Origin: Lama glama
Lineage: Eukaryota
DNA: 64,000 nucleotides
Direction: 5' to 3'
Assembly (NCBI GenBank): GCA_028534125.1
Contig: CM052816.1
Location: 124,001 to 188,000 of the forward strand
Each line of letters opens with the position of its first letter. Within the stretch, counting starts at the first letter, position 1. Of this stretch, positions 1-64,000 are shown in pieces. The translations under genes and the position numbers were made by a program. The notes under the pieces were generated by a model, which was given only the letters and a program-made list of their open reading frames with translations, was not told the DNA's origin and ran no database searches.

Positions 1-3000
1 CACTGAGAGCTGGGCCGGGAGTTCTGTGCACCCATTTATCCTTGTGCAGTTATAGAGCGCCAACAGTGTGTGGCCCTCCTCTCTGGGCTCACAGTCTAGG
101 AGCCTGGCTGGGCATGGGGAGGACAGCAGGGGGCCTGGCCACCCTGGTGACCACCCCTCCCTCCCTCCTACAGTCCCTTGGAGAAGGTCTGGGGGCCAGG
201 GCTGGAGCAGGCAGAGACACTCACCCTCCTGGTCCCCCTCTGTCCTGATGTACTGGCTGCGGGCTGCCTCTGTTTTCTTCTCCGCCTTCTGCACTCCAGG
301 TGCACCCACACTTCCCCTGCTGGACCCCACTCAGGGTGGGCCTGGTCCAGTCTTGGGCCCGCCTCGGCCCTCCTGGCCATCTCTGCTCCCCCGAGCTGGA
401 GGAGGATGACCTCACCCCACCAGAATGCGGCAGCACGCAGTATTTACATAAACACTACCCCCCTGCCCCTGGCCCTGGAGCTGGAGTGTGGAAAAGCAGG
501 CCGGCAATCTGTGGAGCTTCTCAGCCTCCCACCCACTCTGAGCTCCAGGCAGCCAGCCCAAACCACTGTCCCTCTCTGAAGTTGCTTCTCAGGCTGTAAG
601 TGGGGCCGACTAGGTTCCCCCCCTTGCACAAGCCCAGCCCAGCTGGAGAGGCACCCCGATGGGCAGAATGCCAGGATTCCCACTGGTCACCCTCGCTCTC
701 CTCCAGGGCCAGCCCACCCTGACCCCAGAAAGGCCCCCTCTCCCTGCAGGCTATCCTTGAGGGCCAGACAGACCCACCCCACTAAGAAAAGATATGTTCT
801 CACTCAGACAAGCATGTTGGCCCGGGGCAGGCAGTCCAGGAAGGCTGCAGAAGGCGGCACCAGCCTTGAGTCTTCTGTGATGGGATTTTGCCAAGCAGAT
901 GAGAGGGTGAGGAAGGTTCAGGCAGAATTCACAGGCCCTGAAGAGGTGCAGGCCACAGGAAAGGAGGGTACTGGCCACCAGGACCAGAGTACCAGGGCAG
1001 GCCTTAGGCTCCAGCTGGTTTTGGCCCCAGGCTGACCCATGGGGGAAGTGACAGCATTTGGAGCCTTGGGGAGAAGACTGGGTGGGGAGAAATTGTGGGA
1101 ACCACCCTCACAGGTGCACGTGGCCTGGGAGACTGGTGATGTGGGAGGGGCTGCCCAGGCGAGAAGACGGGTGAGCCTAGCCGGCGGACTCGTCATCCCA
1201 GCATCCCCAAGGAAAGGAAGAAGACAGTCAGAGCGGGGAGAGGGGGATGGACGTCCCCCGCCCTGCGACTGCTCCCCTTTGCTGGCACTTCCCGGCCACC
1301 ATCCAGATCGGGACCCTTCTAGGATCTCACAGCACGTCACTCATCAGTTCCAAGCTGGTTCCTCTGCTCACTGGTTGCCATGACATTCGATGCGGATGTT
1401 GGAGGGGGCATCTCTGGGTGTTCCTCGCTGACACCACTCACCTGCGGTGGGGAGACCTGCGGGCCAGTCTGGGCCTGGGGGCTGAAGAGCAGAGGCATCC
1501 TCCGTCTTAAGCCTGGGTGGGCGGGGCCTTATGCTTAGCCAGCCCTTTGGTCCTCAGTTTCTCTACTCATGCACCAAGAAGGTTGGGAAAAACCCTCCTG
1601 CAGATCCAAGGCCAGGTGGGTAGGTAGAGGGCTCTCTTTGTCCTGGAATCCACAGAGGTGCTCTGAGGCAGGAGTCTTGGGCAGAAGTTGGAAGGGGAGC
1701 CATCATCGCAGCCCCTGCCCTACACAACCTAAGGGAGCAAGACCCTCCCCCCGCCACCAGGGCTTCAGGAGCAGGGCAGCTGGGGCTGGGGGCATAGGGG
1801 ACCTGAGGCTTTATGGAGCACTTGGAGGTCAGTCCTACCCCACCCACCCTCCACCTCCCCCAAGCCTCTGGGGTCTCGGATGCCACCCGGGAGATGTACA
1901 GATTCAGGAAAAGCTAGCTTCAGAGAACACAGCCTGTCCTTAGGTCTGGGGACGTGCCCATTCCCTGGGTCTGGGGGACATGGCCCTCCCTGCACTGGGG
2001 TGTGGTTGAGGGCCCCAGCTGTAATCAGGAGGGCAGACCAGTCCAGATCCCCAGCTGAGCCAGGAGCCAAGCCCCTTCCAGGCCATGACCGGGTAGCTCC
2101 CACCCTCAGGGCCTGGGGGGCAGGGCGGGGAGGGGCAGGATTCAACCAGCATGCAGCTGGCTGGTCTGTGGGCTCTGCATTCCTAGCACACATTGCGGCT
2201 GTCCCCCGCTGCAACCCCAGCTTCCACCCTTCTAGAACCTTTTGCCTCAGGCTGGGACTCACTCTCCTGGCATTCTGGACCCTGATGCCGGCTGGGCGGG
2301 GCCCTTGCCTGACCTGCTGCCCTGGAAGGCCTTGCCACCCTGGCCCACAGCAGGAAGCGGGGGGCTCTGGGGCACTGTCCCTGCCAACAGCCCACCCCTA
2401 ACACAGACCCAGCCTAGGAAGGTGCGTCACTGCCACCAGATGCGGTCCCCCAGGCTTTATCCAGCTGTGTGTGCAGGGCAGGCCAGGCACCTCAGGGGGC
2501 CCTCGAGAGGTACCCTGGCACGCTCCGGCTGCCATCAGTCCTCCCTTCAGGCTTATGAAGGGGACTGGGTAGGGGGTGCTGGGACTCTCACAGCTGCCTC
2601 CCAACAGGAGGACCGGCTTCCATGGGGCCTGCCTGTCTTCTCTGAGTTTTATCAAAGTTTGAGCAAGAACTGAGCACCGCAGGTACCCGCTCAGTCACTC
2701 CCTCCCAGCAGGGTCGGGGAGAGCGGAGGTGTGGCCCCAGTCCCCTCCCAGCCCTGAGGGGATGCAGGAATCCAGCCCGGCCTCAGCCACTGAGACATTC
2801 CCCAGCACGACAAATCACATACTTGGCAGAAATCAAACCCAAGCCACAGCTGAGGAGCACGTGGGCCCGGCCGCCTGGTAATAAGACCTTCACAGTCAGC
2901 CTCCGTGCTGTCTTCAGTGTCATATGTTCATCACATACGGCCCTGGTGAGCTATTTGGCTTGGAAACTGCCCCTCCCCTCAGGGCCACAGAAATGCCACC

Positions 3001-5399
3001 GGCCATGGCCACCATCACCAATTACCGTGACCAGCGTCCCTCCTCACTAGGGTAGGGGCTCGTCCCTTCCCTCCCGTGTGCTGTTGGACCTCTGGGGAGT
3101 GCTCACCCTCTCTGCCCACACCACAGAAATGAGCTCTGGGACACAGAGTGGGTGGGTAAGGAGCAAACAACATGGCACCAGGACTGTGACTCTGATGCTG
3201 AATGGTGGCCACCGTCAGGGTGACACTGCAAGGGCCCGCCCCTCCAGGACCACCACCCCTCCCCTGGGCAAGGACCCTTCTGAGACTTCGTGAGCTGGGC
3301 GCCAGGACTCTGAGCTGGTGGGGCTGGGTCTTCACTGCTTCCCCGTGCTGGTCCACACCATCCAGCCCCCGGGGAACCCTGAGCATGTGGCCCACAGGAG
3401 GGAAGGCGGGTTCCCCAACCCCAAATACTGGAAGTTTCCAGGCCCAGAGCCCCAGTGACCTGCTAGGGAGCACTGACGTAAGAACAGCCCTGGCCCCATG
3501 TCCCTGTCCTCTCAGGCCATGGCCCCGTGTCTCTGTGTCCCAGGTCCCTCTCAGCAATCTTAGCTCACTCACACACTCAAGTGCGCAGTCACACACACTC
3601 ACACACACTTACCTACTCACAAATGTCCACAGGCTCACACACCAGCCCTCTACACCTCCCCTTTTCCTAACCTTCCCCGTCTCCCCCTCTCCCACCTTCC
3701 CCCCACCCCTCGCCCTCCCTCTCGCCCTGACCTCTTCTCCCTCCAGCTGGGTCTCCCCAAATGTGCCACTGCCCGGCTTCCCTTCAGACAGTCCTTGCTG
3801 CACCTGGACCAGCTCACTAGCCAGGGCAGGCCTCTCCCATGTTGCCTGGCACCTATGCCCCCAGGCTAGCTGAAGGAAGCCCGTGCTCCCCTTACCCATC
3901 ACCCAAAGAGCTGAGTGCCCACCGCTGCCTTGCAGGGGGTGGTACCCTCTAGGCTCAGCCTGGGGTTCCTTGGGCCTCATGTCCAGGCTCAGAGGATACC
4001 TGCCGGAGCCGTCTCAGGACCATCCAGTACAGAGCGACAGGATTAGAGTCATCACCTCCAATTACAGAGGGCCTCCAGGAGTTAGCCCTGACCAGCCCCA
4101 AAGCCCCCACCACCCAGGGTGGCCCCAGATGACACCAGGGGTCTGCCTCTCCCCTCTCGCTCCTCGGTGAGCCGGGCCAGCTGCACTTGCAAAGTGGGAG
4201 ACTTGCTCACTCACTGCCCCTTCACCCCTGCTTGTTTCTGCTCCAGATTCCAGATGCCTCTGAAGCTGGGCCTGCTCCAAAGAAGGGCACCACTGGCGGG
4301 TGGGCAAGGGGCTCCAGCTCTGAGAAAGGAGCCCCTCCCCAAACCCTGCACCTGCTGGTCCACCTCACCCCCTCACCTCCACAGCCAGCTCACACCTGGC
4401 CACAGCCAGAAGCAGCCCCTGCTGAGACGTCCAGGGGCTCCCGTCCTCACTGGCCACCGGCCCCTCACCCCTTGCACCCTCTGTGTCCACTGTTATAATC
4501 CCTTCATAGAGACCCCCTACTCCCTGCCCCCCAACAGTCCCACTGAGCCAGACCTCACCTCATCTGTCTGCACCTGGACAGCTGAGGTAAAAGCCACCAT
4601 GGGAGCCGGCTGGCACACCCCCACCTTACAGTGACTGGATCCCCATGGCCTGCAAGCTCCACTGTCTGCTCACCTCCACCCTCCTGGCCCCGGGCTCTGT
4701 CTGCAGGGACGCCGTCTCTCCTGCACCAGCAGTAGCTCCCTCTTGCTCCCTTGTCACCTCTCATCCAGAACATGGTGCTGGGGCACCCTCTTGCTGTGCT
4801 CCTGTCTCCAGGCCACCTTTATGCTGAGTTTGCCCCAGTATATGGTTATGGATATGGTTGTCCTGTGCCTATCTGTGTATTTTTTATTTACCTGAGTGGT
4901 ACTGCATTTTGGATCTTGCTCTGCACTGACCGTTTCCTTCGGTTGTGATTTTGGACCAGCCTGTGCTGCTATTTGGCTCAGTCCAGGCGTGTCTGTTCCG
5001 TCACCTCAGTCTTGTGAGGACACGAGCTACCGGGCTCCGTGGGGCTGGCTCTCTGAGGACCTGCTCGGCAGAGCACAGACCAGGGAGGCAACACTGCCAT
5101 TCGCTCTCTGCCCCTGCAGTCACTGGCTCATCTGGGTTGTGACCAGGATTCAGATGTGAGTCCTGCCCTGCGGCGAGCAGGGATGGGAAGGGCACCCTGC
5201 CAGGCACTCCGGGCATCTCCACACCCTCCACTGCAAGCCCGCTTCCTGCTGGGTTGAGTATTCCCTCAGGCACTGGCAGGGGCTCCTTCGCGGGCACCGC
5301 CTCCCCCCACTCACTTCGCAGGGACTGGCAGAAATACTCCCCCTCTGTGATCCATACCAGCAGTCTTTTTTTTCCCTTATGGTTTGTGCTCTTAGGATG

Positions 5400-5548
5400 T
5401 GTTCATAAGGTTTATCACACATGTACTGTCCTCCATTAAGCCGATAGCTTTAGTTCTGCTGTTTTTGCATCATTAATTTCAGCATCTGCATATATCAGGG
5501 GCTCGACAGGTGCTGTGGAAAGAATGAGTGAGTGAGTGAATGAATGAC
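5400..5548 (+). mobile_element. L2 3' end remnant
   Basis: Ends in gaatgagtgagtgagtgaatgaatga, typical of L2 tails. Confidence 0.45.
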
Positions 5549-5919
5549 TCTAAAGAAAAGGCCTCTGCGGCTGTGAGGTTTATGGAAATCTCATTTCATG
5601 GAGCTCTGACTTCGGGAGGAAAATGACAGAAAGTGAGTACATACAAATGTCGACGGTGATATCTCTGAGTGGGATGATTTTAGGAAATTATTTTTCTTCC
5701 TTATAGGTAACTTAGTTTCCAGGTATTCTACAGGTGGTCTCTATGTTAGTTTTTAATCAGAAAATGAATGTAACTTTTTAAAGGAAGGTTTGTTTTTTTT
5801 TTTTTTGAAAAAAGCATGCCTGTTGAGAAGTTTTCCACATGCTCTAAAAGTGGTCCTTGTAGATCTAGACCCTTCTGTTAAACAAATACAAGTAAAAGTT
5901 GGTGCCATTGAAAAAAAAA

Positions 5920-6178
5920 CAAAGGGCAGTGGTGGGAAGGGACAGACTGGGAGTTCGAGATTTGTAGATACTGACAGGCATACGTAGAATAGATAAGCAA
6001 GATTATACTGCATAGCGCAGGGAAATGTATACAAGATCTTGTGGTAGCTCACGGTGAAAAAGAATGTGACAATAAATATATGTATGTTCATGTAACTGAA
6101 AAATTGTGTTCCACACTGGAAATTGACACAACCTTGTAAACTGACTACAACTCAATAAAAAAAAATTTAAAGAAAAGA
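5920..6178 (+). mobile_element. 5'-truncated lineage-specific L1 3' end
   Basis: Homologous to copies at 24.8, 26.0 and 48.9 kb (gagatttgtagatactgac...gaaattgacaca...aataaa, poly-A). Confidence 0.85.
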
Positions 6179-9100
6179 AAAGAAAAGGCCTCTGGACTGC
6201 ACAACCCTCTCCCCTCTCTGCCCCTTCCCAGCCTGGCTCCCCAGGAGGTCTGCATTCCTTACCTGCTGGCCCTCAACCTCTCCTGGGAAGCCCTTTGTGG
6301 CCAAATCCACCTGCATGTCCTTCCTTCCTTGTCTTTGTCACCTCAGAGTGTTGGTGAGATTGTCCATGTCTCCTTCACTTTCAGAATGACTTTTTGAGAT
6401 GAAATTGATTAATGCAACTTGCTTTTCAATATCAAGCAAAATTAAAATGTACCATGAGAGCAAATCCTTACCGCAGACTCCTTCACACAGAAGTAAACCA
6501 TGTTAACAGGAAGTGAGTTTTAATCCAGGCCTTTCCCAGGCATCACACCTGATCCAGGGATCAACACATAGGCAGAACTCTCTATGGCCTAATTACAGTG
6601 CTTTAAATCGATAGTGTTAACTGTGAAAAATGATTGTCTTTGAATTGTGTAAATGAAGAAAGATGAGAGGGAGAAAGGAGAGAGAGGGAGAGAGGAGGGA
6701 GGGAGGATGGAGGTGAAAAGAAGGAAGGATAGAGGAGGGGGGAGCAATGAGACTCCAGGGTTTACTTGCTGAACTTGGGATAAATATCTCTTCAACACTT
6801 GAGATACATACATGTTTGTAAACAATCCTTCTAGGATTCAAAGAGAGAGCGTATGAGAAATAGGACATTGGGCTGGTTCCCGTTCAGCCAGCGCTGGTGT
6901 CTGAGAAGGGATCTGTCCCTCTTCCTGGCCCTCTCCTCCTCTCCTCCAACTCCAGGTGTGCCCCCTGCAGCCTCCTGACTTGGTGATCGTTCCGCAGTTT
7001 GCCACAATTCCTTGTCTATAGTTCAGTGAGCTCAGAACTCATCCTCCCACCAACCCACACATTCTACCCCAAACTTCCCCCTTCTGAGCTCTGTAACCCC
7101 CCATTCATCTTTCCAGTGATGATCTAATCACCAGGAGAGGACCTGTTTTGCATTTTTTTTTCACGAGGACCCACCTATCCTGAATTTCATCAATGCTGGG
7201 ACATCTGCCACCTTTCTTCTTCCTTGCATCCCCAGCCCTGTTCATGCCCCTTGGGTCCCCTGCCCTTGCCCCAGCCATCCCTAGGCTCCCTCCCCACTGT
7301 CTGGATGGAGCCTTGGTCTCTGCATCCTCTGACCTGCTCTGTGCAGCCAGCACTTTAAATAATTTATGATAAAGGGTGTATAACAAAGTGAACTTTCTGA
7401 GAACTTGCCTGCCCCAAATACCTCTGTTTTGGTTTTCTTGTTTGTTTTTGGTTTTGGTTTTTTTGTGTTTTAATGCCAAACCTGGCTAGGTGTGGACTTC
7501 TAGGTTGGAGGTGACTATCCCTTGGAGCTTGGAAGGCATGGCTTCATTTTAGTTTAGCATCCCTTGTTGCTGATGATGTCCGAGATCTGTTCGATCTTCG
7601 GGGCTCTATGTGCACATGAGCTAGGAATGATCTGGGTAGCAGATAAAACTCAACCAATGGGAGCCTACGCAAACAGACGTTAATTTTCTTAAATCACATG
7701 CACACAATAGAAACAAAAAAGGCAGTGCAGGGAGAGCAAGAGCCCTAAGGGCCACTGGAGACCTAAGCTTTTTCTTGTTTCATCCCTTCATCCTTCATGT
7801 GTGGCTTCTGTACTCATGATCCCAGAACTGCTGTGGCAACTCCTCCATCACATCCTGTGCTCGAGGCAGGAAAAGGATGGAAGGGTATATAGGGTGATGA
7901 GCAAAACAGGCACTCTCTCAGCAAGCTTTATCTTTTTATTAGAGAAAGGGCCCTCTCCACAGGAATTCATAACCACAACTCCTTGGCCAAAACTCAGGTG
8001 AATACCATGGCTGGAAGGTAGCCAAGGAGAAGCTGGCCTTTTTTTTTTTTTCTTTCTTTCTCACTAGATTTCGTGGGCTTTGTCTTTCAATTTTTTATTA
8101 AAAAAGAATTTTTATTCCACTAGCTCTATTTTCATTTCCAATAATTCACTTATCTTTTTTTGTTCCTTTTCCATAGACTTTATCTTCATTTTATGGTAAC
8201 TCCTTCGCAAATCTTTCTAATGATATTAATGAGTCTATTTAAAACTCCTTTCTGTACCCTGAATTATTTCTGTTTCCTCTGATGTAATTTTTTTGTGTGT
8301 GTGTGTATCTTTCTGGAGTCCCCAGAGTGATTTCATGAACCCTTTCACTTCTGTCTAAAAACCCTGGAATCCAGAAAGCAAGGAACTCTGCATAGACTGG
8401 TAGGACAGAAAAGGCAACCTGGATGGGTCCTCCTGGCCAAATTGGGAAAAATGTGAGTATTCAAAGGGTAACAATGTCATTGCATTGTAACATTTTGAGT
8501 CAAAAAAAAAATCTGTGTGTTCTTGGTAATAATAAAAAGCACACTGAAACTTGAGGAGGGCGATTTGCTTCACAGAACAACAACATGTAATAAATGCAGC
8601 AGGAGTGGTAGAATTAGGAAATTGCCCTTTCACAAACACCAGTGCAGTCGCTGCTTAGGGCAGAGCATCCCTGAGTCCTGGGACCACTGACGGAGTGGAT
8701 TGCTCCCTGGTCACAGGAAGACTACGTGCCTGCACAGCGCAGAAAAAGGGCAGTTAACCACTTCGCCCGTGACCCACCTCGGCGTCTCTGAAGGGGCAAA
8801 CAGGTGTATTCTCGATGAGTCCTGGATCAGAAGACAAAAACCACAAACAGCTACGCAGGGACGTTGTTCCATCGATGTTGAATTGACCGTGTGAAGATGG
8901 TCAGGATTAAGTGCCCGTGTTACTGGAAGATACACTGGAGAATACAGGGGGGAGGTGTCAGGATGACACCAACTTACTCTCAAAGGGTAAAAATAGACGT
9001 GGCTGTTTTTAGAGAGTAGACAAAGCAAAGGTGACTAAATGAACAGTTGGGGAATCGGTGCGGGATACGTGGGCATGTGACAGGGAGGCTACCAGATGTC

Positions 9101-9477
9101 CCCGTGACCCCTAGCTCTGGTGACTTTACACCGCTACACCTGATAATTTGTTATGCGGCAGTAGATGACTGATGCTCATTGCAGGATGGTTACAAATTCT
9201 CTTTCAAAGTTGCAGGAAGAATCACGTGGCTAGTGCACAGTTGCCGCTGTGACAAAACCCACGCCGAGGCCTTGCTGCCTGGTCTTGGCCAGCCCTGCCC
9301 CCGGGCCCTGCCCCCACTCCAGACCTTGACCTGGTGGGTCCAGGTTCGGGACATCCCAGCAGTTCCCACACAGGCTGTTCCATTTGCTTGCTGTGCTGGT
9401 CCCGTCTTCTCATCCTCCATGGCATCAGGGCCTCCCACTGCCCACTCCAGTACCATCAAACCCCAGCCACCCCTGCG

Positions 9478-9716
9478 TTCTCCCACCTCAGCCCTCCTCC
9501 AGCCCCTCCCTCGCCCTCCTTCTCCCTGGCCCCCTCCTTTCCCCTCCCCCCACTTCTTCCTCCTCTGCCCCCTCCCTCTTGTCCCTTCCCCCTTCTCTTT
9601 CCTCTCTCCTCTCTCCTTCTTCCCTCTCCCCTTGCTTTTCCCCTCCTTTGCTCTCCTTTCACTTTTCTCTCCCCCTCTCCCTTTTCCTTTCTCCCCTCCC
9701 CTCCTCTCCCTGCTCT
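9478..9716. repeat. Polypyrimidine (CT-rich) tract
   Basis: ~240 bp almost entirely C/T on the plus strand. Confidence 0.9.
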
Positions 9717-10852
9717 AGGAGGTGGGCCTCTGGCTGCCCAGCTAATAACCACAGCAGGAGCCTCCCGGCTCTGCTCCCCAGCTCCAGCCGTTTCCATGGA
9801 CGAGGGCCCACACAAACACAGGATGCTGCAGCTCCCCCTGCCAGCCCAGGACCCCCCACAGCACCGGGCTGGTGGCAGATGAGGTCATTGCCACAGGGGC
9901 CCCACAGGCCTGTTGCGGGGGACTGTTTGTTTGGCCTTGTTTCTGTGGCAACCTGCTAGACCCCTCCTTCACTCCATCCAAGGGGGCGTTGGCTGGTGCA
10001 GGGGACGAAGCTGCCCCTGAGCCCCCAGCTCCACCTCCAAGGTATACAGAGGGAAACTGAGGCCCAGGAGCCAGGCAGAGGCAAGATCATGCAGGAGCAG
10101 GACACTTGTCCCCAGACCGGGGGCTCCCTCTGCCAGGTGGCCCCACGCACGCACTCCATCGCCTGGGGTCCTGGCTGTGCCCAGCATCTGTCCTGCCTAG
10201 GGGTCAGGTCCCTGACTTACATTCTGGACAGTGAGCTGAGAGGGCCCTGTTCCAAGAGAGGAGCCCAAGACAGGGCAGTGAGCTGGGAGGGGACCACGGG
10301 CAGCCCGGGCGGGGAGGCACGGTCAGTCACAGGTTGAGGTGGTGCTGTAGAGAGGGGGGTGGGGACAGGAAGCTTGAGGGGGAGCTGAGAAGCAGCAGGT
10401 TGGCTCAAGGCAAGGCTGTATGTCCAGAGCACACAAGCCTAGCACACGCTGTCACCACCGTCCTGTCTGTCCAGTGGCCTTTGCAGCAGCCAAGAGCCCC
10501 CTTGGATGGGGTGGGGTCGGCTCAGGCCAAGGGCATCAAAACCCCCAGAGCAGAGCCAGGAATGGGGGCTGCGTGCCCCCCATCGTGGGGCCCAGGGGGC
10601 CCTGACCCACCTACATCCTCCTGGTTTTTAGCACCTCGGTGCTCTGGGCCTTCAGCCTTCCTGGGCAGCCTCTTCCTCAGGGGCCGCTCGCTGAGCACCT
10701 GCCGGGTGTGGCTCAGCCAGGCCCTGATGGGGCAGTGAGTAGCACTTCCTGCGGCCCCTGTGGTCCCAGGGCCCCCAGGGTCTCACAGCAAGGTGAAACA
10801 GGGCCCCACTGTCACTTGTCCAGGCTATCCAGCCATGGGGAGTTGGCCTCAC

Positions 10853-11078
10853 TTTTTCCATCTCCCTCCCCCTCATCTTCCTCTCCATCCTCCCCCTCAT
10901 CTTCCTTTGACTCCTCCCCCTTCTCCTCCTTCTCCCTTCCTCCCTTCTTCCTCCTAACCTCCTCCCCCTCTCTGTCCTCTCCCTCCTCCCCCTCTGCCCC
11001 TCCTCCCCTTCCCCCTTTTCCCTCTTCTGCCCCCCTCCCCCTCCTCCTTCATCTGCCTCTCCACCTCACCCTGTCTCT
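10853..11078. repeat. Polypyrimidine (CT-rich) tract
   Basis: ~225 bp almost entirely C/T on the plus strand. Confidence 0.9.
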
Positions 11079-11449
11079 GAAGTCATCCTGGAAGGCAGGT
11101 GGGATCCAGCTGAATACCTTCCCAAATGTGCGGGCCCGTCTGAGACGTTACCTAACCGCACCTTCTTACCTAATCCCCCAGCCATCTCCTGCCTCCGGTG
11201 CCTGCCCCCGCCCTGGCAGGGCTGGGCTGGGCTCCAGCCCAGACTTGCCTCTGGCCATCTGTGGTCCTGGGCTGCCTCCCCAGGATGTGGTCGGACAGGG
11301 AAAGCCTTCTCCTGCCTCAGGTTCTGGGCCGGGCCAGCAGGAGCTTGCCAGCTGGAGGAGGCCACAGACAGGGACAGGAGAGACCGCAGTCACTGGGCAA
11401 AGCGGGTGGCCAGAAAGGAGTAGAGTGACAGCCCAGCACTTTGTCCTCA

Positions 11450-11635
11450 GTGTGCACACACGTGCATACACGTGCACACGTACAGACACATGAATGCACG
11501 TGCATGTACACAGATACACCTGCGTGTGTGCAGACACAGAGGACACAGGCACACATGAACACACACATGCACAGACACATGGACCCAGTCCCCCATGTGC
11601 TTGCACACAGGCACACTCAGACACAGACGCACGTA
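11450..11635. repeat. Degenerate (CA)-rich tract
   Basis: tgtgcacacacgtgcatacacgtgcacacg... Confidence 0.85.
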
Positions 11636-12939
11636 AGATTAGCCGGGAGCACAAAGCAGACCCGCCACACATGGAACCCAGGACCGAGGGGAGACCTGGG
11701 TGCCCAGATAGGGACCCTGGGCAGGGGACTGCCTACTCCAGTGAGAGGAGGTCGGCCCTGGCAGGAGGCTCTACACAGTCCTGACCAGTTGTCCCTCCTG
11801 GCCAGCCCCTTCTTTCCCTCTGCAGCCCCCACAGCCTACACCTGGATGGCTTTCAACTGCAATTTCAGCCACTGTCGCCCAGGAAGAATGGCACCATTCA
11901 GGCTGCCTGCTCCCTAGCCCAGGGCACAGACACCCGGCCCCTGCCTGGCCCTCAGTAGCAGGGCCCAGGGAGAAGCAGGCCTTGCTTCTCACAACGTGCA
12001 GTGAGGAGGAGCTGCCCCCATGGGCCCCCCAGGCGGCAGATGCCCCTGAGCTGCCCTCATCTGTGGATCCCAGTGCCTGGCTGAGGGACCTCTCGGAGCT
12101 GCCAGATCACCTTCAGCCTGGCAAGGGTCTGATGTCAGGAGATACTCTTCTGTCTCTAGAGGGAGTGTCCATGAGACCAGAAAGGGGCACGGTGGCTTTT
12201 CTGCCTGAGCCTGGTGATTAGGCAGATAATGCCACATTCCTCAGGTGTCAGCCCCTCTCCTGGGCATCCAGGGGGGCTTGGACAAGACCCGAGGTGGCAG
12301 GGAGGCGACCTCCCAGGAGAAGGGCCACCAGGGGTCCAGCAGGGCACATCACAGCTATGGAAGGACGGGACATAGGAGATGGACTCAAGGGAAGACAGAG
12401 GCCAGCAGGGAGGGCAGAGGGGCTGGGGACTGGGGACAAACTCGGTGGAGTTGGGGTGGATGTCGTGGCCAGAGAACTCTAGGCTCAGAGAAGGTGGACA
12501 GGCCATGCTGGGGACCAGCACCAGGATGAAGCACAAGGAACATGCTTCTGGAAGAGGCTGCAGGCTCAGAGTGAGGGAGAGGAAGCTGGGGGTGTAGCAG
12601 GCATCCTGAGAGGGGACAGAGGGTGTACCCCACCTAGCCAAGGGCCCCCCACACCCTGGGGTCACCTGCCTGCCTGGGCCAGGGAGAAGGTGACCACGGC
12701 AGGTGCCTAACACCCACACTGCGAGATGGGCTGCACCTCTGGTAGCCCAGAGGCCTCTCCCCACTGCCCTACAAAGGACATGGGCCTTCCTTGAGGTGAT
12801 GAGGGAAGAATTGCTCAAGAGACAGTTTTCATTCCTAATTGGTCAAGAAAAGGAGGCGTGCTCTGTCCTGCCCACCACAGGCCCTGGATCCACCCCTACT
12901 CCATTCCAACCCAGACCACACTCCTTTCCCCACCTGGGC

Positions 12940-13004
12940 CCACCCCTTGCCCTAGGTCCTTCCACCCCTCGCCCTAGGTCCTCCCTCCCCTCGCCCTAGG
13001 TCCT
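12940..13004. repeat. 22-bp tandem repeat, 3 copies (ccacccctcgccctaggtcct core)
   Basis: gccctaggtcct recurs three times at 22-bp spacing. Confidence 0.85.
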
Positions 13005-13014
13005 CTGGACCTCA

Positions 13015-13465
13015 GTGGGTGGAGCTCCATCCCTCAAAGTTCACACCTACCTGAACTGCAGGTTAGGACTACATTTGGGAAAGGGTCTTTGCAGAAATAT
13101 TTAGTCAGTTGAGTCAATGATCTCCAGATCAGAGCATCCTGTACTGTCTAGGTGGGCCCTATGTTCCACAACAGGTGTCCTCATAAGGGACAGCAGGGGA
13201 GAAGATCGAGAAGACATGGAGATGGCCACACGAAGATGGAGGCAGAGACAGGAGTGATGTGGCCACAAGCCCGGGCATGCCTCGGGCACCAGCAGCTGGA
13301 AGAGGCAGAGAGGACCGTGCTGTCGAGCTTCCTGAAGGGCTGCGGCCTGCCCACACCTTGATCTCAGACTTCTGGCCTCCAAAGCTGGGAGAGGACAAGT
13401 TTCCGTTGCTGTTTAAGCTGCCACCCTGACCCTGTTTGTGGTCGATTGTTGTGGCTGCCCCTCGA
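13015..13465 (+). mobile_element. MaLR (MLT1-type) solo LTR
   Basis: atttgggaaagggtctttgcaga, gaagatggaggcagagacaggagtgatgtggccacaagcc, caccttgatctcagacttctggcctcca. Confidence 0.82.
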
Positions 13466-13921
13466 CTCATCCAGGGCAGAAAGCCTCGCAGCTGTCTTCA
13501 CGTTCCTGCTCCAGAGGGGAGTGGCACAGGGCCTCGACAGGCACTCTGGGAGAGACGAGGGTCCGGGGGCTCGCACAGACCTCCCTCGTAGCATCGTTTG
13601 GGGGTGTGCTAGATGGAGCTGGGCACGTGGGCCTCCAGTGCCAGCCTCGTGAGGGGATCCATGGGGCTGCTCAGTGCCTGGGGACCTTGGATGTGGCCTC
13701 TGCATGTGACAGCTGCTGCCTCTTGATGTGTTTACATGGAGTACCGCCCACTCCCACCTCTGGGGAGGGCTGGGCTGGACTTGGTCTGTGAGAGACCACT
13801 CTGCTCTGTGAAAGCCTCTAATGTCCCTCGGCCCGCCTCCCTTCAGGCCTCCTCCTCCCCAGGGCCACCAGAACCCCTCTGAAGGCAGCCAGCTGAGATG
13901 GGGCTATAATTTAAAAATACA

Positions 13922-13927
13922 TTTATT
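13922..13927 (-). terminator. Polyadenylation signal AATAAA of WNT9A
   Basis: Plus strand TTTATT within an AT-rich block at the end of the putative 3'UTR, followed by an abrupt return to GC-rich DNA. Confidence 0.7.
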
Positions 13928-15089
13928 TAGTGTTTCCATTTGTTTCTGTTCTGTTACACAAGGCCGTTAAATAAATACATTCTCCAAGTCACTCGAGTAC
14001 ACATCTACTCGCTATACAGATGAGGTAGAGAAATTTATAGGCTCACATGAGGCTCTGAACGTTAAGTCCAGAGTCCCCGTGTGTGAATGCCCCTCTCCTC
14101 CCGCCCGCCGGGACCTGGCCCACCAAGCTCCGAGTCACGTCTGTGCACGCTGGGCAGAGAGCAGGTGGCCGGGACCGGCCTGGCCCTCAGCGTGGCTCTG
14201 CCCTGCGGCCCCCGCGCTGGGGTTGCGGGGGGTCTGAACCCCACCACAGAACGTGTGTTCTCTTAGACATCCTCTGCTGAACAGAAGAGAAGCATGTTAA
14301 AAAGAGGCTCCATCAGCGGGAGTTGCTTCTTCGCTTAGCAAGACATTCTGATATATATTTACGTATAAACAAATCAGCCAGCAGACGTTTTCAATCTGCC
14401 TTGTTAAAAAAAAATACTTTTCTTAATATTTATGTCATAGAGTTAAATGTGGTATTTGATTTAAAAAAAAAAAAAAAGAACCCTTCCTTTGACTTGCCGC
14501 CTTTCCAGACCCAGTAGTGACCGAGCTGCAGTCTTGTCATGGAAGCATGGCCAGCTCCGCGTGCTCCGGGGCCCCAGCGAGTGGGGGTGCTTGGAACAAC
14601 TGAGATGCACCCTAGCCTGTCGCCACCCTCCCCAGCCAAGCGTGAAGGGAGCACGCCCTGGCTACCTCCCAAGGGACATGCCTCGGCTGCACAGCTCTGG
14701 CAGCATGCAGGCGCTCAGGGGCTGTTCTCTGAACCACAGGAGAATAAACTTTACTATTTACACTATAAAACAGGGACAAAGAGACCCACATCCACATAAA
14801 TAGGTTTTCTTTGCAAAACAGTCCCTAAGGTCCCCAAGGCCTCCCTGGACTCTGAGGAACCCCCTCACTCAGTAGTTCCCTCCTCCACGCTGCCACCCAG
14901 CTCTGGGCTTTCCCAGACCCCGGTCCACACCCGCTCAGAGCAAAGCCATGGAGCTGAGCAGGATGGGCCTAGGGCTGAGAACCCTACCAACAGGGGGAGA
15001 AGAGCCCCACGCCTAGGAAGGGCACAGGGCAGGAGCCACACCCCAGCCAACCACTGACCACGCCAACATGGTACGCATAAGCCCCCACA

Positions 15090-15436
15090 TCGCACACGTG
15101 CACACATGTGCTCACGAACATGCATGCATGCACACACATCACAGATGCTCACACATGCACACAGACACTGCACACACGAACGTGGTTGCACACATGCGTG
15201 CATCGACGCATGTGCACGCACACCCACGTGCAGCTATGCTCACGCATTCTCATGCATGAATACACACCACGTGCTCATACACAAGCATGCATACACACCC
15301 ATGCACACACACACATCACACACTCACCCACGTGCACTCATGCATGCACGCTTATGCATTCACACAAACATGCTCATGCACATACACGCCACATACTCAT
15401 GCATGCAGTCACGCACACGTGTGTGCACACACACTC
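15090..15436. repeat. Degenerate (CA/TG)-rich alternating purine-pyrimidine tract in the WNT9A 3'UTR
   Basis: cacacatgcacaca-type low-complexity sequence. Confidence 0.9.
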
Positions 15437-16496
15437 AAACCAAATCAGGTCAGTGCTGGCCATCCTTTTCCCTCCCCTGCAACAAAAACCCAGCATGGCC
15501 AAGGAGAACAGCCTTCCATCTGCCAAATCATATTCCCCAGACTCTCTTGGCTCATGTCTGTCCCCATCCCAGCTCCCTCACAGTGACAGAGAGCAAGCTG
15601 TGCATTCTTCATGACATGAACCCTCCAAGGGGCTGGCCCTGCCCCTTCTGCCTCTGCTCACTCCTGTGGGAGAACAGGTCACCTTCTGCCATCCCCAGGA
15701 TCTGCGCTGAGGAGTCTGAAGTGCGGCGCCATGTGCCCACAGGGTGCGGAGCAAGGCCCGCCCACTTCCCAGGCCAGCCTCACTGCGGGTAGCTGACACG
15801 AACCATGGGACCTGGATTCCAGAAACCCTAAAGGTGGTGGCCAGACACAGCTTGCTTCACTTCTTTATAAACAACAACGACCATGTCTCTCTTGATTTAG
15901 TGGTTTCAAACGACAAAGCAGATCAGGCAAACAGGTTCGGAGGGGGCGCGGAGGGGAGGGAGAAAGGGGTCCCCCAAGACGAGGCTCTGCCGAGAGGAGC
16001 AGAAGCCACGGCCTGAGAGACTGCAGGGACGGAGAAAATAATAATTATATATTAGTTAAATAAAAATAACTTAAAAGTCACTGATATCACTCCAAAGAGA
16101 AGTACTCGGTGTCAGAGGGGGCCAGCAGTATACCTCCCGCACCCGGGCGGCTGGGCACCTGCTTTCTCTCCTAGTGGTTTGCTCTCTAAGCCAGTGCTGG
16201 TGCGGGACAGCCCTCAGGCAGCCCACGCAGAGGCCACGTGGTCACAAAGGCGTGCCCGCTGCTCCTCAGAGGGCACCCAGGACGGGAGGGGTACCGCACT
16301 GCGGGAACTGGTGACTTAGGGGGACACAGCTTGGAAAGCATCTGTGCAAAGCTCTCAGGTCACAGGGAGGGACAAGCAGAAAGGATGCGAAGGTCAGACT
16401 GGGCCTTTGGGATGAGGAGACAGAGGGTCAGAGATGGCCAACCCAGCCAGCCCCTAGGCCTCTGCCCCGCCTTAAACCCAGATGTGCTGGGGGCAT

Positions 16497-16873
16497 CCAG
16501 GCCAGGGGCTCAACCCCTGTAGGTGGACGCCCCTCACACTGCACACACACTGCTGCACCCTAACAACAGCCTGGCCAGGCCCGGGGGCTCAGCCCCTGCA
16601 GGTGGACGCCCCTCACATTGCACACACTGCCTGCACCCCTGCGACAGCCTGGCCAGGCCCGGGGGCTCAGCCCCTGCAGGTGTAGACCTCCTCGCGCTGG
16701 GTGCACTGCCTGCACCCCTGCTGCAGCCTGGCCAGGCCCCGGGGCTCAGCCCTTGCAGGTGTAGACCTCCTCGCGCTGGGTGCACTGCCTGCACCCCTGC
16801 CGCAGCCTGGCCAGGCCCCGGGGCTCAGCCCTTGCAGGTGTAGACCTCCTCGCGCTGGGTGCACTGCCTGCAC
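16497..16873 (-). repeat. 78-79 bp tandem repeat (5 copies) derived from the WNT9A CDS end, stop codon and first 3'UTR bases
   Basis: Stop-equivalent TCA on plus strand at 16825, 16746, 16667, 16589 and 16510; three near-identical and two diverged copies. Confidence 0.95.
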
Positions 16874-17307
16874 TCCACATAGCAGCACCAGCGCACCTGG
16901 CACTGGCAGGGCCGGGTCACCACTCGGCTCTGTGTGTTGTGGCCGCGCCCGCAGCAGATGCTCTCACAGTTCTTCTCGCGGTGGCACCTCCGGCCAGCAG
17001 TGCCCGGGGAGAAGCGGCCGGCCAGGCAGAAGCTGGGTGAGTCATCCAGGTGCACTAGCTCCGGGGTGCGGGGTAGCGGGTCGCCGCCACCCGTCCCTGA
17101 GGCCCGGCCCCTTGGTGGCGAGATGGCGCCAGCCTCGCCGGTGGCCTCGTTGGTGGTGCTGCCCACCTTGAGCGCCGTCTCGTACTTGTGCTTCAGGCGC
17201 TTGCCCACCTCGTGGAAAGGCGCCAGCTGCCGCCAGCACGTCCTCACAGTGCACGAGCCTGACACGCCGTGGCACTTGCACGTGGTCTCCACCCCGGCCT
17301 TGATCAC
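16825..17307 (-). CDS. WNT9A: Wnt-9a coding exon 4 ([25 protein letters not shown]...[12 protein letters not shown])
   Basis: [10 protein letters not shown] lipidation motif, CCGRG and C-terminal Cys cluster; acceptor ccaccag|GTG; TGA at 16827-16825; exons sum to 95+257+263+483=1098 nt. Confidence 0.97.
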
Positions 17308-19504
17308 CTGGTGGGAGGGAGGGAGGCGGGCATGAGGGCAGACTCTGGGCAGACTGGAGACCAGTCCCCGAGGACAACCGTCCGAGGGGCTGGAACGGCC
17401 ACTCACCCCAGGGCCAGACCTCATGTGCCTCTAGACAGGGGCCAAGGCCAGGGGTCACCACTGCTCATCAATTCCCTGGCTCACACACCTGTCCCTCCCT
17501 CTCCAAGCCACAGTCAGCCCAGGACAGAAATCCCACAGGCAGTACCACACCTCCAGCGTGGCCACTGCGGTAACCCAAACCCACCTCCTGCATCGTCAAG
17601 GCCCTCCCTTCCCATCCCTGCATCCAGGGCTGCCCTCTGCAAGGGCAGGGCACGTCACCACTCTGGCCCTGATGGCAACACCCTACCAGGACCTCATAGT
17701 CTGCTGTCAGCAGCTGCTTCCTTAAAAAGGTGAGGACAAGCAAGCTGGCTGGCCTGGTGGCAGAAATGGCCACCAGAATCTATGTCTGAGCTGACCCGTG
17801 TCCCTGCCTAAGCACAGAGACGAGATGCTACTACATGTGCAGGTGCTGCGGCCCCCACCCCGTCCAGCCCTGGTAAGAGTAACATGGAAGGACGGAGAAA
17901 GCCTCTGGAGAGGCCCAGATGGGAGGGGGCTACACCCACCCCCACATGCAGGCAGGAGCACGCACATCACGGCCCAGCACCGACACTCCACTCTAGGTCT
18001 GGGAAGCTGCCTGAGACCCAGGCTGGGTCCTTCCCCTCCCAGGACTTGGGTTCCCACCTGCAAAGCCGTGGAGTCAGGCCAGCTGCCCCATGGGGGCCTC
18101 CGGCCTGACTTCCCACATGGGGGTCCCTAGAGGGACATGGGGAAGAAGAATGGCAGAGGAAGGGGAGGTCCCTCTCCCAGTGGGCCCCAAGCCAGGCCTG
18201 AGCTCCCACACTGCCCCCAGGGAGAGTCGGCTCAAGGGGGATTAAGAAACATAGCTGCCCTCCAGCCAGGCAACAGAAGAGTCACATTTAATGATACTTT
18301 GCTGAGAAACCCGGACAAATTTAATTAAAATGCGGCTTACCCAGGCCCAGTGGAGCTAATGGAGCACTTTCATATTCTGACTTTTCATTAATAGCTTACA
18401 AAAGGGCAAGTGCAGAGGAAAAGAAAGGCCTCGCCTGGGGATTTAATCAGCCCGCACCCCTCCCCAGAGGGTGGAAGGAGGGGCAGAGCCCCCGTCGAAA
18501 AGGGGGAAATTGATTCTTTAATAAGTCTGCACCTCAGAACTCCAGCTTCTCAACAAAGAGGGGCTCAGAGTGGGGCTGGCATTAATTACCTCACCCCTCT
18601 TCTAGCCCTGGGGCTGAGGTTCCACATCCCACGGGGCTGCAGCAGGTCCCCCTCCCAGCCCCTGACGGTCCCACCGGCCAAGCTGAGCCTTGGAAGGCGT
18701 CTGATGGCCCATGTCATGCAGGGACTAAGAGGCTGGGGTGCTCTCTCTGCAGTGAGGGTGATGGAGCCCGATGCCCCCTCCAGTGGCGGGCAGGGTACCC
18801 CTGGCCCAGTCATGCTTGCCACCAGCAGCTCCCAGAACGGCCCAGCCAGAGAGCTGAAATGGTCCTTCTCACCTGGAGTCTTTTGTTTCAGTTTCCCTCG
18901 GAACAAAGTCCTGACCATGGACAAGGCCCCTGAGGTAGAAGCAGCCTCCCCAGCTGCGGCCAGCCACACCCCGAGCCCTTCCCTGGGAGCCCTGAGCCAC
19001 ACTTCTCCGGCTGCCGCCCAGCTGGGCCGCTGGTAACGGGGCTGCCCACCCCTCAGCCCTGGGAGGTAGGTAGGGCCCAGTCTGCTGACCCCCTGATTAT
19101 ATGCTGCCCAGCAGGGAGATCCTCCTCGTGGCCTTGACCACCCAGGACCAGACGCAGACCCACCTGCCTCCTCCCCAGCCTGCAGCAAGTAGGCCTTCTG
19201 GGTTCACACAACCATGAGAGACCATGGGGCGCCCCTCCACGGGGCACCACAGGGCACCCCATCACAAATAGCACCCCTGCCTATCTGGCAAAAAATGAGC
19301 CTTGTAAGCAGGAGGACTGGAGGCCCTGGCTGTCACCACGTGGCTGGAACAGAGACACAGAGGCAGCTGCCTCCACCTCCTCCCAGCCCCCCAGCCCTCT
19401 CCCCCACCAGTGCCCCTTCCGCAGCCCCTGTGCCCCACCCCTTACGCACATCCGGCCCCACCCTCCTCTCTGCCCTTTCCCACCCCGCGCCCCGCCCCGC
19501 TTGC

Positions 19505-19767
19505 CTTCACACCCACGAGGTTGTTGTGGAAGTCCACACGGGCTCGCAGATCCTTGCTCGACCGCCGGCCCAGGAACTCCTTGACGAACTTGCTGCTGTA
19601 CTTGAGGTTGTCCCCGCAGCCACCCCACTGCCAGGCCTCCCGGTTCTCCAGGTCAGGGGCCTCATCACAAGTGCAGCGCTCCATGCGGCCTGCACTGCAC
19701 GCCTTGGCCAGCGCATGCGTCAGGCCCGCAGAGGAGATGGCATACAGGAAGGCAGTCTCCTTGAAGC
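19505..19767 (-). CDS. WNT9A: Wnt-9a coding exon 3 ([15 protein letters not shown]...WQWGGCGDN...[11 protein letters not shown])
   Basis: Wnt motifs [20 protein letters not shown] and HNN; acceptor cccccag|GC; 263 nt; ends at non-canonical donor AAG|GCAAGC. Confidence 0.96.
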
Positions 19768-20544
19768 CTGGGGGAGCAGGGTTGGGAGGTGGGGTGTCAG
19801 AAGGCCAGAGCAGCCTCCATCCCATTCAGGTGCAGCCAAACCATCCCAAGCACACATTCCAGATAGAGCAGGATCCTCAGGGAAGAGGGTTTCTGGTGTG
19901 TTTCACACAGGAAGGGGCATACCTGCCGCGGCTGACATGCGCACCTGAGGGTAGGAGGCACGCTTTTGTGCCCTGAACATAGGCCTGGTCAGGGACGGGA
20001 GAGAACCCAGAGTGTACTGTAGCCACGGCTGTGTCCAGTGAACAGGGACCCCATCCATCTGGTTCTCCAACCTACTAGACGGGCCAGGGCCCCTCTCTGA
20101 GCCCTGCCATGCCCTGCGCCTCAGGTCTCCAGTTTTTAAATTAGGCTGTGAGGAGACTCAGATGAGAGTCCCTCTCAGCACCTTCATGTGGAAGCAGACA
20201 TGAGAGACGAGGCTCTGTGCTCAGGCCCGAGGCACCAGCTGGACCCGTGCTCCTGTGCCCAGGCCCTGGGCCTCAGCCACGTGCGTAGTGAGAGCCATCA
20301 GAGCTGCCCAGATGTGCCTTGCGCCACCAGCAACTGCTCCACACATGTGTGAGGCGGGACCGGGCACGGGGAGAGGGCGGGAGGGAAGGAATGGAACCAT
20401 GGGGAGGGGACAGGGGAGCAGTGGGGTCAAATGCCACCCGCAGTCCCAGTCCCGCGGAACTCAGCGGGCGTGACGCGGAGGGATGCACACCAGGGCTAGG
20501 CGGCCCTGCCTCCCCGCCCCTGCCCGGTGTCCCAGCGCACTCAC

Positions 20545-20801
20545 CGCGCTTGAGCAGGCTGGCCCGGTAGCGGCCCTCCAGGGTGCAGTTCCAGCGCTCA
20601 AAGCGGAACTGGTACTGGCACTCGAGGGCGCTCATGCTGACCGCCTCCACCAGCGTCTCGGCCACGCCCGGGTCCCGGCGGCACATGCGCCGCTGCTTGC
20701 GCTCCAGCTTCAGTCGGTCGCACGCCTTATAGTGCGCCTGCGCGGCTGCTTCCGGCTCCAGGGTCAGCGGGAGGATGGTCAAGGGCTCGCTGCCCGTCAG
20801 C
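20545..20801 (-). CDS. WNT9A: Wnt-9a coding exon 2 ([12 protein letters not shown]...[25 protein letters not shown])
   Basis: Wnt motif [13 protein letters not shown]; acceptor tgtgcccag|G; donor G|GTGAGT; 257 nt. Confidence 0.97.
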
Positions 20802-23800
20802 CTGGGCACAGAGAGGCCAGAGTGAGGCCGGCCCTCGGGGCAGGAGGCGGCGGGTGCTGGGCGAGGGCGCGGGCGCAGGCGCAAGGGAGGAGCCAGCCCA
20901 ACTGGAAGGCATGGTGAGAACTGAACGGGGGCCCCGGCGGCCCCATGTCGGGGGCACGAGGGGGCAGCAGGCCCAGGGGCAAGTACAGAAAAGCCACAGA
21001 GAACCTGGCAGGGGTGGGGTGGTGAGAAGGCCGTGGGACCCTTGCCCACCAGGATTCCTCTCTGCATCTGCCTGCCCCCATACCCAACTGGCCACTCCCA
21101 CACCCTGCCCTGCCAACTGCATGCCCTGGGTTCTCTCACTGCCTGCTGGGTGAGCGTGCCTCAAGCATCCACATGGCTACTGATGCCTCCCCAACAACTC
21201 CCTTCAGACAGGCATACCCCTGCCTCACTGCCTGGCTCTGATGATAGGGAAAGGGACAGATAGGAACCCCTCCCCCACACACACCCAGGAGGGCTGCCCA
21301 GTCCAGGGTGTTGGCCAAGGGCACAGACAACCAGGGCAGGGAGGGGACAGAGCAGCCCCAGGCCACACGAAGCGCACATCCACCACGACCCCATCACTCC
21401 CATGTCTGTTTACCCAGCTTGCTCCAGGGCCCCCCCCTGCCATCCCCAGCTAGGGGTGCCCCCGTCATGGCCCTGTGGTCCCCTGAGGAAGGCCTTGGCT
21501 CACCCCCTGTCCTCCTGCAGCCTGTGCAGATGGCCCCGATGGCGCCGATGGTGTCTCCTGGGACAACGGTACCAGAAAGGGCCTCCCAGGGAAGTGGGCT
21601 CCTGGTTCTTCTCCACCCCTTCTCTTGACTGAGCCAAGGCCCTGGCCTAGGTTGGTCGCCACTGTCTGGCCTGCCTGCCCCACTTCCTTATCACCTGCTC
21701 CATCCAGGGACTGACAGGCCCTGGCCTTCTTCCTGTTCTGGGCTCAGAACCAGGAGGTCTCAGTGTCCCTGACAGACAACTGCACATCTGGACTCCAGGC
21801 ACACCCATGCCCAGCCCCAGCCAGACCTTCAGCTCTCCATTGAGAAAGGTGTCCATCTGGACATGGGTGGGGCGCAGAGCCCACTGCAGCATCACTGGAA
21901 ACAAGCTCCTCCTACCCGCAAACCCAGCAAGCCCACAGCAGCCAGGGGTGCCAGGAGTCCACAGGTACTGGAGCCCCAAAATGTGCCCCATCTTCCTTCC
22001 AGAGCCTCCTCAGTGGCACGATGGCCACGGGGCTGACATGGAGCTGCAGCTTTCTGCAGGGGAAGGGATGCGGGCGGAGCCTTGGAGAAGCCCACCCTCT
22101 AGCAGACTCCAGCAGTAACGCTGCAGGTGGAGGCTTCTCTAGAGACACCCTGGGTACCATCTTCTGAAGCTGCATGCACACAAACCCCCAGCATGCTCTG
22201 CCCTGCCTGGGGAAGGGGGGGGCATTGCTACATCTACCCTGGCGAGGGTGGGACCTGTGCAGGGCAGCCCCCAGCCCCTGAATGAGCTGCACCCTGTCTC
22301 ACCCTCGCTGATCTTGTCCTCGCTGAGGACAAGAAAGCAAGGCGCTGAGGCTCAGGGACCAGGCTGACCAGAGACCCAGGCAGCAGCTGGGCAAGGAGGA
22401 ATGCCAGGGCAGACTGGGCAGGCCTAGGGTGCAGAGCAAAAAGGACCACCCCCCGCCCCTCCACACTCAGGTGCAGCGTGAGTGGCAGCTGGATAGAAGC
22501 AAGGCCACAGTGGGCACCCTGAGAAGATCCATGCCCTGTTCCCTAGGGGCTCAGAGCCAGGGCAGCAGCAGCAGGGTGTGCAGGAGCAGAGGCAGCAACA
22601 GCCCCCAGCCCTGAGACCAACGGTGTGGGAGAGCAGAGCCCACAGTGGAGTCCCCACCAGCTCAAGTCCATGCAGCCATCACTGCAGGGCCTGTGCCCCT
22701 CTCCCTAAGCGACACTCCGAACCAGGAGGGTCCCCGGGGGTGTGCTGGGAGGCCAGCATGGGCACAGACTAGAGGAGAAGTCCCAAAGGTCCCTTGTGGG
22801 TCACTGAGCGGTGGGGATGCAGAGGTCGCAAGGCCTGCGGGGAGAGGACACGTGTGCTTAGAGCCGAGATGATGAGCTGGAGAGGCCGTGGTGCATGCCA
22901 GGCCCAGGCCCTGGTTACCTGCACCCCTAACCTAGGGTTAGGACTTCATGCTTAAGGGCAGGGGCTGACACCGAGCAGCTTTATGGACTTGCAGGCCTCC
23001 TGCCTGAGGACAGCTGCTGAGCCGAGGCAGGGAGCGGGCAGGGGCCCGAGGACCCTGTGCTGGAGGCCGGAAGAGCTACGCTCCCCACACAAAGGCAGCT
23101 CACACGGTGGAGACTTGTCCCCAGACAGGAATGTCAACAGCTGTGCCCGGAACTGCGTGCCATGCAGCTGAAGCACCGTAGCCTCCAACCTGCACACCCC
23201 AAGACTGGATTCTCCAAGTTAATTGAGCTCCGGGCCAGTGCTGAAATATTCTGGCATCCAAGAGGGCCCCCTGCTGTGAGCCCATCCTGGGGGGACCTGG
23301 GGCCAGGCTGGAAAGGGCAGCTGTGGGTGTGGATGAGGGGGCTGGATGGCAGGTGATGCTGCCCCCCTCCCTGGCCTGCCTGGAGGCATCAGGGCCGCCT
23401 GTGTCCAAATTCTGCACATGGGGGCTGAGGACAGCCCCCCCCCAACTGAGGGCCAGCCTATGTCCACACTGCAGATGGGGAGCTAATCCGGGGTCCCCAC
23501 ACACCCAGATCCAGCCTGCATAGCTACAGGTACCTGCATTCCCACTTGCCTCAGCACGTCCACCCAGGGTTCAGAGGCAGCTCTGTAAGTGCAGCCACGG
23601 GCAAGCTGAGTCTGCCCTGATGCCAGGTGGGGTCTACCTCTGCTCTGGGCTAAGGGGTGTGGAGGAACAGTCAGCCCAAGTCCAGAAATGGCCAGCTGAC
23701 AGCCACGTGGCCCATGGCTGAGGCCTGAGGCCCAAGGGCCACAGGCCTTTCCCCTGAGCCATCGCACAGCTCCCACGGTAGGCATGAGGCTGGAACCCGA

Positions 23801-24838
23801 GGGGGGCCGGACCGCTCCACTTCCCTGGCATCTCTCATCCCAAGGTGACTCCTTCCCACATCTCTTTTACAAAGGCCCAGCTGTCCTCTGCCCCAAGCCC
23901 CTTTAACAGTCCAGGTGGGCTCAGTGCAGCCAAGCCGGGACTGAGGCCTGGGGTGCAGTGACAGAGGACAGACCCTCACGGAGGTGCCAGGAGGGGAGAC
24001 GATGCACAGGATACAGGGAACAGGGAGGGTATCAGGGGGGCCTGGGCTCGGTGGGGAAGGCCCCAGGGACAGGAGACAGGTCTGCCAGGACAGAAACCCT
24101 GACACAAGGAGAAACCCACAGAAGTATCGGAAAAAAGATGAGAGGTTCATAAAACATTTTCAGAATCAGGAAGGCTTTTATCAGAGTGACTCAGAATCCA
24201 GAATGCCTTAAATATTTTTAAAAACCGACTACCTAAAAGTGTAAGAATCTCTGCACAGCAAAAAGCAGCACAGAGTCAAAAGACTAACAGATCGAGGTCA
24301 GGGGAAATGCTGCAATTTGAATCCCAGGCCAAGGGCAGGCTTTCTTTGCTTGTGTGCGGGCGTGTGCATGTGGGCGCACGTGCACGTGTGTATGTCCATG
24401 TGTGGACGCAGGTGTATCTTTTCCTCTAGATCAATAACAAAAGAATCAGCTGTCAAGTGGACACAGGACACTAACACACAGTTCAAGGGAAGGAAATATA
24501 GCTGGCTGTTAAAACCTGATTTGCGTTTCACTCAAAAAAAGAACGCAAACTAAAACTATATTGATTAAGGTTAAGGTTATTTTTCATTCATCAGATGAGT
24601 GCAAGTCGGTGTCTGATAAGGTTGCTGTCAATGACACAGAGAAAGAGGTGTCCTCCATGGCTGGAATCTGGACTGACATATCCGTAAAAATTCCCCCACC
24701 ACTTCTCTTTCGAGAAATACAGACCACAGGTATATTCTCTTAAAATGAACAAGTATATGTCACTCACGTGTTACCCAATGCAACGCTGTCATACAATCAC
24801 ATGGAAGCACTGTTTGTTACTCAAAAAGACTGGAGATT

Positions 24839-25094
24839 CATAGAATACAGACTTGTGGTTGCCATGGGGGAGGCGGGTGGGAAGGATCAAGATTTGCAGA
24901 TACTGACTGATATATATAAAATAAACAAGTTTAAACTTTGTAGCACAGGGAAATATACTCAATTTCTTGTAGTATCTCATGGTGAAAAAGAATATGAAAA
25001 TGAATATATGTATGTTCACGTATGACTGAAGCATCGCGCTATACACCAGAAATTGACACAACATTGTAAACTGACTATAATTCAATATAGAAAA
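24839..25094 (+). mobile_element. 5'-truncated L1 3' end
   Basis: Same L1 3'UTR family; TSD aaaaagactgg(a/c)gatt at 24823-24838 and 25095-25110. Confidence 0.85.
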
Positions 25095-25790
25095 AAAAAG
25101 ACTGGCGATTGGCTGAATACACGGGGTCCATCTGAGCCACAGAGCTTTCAGAAGGCATCAGAAAAGCCAAAGCCCGGCTGCTGTGCACACTCAGTGCACA
25201 GACACAGCCCTCTCTCCGCAGAGAACCTACGTGCACATCTGTGGGTGCCAGGGCGACCCGGCACAGAGGTGGCCTGGGGTGGAGGAAACATGTTCTTCTC
25301 CCAATAGCCTGTGAGCCACTCACCCGTTGTCCCAGGTGCACGTGATCCATCAAAACAGCAAAGTTCAACATACAGCAAGCAGTGTGGGGGAGCCCCAAAC
25401 AGGCTCTTGGCCCTGTATGCCAGCCGGGAGCAGTGAGCCTCTGCCCGCACAGCCTGCCTCCGGCTGCCTGGCACAGCACAGTCCCCGCCAACGCCCAGCT
25501 GCCCATACCAGCGCATCTGCCACCGTGCCCAACACAGCTGCTGCTGACTCCCCCTCAACCCCCCCCCCTCCGGTGGATGCCTGATCTGAGACAGGCAGGC
25601 GGGTGCGCACACAAGCCTGCCCAGGACGTGAGCTGGCTGCCCATAGGGGGCATCCCCTCAGCAGGCAGGCAGGGAGCCCCCGCCCCTGCCTCACCTGACT
25701 GACCCCTCCCAGTGCTGGACCCACTTCTGGGAAGAAATGACAAGGAGACCTACGTGTCCGTCTGGCACTTTTTAACATTCATGTATTTTC

Positions 25791-25925
25791 TTTTATTTTT
25801 TTTGGCAGGGGGGGTGGGGGAGGAGGTAATTAGGTTTATTTATTTTTAGAGGAGGTACTTGGGATTGAACCCAGGACCTCGTGCATGCGAAGCATGTGCT
25901 CTACCACTTGAGCTACCCCCTCCCC
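25791..25925 (-). mobile_element. tRNA-derived SINE (Vic-1-like, camelid)
   Basis: Minus strand ggggagggggtagctcaagtggtagagc...ggttcaatccc (A and B boxes), then aaataaataaacctaattacctcc and A-rich tail; direct repeat ttcatgtattttc at 25778-25790 and 25930-25942. Confidence 0.85.
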
Positions 25926-25970
25926 ACTGTTCATGTATTTTCAAAAGATATAAATTTCTATCTATATCTG

Positions 25971-26317
25971 AAAAAAAAAAGACAAGTGAACTTATATATA
26001 AAACAGAAACAGACTCACAGAAGTAGAATACAGACTTGTGGTTGCCAGGGGGGAGGGGGATGGGAAGGTATAAACTGGGAGGTCGAGATTTGCAGATACT
26101 GACAGGTATATATAAAATAGATAAACAAGTTTATACTGTACAGCACAGGGAAACATATTCAATATCTTGTGGTAGCTCAGGGTGAAAAAATATGAAAATG
26201 AATACATGTATATCCACGTATGACTGAAGCATCGTGCTTTACGCCAGAAATTGACACAACATTGTAAACTGACTATACCTCAATAAAAAAATAAATAGAA
26301 AAATAAACCAAAAAAAA
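25971..26317 (+). mobile_element. 5'-truncated L1 3' end
   Basis: aaacagaaacagactcacag...aataaa with A-rich tail; flanking repeat ctatatctg at 25962 and 26325. Confidence 0.85.
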
Positions 26318-27399
26318 TGTACACCTATATCTGGCACGCGAAAGTGAGCAGTACGACTGTGCAACACAGCTCTCACTTGGCTCAAGGAACAGCCTTGTGC
26401 CGGGCACTTCTGACTCCCACCCACAATGTCATAAATAATCTGCTAAACATTCTCCGAAAGTTCCCCCGTCCTGCTGTGCACATCCAGCTCTCCATCCCCC
26501 TGGTACTAACACCTGCCTGAGAGGTTTGGTGGGTCCAGCATCCCTCCCTCAGGACCCCGAAGGTCCTGTCTCCTCACTGCTCTGTGACATCACAGCAGCC
26601 TCACACGTGGCTCATTCCCAGGCTCCACCCTGGGCCCGTGGTCCGCGGCCTGACATTTTACTGGAACTGCATCAGGACCTCCTTCCAGCAGATTCTGAGG
26701 GCATGTGTTGGCTCTGCATTTGCATACACATGTGACAGGGTTGGCTGGGGCGGTCACATCCGCTGCGAGTGCAAGACCGGGTCTCTCCCTTCGTGAGCAC
26801 AGTCTCTCTCCATTTACTCAGAATTCCTTCCTGCCTCTGTCTGAAGTTTTACAGGTTCCCTGACTCGACGGCTGCCCCGGGTTAGTCCTGTTTTCTGGGG
26901 TGATAATGTGTAAAAATAAAACATCTTTATAAAGTCAGTCTTTCCTCTGTTGCTGACCTACAAAAATCCAACTGACTCTATGCTGATCTAGTATTTGGTG
27001 ACCTTGCTGTGTGTTGTAATTCACCTCTGATGATTTTCAGATGCTTTGTGTACAATCACACAGTCTAAAGAGACATTCATCTGCTTTCTGACTTCTCAAT
27101 CCTATGTTATCCTTCCTGCCTTCCTACACCGGCTAGGGCCACCACTACAGTCATGCAGAATCTACGAGCTACCCTCTGGGGCCCAGCCTCCCCGCCCCCA
27201 GCTCCGCAGCCACCAGCCAGCACAGAGCTGTCTAGTGTCCTTGTTAGCATGCGTGGCCATATGGTGAGGGGGAGAATGGGGGACACCGTGGCCAGAAAGT
27301 GGGGACCCTCCTCCTTGCAGGTCTCCTTCCCACAAGCCCAAACTTGTTTCTCTGCCACCCAGGTCCAGGCTTCTGAGACAAGGGTGCCTTAAAGGCTGG

Positions 27400-28800
27400 C
27401 ACTACAAGACCAGAAACCAGGAATCAGCGTACCCGCAGAGTCAGAACGTGATTGCTGCATGAGAGAAATGATTCCCATCACACTTGAGGGTCTGTTAAGG
27501 CAGCTGGCATCACAAGGATTCAGACAAGGTGACAAGCACCCTTGTCTGGCTCTTGGTCTTACAAGGGAAGTCTCTGCCGTTTCACCACTAAGCCAGGAGG
27601 TCTGCTCTGCGTTTTTCTGGACACCCTGCATCAAGTTAAAGAAGTTCCCTTCTGCTTTTAGTTTGCTATGAGTGTTTTAAAAATTACAACTAGATGTTGA
27701 ATGTCATCTCATGTCATCCCTGCGTCTTTTGATGTGTGGTTAGTTTTTCTCTTTTAACCTGCTAAATTAAGGAATTTCACTTACTGATTTTTCCAATGTT
27801 ACACATTAAACATTCCTGGAATGAACCGGGACTAAACCCAGCTGGCCACGGAGGGTTTTATCCTTCCTCTATTTTGCTAGATGTAACTTGACAGTGTTTT
27901 GTCTAGGATGTCTGCATCCGTGCTGGTCATTTTCTTCTCCCATGTTCCTCCTGCTGAGTTTCAGTGCCTTTGCAGGGAAAGTTTTGCTTTATTCTGTTTT
28001 TAATTTCCTGGAAGAGTTGTGTCAGATTAGAGTTGTGTCTTCTTGACTGTTTGGTGGAACTTGCCATGAAGCCACGCAGGCTGAACTTTCCTTGGTCGAA
28101 GGATTTCCCTTCTGATCCAATTTCTAGTTTCCCTTCTTCTTCTTTTTTTTTTAAACAGCTTTATTGAGATATAATTTACCTACCATAAAATTTGTCCGTT
28201 TAAACTAAACAGTTCAGTGTTTTGTAGTCTATCTGCAGATATGTGCCAACACCACCGTGGTCAATTTTAGGATATTTTCATTGCTTCAGAAAGAAACCCC
28301 ATGAGATGCTCCTTAGATATCAGTTTCCTATTCCTCTCCCTCAACTTCCGGCAACCACTAATCTACCTTCTACCTACAATAGGATCGGCCTGTTCTAGAC
28401 ACTTTATATAAATGGAATCATACAACGTGTGGCCTTCTGTGTGTAGTTTCCCTCACTTACCACAATGTTTTCAGGGTCCATCCATGTTGTAAATGTGTCA
28501 GTGCTTCACCCCTTTTGTTTCCAGATGACACTCCATGGTGTGGACATCCCACATCCCATTTACTACTCAGATGATGGACACCTGAGGTGTTCACACTTCA
28601 GCTGTTGTGCACGATGCCACTTTGACCATTCACGTACATGCTTTTTTGTGGACATATGTCTTCATTTCTCACAGGTATACACCCAGGACTGGGACTGCTG
28701 GGTCACAGAGGAATTCTACGTTCCATTGTCTGGGAAACTGTCAGATTTTTTTTTCCCCACAGTGGCTACACCATTTTACATTCTCAATGACCCAATTTCT
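27400..28800 (-). mobile_element. Degenerate L1 fragments (ORF2 remnants and 3' end at ~28140-28790)
   Basis: agctttattgagatataattt, aatggaatcataca, catcaagttaaagaagttcccttc; boundaries approximate. Confidence 0.65.
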
Positions 28801-29237
28801 TTGCTTCCTATAGTATTCGTCAATATTTCTGTATCTTGAATCTTTTTCTGTTACTTTTCCATTTTTTTCCCCTGAATTTTCAGGTTTATCAGCATGGAAG
28901 TGTCCATTACATCCCCTTGCTTTTCTTTGCAGAATCTATGATGATCCCCATAACAGGACACTAGCACTCTGAGCCTCCCCTTCACTGGGTAAGTCTTCTC
29001 AGATTTTCCAAGGACCTTCTTCCCAGAGAGGGATCTGTTCATCTCGAATGCACGTTGGTTTACGTTGTCAATTTCTGCACAACTTCTCCTTTCTTCTTCC
29101 TGCCTTCCTTGGGCTTGACTTCCTCTTCTTCTCCTCACTTCTCTGCTGGACACTTGCTGAGTGCTTTCAAGTGCCTCTCCACTTCTAAAACATCGAGGCT
29201 CCCTTGGTGGCTGCTTCAGTCTAAAGCTGCAGCTTTA

Positions 29238-29389
29238 AGTCACCAGGCGGAGCCTGAGTCACACCCTCAGGTCACCAGATTGAGCCTGACCCAACCTCAG
29301 GTCATTATCCGAAAACTGAGTCACAGGTCAGATTGCTGTACTGAGCCTGAGTCACAGCATTAGGTCACTGGACTGAGCCTGAGTCACAG
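29238..29389. repeat. ~31-bp tandem repeat (5 units) carrying TGAGTCA and AGGTCA
   Basis: TGAGTCA at 29255, 29317, 29348, 29380 (TGACCCA at 29287); AGGTCA at 29269, 29299, 29325, 29362. Confidence 0.88.
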
Positions 29390-29679
29390 TGCCTCCTTCC
29401 CTCTCCACTCTCAGCTCCCTCCTGGCCTCATGTCCCATGGAGCTGGTGTGTTCTCTCACCACCCTCTCATGTTCTCTGTCCTTACACTTCCTCTGTGCCT
29501 CTCCCACACGGGGCCTAGAATTAGTCTAAGGACCTGACTACGACCCCAAACACCTCAGTCTTCTACTTGAGGCATTTCATCCACTGGGATCCTGGGGCTC
29601 CTGTTTATCCTTTCTGCTGGCCATGCCTCTTCTGTTTCTTTTTTTCTTTTCTCCTCTCCTGCCTCTTTTTGGGTTATTA

Positions 29680-30620
29680 TTATGATTCTGGTTTTCCTCT
29701 TATTAATCTGAAGTCTTATCTTTCCATGAGTTGCATGGCTACCCTCAAAATTACACCATGAGCCTGTAAATTACCCGTGTCCAACGTTGGTCAACACCAT
29801 CCCCTTCTGGGTAATATGAGGCCTGAGAACACAGTCCTGTTGACTCCCCTGAATGATCTGCTGTTGCATATTTTTGTTCTACACCCAGGACCCAACAGGA
29901 AGTTGTGTGATGCTGGGAGCTTCTCTTTGCTCTTCATTCCTTTCTGCGTCTGGAACGCAGCAGGGCCGTTTCCCATGCCTGAGCTGCAGTGTCAACATTT
30001 CCTTCAGAGCAACTCTCGGTCTGTCTGAAATGTCTTTATTTCGCCCTCATTTAGAGTAACCTTCCCCAGTCGTAGAGTTCCTGGCAGGCAGTTATTTTTC
30101 TTTCACGCACCACATGGATGGTCCCACCGTTTTCTGGCTTCCTTCTCAGTTCTAAACTTAGCTGTCAGCCTGAGACGATCCTTGGAAGGTGATCTGTATT
30201 TTGTTTTCTTGGATTGCTTTTAGGATTCTTTGTCTTTGGTGTTTTGCGGTTGCAATCTGTTATGTCCCGGCATGAAAGACACTGGGCCTCTTGAATCTTC
30301 TTGATTGCTCTGATCAGCTTCAGAAAATTTTCAGCCATCCTTGCCAGACATCACCCCTGTCTTCTAGCTCTAGGCCTCCGGTGGAGTACAAGGGACCACC
30401 TCCCAGGGTCCCCAGGTTTCTCACCCTCTGTTTCCTGTGTGTCTGCCTTCCCGTGCTATACTCTCAATAATTTCTCTTGACCTATCTTACAGTTTGCTAA
30501 TTCTCTTCAACTGGTTCTAATCTGCTTTCAAATCAGTCTATTACTTAATTTTTTCCCTAGTTCTGCTTGGTTTTTCCAAACTTGCTGGGTCAGTTTTTGC
30601 GGCTTCTCATTCCTTACAGA
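29680..30620 (-). mobile_element. Ancient L1 fragment
   Basis: gaaatgtctttatttcgccctc, gaaaattttcagccat, ttgctaattctcttcaactggttctaatctgc resemble old L1M ORF1-region sequence; boundaries approximate. Confidence 0.5.
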
Positions 30621-30813
30621 TATCCCTCGCTTATCTTGCTCGTGAAAACACAGAACTGTTCTGTTCAGCGTGGGATGGTCTGTTTACTGGTCTGCTGCCG
30701 TCATTTCTGCAAGTTCTTGGAACCTTTCCACACACACCATATTATCTCTGACCATATGCTGGTCACCATATTTGAGAAACTGTTTGCAGGAACCATCTGA
30801 AGTAAAAGATAAA

Positions 30814-30925
30814 GGTCCCCCAAAGTTCACACCCACATAGAACCTCAGAGTATGCCTTATTTGGGAAAAGGGTCTTTGTAGATGTAATCAAGGTAAGGAT
30901 CTTGAGACTAGACTGGATCAGGTCC
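30814..30925 (+). mobile_element. MLT1 LTR 5' fragment
   Basis: ccttatttgggaaaagggtctttgtagatgtaatcaag, homologous to the start of the 13.0 kb LTR. Confidence 0.7.
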
Positions 30926-33900
30926 CACACTTCTGAGGGCTTGCCCCCCTGACCAGCCTGCAGCAGCTCTACAGAGACCACCTGCCAGCCCTGGGGGGGC
31001 AGGAAAGATCCCAGGACAGACAGAGCTGGGTCTAGGGACGCCTAACCCCCTCTGTGGGCCAGGCCTGAGGTTATCATGCCTGACTGCTTGGGGACTAGTA
31101 GGGCAGCCCCTCTGAGCACCTAGGCAGTCGCACATCCTCACACCTGCCCCCCGAGGACAGCCAGGTAGCAGGATGGGCACTGCTGGATGAGGGTGGGTGC
31201 AGGTGTGGCCCACGCCGGACATGGGACCGTCACTGTCCCACACTACGAAGCCCCTGGAATGCCTCACTCCATCCTGCAAATAGTTGGGGGGGTGGGGACA
31301 GATTCCAGTGGCCCTTCCTCCTGCCAACAGGCCCAGCCACCCCAAACCCTGCTCCCCAGACACAGGGAGCAGAGACCCTGGGCTGGGCAGAAGCAAAAAA
31401 GGACAGTGTTCCAGAAGCCACAGTGCCCTGCCAAGGAAACCGCATCCCCGCCGGACAGCATTTAATTTCTGTGTGAATCAAATTCAAAACAAATTCCAGT
31501 GCTAAGAAACTGACTCTGAGATAACCTTCCATCCTCCCGGGCCTACAGCCTCCCGTGCGGGAGGTGGGCGTGAGTGTAGGGTGGGCGCAGGCACTGCCAG
31601 AGCCCAGGCTCCACCATCACCTCACCAAGGAGGAGGTGAGGCAAAGGGACGGGGGTGAGCAGGGCAAGAGGGCAGTCCCCCGTTCACAGGTCACACTGCG
31701 GCTGTCACCTCGGACAGCTGTGAGAACTGCCAGGCCCCAACTTTCCTACCTCACAGGGCCCCAACATTGCAGAGCGTGAAGCGCTCTTGATCAACCATCA
31801 GCTCCATCACTGGCCGGCTCCTCAAGGCATCGTCTGGCCCGGGCCTGGCCACCCTGGGAGTCAGCTGGCAGACACAGGACTCTGCAAAATCCTCTACACT
31901 GGAACTCACAGCACTGCCCACCAGGCCTGGCATCCACAAGACTAACAGAATTGTGCCCATCCACACTGGCCCCTGAAGCAAGCAGAACCCATGGGAACCC
32001 CAGACCCTGAGGGCCACCAGCCAAGTGCCCCCTTTCCAGTGCAGGATGGTGGAGCCAAGATCAGAGAATGGCAGGCCAACGGGCCCCAGGAGTGTGGTGG
32101 AAGATGCAGGGGACCCCCAGGTTCACTGGCTGCTGTTGAGGAGAAGATGGGCAGCAGTGGCTTCACGGAGGAACCAGAGTGGCCAGGCCGCCCCTGTGCC
32201 CTAGTCACCACACCCCCAGGCCTCACAGATGGCCACAGACCCACCACAAGGAAGGACAGGCGGGAAACAGGGCAGGTGCTTGGAAAGCCACAGAGCCCCC
32301 TCTCATGACTACCAGCATCATGTCGACGAGCAGTTTGCTTCCTGGAGCTGGCCTGCAGGGTGCCCAGCACTGTGCCTGACACAGATGGGGGACACTGGGA
32401 TAGCCCCAATCAACAGCCCACCCTGGGGTGGCCCGGGGCAGCCCCTGCTGCTCCCTCTGTCCAGGAGGCAGCCAGCTCTGATGTGCTCTGGTCTGGGAGC
32501 CCCTGGCAGTCTCTGCTCTCGGGCCAGACCACTTCCCTGGCCACGTCTACCTCAGGTATCGCTAAGAAAAACAAACACAGCTTGAGGCTTGCCTTTTTCC
32601 ATTCCCTCGTCCGGCTGCCGGCCTCGAGGTACAGGGCCTGCCAGCTGGGCGGCCGGGTTTCCTCCTGCGGCCAGAGGCACCAGGCCAGCCAGGAACCTCG
32701 CTGGGAGGGGCAGGGGAGGTTGGCGGGCCATGCCCGCGGGTCACGGAGCCAGGCAGCCAGCACACCACCCAGGTCGACACTGCCCAGTGTGGCGCTGCCC
32801 TCCTCCAGAAGCCCTGGCACAGCCACCTGCCACCCGGTCTAGCCTGCAGATGTCCCTTAATGATCAGCCCCTGCAGGAAAACAGGCTGGTCATCACCCAG
32901 CCCACGCTACCAAGTCCCACCCCTGATGCCAGCTCAGACCTGCTAAGCGGCACAGCCAGGCACCTGCCCCCACCTCCCCAACCCTTACCCGATGGGGTCC
33001 TTGCCCCGCCTCACAGCTGCCCCCAGGAGCTCCAGTGAAGCCCTCTGTCCTCTGCACGGCACCCACAGCAGCAGTGCCCCCAAAGCAGCAGGTCGGCTGC
33101 ACCCGGCCACCATCTGTGCACTGGAAGGTGGTGTGGCCCAGCCAGCAAGTGTTGAGTACAGCACGGTGGAGGTCAGGGCCAGGGGTGGGCAGGGGGCCAG
33201 CCCACCTGGTGAACGGGCACCTCGGACCCCACACCAGGCTCCTGCTGCAAAGTCAGGAAGCAGAGGGGAGACTGGATCCTCCAGAGGCCTCAGGAGCACG
33301 AGCCCCAGAGCGGTTTGGGGAAGACCCGACGAGGGACCCTCGGGGGCTCCCCAGAGCTGAGCTACCGGTAAAGAGCGATGCTGCTGGGCTACCCTTGGGC
33401 TTCCTGGAAGAGGCAATAGCAGAGGCAGACCCTGGAGGACGGGTAGGCCCACGAGGACAGTGGCCCTGCTACTCACCCACCAGAGGCCAGCTTCCAAGCG
33501 GGGGCCTGGCCTCACCCACTTGCCAGACAACTGCGCCTCCTCTGAAACCTCCCACAGCTTGCTGAGCCAGGGTGGGTACCGCAAGGGCACTCCCACTGCT
33601 GGGACAATACACAAAGGGAGCCAGGCGTCCCCCCCCCCCCAGGCTGGGATTAAGGGGGCTGAGTGCCGGCCCTGCTGACAGGTGTCATTTTTCTGCAGCC
33701 AGGAAAGCCAAACTTATCAGCTCATCGCTCCTCCCCGAATCCAGAGCCTCCCCGCCCCCCCCCCCCCCGGGGAGGAATCGTGTGCATGCATTCTTTTCCA
33801 GGAGAAGAAATACCTACACGCTTCCATTGTCCCAGCTATCACAAGGCCCCTGAGGCGGGTGGTGGGTGCCACCCTCAGCATGGGGCCACCCTGGAGCCTG

Positions 33901-35399
33901 GGCAGGACCGCGCTAGTGCCCTCGCCCTGGAGTCGGGTCCCAGACCACAGTGGCAAGGACCGGGGTGAGATTAGGCCAGCTGTCCTCCCGTCCAGACGGC
34001 CGCCGGCTGTGGCAGAACATCTGCTCACACAGCTGAGGAGAGCCAGATGGCGGCGGCTTCCTCCTCACCTCAGGCCCCACCATGAGGCCTCCGGCCTCCA
34101 CCGCCTGTGCCCATGAGGTTCCCAGCCCAGAGGCCCAGTCCTGGCCTGATGCTGCCACCTGCCCCTACCTGGTCTTTGTATTATGGCAGGGAGGGGCAGG
34201 GCAAGGACCCTCCCCAGGAGTCTGTGGAAAGGGATGTGGCACAGGCAACTGCTAACAGGTTGGGGGTCCAAAGCCCCAAAGAAAAGACTAGCCAGGAGAG
34301 GGGAGGGAGGCCGGAGGGCCTCTGGAGACTAGAGATGCAAGGGACAGCCAGCCCCTCAAGGGATCTCCTCTGCCTCCCCCGCCTTCTCTTTCCACCTGCC
34401 TCCCCATGTCTGCCCCAGACTCATGCACCGGGCAACTGGGACACCTCGGTCCCTCTGTTGGCCACAGAGGTCCTGGACCATGAGTCCAGGAAGAATCACC
34501 CCTCCTTTGCAGACAGGAAGCCCAGGCCCCACCACATACCACCCCTCTATCCTCTCCTGTCCCTGGAGCTCCCTCCGCCAACCCCAGGCACCTTCTCCTC
34601 AGCCTACTGGCCATGCTCTGTGTCCCCTGTCACCTGCTACTTTGAGGTCTCACCCACAGGGCCAGTACCAAGGGGCCTCAGCAACCTCCCTGCCAGCCCC
34701 TCGGCTGCCCTGGACACTGTGGAAAAGGCCCCGTTGCCTGGGCTCTCCCTCCCCGCCAGCTCCCCGTGCAAGTGCCCCCTTTCCTTACCCTCTGAAGCAC
34801 ACTCTTGCTCCCCACAGCCTCTCCCCCAAATGCCAAACGCCAGATCCGAGGGCTTGCAGGACTGCTTCAGGCATGCCTGTCCTGAGGCGGGTCTCTGCGG
34901 GCAGCCCCTGCCCGGACTGTGGCCCAAACCCATCTGACTCCCCAGACTCCTGCCTGCCTAGCTCAGCACCACCAGCCCTGGCCGGAGAATCACCTGGGAC
35001 ACCTCCAGCTCTGCCATCCCCTCCCTAGCCCAGGCGGACTCTGAGTCACCCCAGCCTCGCTGTGAAAGGCTGATCTCTCCTAGAGGGCCACACAGGACCT
35101 CTAGCTGGGCCACAGGCTCAGTATTCAGAGAAGCAGAGGGGGTGCCACCCTGCCCTCCCTGACCCCACACCCCATCCCTACACCATGACAGCAGCCCCTC
35201 AAGGGCAGCACCTGAGTTCAGTGCCAGGGCCCCCAGCCAGCCCCAATCCCCAGACCAGGCTCCAGCAAATGGACAGCCACCTGCACCCTGGCCCCCACGC
35301 AGGCCACGGGGGGCCAAGCAGGAGGAAGATCTGCTGGGAAGACCCTTGGGTGCAGCCCCTGCATGCAAGGGCGAGAGACAGCATGCCGACTCACAGGTT

Positions 35400-36360
35400 G
35401 AGAAAATAGGTCCTCTCCTCAGTCCAAGAACAGAGCCAGAACATTTGAAGCGCCCTTACAACTCAAGAAAAAGACAAACAACTGAGCCAAAACTTGGGCA
35501 CAGGAACTGAACAGACATTTCCCCAAAAGAAAACATAACAAATAGTTAATATGTATGTGAAAAGATGCTCAGTATCACCAGTGATCAGGGAAATGCAAAT
35601 TAAAACTACAATGAGACACCACCTCACATCTACTAGGGTGGCTAGAATTTAAAAAAAAAAAAAAAAGATTTTTCTTGAACCAGAGAATTAACAAGCATTG
35701 GTGAGGATGTGGAGAAATTGGAACCCTCACGCATTACTGGTGGGAATGTAAAATGATGCTGTGCAAAACAGTTTGATGGCTCCTCAAAATGTTAAACACA
35801 GCATTACTATATGATCCAATAATTCCACTTCTATGAATATATACCCAGAAAAACTGAAGATATACATCCACAAGAAAGACCCAAAACACAAAAAACAAAA
35901 AACTTGTACACCAATGTTCACAGGAGCATTATTCACAACAGCCAAAAGATGAAAACAACCCAAGTGTCTATCAACAGATAAATGGATGAAAGAAATGGCC
36001 ATATGTCCATCCAGTCAGACATTATTTAGTCACAAAAGCAAATGAGGCAATGATTCATGCTGCAAAGGCGGATGAATCTTGAAAACAGTATGCTCAGTGA
36101 AAAAAGCCAGATGCAAAAGGCCACATAGTGTATGATTCCATTCATATGAAATGTCCAGAACAGACAAATCCACGGAAACAGACAGTGGATTAGTGGTTGC
36201 CAGGGGCTGAGGGAGGAGGGGATGGAATATGAGGTTTCTGGGGTGATGAAAATGTCCTGGAATTAGATAGAGGTATTGTGGATGTACTAAAAACCACTGA
36301 ACTGTACTCTTCAACTAAGTGAATTTACAGGATATGAGTTACATCTCAATAAAAAAAAAA
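35400..36360 (+). mobile_element. Old L1M 3' region
   Basis: cagggaaatgcaaattaaaactacaatgagacacc, gtgaggatgtggagaaattggaaccctc, ending ctcaataaaaaaaa. Confidence 0.85.
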
Positions 36361-38749
36361 ATGAACTTCAGCTCTAAGGGCCACTTGGTACCCCATTCAC
36401 AGTGGTCCAGAGCACCTCAGCCGCCTTTCAGACTGGCTCCCAGAACTCCTCATGTGGCTGGGGAAACCCTCAGGTGCCACACCTGCTGCTGCCTCCTCCA
36501 CACAGGTCTCCAGGCCGCCTGCACCAGAGAGGTGGGACCAGCCCACAGACCTTACAACAGGGCCCAGCTCCCCCAAGCCAGCCTGCAAATGTTTCCTGTG
36601 CAGCGTGGAGCACCGCAGCCAACACCATGAAAGAGCCTTAGGGCTCACCATGCCTTTTCTTACTTCTTTTGGAGATTAATCACATTGGAAGCCTCAGGCT
36701 GCCACTCGCCCGGGCAGCCCCTGGATGTCTGTCTAGCGGCCTCCCCAGGGGCCTCTGCTAGGGGCTGGCTCAGCACACACATGGGATCTCTAAGAAAAAG
36801 GCAGTGAGGTGCCAGGGAACCCAGGCCCCAGTCTGCCAGGCACAGATTCCCCCCAAATCCCCAGCCCCAGCCCCTGGCTCCATGCTCAGAGCAGCACAGG
36901 GGTGACTTGCCCCAGGCATCCCTTCCTGAGCAGGTTTCAGCACACAAAGATCACCCTTTAGCTCCATCTTCTCACCTGATGATAACACACAGAGAGAGAG
37001 AGAGAGGGAGGAGCAGAGTATGGGTGAGCCCACCCAGGTCCACAGCGTGTTGGCAGCAGGGAGGGGTGTCTAAGTTTGTATCTCAAACTTGCCACAAGAC
37101 CTTGGGACAGCCTCTTCCTGCTCAGAGCCAGGCTCTACTTCCTTCCAAGAGGGCATGAGGCCAAGCTGTCTAGGCCCCCAGAGCACAGACATCTCTGTAG
37201 CCCCAGGAGAACCAGATGGAAACACCACCTGCTAATACCACCAAGAAGCAGGGTTAGGCCAGGGAGGAAGATGGAGGGCCCCTTCTCCACGGCAGGCAGG
37301 CAGGTGACCTGGAGGGCCCTGCCTGGTGGTCAGAAGCTGCGAGGAGGGCAGCAGGCACAGGACGGGTTGGGTTGCAGCCTGGGGAGGAGAGTGGGGGAGG
37401 CGGGGCAGAGAAGGCTCCCATCGCCCACGTGATCCTCCCCCAGGCCAGCCTCTCTGGGTTTCTGGGCTGTAACTGGAGCTGCCCTGCCTGTGAGCCTCTG
37501 TGCCAGGCAGAGCTTTCAGAGTGGGGGAAGGGGAGAGGAGGGCCTGAATCTCAGCTCCTTCCCCCTGTTCCCTCTGTACTCTGGGTGGAGAGGGAAGCCC
37601 CAGCACAAGGCACAGAGAGGCCCCCTGGCTCTGGCCCAGCCTGGCCCAGCCCTGCCCGGCCCTGCCTGCTTTAGGCCATCTCCTCCTCCCCCACTCCTCT
37701 GGCTCCTGCCCCTTTACTGGGCCAGGAGATAGGGCCCCAGACCCAGACCAGCTGGCCAGAGGCTGGGCCCCCACACACAGACCAGCACAGAGCGTATCTT
37801 CCCCCCTACTCCTTCCAGACCAGGCCCCACCTTGGGAGACAGTTGAGGGCCTGGGGCAATCCTGAGCAGCACGCTAGGCGTGGACTGCTCCAGCAACAAG
37901 TCCCTTCCCTCCTCTGCCTGGTCAGCTGGCACAGAGCCTGGCCCCCTCCAGGACCCCGGTCCACCAAGCTGAGCCCTGTCTCTCTCTCATGGGCGGGGGA
38001 GGGTACACGCGGCAGAGCCAGCTGTCCCCAGGACAGGACTTGGGAAACCTCACTTGATGGGGCCTTTGGAGCCAAAGAGCAGGGCTGAAAGGGCTGGCTG
38101 GAGAAGACACGAGGGTGCCAAGCCCTCTCTGCTTGCCACACACCCACTGGAATTTATTCCCCTCAAGGGAGCTAAACAGCAGAGCTCAATGACTTCCCAG
38201 GAGGTGCGAAGTGCAGAGAGCATGGCAGGAGAGAGGGATGCTGTGGGGCTGCGGGTGGGAGCTGGGACCCGACCTCCACCCCGTGGACCTGATCTTCCCA
38301 GGGAGAAGAGGCCGGCAGCAGGGAGACTCCAGGCAGAGCACAGCGCACACAAGCCCAGGGTGTGTCTGAAACCTGGTGAGCAGACCCATGGCTGGGCCCG
38401 GACAGCGAGAAGGCACAGCTGGCTGACAGGCCATCGTGACTCACCGTGGACCTGCAGCCAGACAGCCATCCTCTGACCCTCCCTCTGCCCGAGAGGGTGA
38501 GGCAAAGGCTGCACAGATGGCATGCAGGGGCGTGCCAGCCTCTGCACAGCCTGGGCCCCAAGCAGGCCAAACTCACAGCCACAGCCCTGGCTGTGGGGTG
38601 GGGTCTCTAGGGGAAGGAGACAGGGAGCTGACCCTGGAAGACAACCCAGGAGAAAGGAACAGGAGAAGGGGGGAGTGGAGAAAAACACAAAGGGAAAGTT
38701 TCCCATGAAAATATTTTATTTTCTTTGAGAACAGGATACACCTGCAGGG

Positions 38750-40720
38750 CTCCTCGCCCAGTCGGCCTCTCCCTGCCCTGGCAGTGCCACATTTCTGGAC
38801 CAACGGGGCCCTCTGCCGGCCAGGCCGCTGCGCGCCGGCACCCGGGCCAGGGGAGAGGGAACAGGTGACGACGGGTGGAGGGCGGTAGCCCGGGACCGGC
38901 TGCAGGGCACCCAGGACAGGGGCTGGGCACGACTTGAAAGTGGCCTCGGCTCCAGGAGTGGCGCGGGGCTGAAAGGCGGGGAGTCTGGGGACAGCCGGAG
39001 GGCTGCCCGCACGGTGCCACCTAGTCCTCAGGGTGCCCATCTGCAGAGCGCAGCGAGGGTCCCCAAAGCTCGCCCGGCTGGGCATCCCAGAACTGAGAGC
39101 AAGGAACGAGGAATGGCAAGAAGGAACATCGGAGAGACGCGCCCAAACCGCGCAAACTACGCTGCGGAGAAGTGCGCGGGGCAGCGACCCCGAAGACGGC
39201 GGGAGGCAGCATGCACGACCTGGCCGGGCCCTGCGCACCGGACGGGGTGTCCCACCGAAGCGGTCTCGCGGGCCGGGGCTCGAACGAGCGTCAGAAGCAA
39301 AACGCAAAAAAAATAAAATAAATAAAATAAAATAAAATTCCTCCAGCTTGGAAGTTTTCTCCCCTTTGGGGCTCAGTGCAAGGAACATCTGGATTTTGTA
39401 CGTATTTTTTTGTTGTTGTTAAATTAACTTCTCAAGGAGAGAAAGAAGGGGGGAACTGCAAGGGGGGTGGGTGTACAGGGGCCAAGGAGGCTCCAGACGT
39501 TTGGCAAGAAATCGGCGGCCTAAGGGAGCCGGGACTAGAGCTTGGTCCCGGAGCCCCAGGGAGCCCCGCACACGGCCGCGCCCGCAGCCGCAGCGACTAC
39601 GGCTCCGGGGTCACGGAGGACCGCGGCCTCAAGCCAGCCCGTCGGGTACGCCGGCGCCTCTCCGCACGGCGCGCCACGGGGACACCGACTTGCGGATCCA
39701 GCGACGCGCACGCCGCAAACAAACAGCTCCAGGCAACCCGGCGGCCCCCACTAGCCCGGGCACCACTCCCCGTGCACCTGGGTCGCCCCCGCCCTCGCGC
39801 CCGCGCCGGCCTCGGGCCCGGCCTGCCCGCCCCGCCCGCCGGGCCGCCGAGGCACCTACCCGAAGTAGGCGGCCGAGGGGCGCAGCGCGGCGAGCAGCAG
39901 CGTCAGCGCGAAGGCCGCGGCCAGCCAGCGCGCCAGCAGGGGCCCATCCAGCATCTTGCCGCGCCGCGGCGGCTGACCATCGCGCTCCCAGCCCCGCGCA
40001 GGGCGCCCCGCGGCCGCCGCCCTCTTATAGCGCCCGGAGGGCCAGGCCGGGGGCGGGGCGCCGGCCAGCTGGCCCGGCCCCGCCCGCGCCCGGGGAGGGG
40101 TCACGCCGGCGCCGGGGGCGGGCCGAAACCCGAGCCAACTCGCCGCCCTGCCTCGTTGCAGCCCGGCCACTCGGGTTCGGGCGCGCCCCGCGCGTGGGGA
40201 GGGAGGCACGCGAGGGCGGGTGGGGACCCGGGCGGCCGGAAGAGGAGGGAGGGGCGGGGGCGCGTTGGGGGCCGGGGGAACGGAACGAGCCCCTGGGCGG
40301 CTGCAGGGGCGGAGACGAGGCGGAGCGTTGACGGCCTGGGGCAAGACGGCGGGGGCGGGCGTTGGGCGACAGGCGGGGTGGGAGCAAGAGGGTGGGAGCG
40401 TTAGGGGATCTGGGGGTGGGGGACTCGGAGCGGCCAAGGGGGCGGGGTGTGGCCTGGGGCGGGGCCAGGGCGGAGCTCTTGGCCCCGACGCAAGGAGGTG
40501 GTGCCGCAGGGGACTCCGGTGTCAGCCCAAGAGCCGGAGAGCGCGCGTCAGCTCGGCTCCCCGGAGAAGTCTGCGTGCAAAGGGAGACAGGCCAGCAGGT
40601 GATGCCCCGCCGTTTGCGAAGCCTGACCGTTCAGGAAGTGAGGCCAGAGACTCTCTGGTCTGCTGGCCTGGAAATGAGGCGACCTAGTCAGGGATGGCGC
40701 GGGCCGAGACGCTGAAGCTT
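38750..40720. promoter_or_regulatory. CpG island / WNT9A promoter with GC boxes and TATA-like TATAAG (minus strand, 40029-40024)
   Basis: Very high GC and CpG density around exon 1; TATAAG 70 nt upstream of the ATG; GGGCGGGG nearby. Confidence 0.88.
39860..39954 (-). CDS. WNT9A: Wnt-9a coding exon 1 (signal peptide [32 protein letters not shown])
   Basis: ATG at 39954 in context GGCAAGATGC; hydrophobic signal peptide; 95 nt ending at donor GG|GTAGGT; phase joins exon 2 in frame. Confidence 0.96.
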
Positions 40721-41494
40721 TTGGAACTTGTGTCTCCCTATCCTTAAATCGAGGGAGTTGAGCTAGAGGCTGAATCACTGCCAGCACTGATCCTGGGGCG
40801 ACCTCCTCCTCAGAACCTCTGTACTGTAAGAACTGGATGAAGCGACCATGGGGCGTCTAGAGGCAAGAGGAGCCGCCAGAAACAAGGAGAGAGAACGCAG
40901 AGCCACTGCTGAAGCAAGGCAGTGTCAGAGAACCCAAAACCCAGGAAAGAACAGATAACACAAATTACCAGGCACAAGATAGGGTTAAGGAGAACCCTTA
41001 GGAGCCCCCTGGGCCAGGGTTTCTCCACGTCAGCTGCTACAAAGCAGGGAGGAGAGCACTGCTCTGGGCTCTGGGCAGCGGGGTAGGTGTCCACAAAATG
41101 CCAGCCTTCAGATGACACTAGAGGCCCCGTGGGCCCGTTGGGCCAGTGCTGCGAGGAGCCTCAAGTCCTGGGCCTGCAGGGAAGAGCCCAACTCCTTATC
41201 AGACATGTGAGCTCAGAGTTGCTGCATCTGGGCACAGTGACCCCAAGGTCTGGGATCTGAGCACCACCAAAGTTGGGCTAGTGTGGGCTCTGAGGATCTG
41301 CCACTTGGTGACCTGTCTCAGGATAGGCTCAGAGGCAAAACAAGAGGGTAGGAAATATACCCTGACAATGGCTGTGGAGCCACTGGGCATCCCACCTCTC
41401 TTAGAAGGCCACGCAGGTGAGCATACTCCATCCTGCCTGGGTGCCTTCTGCTGTGTGGCTTGTTGACAAGAGGGCGGGGAGGAGATGGGGCCTG

Positions 41495-41540
41495 AACAAA
41501 TCACTTCCTCTCTAGGCCTCAGTTTCCCCATCTGAGACCC
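41495..41540. mobile_element. MIR core fragment (similar fragments at ~55815-55880 and ~63570-63600)
   Basis: caaatcacttcctctctaggcctcagtttccccatctg MIR core signature. Confidence 0.55.
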
Positions 41541-44429
41541 ATCCAACTCCAGGGAGCCGTGTCTTTTTCTAAGTTGTGATGTCATGCTGTGAAAGTCTCT
41601 GCCCGTGGCTCTGCCTCTGTGCAGATGTGACCAGCCTCACGTCATTTCCCACTCCAGGGACGACTCCTGTGGGAGGGGGCCCTCTGATGCCCTCATCTGC
41701 CCACATCACATTCAGCCACCTCACCAATAGGGCTGGCACAGCAAAGAGAACACAGACCAAAGCAGCCCCAGCCCACCCAGGCTGCAGGGCCTTGGGGACG
41801 CTGTGCCATCCCCAGCTCCAAGGGCCTCAGCGCAGCCCACAGGGCCTCCACCTGAAGGCCTGGCTCCCACACCCGGGAAGTGTGAGGCATGGGGTGAGGG
41901 GGGCACAGAGTGATGACATGTTTAAAGGCACAGAGACTGTGTCCAAGAAAAATGAAGTGTGAGGTTGTAAATGTGTGTCTGGAAGGAGCTGCCAGCCTTA
42001 TAGAGCTCCCTTCCATGGGGAGTGAAGGGTTCTCATCCGGCCACCCAGCAAGTCCCAAGGAGGAAGATGGCCAGCTGAGGTCCCAGCCTGCGACTGGCAC
42101 AGCCACAGCTGGCACAAAGGGGACTGGAAAGATGAACGCCATCTGTGGACTTGGGAAGGAGGATAAGGTTGGAGTTATGCTTTCATGGGGGCTGTCAGCT
42201 CATGGCAGCTTGGGGGCATGCTAGCCCCTGTTTTCCAGTGCTGAGCCTCCCCCAGGTATCAGCAGGGGGAGAGGTTCTGAGAGACTCCTTCAGTCCAGGG
42301 AGTGGAGAACCAAGGCCTACAAGAGGACCAGGGTTTACTGGGCCATGCAGCATGGCAAGTGGTGACAGGAGCAGGGAGGGGGTGGGGATGGGGGTGAGGA
42401 TACACCTGAGGGTCTGGGAGGGGCTGCCCCACCCACTGCACCTGGGGTGATGGCAGCAGCTGAGGTGGTGCCACCAGCTACCCGCACCCCACCTGGACCT
42501 GGGGAGACAGGCTCCCTCTCACAGGAGTCTCCCAGACCTCAGACCTCCCCATCAGACCTGACTGCCCTGCCCCGCCCCTGCCTGCCTTCCCACCTCCCCC
42601 ACAGGCATTGGTGGGCCTCCCTAAACTGCAGGAGAAAGCCACAGAAGCTCTCCTGCTTACAGGTTTCCAGGTGCCCGTGCAGTCAGATCTCTTCAGAGGG
42701 GGGCCAGGTACATTCCACCTCTGTGCCCACAACTCCTGCCTCCCCCAAACCCAGCCCCAGCCTACATTTGCAGATCCTGGTTCCCTGCAACACTTCCGCT
42801 GGCCATCCCACACCGGCCTGGCCTCTCTTCTGTCCAGGGTGGAGAAGGAAGGTAAATTAATGTGGAACAGCCATTGACAGACCAGCACCTGGCTTGGTTG
42901 ACTGTGGGTGCTAAACCAAGGCCCAGAGAACTCGCAAGTCAGCCCACCAAAGGGCACAAAGTAAGCAAGAGGGTCAGACACCTGACCCCAGCCTCATTTT
43001 ACCAGCTAAGCCACCTCGCAGATAATCTTGTTGGCCTCAGCACAGCATGAGGTGGGGGTGTTTTCCAAGGGGGTCAGACCTTTGGCTTCCAGCATAGCAC
43101 TTTCTGGCCAACGGCAAAGTGGCCCTATGTTTCTGTTAGAGAAGCCTGGGCTTGGGGCTTCCTTAGTCCCCCGGCCACAGCCACCTGGGCCTGCCTGACA
43201 CAGGCAAACCTTCTGGGAAAGGACATCCAGAGTACAAGGCAGGACAAGCTGTCACTAGTGCAGGGGCTGCAGCCACCCTGTGCAGCCCGAGGGCGAGCAA
43301 GGAGTGGTCCAGGCCGGGCTGTGTTGTCTCTACCCTGCACGTGTTCCTAACCAGAGCTGTGGCAGTGATTTCCAGGGGGCTGATGGGCACATCCCCAAGA
43401 GGACCACATCAGTGCCAGAGAGGGGCATATGCTCCAAAACAAAGCCTGCCCTAAGAAGGGTAAAATAGAGGCGGTAGGCTGTGAAGGGTCACTACCCCGT
43501 TTGCAAACCTCCTGCTTCATGGAGGCCCTGGCCCTGTGATGTGCCAGAAGCACGCACAGCAATGAATCCCTGAGCACGCTGACACCCAGCTATGCAGAAG
43601 GGGCTGCCCAGGTCTCAGCAGAACAGCAAACTCCTGCAAAGCTAGGGGTGCCTACCATGACCCCAGGCTGGGTGAGGGCAGCCCACTTCCCGGGGTCAGG
43701 CCCACCCACATCTTCAAGGCCTAGTTTGGATGCAGCAGTGAAGCCTCGATTGTCAAATCCAGTGATCTCCTCAGTCCTTTCCTCCTAGGGCCAGAGACAA
43801 AGAGAGAGACAGAGACAAAGAGATGGAGGGGATGGAGGACAGGAGGAAGCCCACCTTCCCAGCTGACACCACCTAACTCCCCACCTGCTTTTCAGGCCTC
43901 AGTTTCCCAGCCAACAGCATGATGAGGATGAGGTATAGGGAGGATCCAGGAGGGCCAGGCTGGGGAGGTTGCAGGCCCAGATGCTGCCCAGAATGGGGAG
44001 TGGTTCTCTCAGGTGGTCTGGAAGGAGTGGGCGAACAGACGCTTATCAGAAAACATCGCCTAATTGGGGCCTAATTGGGAAGGTTTATGGGGCCAGGCAG
44101 GGGGGCTCCCTGGGGGAGACAGCAAAAGCCACTTATGAGTCATCTGAAACTGAGCCGGACAAAGAGCTCAAGGAGAAATGATCCCACCCAGCCTGCCAGC
44201 CATGGGTAGAATGAGCTCATGGGCTGTGGGGCAAATATGCGTGCATATGTGTGCGTGCGAGTGCGTGCGTGTGTGTGTGAAAGACAGAGAAGGAGAGAGA
44301 GGGAGAAAGAAGGAGGAGAAGCTGGTACTTACACAGCTGGGACTCAGAAGCTGAGCCCAGCAGATCCTCCTGTGCTGCCCCAACACTGCATGGCCAGACT
44401 GCCCCCTGCGGGTCAGCAATGGAAAGGCC

Positions 44430-44812
44430 CAGTATCTCAACCAACATCCTGGTCCAGCAATCTAGTCAGCATCTTGGCCAGCATCCAGTTCAGCATCCCA
44501 GCCAGCATCCTGGCCAGCATCCAGTTCAGCAACCTTATCCAGCGTCTAGTTCAGTATCCTGGTCAAGCATCCTGGCAAGGATCCAGTTCAGCATCCTGGT
44601 TAGCATCCGAGTCAGCATTCAGTTCAGGTTTCTGGTCCAGTGTCCTGGCCAACGTTCAGTTCACCATCCAGCTCAGCACCTTGGTCTAGCATCCCAGCTA
44701 GTATCCAATTCAGCATCCAGTTCAGCATCTCAGCCCACATCTAGCTTAGCATCCTTGTCCAGCATCCTAGCCAGCATCCAGTTCAGCATCCCAACCAGCA
44801 TCCTGACCAGCA
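44430..44812. repeat. Degenerate minisatellite with 12-bp subunit CAGCATCCnnnn and 36-bp higher-order unit
   Basis: Repeated ccagcatccagttcagcatcccagccagcatcctgg-type units, e.g. at 44478-44530 and 44771-44812. Confidence 0.88.
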
Positions 44813-44959
44813 TGAACATACCCTCTCTGCAGAGCCCAGCACAGGACCCTTCCATGTCCTTTGGGAAGATCTCGAATGGACATAGAGCTTATTCTTCACA
44901 GTGGGACGCCATCTGTTCGCACCATCTCATCCTCTGTGAGATGTGTGTTGGAGACTTGG

Positions 44960-46160
44960 ATGCATAATAAACATTTTAACATATTTCAAAATGTTTAGAA
45001 CTTGTTGTTTTGAAAGAACTGTAGATTCACATGCAATTGAATGGTAGCATCTCCCAGTGGTAGCATCTTGCAAAACTATAGGATGATATGACAGCCAGGA
45101 AACTGACATTGACACGATCCATTGACCTTGCTACATGCACTCATCTGTGTGCATGTGTATTCAGTTCTACACAGTTTTATCACACATGGAGATTCATTTG
45201 CCCACCACGTCTCCGTCACCACAGGATACCTCATGCTGCTCTTTTATAGCTACACCCCCTGGCACTTGCTAATCTGCTCTCCATCTATCATTCTGTCAGT
45301 TCAGGAATGCTGTATACATGGAATCATACAGTATGCAACCTTTGGGGATTGCCTTTAATTTAAGCTTAATTCCCTCGAAATTCTTCCAGATTGCCAAGTG
45401 TATCAACAGTCCTTCCTTTTGAGTTCTTCATAGGATTCTACTGTATGGATATAGCATGAACCCACTGAAGGACATCCAGGTGGTGTCCAACTTCTGACTA
45501 TTATGGATAAAACTGCAGTTAACATCTGTGTACACATTTTATGTGCATATACATTTTATTTGCCTAGGAGAGCAAGGGCTGGGTCATACGGTAATTGCCA
45601 AACTGGTTTCTAGAGTGGCTGCACTGTTTTGCATTCCCACCAGCAATGTACAAGAGATTCAGTTTCTCCACATCCTCACCAGTATTTGAGGCTGTCTCTC
45701 TCTTTTTTTTTTTTAATTTTAGTTGTTCTTATAGGCATGCAGTGGTATCTCACTGTGGTTTTAATTTGCATCTCCCTAATGGCTAATGATAGATTAGTTA
45801 ATCCATTAACATTAACGGATTTTATTTCCTTTTGTATCTCCTCTTTGGTGCAATGTCTGTTCATCCTTGGCCCACTTTCTAATTGGATTTTTGTTGTTGT
45901 TAATTTTGTTTGTTTGTTTGTTTGTTTAAGCTGGGGAGGGAGGTAATTAGATTTATTTATTTATTCTTAGAGACGGTATTGGGGACTGAACCCAGGACCT
46001 CCTGCATGCTAAGCATGGGCTGTACCACTTGAGCTATACACTCCCCCAACTGGATTTTTTTAAATGTTGAGTTTTGAAAGTTCTTTTTATATTGTAGGTA
46101 TGAGTCTTTTGTGAGATGCTGGTTTGAAAATATTTTCCTCCAGTCTGTAGCTTGTCTCTT
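44960..46160 (-). mobile_element. Old L1M 3' region (interrupted by SINE)
   Basis: tggaatcatacagtatg, ttgcattcccaccagcaatg, gtggtatctcactgtggttttaatttgcat: L1 ORF2-end/3'UTR signatures. Confidence 0.78.
45893..46047 (-). mobile_element. tRNA-derived SINE (Vic-1-like), inserted in an older L1
   Basis: Same head and ctaattacctcc body as the 25.8 kb copy; TSD aattggattttt (45881) / aactggattttt (46048). Confidence 0.85.
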
Positions 46161-46268
46161 TTTTTTTTTTTGAAATTATTATTATTATTTTATAAACATG
46201 TGTTTTTCAAATTTTTAGTTTTTAATTAAAGCAGAAATAATCTATGACCTATTTTGAAAAAGGATTTC

Positions 46269-46516
46269 TTTTAAAAAAAATTTTTTATTGCAGTATAGTT
46301 GATTTACACTGTTAGTTTCAGGTGTACAACAAAGTGATTCAGTTGTACATGAACATATTTTTTTCAGATTCTTTTCCATTATAGTTTATTACAAGAAATT
46401 GAATATAGTTCCCTGTGCTGCACAGTAGGTCTTTGTTGTTTATCTGTTTTGTACAAAATTGTATGTATCTGTTAATCCCAAACCCTTAATTTATCCCTCT
46501 GTCCTTTTCCCCTTTG
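46269..46516 (-). mobile_element. L1 3' end fragment
   Basis: tatagttgatttaca...gtttcaggtgtacaacaaagtgattcag; flanking aggatttc at 46261 and 46517. Confidence 0.75.
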
Positions 46517-48675
46517 AGGATTTCATTTCTATAATTTACTCCAAACCATTTTTCTGAATGGTCTCTTTTCCTCCCTTGGTTTATCTACCACTAGCAGGGA
46601 CAGTGCCACTCCAGAAGCACTCCTGCATCCATGGGCATTGACCAATGCTCACTGCAGGGCCAGTAGAGAAAAGGGGCAGATACTCAGACTGAGACACCAT
46701 TCCCACTGGAGCACAGGGCGGGACTCAGTGGAAAGGGAGCTATTTGCATTGGGAGCCATGCTGGAGTGTGCCAGGTGCGGGGCCAGTGTCCTGTTTCATG
46801 GCTGGGACTCCCACCCAGGCTGCAGTCTCCCTTTTGGGTCAGGGGACATGTATCCTGCATCCAGGCTCTTCCTGGCCCCTCGATTCCACTTGTTTCCATC
46901 CCGTCCTGGGGAACAATCTCATTCTTCCGTCCAGGCCTGGGTGAAGTTCTGACCCCAACACCACCGTATTCAGTCATGCGCCCAGATGAGTGTGCCTTGG
47001 AAAGGTGCTCCTGCTCCGTGGGGCTCACTGGCCTCCCGAGAGGAGGATGTGGATGAGCGGGCCACGCTGAGCACTCCCCTGAAGGTCAGCATGTTCCCCA
47101 GGGGCTGGCCCCCAAATTAGGAGCTCACCCCCAACATTTGCAGGCTCCTCCGAGGCCAGGGAGGAATGGCTGTCAGGCTCCGTGGCAGGGCCCAGACTGC
47201 CAGCTGCTCCTTCATCTCCGAGAGCCCTGACTACCAAATCGCACCACTCACCGGGCTTGCCCTGCAGTTCCCATGGCTTCTTCCTGTGGATTCAGGAGGC
47301 CTGGAGCTCTCCAGGAAATTTTGTGTGAGGTTTGGAAAGAGTAAGTGGAAAGAGCCAAACGCTATTATGCCCAAGGGGCAGGTGCCAGGCCTGGGGGCCC
47401 CCCCTGTGGTCAGTGAGGCCTCCCAACTCATGCTGGGCCTCCTGGGTTGGCCCGGCTGTGCTTACTACGGTACAAAGGGAAATATGACCTCCTGCTAGGC
47501 CCCCTCCCTCCGTCCCATTCCCTCCTGCCTACGGCACTTCCAAATGAACAGCTTCACAGAGACTGTAACCAGCTCCAAAACTGCGTGAAGTCAAATCTTT
47601 GTCATGAATATGCGTGCATCTCTGAACAGTCTAGGTCTCTGCTAAAACCCTACAGTTTGATGGCAAAGACTTCCCAAGATGCAGATTAGTTTTGTGGCTG
47701 GTAAATGTGCTGTTTCAGTGCTAGTGACGGAGGCTGCTGGTGTCATCGTAGGGCCGCCAGGATACAGCAGTCGTCCTCGGGAGCACAGGCCCAGAAGCTG
47801 GGCCCACCCTGTCTGTGTTCCTCCCAGCGGCCAGGTCCAGCCCTAAGCCCAGTGTGAGGGGAGAAGGAAGCCTAAATGTCCAGCAGGGTTGAAAAGTGAT
47901 TTAGCAAGAGTTAACGAACTATTTGAAGAAGAAGAAGAAAGTCATACCCTAGCTTTGCCATAAACAATTTTCAGAAGGATCAAAGAGACTTTAAAAGAAT
48001 AAAAATAAAATATAAAACATCTTTCCATTGAAGGATGAGAATGCCTTTTGTAAGCATAAGTAGAAAACACTGGTAAAGTGATGCACATTTTTGGTAGGCC
48101 ATCTGGCAACATACCTGAAAAGTTGTCATTTTGTCAAAACTTTGCCCGAGTCTTTCATGCTAGAAAAGTAACAGAGATGCACAGCGAGGCTGAAGTGAGG
48201 CTCATCCCAGGCAGCCAAGCTCCCCGCTGTGGTTTTCCTGTCTGATGAAAGCGAGCTGAGTGTGGATGTCAGCGGGGTGGTCAGAGTGAGTGAGAGCCAG
48301 GGATGGGTTGGGGTGAGTCAGAACGACACCAGGGGAGCGGATCTTACAGGCTCTTGTACCGAGCAAGCAGTTACACAGTTCTGGAGCCCAAGGCAGGTTC
48401 CCTCAGGCTGCTGCACTAAGATCACACTAGTGGGCAAACACAGAAGCAGGAACCAGGTGAGAGAAACACATGCTTGGACCAGAGAGCTGGTAGTGGTGGG
48501 GCAGGCCTTGGCCATCCCTGCAGGGAGAGGTGACAGGCTTCTGTAGATGTGTGAGGCCAAGAAGAGGCAGACGGCTGTAAAGCTGGGCTGCTGCCAGCTC
48601 AGATGGGAAGACTAAGGGACCAACAGATTCAGGAACAGAGTAAGCATGGAGTGTCACAGTAAGCATGCAGTTAAT

Positions 48676-49152
48676 AGAATACTATTCAGCCATAAAAAAT
48701 GACAACATAATGCCATTTGCAGCAACATGGATGTCCCAGGAGAATGTCATTCCCAGTGAAGTAAGCCAGAAAGAGAAAGAAAAATACCATATGATATCAT
48801 TCATATGTGGAATATTTAAAAAAAAAAAAGAAGACAAATGAACTTAAATATAAAGCAGAAACAGACTCACAGGCATAGAATACAAACTTGTGGTTGCCAG
48901 GGGGAGGCAGGTGGGGAGGGACAGACAGACAGTTCGAGATTTATGGATACTGACAGGTATATATAGACGAGATAAACAAGTTTATACTGTACAGCACAGG
49001 GAAATGTATTCAATATCTTGTAGTAGCTCACAGTGAAAAAGAATATGAAAATGAATATATGTGTATATTTATGTATGACTGAAGCATTGTGCTGTACACC
49101 AGAAATTGACACAACATTGTAAACTGACTATAACTCAATAATAAAAAAAAAA
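48676..49152 (+). mobile_element. 5'-truncated L1 (ORF2 tail and 3'UTR)
   Basis: gaatactattcagccataaaaa...atgccatttgcagcaacatggatg...agtgaagtaagccaga, typical L1 3' region, with poly-A. Confidence 0.88.
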
Positions 49153-49611
49153 TCATGGAGTTGATCATTGACATCAAGGTTGGAGTTCAGAGAAGACGGT
49201 CATCAGAGTGTCAAAGGGAACAGATGTGAGATGCCTGCTACATTGGCAGAGCAGAACCAACTGCAGCCCCCAGCTTACCAAGTCAGCCCTGGATTCCAGG
49301 GAGCACGGACACCTGCAAGAAAACAGTCAACAGTGAATTCCACAGCAGCTGCAAAACCCCCACCAGTAGCCTGGATGCCTGAAAGCAGCTTTGGACTGGC
49401 ACTTTGTGTGGAGCAAGTCCAATGTGGCAACGAAAGGCCACTGCGAGCATAAGGACCTGCTGTGAGATGCCTTGTCCCCAAATTCAGAGGCAATGGGGAC
49501 TTTGCTGTCTGAAATCATGCTGGTGAGAGTCATGCAGCCCATTCTTGCCGGAGAGATAGGAGCCCTATGAATCACTCTGACATGGACAAGCAGCATTGGT
49601 TTTCAAACCTG

Positions 49612-49870
49612 GTGTGGCAGGCAGGGTTCTAGGGTGCCCCCTGAGATCCCCACCCACAGGTGTGCACACCTTGCATAAGCCCCAACCCTTGAGTGGAGCA
49701 AACTCACGATTATGACCAGGTCAGACTTTGAAAAGACCGAGTATCTGGGTGGGCCTGACCTAATCAGATGGGACTGGTACTCCCTGAGGCCACAGAGATT
49801 GGAGCTGTGAGGGGGCCCAGGGAGGGCCAGGACATGAGAGCTGTCCTTGGCTGCTGAGAGCACAAGCCCC
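49612..49870 (+). mobile_element. Probable MLT1-type LTR fragment
   Basis: Begins tgtggcaggcag; contains atctgggtgggcctgacctaatcag. Confidence 0.5.
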
Positions 49871-50879
49871 GCAGGGGGAAGACATAAAGCCAGAATACAA
49901 CCCTAGACAAGGAGAGGCAGCTTCTCCCAGCCCGATGTCTCCCTGAATGTCAGGTGCCTTCCACACCACCAGAGCATGGAATGACAGCAAGTGAAAATGC
50001 TTCACAGGGGCTTTTGGGGCCTGGACCCTTTGTTCTGGGGCTCATCCTATGCCATCTTCTTAAAATCATGAATTGACCCAGGCCAGGGCTGCACCTGACC
50101 CTTCTGAACTCACTCTACTTGACAGAAACCCCCCAGAGGACAAAGAGCTGAAAATGCCAGCTATCTTAGAATAAAGGCCACTGGACACCAGCAGAAGTAG
50201 CCGTGATGCCTTTACTTAAGGAGATGACACAAAACATGAACAAGAAATCAGTTCCAAAAGAACCAAGTGAGACAAGAAGACCTGAGAGGTGGAGAGAAGG
50301 CAGCCTACCTGGGGCCTTAGAATCGGAGGAAAGATGCAGCAAAGAGTGTCCTGGTTTTCTTCCCACCTCAGGGTCACTAGATCCCAGCCCGGGTGCTGGA
50401 GTAGCCAGAAACCCAGAGACAGCAAGGAGTGCAAACCAAAGAAACCCCAAGAAAATCTGCTTATCTCTAGCCAGCAGACCAAGAAAAGACACAAGAAGAG
50501 ATTTTAGACGGTAATTGCCCAATCCCAGCCAGACATTGTGGTAGAAGACATGCCTGCCACACTCCTGCCACCAGTTTGGGCGCCCTGACCCCCTCCTCAC
50601 GCGTAGTGACCCTTTCCCACCAGGATGGTGTGAGAGAGGGCCCCTGATGGAAGCCAGATGAACACCACCTTCCGAGGGTTGACAGCCCCCATCTCACCCC
50701 TGCAAAGTGATGGAAATCTGATGAGGAGCCACATCCTTCCTGCTGGCAGTAACGAAGCCGTGTCTCTCCTCTGCTAATCAGTGTCAGAGGAGGCCTGCTG
50801 AAACAGACTTAAATGTAATACCCTCCTAGTAATGTTACTCATGGAAACAAAGGCCAGTAAAACCTCATCCTGAATGACA

Positions 50880-51369
50880 CAGACAATCAACAGATACTGA
50901 TACCAAGATGACACTTCTGTTGAACTTTTGACAAAGAATTTAAAGAAATCGTCAGGAAAATGCTTCAACAAGCAATTACAAATACTTGAAATAAATGAAA
51001 AACATAGAAATTCTCAGCAAAGAAATGGAATATGTGAAAAATAAACAAGTGGAAATTTTAGAAATTAAAATGCAATTAAACAAACACTCAGTGGATGGGC
51101 TCAACAACAATTCTAAGAGAAAAGAATCAGTGAAGTTGAAGATAAGCTATTAGAAACAATGTAATCTGTGAAACAGAAAGGAAATAGACTGGGGGGGAAA
51201 GGTCAGACCTGTGGGTCTACAACAAAAGATCTGTTTGTGTTACTGGATTCCTGAAAGGAGAGAAGAAAGAAAGAGAGCAAGGCTGAGAAAAATTTCCCAA
51301 AGTTGGTAAAAGACATAAACCTACAGATTCAAGAAGCTGAACAAATCCCAAGCAAGATCAACTCCCAAA
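50880..51369 (+). mobile_element. Old L1 ORF1 remnant abutting the gap
   Basis: A-rich; translates in part to ENFPKLVKDINLQIQEAEQIPSKIN, typical of L1 ORF1p. Confidence 0.78.
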
Positions 51370-51869
51370 NNNNNNNNNNNNNNNNNNNNNNNNNNNNNNN
51401 NNNNNNNNNNNNNNNNNNNNNNNNNNNNNNNNNNNNNNNNNNNNNNNNNNNNNNNNNNNNNNNNNNNNNNNNNNNNNNNNNNNNNNNNNNNNNNNNNNNN
51501 NNNNNNNNNNNNNNNNNNNNNNNNNNNNNNNNNNNNNNNNNNNNNNNNNNNNNNNNNNNNNNNNNNNNNNNNNNNNNNNNNNNNNNNNNNNNNNNNNNNN
51601 NNNNNNNNNNNNNNNNNNNNNNNNNNNNNNNNNNNNNNNNNNNNNNNNNNNNNNNNNNNNNNNNNNNNNNNNNNNNNNNNNNNNNNNNNNNNNNNNNNNN
51701 NNNNNNNNNNNNNNNNNNNNNNNNNNNNNNNNNNNNNNNNNNNNNNNNNNNNNNNNNNNNNNNNNNNNNNNNNNNNNNNNNNNNNNNNNNNNNNNNNNNN
51801 NNNNNNNNNNNNNNNNNNNNNNNNNNNNNNNNNNNNNNNNNNNNNNNNNNNNNNNNNNNNNNNNNNNNN
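51370..51869. other. Assembly gap (500 N)
   Basis: Exactly 500 N, flanked by L1 sequence on both sides. Confidence 0.99.
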
Positions 51870-52256
51870 TTTGTATTCTATGTCTGTGAGTCTGTTTCTG
51901 TTTTATATTTAAGTTCATTTGTCTTTTTTTTTTTCAGGTTCCACACATGAGTGATCTTATATGGTATTTTTCTTTCTCTTTCTGGCTTACTTCACTTAGA
52001 ATGACATTCTCCAGGGACATCCATGTTGCTGCAAATGGCATTATGTTGTCATTTTTATGGCTGAATAGTATTCCATTGTATAAATATACCACAACTTCTT
52101 TATCCAGTCATCTGTCGATGGACATTTAGGCTGTCTCCATGTCTTGGTTATTGTAAATAGTGCTGCTATGAACATTGGGGTGCAGGTGTCTTTTTGAATT
52201 AGGGTTCCCTCTGGTTATATGTCCTAGAGTGGGATTGCTGGGTCATATGGTAAGTC
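51870..52256 (-). mobile_element. L1 3' region, truncated by the assembly gap
   Basis: Reverse complement matches the 48.7 kb copy (ccatgttgctgcaaatggcatt, ggctgaatagtattccattg). Confidence 0.85.
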
Positions 52257-55083
52257 TCTCCAGCCAAATGGATTCATTTTTAAAGGGACTCCCCCAAACC
52301 TCTGCAGAAGCTCTCTAGGGACTCCGGAGGGCAGGAAACCCAGCCCACCAGGTACCTCCCTCACCTTCCATCCACGGGGCCCAGCTCAGAAAGATGAGCA
52401 CACACAAACCAATTGCGTTCTCCTGTGGACAACCCCCACACCATACATACCCCTTCCGTCCTGGCCATTAGCTGTTCAGGTTTCTGTCACAGGGCCTTCA
52501 GAATTCAAATCTTGGAGGAACTGACTCTTGCATGAAACACGTAAGGTCCAAACACACAAGTATCAGGGAGACTGAGACCCCAATCCTGCCTCGACTCCCT
52601 CCAGGGAACTAGGGAGAGTTGCACTGTAAGGCTCACTAAGCCTCTTGGCCCGGAAGGCAAAGACAGACGTTTCCAGGGGGCACTGGGTGAGACCACGGCC
52701 CCCCCAGCACTGGGCAGAGCCCTGGACAACCAGAGTATATGGTAGTGTTGCCATTTCAAAGAGCCTTACGGAAGTCATCTGCTCTGACAGCCTGCCTTTC
52801 TTTACATGGAGAACCTTCCAGAGAGACAACAGAAGGTAAAAATTGGACCAGTGATCTGGACTGCAGAGAAGTTGAGTTTCTAGCTTTCACTATGATAAAA
52901 AAGCAACTATTAAGTGAAAATCAACAAAGAGCCGAAAGTGAGGTGTCCTCCCCGGGCCCACCAGCACATGCTTCCCACGAGTAAGTAACTTCAGTTCTGT
53001 AGAAATGAAACGAAAATAGTATTTGTTTTCTTTTAAGTTATATGAATTTTTCCCAAGAGCTACTAATTATTACATTGTTTAGACCTAATTACTTGCTAAA
53101 CAAAACTTTGGCACTTTTTCTTTTTTTTTTTTTTTGGCCTGTGACACTGAAAAGATGACTGCACGTGGACAGAAAGTCTGCCTCAGAGCGCAGACACTCC
53201 AACCCTGGGGAGCAGGTGTCCCAGGAGGATATCTCCTGCACAGCGCCTCAGGGAAGCTTCCAGAACGGGCTTAGAACCAAACGGGCCTGGGGGCAGGAAG
53301 AGTACCCTTTCTTCTGACCCCAGACTCTCATCCTGTCTGCTTGTGGCCCCTCTGAGGTCACAGCTGCAGGACTCCCCAGCCTCCAGCCCCTGGCTGCCCA
53401 GAGCCCTTCCTGCCTCCCCTCAGCTTTTTGGAAAAGAAAGAAGTGAACGAATGATTAGCTGGTTAGTGTCTGAAAGTTGGTGTATAAAAGCCTGGCTCCC
53501 GACCCCGGTACCTGATACCTAACAGGCAGGGATTCAAATGCCATAGATGGGGGCTCACTACCTCAGAAAGCAAAGTGCCCGCTCATCTGTCTTCCTGCCC
53601 CCACCCCGAACCCCATCAAACACACCAGTCTTTGCCCTCCTCCCTGCCACCCATCTCCCAGCAGGGACCACCAAATTTCCTGGGACTGTGCCTTCCTTCC
53701 CTTCCTGGACTATTCTGGAAGGAACATAGCCCCATGGGGCCTCTGAATGCCTATGGTGGAACAAGAACAAAAAAAACCCACATCTTTTCTCCAGGGTCAT
53801 CCTTAAATGAGAATGTTGAATCAGACCTGTGACCATGGGTCAGTTATGGAAGCTCCCTCTGTGAAACAGCAGAGGGCGCTGCCTGGAAGTCACCCTCCCC
53901 ATCATCTTCAGGGAGGGTGCCAAGCAGCGGTGTGGAGCAGACACACCACACCACAGGGTTGACTCTATCCTCAAGTCAGGTTGCAGAATTTCCATTTGAA
54001 TATCAGCAATCAGGAAAGAATTCCACTCACTCAGCTATGATAGAAACATCTCCCTCCGACATCTGCATTCCTCTCTATGCCAGTTTGGAAGTAGTTCCCA
54101 TTCCCATGCTCCTGGGCTTCTGGGAAACAGTCTCAGGGGGCATCTCTGATGCCCAGAAAATGGGGTGGGGCCACTGTCTGCCCCTGCCACAACCTCTATA
54201 TGAGCCTCACAGGGTCTTTGGAGGGCTGGCAACCCCTGCCATCTGGACTCAGGTGCCACCACGCCAGGAGTCCCTCTGAGGTCCTGCCACCCATCTAAGG
54301 ATCCCCGCTCCCCCTCCTCTCTGCGTTCAAATGGGTTGTTTGGGGTCAAGGCTTTCAAAAAACCCACAAGGTGGGGGCAAAGAAGGAGCCCCGTGCAAGA
54401 TCAGCACGTGGAAAGGGCCAGCTCTGGAAGCCCCCAGCCCAGTGCCACCTAACACACAGCTTGCTCGGGCTGCAGCTCTCCCAAAGGCACACTGTAATGC
54501 ACATCTTCATTAAAGAACAGGAGTCCTCACCTGGGAGCAGAATCGAGGCAGTTCTCAGCTCCCCACCTCTCTTCCTGCACCATGGAAGGTTGCCCGAGCT
54601 CAGGGTCAAGCTCACTCTGCCTCCCAGCCACCTGGCATAGGCAGAGAGTAGGGACTGAATGAGGGAGAAGCAAGCAACGGAAGGAGACTAGAGGGGCCTG
54701 GCAGGGGAGGTGGCAGGAGGCAGGACTGAGGGGACAGCACTCACCTGCTCCATTCTCTGCAGAGCCCATCACGGCGGGACAGCTGTCCTTCAGGAGGGTA
54801 CAGCCACCCCCTTTGTGTGTGAGGAGCCAGCAGCCTCTTGGGGAAAACTCCTCATAGCTCTAATCCCAGGGCCCCACAGTTGGGGAGGCGGGGGTAGGAG
54901 TCTGCTGCCTTGGCATTGGCCCCCACCCCACTCCCACAGCCCAGGTTCCCAGTAATGCTATAATTGGGTGGGATTTTCGCTGAGAGAGAGGGGAAGTCCA
55001 GAGGAGGATGAGCCAGCTCCCAACCTACCCACCCCGCCTCATTCCAGAATTCTTCCTTCCTTCCCTCTGCGGGTGAGGGGATG

Positions 55084-55141
55084 CAGTGACTCAGAGGAGG
55101 GGTAGAAGGACCCAGTGACTCAGAGGAGGGGTAGAAGGACC
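55084..55141. repeat. Perfect 29-bp tandem duplication
   Basis: cagtgactcagaggaggggtagaaggacc twice, at 55084-55112 and 55113-55141. Confidence 0.95.
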
Positions 55142-56877
55142 GGGCATGCGTAGACTCAGCTGGATCCCATTGGCAGTGGGGAGGAAGAGGAACATTCCTT
55201 GAAAGAGAATGGCTCTCGCTACACATCGAAGAAGGGGCTCCTAACACAGTCACTGAGGTGACCCCTGGTCCAGAGTCCACAGGACCCCACAGGCTCCCTT
55301 TGCAAATAGGGGAACGAAGGTTGATGGGGGCAACGTGATGCGGGGTGCAGCCTGCCTCTTGTTTTCCAGCCCAGTGCTAACACTGGAGGGTTGTTGAGCC
55401 ACTCCCTACCTCAAGAAGCAGCCACTTGCCAGCTCAAGGTCTCTCCGTGGGGGCCCCCACACTCTGCAGGTCACATGGTGAGGCAAGGCTCAGGGGCTGT
55501 GGAGGAGCAGATGGTCCACATGAGGAGAGACATCATAGAAGAGCCTGCAGTTGGGATTTTTATTCACAGTTCTGCTCGCCTCAACTGCAAAACAGTGGCA
55601 TGGATCCCCGCTGCCCTTTCCTCCTAGAGTCATTGAAACTGATGGGATCTCCCACTGGCACGGGGCTGGCACAAGGTGGGGAAGCTGGGGAGATTTCTCA
55701 ACTTCGATGATTTTCCTCTCCCCAAATCACCCTGGCCCCTGTCTCCCTGGGCTACAGACAGATATGCAAACAGAGCTTTGCAGTGGGCTGGGAGCTGGAC
55801 AACTGACTGGCCACTCTTTGTGACCTTGGATAAGTCGCCTTCCCTCTCTGATCTTACCTTTCCTCATCAGCAAAAATCATAAGGCTTACCTAAGTTGTCA
55901 GAAATCCCTTCTGGTTTAAGAGGCTAGCAGCCCTCGGCAGACTCCGCGGTCTGTGGCCCAGAGTGAGGGCGCTCACAGCCCAAAGCGCCCAAGCTGCCAA
56001 TTCCCTTCTCTGGGGGGTGCGGGGAGAAAGTGGAGGCGTCAACACCTGGGCCCTAAGAAGAGGCAGACTGTTTCCCAATAGTGCCCTTCAGACACGTGGC
56101 TGCACCCTACACGCCCACCCTGCAGCTGTCCCCAGACAGGCCACCTCCATCCTGGCCGCTCGCCGTCCGCCCAGCTCCCAGCGGACCAGCAAGATGTAGC
56201 TCGAAGAGCCAGCCTCGAACGAACGGACCTCTCTAGCAAGGAGATGGACGAAAGGGAGCCGCAGCCCGACCACCTTGGGGCCAAGGGACAGAGCGCGCGA
56301 TAGAGCAGGAGCGAGAGCGGGACAGCGCGTCCCACGGTGAGCGCAGGGTGCGCGGGCCTCCAAACCTAACGCCCTTGAGTCCTGCGGGGGCGCGACCCGG
56401 GAGCTCAGAAGGGACACCTGCGGACCATGCACTCCCGGATACCCGCCGGCCGCCAGGCCAGATGCCCCTCTGGCGGAGCGCAACCCTCGGAGCCGGCGCA
56501 CACGCGCACCCCCGCGCACCCCGCGGCCACGGGAGGGGCCAGCGCCGCCGCCGCCGCTCTAGCTCCTAGGGCCCCGCCCGCCCCCTGCCCCGCCCCGCCC
56601 CGGCCCCGGCCCCGGCCCCGGCGGGCGCCCCCCGCGGCGCTGCCCCGCCCCCGCCGTCCCGCGCCGCCCCGGGCCCCGGCCCGCCGCCCGGCCGCCGGCC
56701 CACCTGGCGCAGCACCGCCCTCGGAGCCCGCGCACCCGCGCACACCCGCGCACCCCGCGCACCCCGCGGCCGCAGGAGGGCCCAGCGCCGCCACCCGCGA
56801 GCTCCCAGGGCCCGGCCCGCTCCGGCGCCCGCGCTCTCGGGGTGGACTCCTGGCCCTCCGAGATCTCCCGCCCGGCG

Positions 56878-56948
56878 ATGGCCCCGCTCGGATATTTCAT
56901 ATTCCTCTACGGCCTGAAGCAAGCGCTGGGCAACTACCCGATCTGGTG
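56878..56948 (+). CDS. WNT3A: Wnt-3a coding exon 1 (MAPLGYFIFLYGLKQALGNYPIW(W)); remaining exons lie beyond the window
   Basis: GGCGATGG Kozak context; translation matches the recognisable WNT3A N-terminus MAPLGYF...LKQALGxYPIWW; donor TG|GTGAGT; 71 nt; divergent from WNT9A as expected. Confidence 0.95.
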
Positions 56949-57325
56949 GTGAGTGACTCTTCCTCACGTTCGCCCCAGCGTCTGTGAGTACCCCGGCCGC
57001 CGTCCCCTCGGGCAGGGCCCCGCGGTGGCCCAGAGCCCGCGCTCTGCCCTGCCCTCCTGTTCCCCGGGTGGTTTGTTTTCCTTGGCGGCCACTTTCGACC
57101 TGTTCGGGCCGGGGCTGGGACGCGGGTGGCGGAGTTTCCGGGGACATCGATCCCTCGGGCATAGAGGGGCCCGGCGTCGGACGGGGCGAGCAGTGGGCTG
57201 GGGAGAGGCGGGGAGTGGGTCCTCACAGATGGCACGAACGCTCGGGCAGCAGGAGGCCAAGAAAAGTCGGGAGGGCGAGATAAGGAGAGGAGATTAGCCG
57301 GAGACTTTCTTTAAGGACGTGTCTT

Positions 57326-57373
57326 ACACACACACACACACACACACGCACGCACGCACACAGACACACACAC
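57326..57373. repeat. (CA)n microsatellite in WNT3A intron 1
   Basis: acacacacacacacacacacacgcacgcacgcaca. Confidence 0.9.
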
Positions 57374-57941
57374 AAAACACACCTTAAAACAAAGTCAGGG
57401 AGACAAGACCGAACAGAACAGCTCGGAGCAGCGCAGTTACGTAAAGACTGCGGGGACGCGGCCGGGAGTGTCAGGAGCAGGAGGGCCGGCCTTCCCGCCG
57501 CTGTCCGGACCGTGATGGTAAGGAGGGGCTTCTGGAGAGGTGAAGAGGGAGAAAGCATTGCGTTTGAGGGCTCCTGAGCGAGAGGCTCCTCGAATCCATA
57601 TTGAGAAGTCTGGGGTGCACCGTCCTCCACTCCAGTCAAGACAGATCCCGGTGAGACCGTCCTAAATGTGGCGATGGAAGTGCAGATAAACCAAGGGAAG
57701 GAGCCCCAGGATCTACAGCACAAATCGTGCAGGTGGAGGGAAGTCAAGGTTACCATCCCTACGGGCAGCTATTCGGCAGAGTCCCTAAAGGCAAGGGCCA
57801 CGCCAGCTCGCCGAGGGAGAGGGAAGGGCGCCCTGAGATGCCCAAGATTTGACGAACACAACTCGGGGGAACGCGGGAGCCGAAGGGCCTGAGTGCGTCG
57901 CTGGAGGAGACCCAGACAGGAGAGAAGCCTCTCCACAAACA

Positions 57942-57978
57942 TGCGCGCGCGCGCGGACACACACACACACACACACAC
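57942..57978. repeat. (GC)n(AC)n compound microsatellite
   Basis: tgcgcgcgcgcgcggacacacacacacacacacacac. Confidence 0.9.
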
Positions 57979-60900
57979 CCAGGAACTCTCTCCGACGGCT
58001 TGCCTGGAATTATAATAATTACGCCGAGGGGAAGTTGGGGGTGGGGGGAGAGACTGAGTGCGCCGAAGTACATCTAATCCGATAATAATTTTTCTCTTCG
58101 AGATGGTTCAGGAGCTGGGGCGCCCCGGGTGTGGGGCGCGGGTCCAGGCGCAGCCTGGCGGGACTGGGCGGGGCGAGAAGGCGGCCCCGGCGGGTACCGG
58201 GGCCTGAGAGCGATGGCAGGGCGGCGGGCACGCGCTTCGGGGACCCCCGCGCGTCCGGCACCCGCGCGGCACCTGCAGCGCCTGGTCGCCTTCCGGAGCG
58301 CCGGCTGCAGCGGGCGTGCCTTCGGACGCGGGGACACTGACGCCCGGGGAACCAAAGAGAGCCCCGCGGCCGCCAGCTCCCGCGCAGGCTTCTAATTAGA
58401 ACCCGCCGCCGCCGCATTCCTGGGCGCTAGTGGAAGCGCCGTCGCCCCCGCGCTTCTTCTGTAAAGAAGGGCCTTGCCACCAGCCTCTGGCCACCCTGGG
58501 CCGTGGAATCGTCCTCCTGTTGGCGCCGAGGGTCCCTGGCCGTACTCCCCTCAACACACATATGCCACTGTCTCCACCTGGGCCATCTGTGTTCCATCTG
58601 AAAGGATCCTGAGATAGGCTGGGTGCGTCCGGCATTCTTCAGGTAGAGTTGGGAGGGGCGTCCTCTCCCCACCCCCCTCCATCTCAGTGACCCACCCAGT
58701 CAAGAGTCTAGAGCAGCCCTTTGGCCCCAGAAATGAAGAGGGTGCCTGGGACGCCCACTTTGCTCTCCATGGGATTCGCACTCTCCGTGATTGTTTCCTG
58801 AGAAATGTCTCTGGTGGACGCAACCTCAAAGTTCACTGAGGATCAGCAATTTCCTCTCCTCCCTCCTCTCTGCCCCCAGGCCAGCCGGACGCAGGAAGGA
58901 CATGGTCTCTCCACAGCGCACATAGGCAGCGTAAAGAGGAGGGCTCACAGAAAAAAAAGAAATGGAGTTTAATAGCAGGCAGAAGGCTTTCTATCTTCGC
59001 ACCATACCTGGTGGAGTTTCCCACAGGTGGCTTCTACTTCCTCTGGCCACCCTTCCCCCCAGCAGCCCAGTCAGGCCTGGGACCAAACCTCTCTGTATAA
59101 GTTCTCACCTTCACACTCAGCCTCCCTAATTGGCATTCTGTTTCACCTTCCCTCCCCCAAATGAAGCCACTGCTACCATCCCTTCTTCCCCCCACCCCAG
59201 CCCCTCGCATATGAAAGTGGAAGTGACAGGGACTTCCTCACCTGGAGAAACAAGGAAACAGCCCAAATTGGGAGTAATTAGGCTTTGAAGTTGGTGTGGT
59301 CTTGGTGGGAGGGTGGAGGGGGAGGGAGTGGTGCTGCATCCTCGGGGAATTTAAAGAGCCAACTGCCTCCCCAGGAGCGTCTCGGAAGGTCCTTCATCCT
59401 AGACGCTCAAGGTCCAAAGGCGGGTCCCAGCAGAGGCAGACAGCCCTAGACCACACGATGAGGGCTGTGGAGACCTCCAAGAGCATGTGCTCTGGGCTCC
59501 TTGTGTGACAGTAGGGGTTGGGGGGGGATCCAGAGAAGGGACCTGGGAAGTGACAGGACCTGGGCATCTGACCCCAGAGGCACAGCATGGCCAGCCACCA
59601 GTGTCCCATAGTACTGCAGACCTACAGGGAGGCGCCGGCCCCCACTCATCACTCTCCTTGTCCAGACTGAATTCTTGCTTAATTAAATCGGAAGGGTCCA
59701 TGTGAACACAGAACAGGCATCATGATGAAGGGGGACACACAGAACCCTTGAAGGGCAATACCTAGTAGGTACCAGTGCTGCGTGATGTGCTTTGGGCATC
59801 TTCATCCCGCTTTCCGTGTCTAGGCTGATGGCATCCTGTAATCCCCCGTCATCTAGCCAGGGGCCCTGGAGGTCAGCCTCTTTTCTCCCTTGTCCCCTCG
59901 CCAAGGCCCCTCCATTTCCCCCACCAGGCTGCACTGCTCCATTCCCACCATCTTCTGCCTTTCTCCTCATCACCCCCTCACCCTCCACTCCAGTGCACAC
60001 TCTCACTGCTGCTGGAGTTACAGCACGATGGTCAGCTGCTGTCCTGCCTCTACCTGCCAGAGAGCCCTCCCTGCCTTTCCTTGTCAGGACCCCCTTCCTG
60101 CCAGTCTCTGCTGGACCTCGGGCTCCCCAGCCCTGAGTGGTCCCTGGAGTGGGCATCACCCACAGATGTGAGGCCACACCCAGTCTTCTCCCACCCCTGG
60201 ACCAGCTCAGTAGCCTGAGACATGATCCCAGTGCAGCATTCCCTGGTTCTTCCCCCTTTCACTGCCTGTTCACCCTCCTCCCTAGCCCCCTGCACCCCCC
60301 CATTCATGTGCAAGCAGACACCCTGCTCTGAGCTTGGTCCCGGCCCCAAGGAAGGCCAACTTAGCCATCACCTGCCCCTAGCCTCCAGAGTCTCCTCTCT
60401 GCACAGCTCTCCCTGGTGCCAGACCCACCAGGTCCTCACTCACAGGGTCTTCTCAGTCTGAAGTGGGACACAGGCTTCCCTGAGTGGGTCCCACTCTTTG
60501 TAGGGTGCCGGTGCACGCTGAGTTCAGGGCCAGTGAACAGGAGCTCTGGAGGCACTACCCAGGACCCACAGCCTCAAAAGGCAGGTGAGGTGGGCGAGGA
60601 GGAGGGAGAAGAGGAGGGCTAAGTGACCACGCAGGGTGAGAGATTGCCCATGTCAGATGACGCGGGACCTGGGGGAGCTGGGCAAGGCTCTGAGTCTTCT
60701 CAGACAGGCAGGACCCAGGCAAGCAAGACTTCCTGAGCCGCCCTGCCGCTGTGCACCTGTACTCCTAAGAGACCCTCCCCAGGACAGCCCTCTCTCCAAT
60801 CCTTTCTCCTCACCCTGCCCTGTTTGTCTGTTTATCTCTATCTGTCTCTCTACCTCTCTGTGTCTGTCTGTCTGCCTCTGTCTGTCTCTGTCTCTCTCCC

Positions 60901-63900
60901 TGCCTCTCTGCAACCCTGAGGCTGCACTACCAATGGTAGTGGTAGCCCACAGAGCTAGAGAAATTCAGACACCAGCTCAACACCCCCAGTAATCTCAGGG
61001 TGCTGGGAATGATACTCCTCCACAGAACCACCAGTGGACATCTTTTAATGAAGAGCTATGTTAGAAATGACCGCAGGTAAAATACATACGGTCAGAAAAC
61101 TTGTTCTATACCACTAAGTCAAATATCCATCACCATCAAGAGAGAAAAAAAAAAAAGCCCACCATAGCACATGCTCCTTCCAGAGCACAGAAATATCACT
61201 TACCTCTCACGTCCGGCTCTCTCTGACTTGCCCACCAAACCCCCAGGACTCTGCCGAGTGAAGCAACTTCTCCCAGGCTGGCTAAGCCTGCATTTCACTG
61301 GGCTTGCTGTCTTTTATTAAAAATGATTTTGCTTTATTTGCACAAACCTGCTAGAATTCTTTGTGACAGGGAAGAGGGTGAGAAGATGCAATCATGGAGG
61401 AAGAGTGTGGAGGGGCTGTAAAATCGCCCTTTCCCCAGGCAGTCCCCAGCATGCATCTCCAGTCTGCAGGGACAAGGACTGCCCTGTCCAGGAGGGCCTC
61501 TGCCCCTTTTAAGTGTGCTTGAAGGGCTGGGGCCACTTGAGACGTGTCAGGGGAAGACCCCGCTGCTGTTTGCTGTGTGCGGCGGTTGAGGAAAGGCTTC
61601 TGTATATTTCCAGTGAAGGCTGGGAGCAGAGGCTACTGGTGGCAAGGAAGCAGATTTTGGCTCAGTTATAGGGAAGGCTTCCTGGATCTGAGAGTGATGC
61701 CATTACCGGTGTTTGGAAGGTGGTGAGCTGCCCATCCCTGGAGGGGTAGAAACAGGGGCTGAGGAAGGAACAGCCTGCCCCAGGTTGGGGGTTCCCATGG
61801 ACAGCTCAGTGGCTGAGAATCTGAGATTGACAAGGCTCAGCTCCTCCTCCCACCCCCAACGTGGTCAGCACTGCAGCTAACAGTCCTGGTAAGTCCCCCA
61901 AACTCCACCATGCACAGTTGGAACTTTGGTTCATGAACTTTGGTTCACGGTTACTGTCACACACACACACTACACGTGTCGGGGGTCCTGGGTGAAGCCT
62001 TGCAGAGAAGCCCCTGGCACAGACATGGAGCCATGGCCCCATCCTGGGGTTCCTTTCCGCTCACCACCAGCAGCGTGTCCTCCCCACCTCGCGCGCCTGT
62101 ATCCCATCACACTTCCCCCAGCCTGGCTCAGCTGGTCCCAGAGTTGGCCATGCCCCACTCCTCACTCCTCACCAGGCTGAAATGTATGTGGTCAGGTGTC
62201 ACGGAGAGGTGGGTCCAGCCAGGCTGCCTGCTCCCAGTGGGACCTGCCCCTCCCTTTGTAGAATTTCCACAAGGATGGCACCTGTATCACCAGGCTATGA
62301 AGTCCCATGGAGTATTCGCTCTCCTTCCTCCCCTCTGGACCCCTTGTAGCTGCTAGATAAGATTTTGTTGAACAAATGAATAAAGGAATGAATGAATGGA
62401 ACCTTTCCTATGAAAAACAGAAAGTGTATCAGATGGCCTGTGCTTGGGGACATAAGGACACAGCTAACTGTTTTTAAACCTCCCCCCCCCGACTGAGCCC
62501 CCCGGCTCTGGGGCTGGGTCCTCCTGATAGACCTCGGCAGCTCTGCCTTGGTCTCCCTCCCTTCCTCTCCAGGTGACACCCTGGAGGTGTCTCACACTTT
62601 GGTGCTTCCACATTCCTTCCCCAACGAAACGTGCCGCTGCCGCCCAGGGAAGCGGGCAAAAGCATGGCCGCGGGCACGGGAGCCTCTGCCCGCCTGCTGG
62701 GACTTGCGCAAAGTATGTGTCAGTAATCCCAGCTCGGCCCGGTGGGGCAGGAGGGGGTGCTGGGAGGGCTGCAGGCAGGGCTGTGCCGCCCAGGGGCTGG
62801 GAAGGGGTGGCCCCCAAGACCAGGGACCCAGGTCTTAGAACCCCTCCCCACAGGTCTTCTTATTGCAGAAGGTGCTCTAACCTCTGGGGCGAGGTCTTCC
62901 AGGTAGGAAAGAGAGAGCGTGGATGCATGTGGGCCCTTCCTAGAGACCTCACAGCAGAGAGAAAGAGAAGACAGAGCCTGGAAGGCCTTGGGCCAGGTCA
63001 GCACCCCTGGGGGAGTCTCGGTCCTGGGAGCCTCCGGGACAGCTCCATACAGAAAGGGCCGAGCCTACCCATCAAGCCATCTACCCACACGGCAACCAGC
63101 CCCACACTCAGTACCTCCAGTCTGAGGACAAAAACCTGGTCCAGCTGTGGAGAGCTGTGGAGAGTCTTGGGGGCAGGACAATCCTCATGTGTCAGCAAGA
63201 GGGAGACATTTGGGACCAGCCAGAGCCCTCCTTGGTAGGGACCCTGCAGGCAGGGTGGGCAACAGAGGCCACCAGATCAGAACTGGACAGAGATCTGTGC
63301 CCTTGAAGGACAAGAGAAGATGTGACCTTGCTCTCCAGGGTCGGCCCCTCTGGCCCAGACACGAGAGGATGTGCAGGCGGAGGCGGCAAGCTTCAGCAGG
63401 ATCCAGAGAGGGCGGCCAGCTAGGCTGGGAGCACAGAGCACTTCCTGGAGAGATGGCCCTGGATGACGTGTTGGTAGAATGTGCCCCGCCGAGGTGTGGC
63501 TGGAGCCATCGTGCCCATTTCTCCCTCCCCTCCAGGAGCCTCTGATTGAGTGTGGTCCGCTACCTCCTTGGCCAGACGGGGAAACTGAGGCTCAGGAGGG
63601 GCAGATAGAAGCAGTTATATCAGTGAATGATACAGCTGTTGCCCCCACCCTGCCTCCAGCCCTAGCCAAGCCCTCCCTGTGTAGAACCCCTCTCTCTTTG
63701 AGGAACTGTGCTCTTTGAGAATCCCAGCTCTCCCCTCAAAATGCACACAGCCACAGGCAAGGGCAGAGCTGTGCCTACAGGTCATGGATACCTTGTGTTT
63801 GCTGAATTTTCTTACAGAAAGAAATCAGACTAGAACTCAAGAAACCTAAAAGGCTGCCACCCCATTAAGACCTGCCTGGTAACGGTACACAGGCATTTAG

Positions 63901-64000
63901 CCTCTCTGATTGTGTGTTTGCCCGCGGTGGAGCCGGGAGCGGACAGGGGTTGTGGGGGAGAAGGGACTGCCTTTGCTCCCAGCCTCCGTCCACAAGGAGC

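Follow-up and report, generated by a model that had tools for sequence, protein, structure and literature searches.

The DNA analyzed is a stretch of 64,000 nucleotides (the window) of the Lama glama assembly GCA_028534125.1, corresponding to positions 124,001 to 188,000 of the forward strand of contig CM052816.1; unless a contig is named, coordinates refer to positions within this window. Alignment of four WNT9A proteins by tblastn placed the four coding exons of WNT9A at 39954-39859, 20800-20543, 19768-19490 and 17310-16828. The gene is read on the reverse strand, and its last coding exon, exon 4, followed by a TGA stop codon, occupies 16825..17310 (-) according to Pfam, tblastn and database matches. 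The WNT9A proteins matched region 17310-16828 at 97.5-99.4%, and the translation of exon 4 matched the Pfam wnt family PF00110 (2.6e-47) over profile positions 153-305 of 305. The closest database matches to the exon 4 protein are camelid WNT9A proteins (99%); WNT9A proteins of camelids and other mammals match at 94-99% and WNT9B proteins at about 58-65%, so that WNT9A orthologues score above WNT9B, as is proper for a WNT9A member of the Wnt9 subfamily. The protein tails point the same way, being of the type CRQC...YTCKG at the WNT9A locus described here and CQQC...YTCKH at the WNT9B locus of the same genome (L019).

A WNT3A-type last exon, with the tail ...YVSCQECARVYDVHTCK, was found at C1:223676-224155, on the opposite strand and about 60 kb past WNT9A exon 1, a WNT9A-WNT3A neighbourhood that we take to be the same as the human arrangement. 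Some predicted camelid WNT9A proteins (P0001, 550 aa; P0002, 516 aa; P0043, 401 aa) carry long N-terminal extensions, which by tblastn match the intronic or upstream regions 31754-32731, 25259-25636 and 43653-43920; these extensions are probably gene-model artefacts and not real exons. Other repetitive regions were also observed in the window. About 4.5 kb upstream of WNT9A exon 1, Tandem Repeats Finder (TRF) reported a degenerate tandem array at 44441-44813 with nested periods of 12, 36, 62 and 98 bp and 65-86% matches. At 55084-55141 a 29-bp sequence is duplicated in tandem without any mismatch (TRF, 2.0 copies and 100% matches), and very GC-rich, (GCCCC)n-like repeats are present at 56570-56768, in a block of 68% GC that resembles a CpG island.

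The end of the WNT9A coding sequence lies within a tandem array. TRF analysis of the window detected this array at 16497-16873, with a period of 79 bp, 4.8 copies, 90% matches, 1% indels and a score of 414, which is the top score among the arrays with a 79-bp period in the 64-kb window; a further TRF row with a 158-bp period is the same array reported at double period. Its repeatedness is far above chance expectation. The unit consists of 45 nt corresponding to the last 15 codons of WNT9A, the TGA stop codon and 31 nt of 3'UTR. The copies are arranged head to tail, the unit length falls within the range of roughly 10-100 bp that is usual for minisatellites, and the GC content of the array (0.708) exceeds that of the window (0.563). 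The initial annotation, made from the sequence alone, had reported a 79-bp unit present five times across the WNT9A stop, with TGA sites ending at 16825, 16746, 16667, 16589 and 16510, three near-identical copies and two diverged distal ones, and had proposed a TRF run as a check. TRF recovered the array, the unit alignment bore out the five copies, and all five TGA positions proved correct.

The units are numbered here in the direction of transcription, and all are on the reverse strand. Unit 1 (16794..16872, 79 nt) is the real coding end and contains the native TGA (16825..16827), which is the first in-frame stop. Unit 2 (16715..16793, 79 nt; TGA at 16748-16746) differs from unit 1 by a single G>A change at a CpG (position 72); its copy of the peptide is shifted by one frame from the native one and ends in ...YTCKG. 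Unit 3 (16636..16714, 79 nt; TGA at 16669-16667) falls in the remaining frame and has four differences from unit 1, including AAG>AGG, which replaces a lysine by an arginine (K>R). Unit 4 (16558..16635, 78 nt; TGA at 16591-16589) is old and decayed; compared with unit 1, it has 17 mismatches and lacks 1 nt. Unit 5 (16497..16557; TGA at 16512-16510) is partial, and the array fades out at about position 16497. Searches with WNT9A proteins (tblastn) detected two copies of the terminal peptide beyond the stop, at 16793-16749 (100%) and 16714-16670 (93%), each over 15 aa.

Pairwise comparison showed that the units fall into two age classes, units 1 to 3 and units 4 and 5. Identity to unit 1 falls with distance from it, being 98.7% for unit 2 (1 mismatch), 94.9% for unit 3 (4 mismatches), 78.2% for unit 4 (17 mismatches and 1 gap) and 78.3% for unit 5. 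Units 4 and 5 are 93.3% identical to each other (4 mismatches over 60 nt), and they have in common derived states, namely the 1-nt deletion and a GTGTG-rich centre replacing the coding-like centre. Because these two units are alike at 93% while being only about 78% identical to unit 1, and carry the same derived states, the copy from which they stem would have decayed first and been duplicated afterwards. The number of CpGs in units 1 to 5 is 4, 3, 4, 2 and 1, respectively, and the sum of TpG and CpA rises from 14 to 17 in unit 4; this loss of CpG with gain of TpG/CpA is as expected of unconstrained, methylated DNA. In addition, the unit alignment revealed that the divergence between units 4 and 1 is spread across the coding-like and the UTR-like halves, again as expected without constraint. 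For units 2 and 3 together, changes were found at 1 of 96 sites in the coding-like half and at 4 of 62 sites in the UTR-like half (Fisher p = 0.078), a non-significant difference that hints at conversion from the coding copy or at constraint like that acting on it.

The initial annotation also noted that the terminal peptide is present in all three reading frames, that both alternative frames are open over the real stop, and that the native frame remains open for 96 codons past it, to position 16534. These features are all seen in the stop-to-stop listing of reading frames. The frames 16746..16916 (-), of 56 aa, and 16667..16963 (-), of 98 aa, each end in a copy of the terminal 15-residue peptide, and the native frame is free of stops over the 96 codons of 16534..16824 (-), a stretch that is not a gene. 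They arise incidentally from the 3n+1 unit length and the high GC content. The peptide occurs in all three frames because 79 = 3x26+1 and three near-identical copies are present, and the scarcity of stops follows from the 71% GC of the DNA: at the composition of the array (70.8% GC) the probability of a stop is 0.021 per codon, and that of 96 codons being open is 0.13. Since three units make up exactly 79 codons, unit 4 is in phase with unit 1, and the native frame misses the TGA of unit 4 because of the 1-nt deletion in that unit. Programmed recoding, by frameshift or readthrough, is not supported, as no conserved extended product was found: the post-stop native frame had no homologue among 609 word-sharing candidates, and neither this frame nor three other ORFs of the array, antisense ones included, matched a Pfam family.

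As judged from its sequence, the array leaves the WNT9A protein unchanged, with translation predicted to end at the canonical residue, because unit 1 keeps the in-frame TGA and this is the first stop met. We surveyed the C-terminal tails of 82 of 120 listed homologous proteins. In 70 of these 82 proteins the tail ends exactly 15 residues past the motif C[RK]QC, and a second copy of the tail motif is present in none of the 82. The remaining 12 comprise five WNT9B-type proteins (CQQC) that end at the equivalent place, one protein with one extra residue, four with unrelated tails and a query coverage of just 86-87%, which look like different gene models, and two unnamed Logan-derived proteins that continue for 126 and 165 unrelated residues. 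Moreover, the terminal segment of WNT9A aligns to the very end of the solved WNT7A. A coding (exonic) VNTR can therefore be ruled out, given the first in-frame TGA inside unit 1 and the lack of a duplicated tail in the 82 homologues.

We then considered the proposal that a late frameshift would regain the Cys-containing C-terminus. This stands as far as the arithmetic goes, as the peptide is present in both shifted frames: copy 2 would terminate the frame entered through a 1-nt deletion in the last 30 codons, and copy 3 the one entered through a 1-nt insertion in the last 46 codons. In either case, however, at least 26 out-of-frame residues would separate the protein body from the regained peptide. 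According to PMC4068752, residues F331, W333, C335 and V337 of Wnt3a contact Frizzled, C334 and C335 form a disulfide, and mutations of the finger tip reduce Wnt3a activity. Transferred to WNT9A by means of the WCCYV motif, with the WNT3A tail as an aid, this finger tip would correspond to WCCYVEC, which is located just upstream of the repeated segment and outside the repeat. The repeated 15 residues would then form one strand of the disulfide-locked C-terminal finger, as suggested by that Wnt3a description (PMC4068752) and by the WNT7A alignment. A frameshift upstream of the repeat would consequently lose the finger tip, and one inside the repeat would place a long spacer in a disulfide-locked hairpin. 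Together with the lack of a second copy of the tail in all 82 homologues, this makes frameshift rescue as a function of the array implausible.

To place the array in its genomic context, the unit was searched for in the entire assembly (2.35 Gb in 1,072,352 contigs). Apart from one weak single-copy match, the unit is confined to the end of WNT9A. The exception (L003, C24:13068463-13068518) is a GC-rich sequence with 83% identity to 56-59 nt of the array across the boundary of two units (E 6e-6), a resemblance probably due to chance similarity in composition. An origin from a dispersed repeat was rejected, since this sole other genomic match is single-copy and without a tandem repeat.

A scan of the assembly for the Wnt domain identified 18 last-exon loci, and all 18 were analyzed with TRF. 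A recognisable Wnt tail was present at 16 of them, representing 14 distinct genes, as two pairs are mirrored duplicates; at the other two (L021 and L022) the stop positions are unreliable because the tails are not Wnt-like. Among the 16 loci, only WNT9A has a tandem repeat across the stop. TRF did not find one at the WNT9B locus, and at four Wnt loci short, weak repeats (scores 32-65) were detected within 300 nt, none of them spanning the stop. The mirrored loci belong to two contigs, C927915 (L006/L007 and L032/L033) and C1050131 (L009/L010 and L026/L027), in which Wnt exons occur twice in mirror image, with identical scores and with coordinates summing to a constant; most likely these are inverted duplications of whole regions that arose as an assembly artefact. 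A degenerate pattern of the coding end was found in none of the metagenome contigs and in none of the prokaryote-genome contigs searched. A broader version of the pattern matched one metagenome contig (L004), which encodes a fish-like WNT9A with a TAA stop; the 267 nt available past that stop contain no tandem repeat, and the sequence serves as an outgroup only.

Downstream of the stop, the only AATAAA or ATTAAA motif within 6.8 kb is located at 13922..13927 (-), 2,897 nt from the stop. It is a putative poly(A) signal that would end a 3'UTR of roughly 2.9 kb, and because no other such motif lies closer, the array probably constitutes the first approximately 300 nt of the 3'UTR. Folding of the array RNA is somewhat better than that of shuffled sequences (z -2.63; 1 of 100 shuffles was as good), which could reflect a functional structure or merely the presence of repeated, self-complementary GC-rich motifs. 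No Rfam family matched the array. In the same inferred 3'UTR, about 1.4-1.7 kb downstream of the stop, there is an imperfect AC/GT-rich stretch at 15085-15440 (TRF rows 15128-15327); sub-threshold matches to mir-297 and mir-3149 fall in this stretch and not in the array. The stretch may be the counterpart of the poly(AC) repeat in the 3'UTR of human WNT9A, whose length variation is associated with standing height in the UK Biobank (PMC11614882). Because of this association, repeats in the WNT9A 3'UTR are not necessarily inert.

Taken together, we consider it likely that the array is a neutral, lineage-specific, GC-rich minisatellite of the 3'UTR that arose by tandem duplication across the WNT9A stop, where neutrality is the default and not a demonstration. 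In the scenario that we favor, a 79-bp segment that starts 45 nt before the stop codon of WNT9A and extends 31 nt into the 3'UTR would have been duplicated in tandem, and the array would have grown in at least three rounds. An old duplication would have produced a copy that decayed neutrally, including loss of CpGs; this decayed copy would itself have been duplicated, giving units 4 and 5; and much later the coding-end unit would have been copied again, giving unit 3 and then unit 2. Copying may have occurred by replication slippage or unequal exchange, possibly together with gene conversion. Slippage driven by hairpins was rejected, as single units in the form of ssDNA are no more stable than shuffled sequences (z +0.56 to +1.90) and only one short imperfect palindrome is present. 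Purifying selection on the protein would hold unit 1 fixed, while each new copy would start out coding-end-like beside unit 1 and older copies would shift distally and decay, which would generate the identity gradient. Further copies would be extra 3'UTR only, with no function needed to account for them, and any effect would fall on the mRNA, which would carry about 300 nt of extra GC-rich 3'UTR straight after the stop. The neutral substitution rate in mammals is about 1-2 x 10^-9 per site per year. This rate would give units 2 and 3 an age between a few million and a few tens of millions of years, and units 4 and 5 one of several tens of millions of years or more, values that are orders of magnitude only, since gene conversion could have reset the clocks. 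The earlier suggestion that the array is old and persistently turning over is upheld to the extent that the layered history fits repeated turnover in this lineage.

Other explanations must be weighed against this reading. One is that the assembly inflates the copy number, unit 2 and/or unit 3 being a mis-assembled allele or a product of assembler slippage and the true array being shorter. The assembly is indeed very fragmented, with more than a million contigs, mirrored duplicate Wnt loci occur inside two of them (L006/L007 and L009/L010), and units 1 and 2, being one base apart, are hard to separate with short reads. The number of copies comes from this one assembly, and the fragmentation and the mirrored loci call for caution on its exact value. 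Against inflation, units 2 and 3 each have private differences, units 4 and 5 are too diverged to be an artefact, the assembly contains no alternative contig with the unit, and the nearest N run is more than 34 kb away from the array. The sole assembly gap in the window is a run of 500 Ns at 51370-51869. We therefore regard an inflated array as unlikely. Sampled words of a 1-kb stretch were present in 14 DNA runs with four organism labels at a share of 0.85-0.93, which says little on copy number, and in 5 RNA runs at a share of 0.47-0.53, which does not locate the transcribed part. A slightly greater, though still small, probability is assigned to the possibility that the array is a regulatory 3'UTR VNTR, in which the number of units varies and tunes the stability, localisation or translation of WNT9A mRNA via repeated structures or protein-binding sites. 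Its location, right where the inferred 3'UTR begins, and the folding result are consistent with such a role, and precedents are provided by the 40-bp 3'UTR VNTR of SLC6A3 (PMC12776774) and by the human WNT9A poly(AC) repeat (PMC11614882). On the other hand, the array matches no known RNA family and its distal units have decayed freely, CpGs included; WNT9A is also absent from all 10 supplementary files, out of 11, that were searched in a study of human gene-proximal VNTRs, an observation limited to those files and to human, and of little weight.

In a related reading, the stop region would still be active in this lineage and would vary in copy number. Exchange or conversion would reset the UTR copies and could write variants such as the K>R change of unit 3 into an otherwise invariant C-terminus, and the number of units could modulate WNT9A expression and thereby skeletal or joint traits, in parallel to the relation between the human WNT9A 3'UTR AC repeat and height. 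We hold this combination to be quite improbable. The least credible of the alternatives is that selection has kept the array as a frameshift buffer, that is, as a back-up C-terminus for WNT9A, to which we attach almost no probability. Each alternative frame runs without a stop into a copy of the peptide, one from 30 and the other from 46 codons before the native stop, but this arrangement follows arithmetically from the unit length of 3x26+1, and the lysine that is replaced by arginine in copy 3 corresponds to a position occupied by K in every Wnt9-type tail displayed. Any selection for guarding against rare mutations yet to occur should be negligible. Moreover, the shifted products would carry the 26 or more junk residues before the peptide, and those shifted before the last 15 codons would also lack the WCCYVEC tip, the region in which mutations reduce Wnt3a activity (PMC4068752).

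Read as a neutral minisatellite, the array provides a tidy example of a tandem duplication with an edge inside a coding sequence that leaves the protein untouched, as the first copy keeps the stop. It also calls for caution in annotation, for gene models can be led astray by peptide-like matches past a stop and by long open frames where GC content is high. Its length might serve as a marker within the 3'UTR of a skeletal-development gene. Should the array prove to vary and to influence WNT9A expression, it could be regarded as a candidate regulatory variant; the other repeat in the 3'UTR of this gene has been linked to human height (PMC11614882).

We searched the literature for accounts of comparable arrangements. 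Searches on tandem repeats, VNTRs and minisatellites of WNT9A (Wnt14) returned no account of the 79-bp array, those on WNT9A in camelids showed nothing relevant among the papers listed, and among the papers listed for tandem duplication, stop codon and minisatellite none dealt with a stop-straddling arrangement. The array resembles the hypervariable minisatellites of the Jeffreys type (33.15/33.6) in being GC-rich, in having a unit of tens of bp and in containing variant repeats with a polarity of identity. In contrast to these, however, it has neither the 33.15 consensus nor the 10-nt core. The core motif has 96 matches in the window at no more than 1 mismatch, none of which is in the array. 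Likewise, the 33.15 consensus, taken from PMC2235864, has 7 matches in the window at no more than 3 mismatches and none in the array. Classification as a Jeffreys core-containing minisatellite was rejected accordingly, there being no match to the core or to 33.15 within 16497-16873.

The array can further be compared with repeats that overlap, or lie next to, coding sequences. With the coding VNTR in exon 18 of PER3 it has in common that a tandem array overlaps coding sequence. Coding VNTRs such as that of PER3 add or remove residues, whereas in WNT9A the in-frame stop already falls in unit 1 and further units stay outside the protein. The human WNT9A poly(AC) repeat is located in the same gene and in the same region of the transcript, but it is a dinucleotide microsatellite away from the stop (PMC11614882), whereas a 79-bp unit lies over the stop in the present case. 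The 40-bp 3'UTR VNTR of SLC6A3 (DAT1), described in PMC12776774, likewise consists of head-to-tail units of tens of bp that are located in the 3'UTR and leave the protein unchanged. It is set apart from the WNT9A array in that the first unit of the latter includes the stop and the 15 codons before it, which makes its UTR copies pseudo-copies of the coding end.
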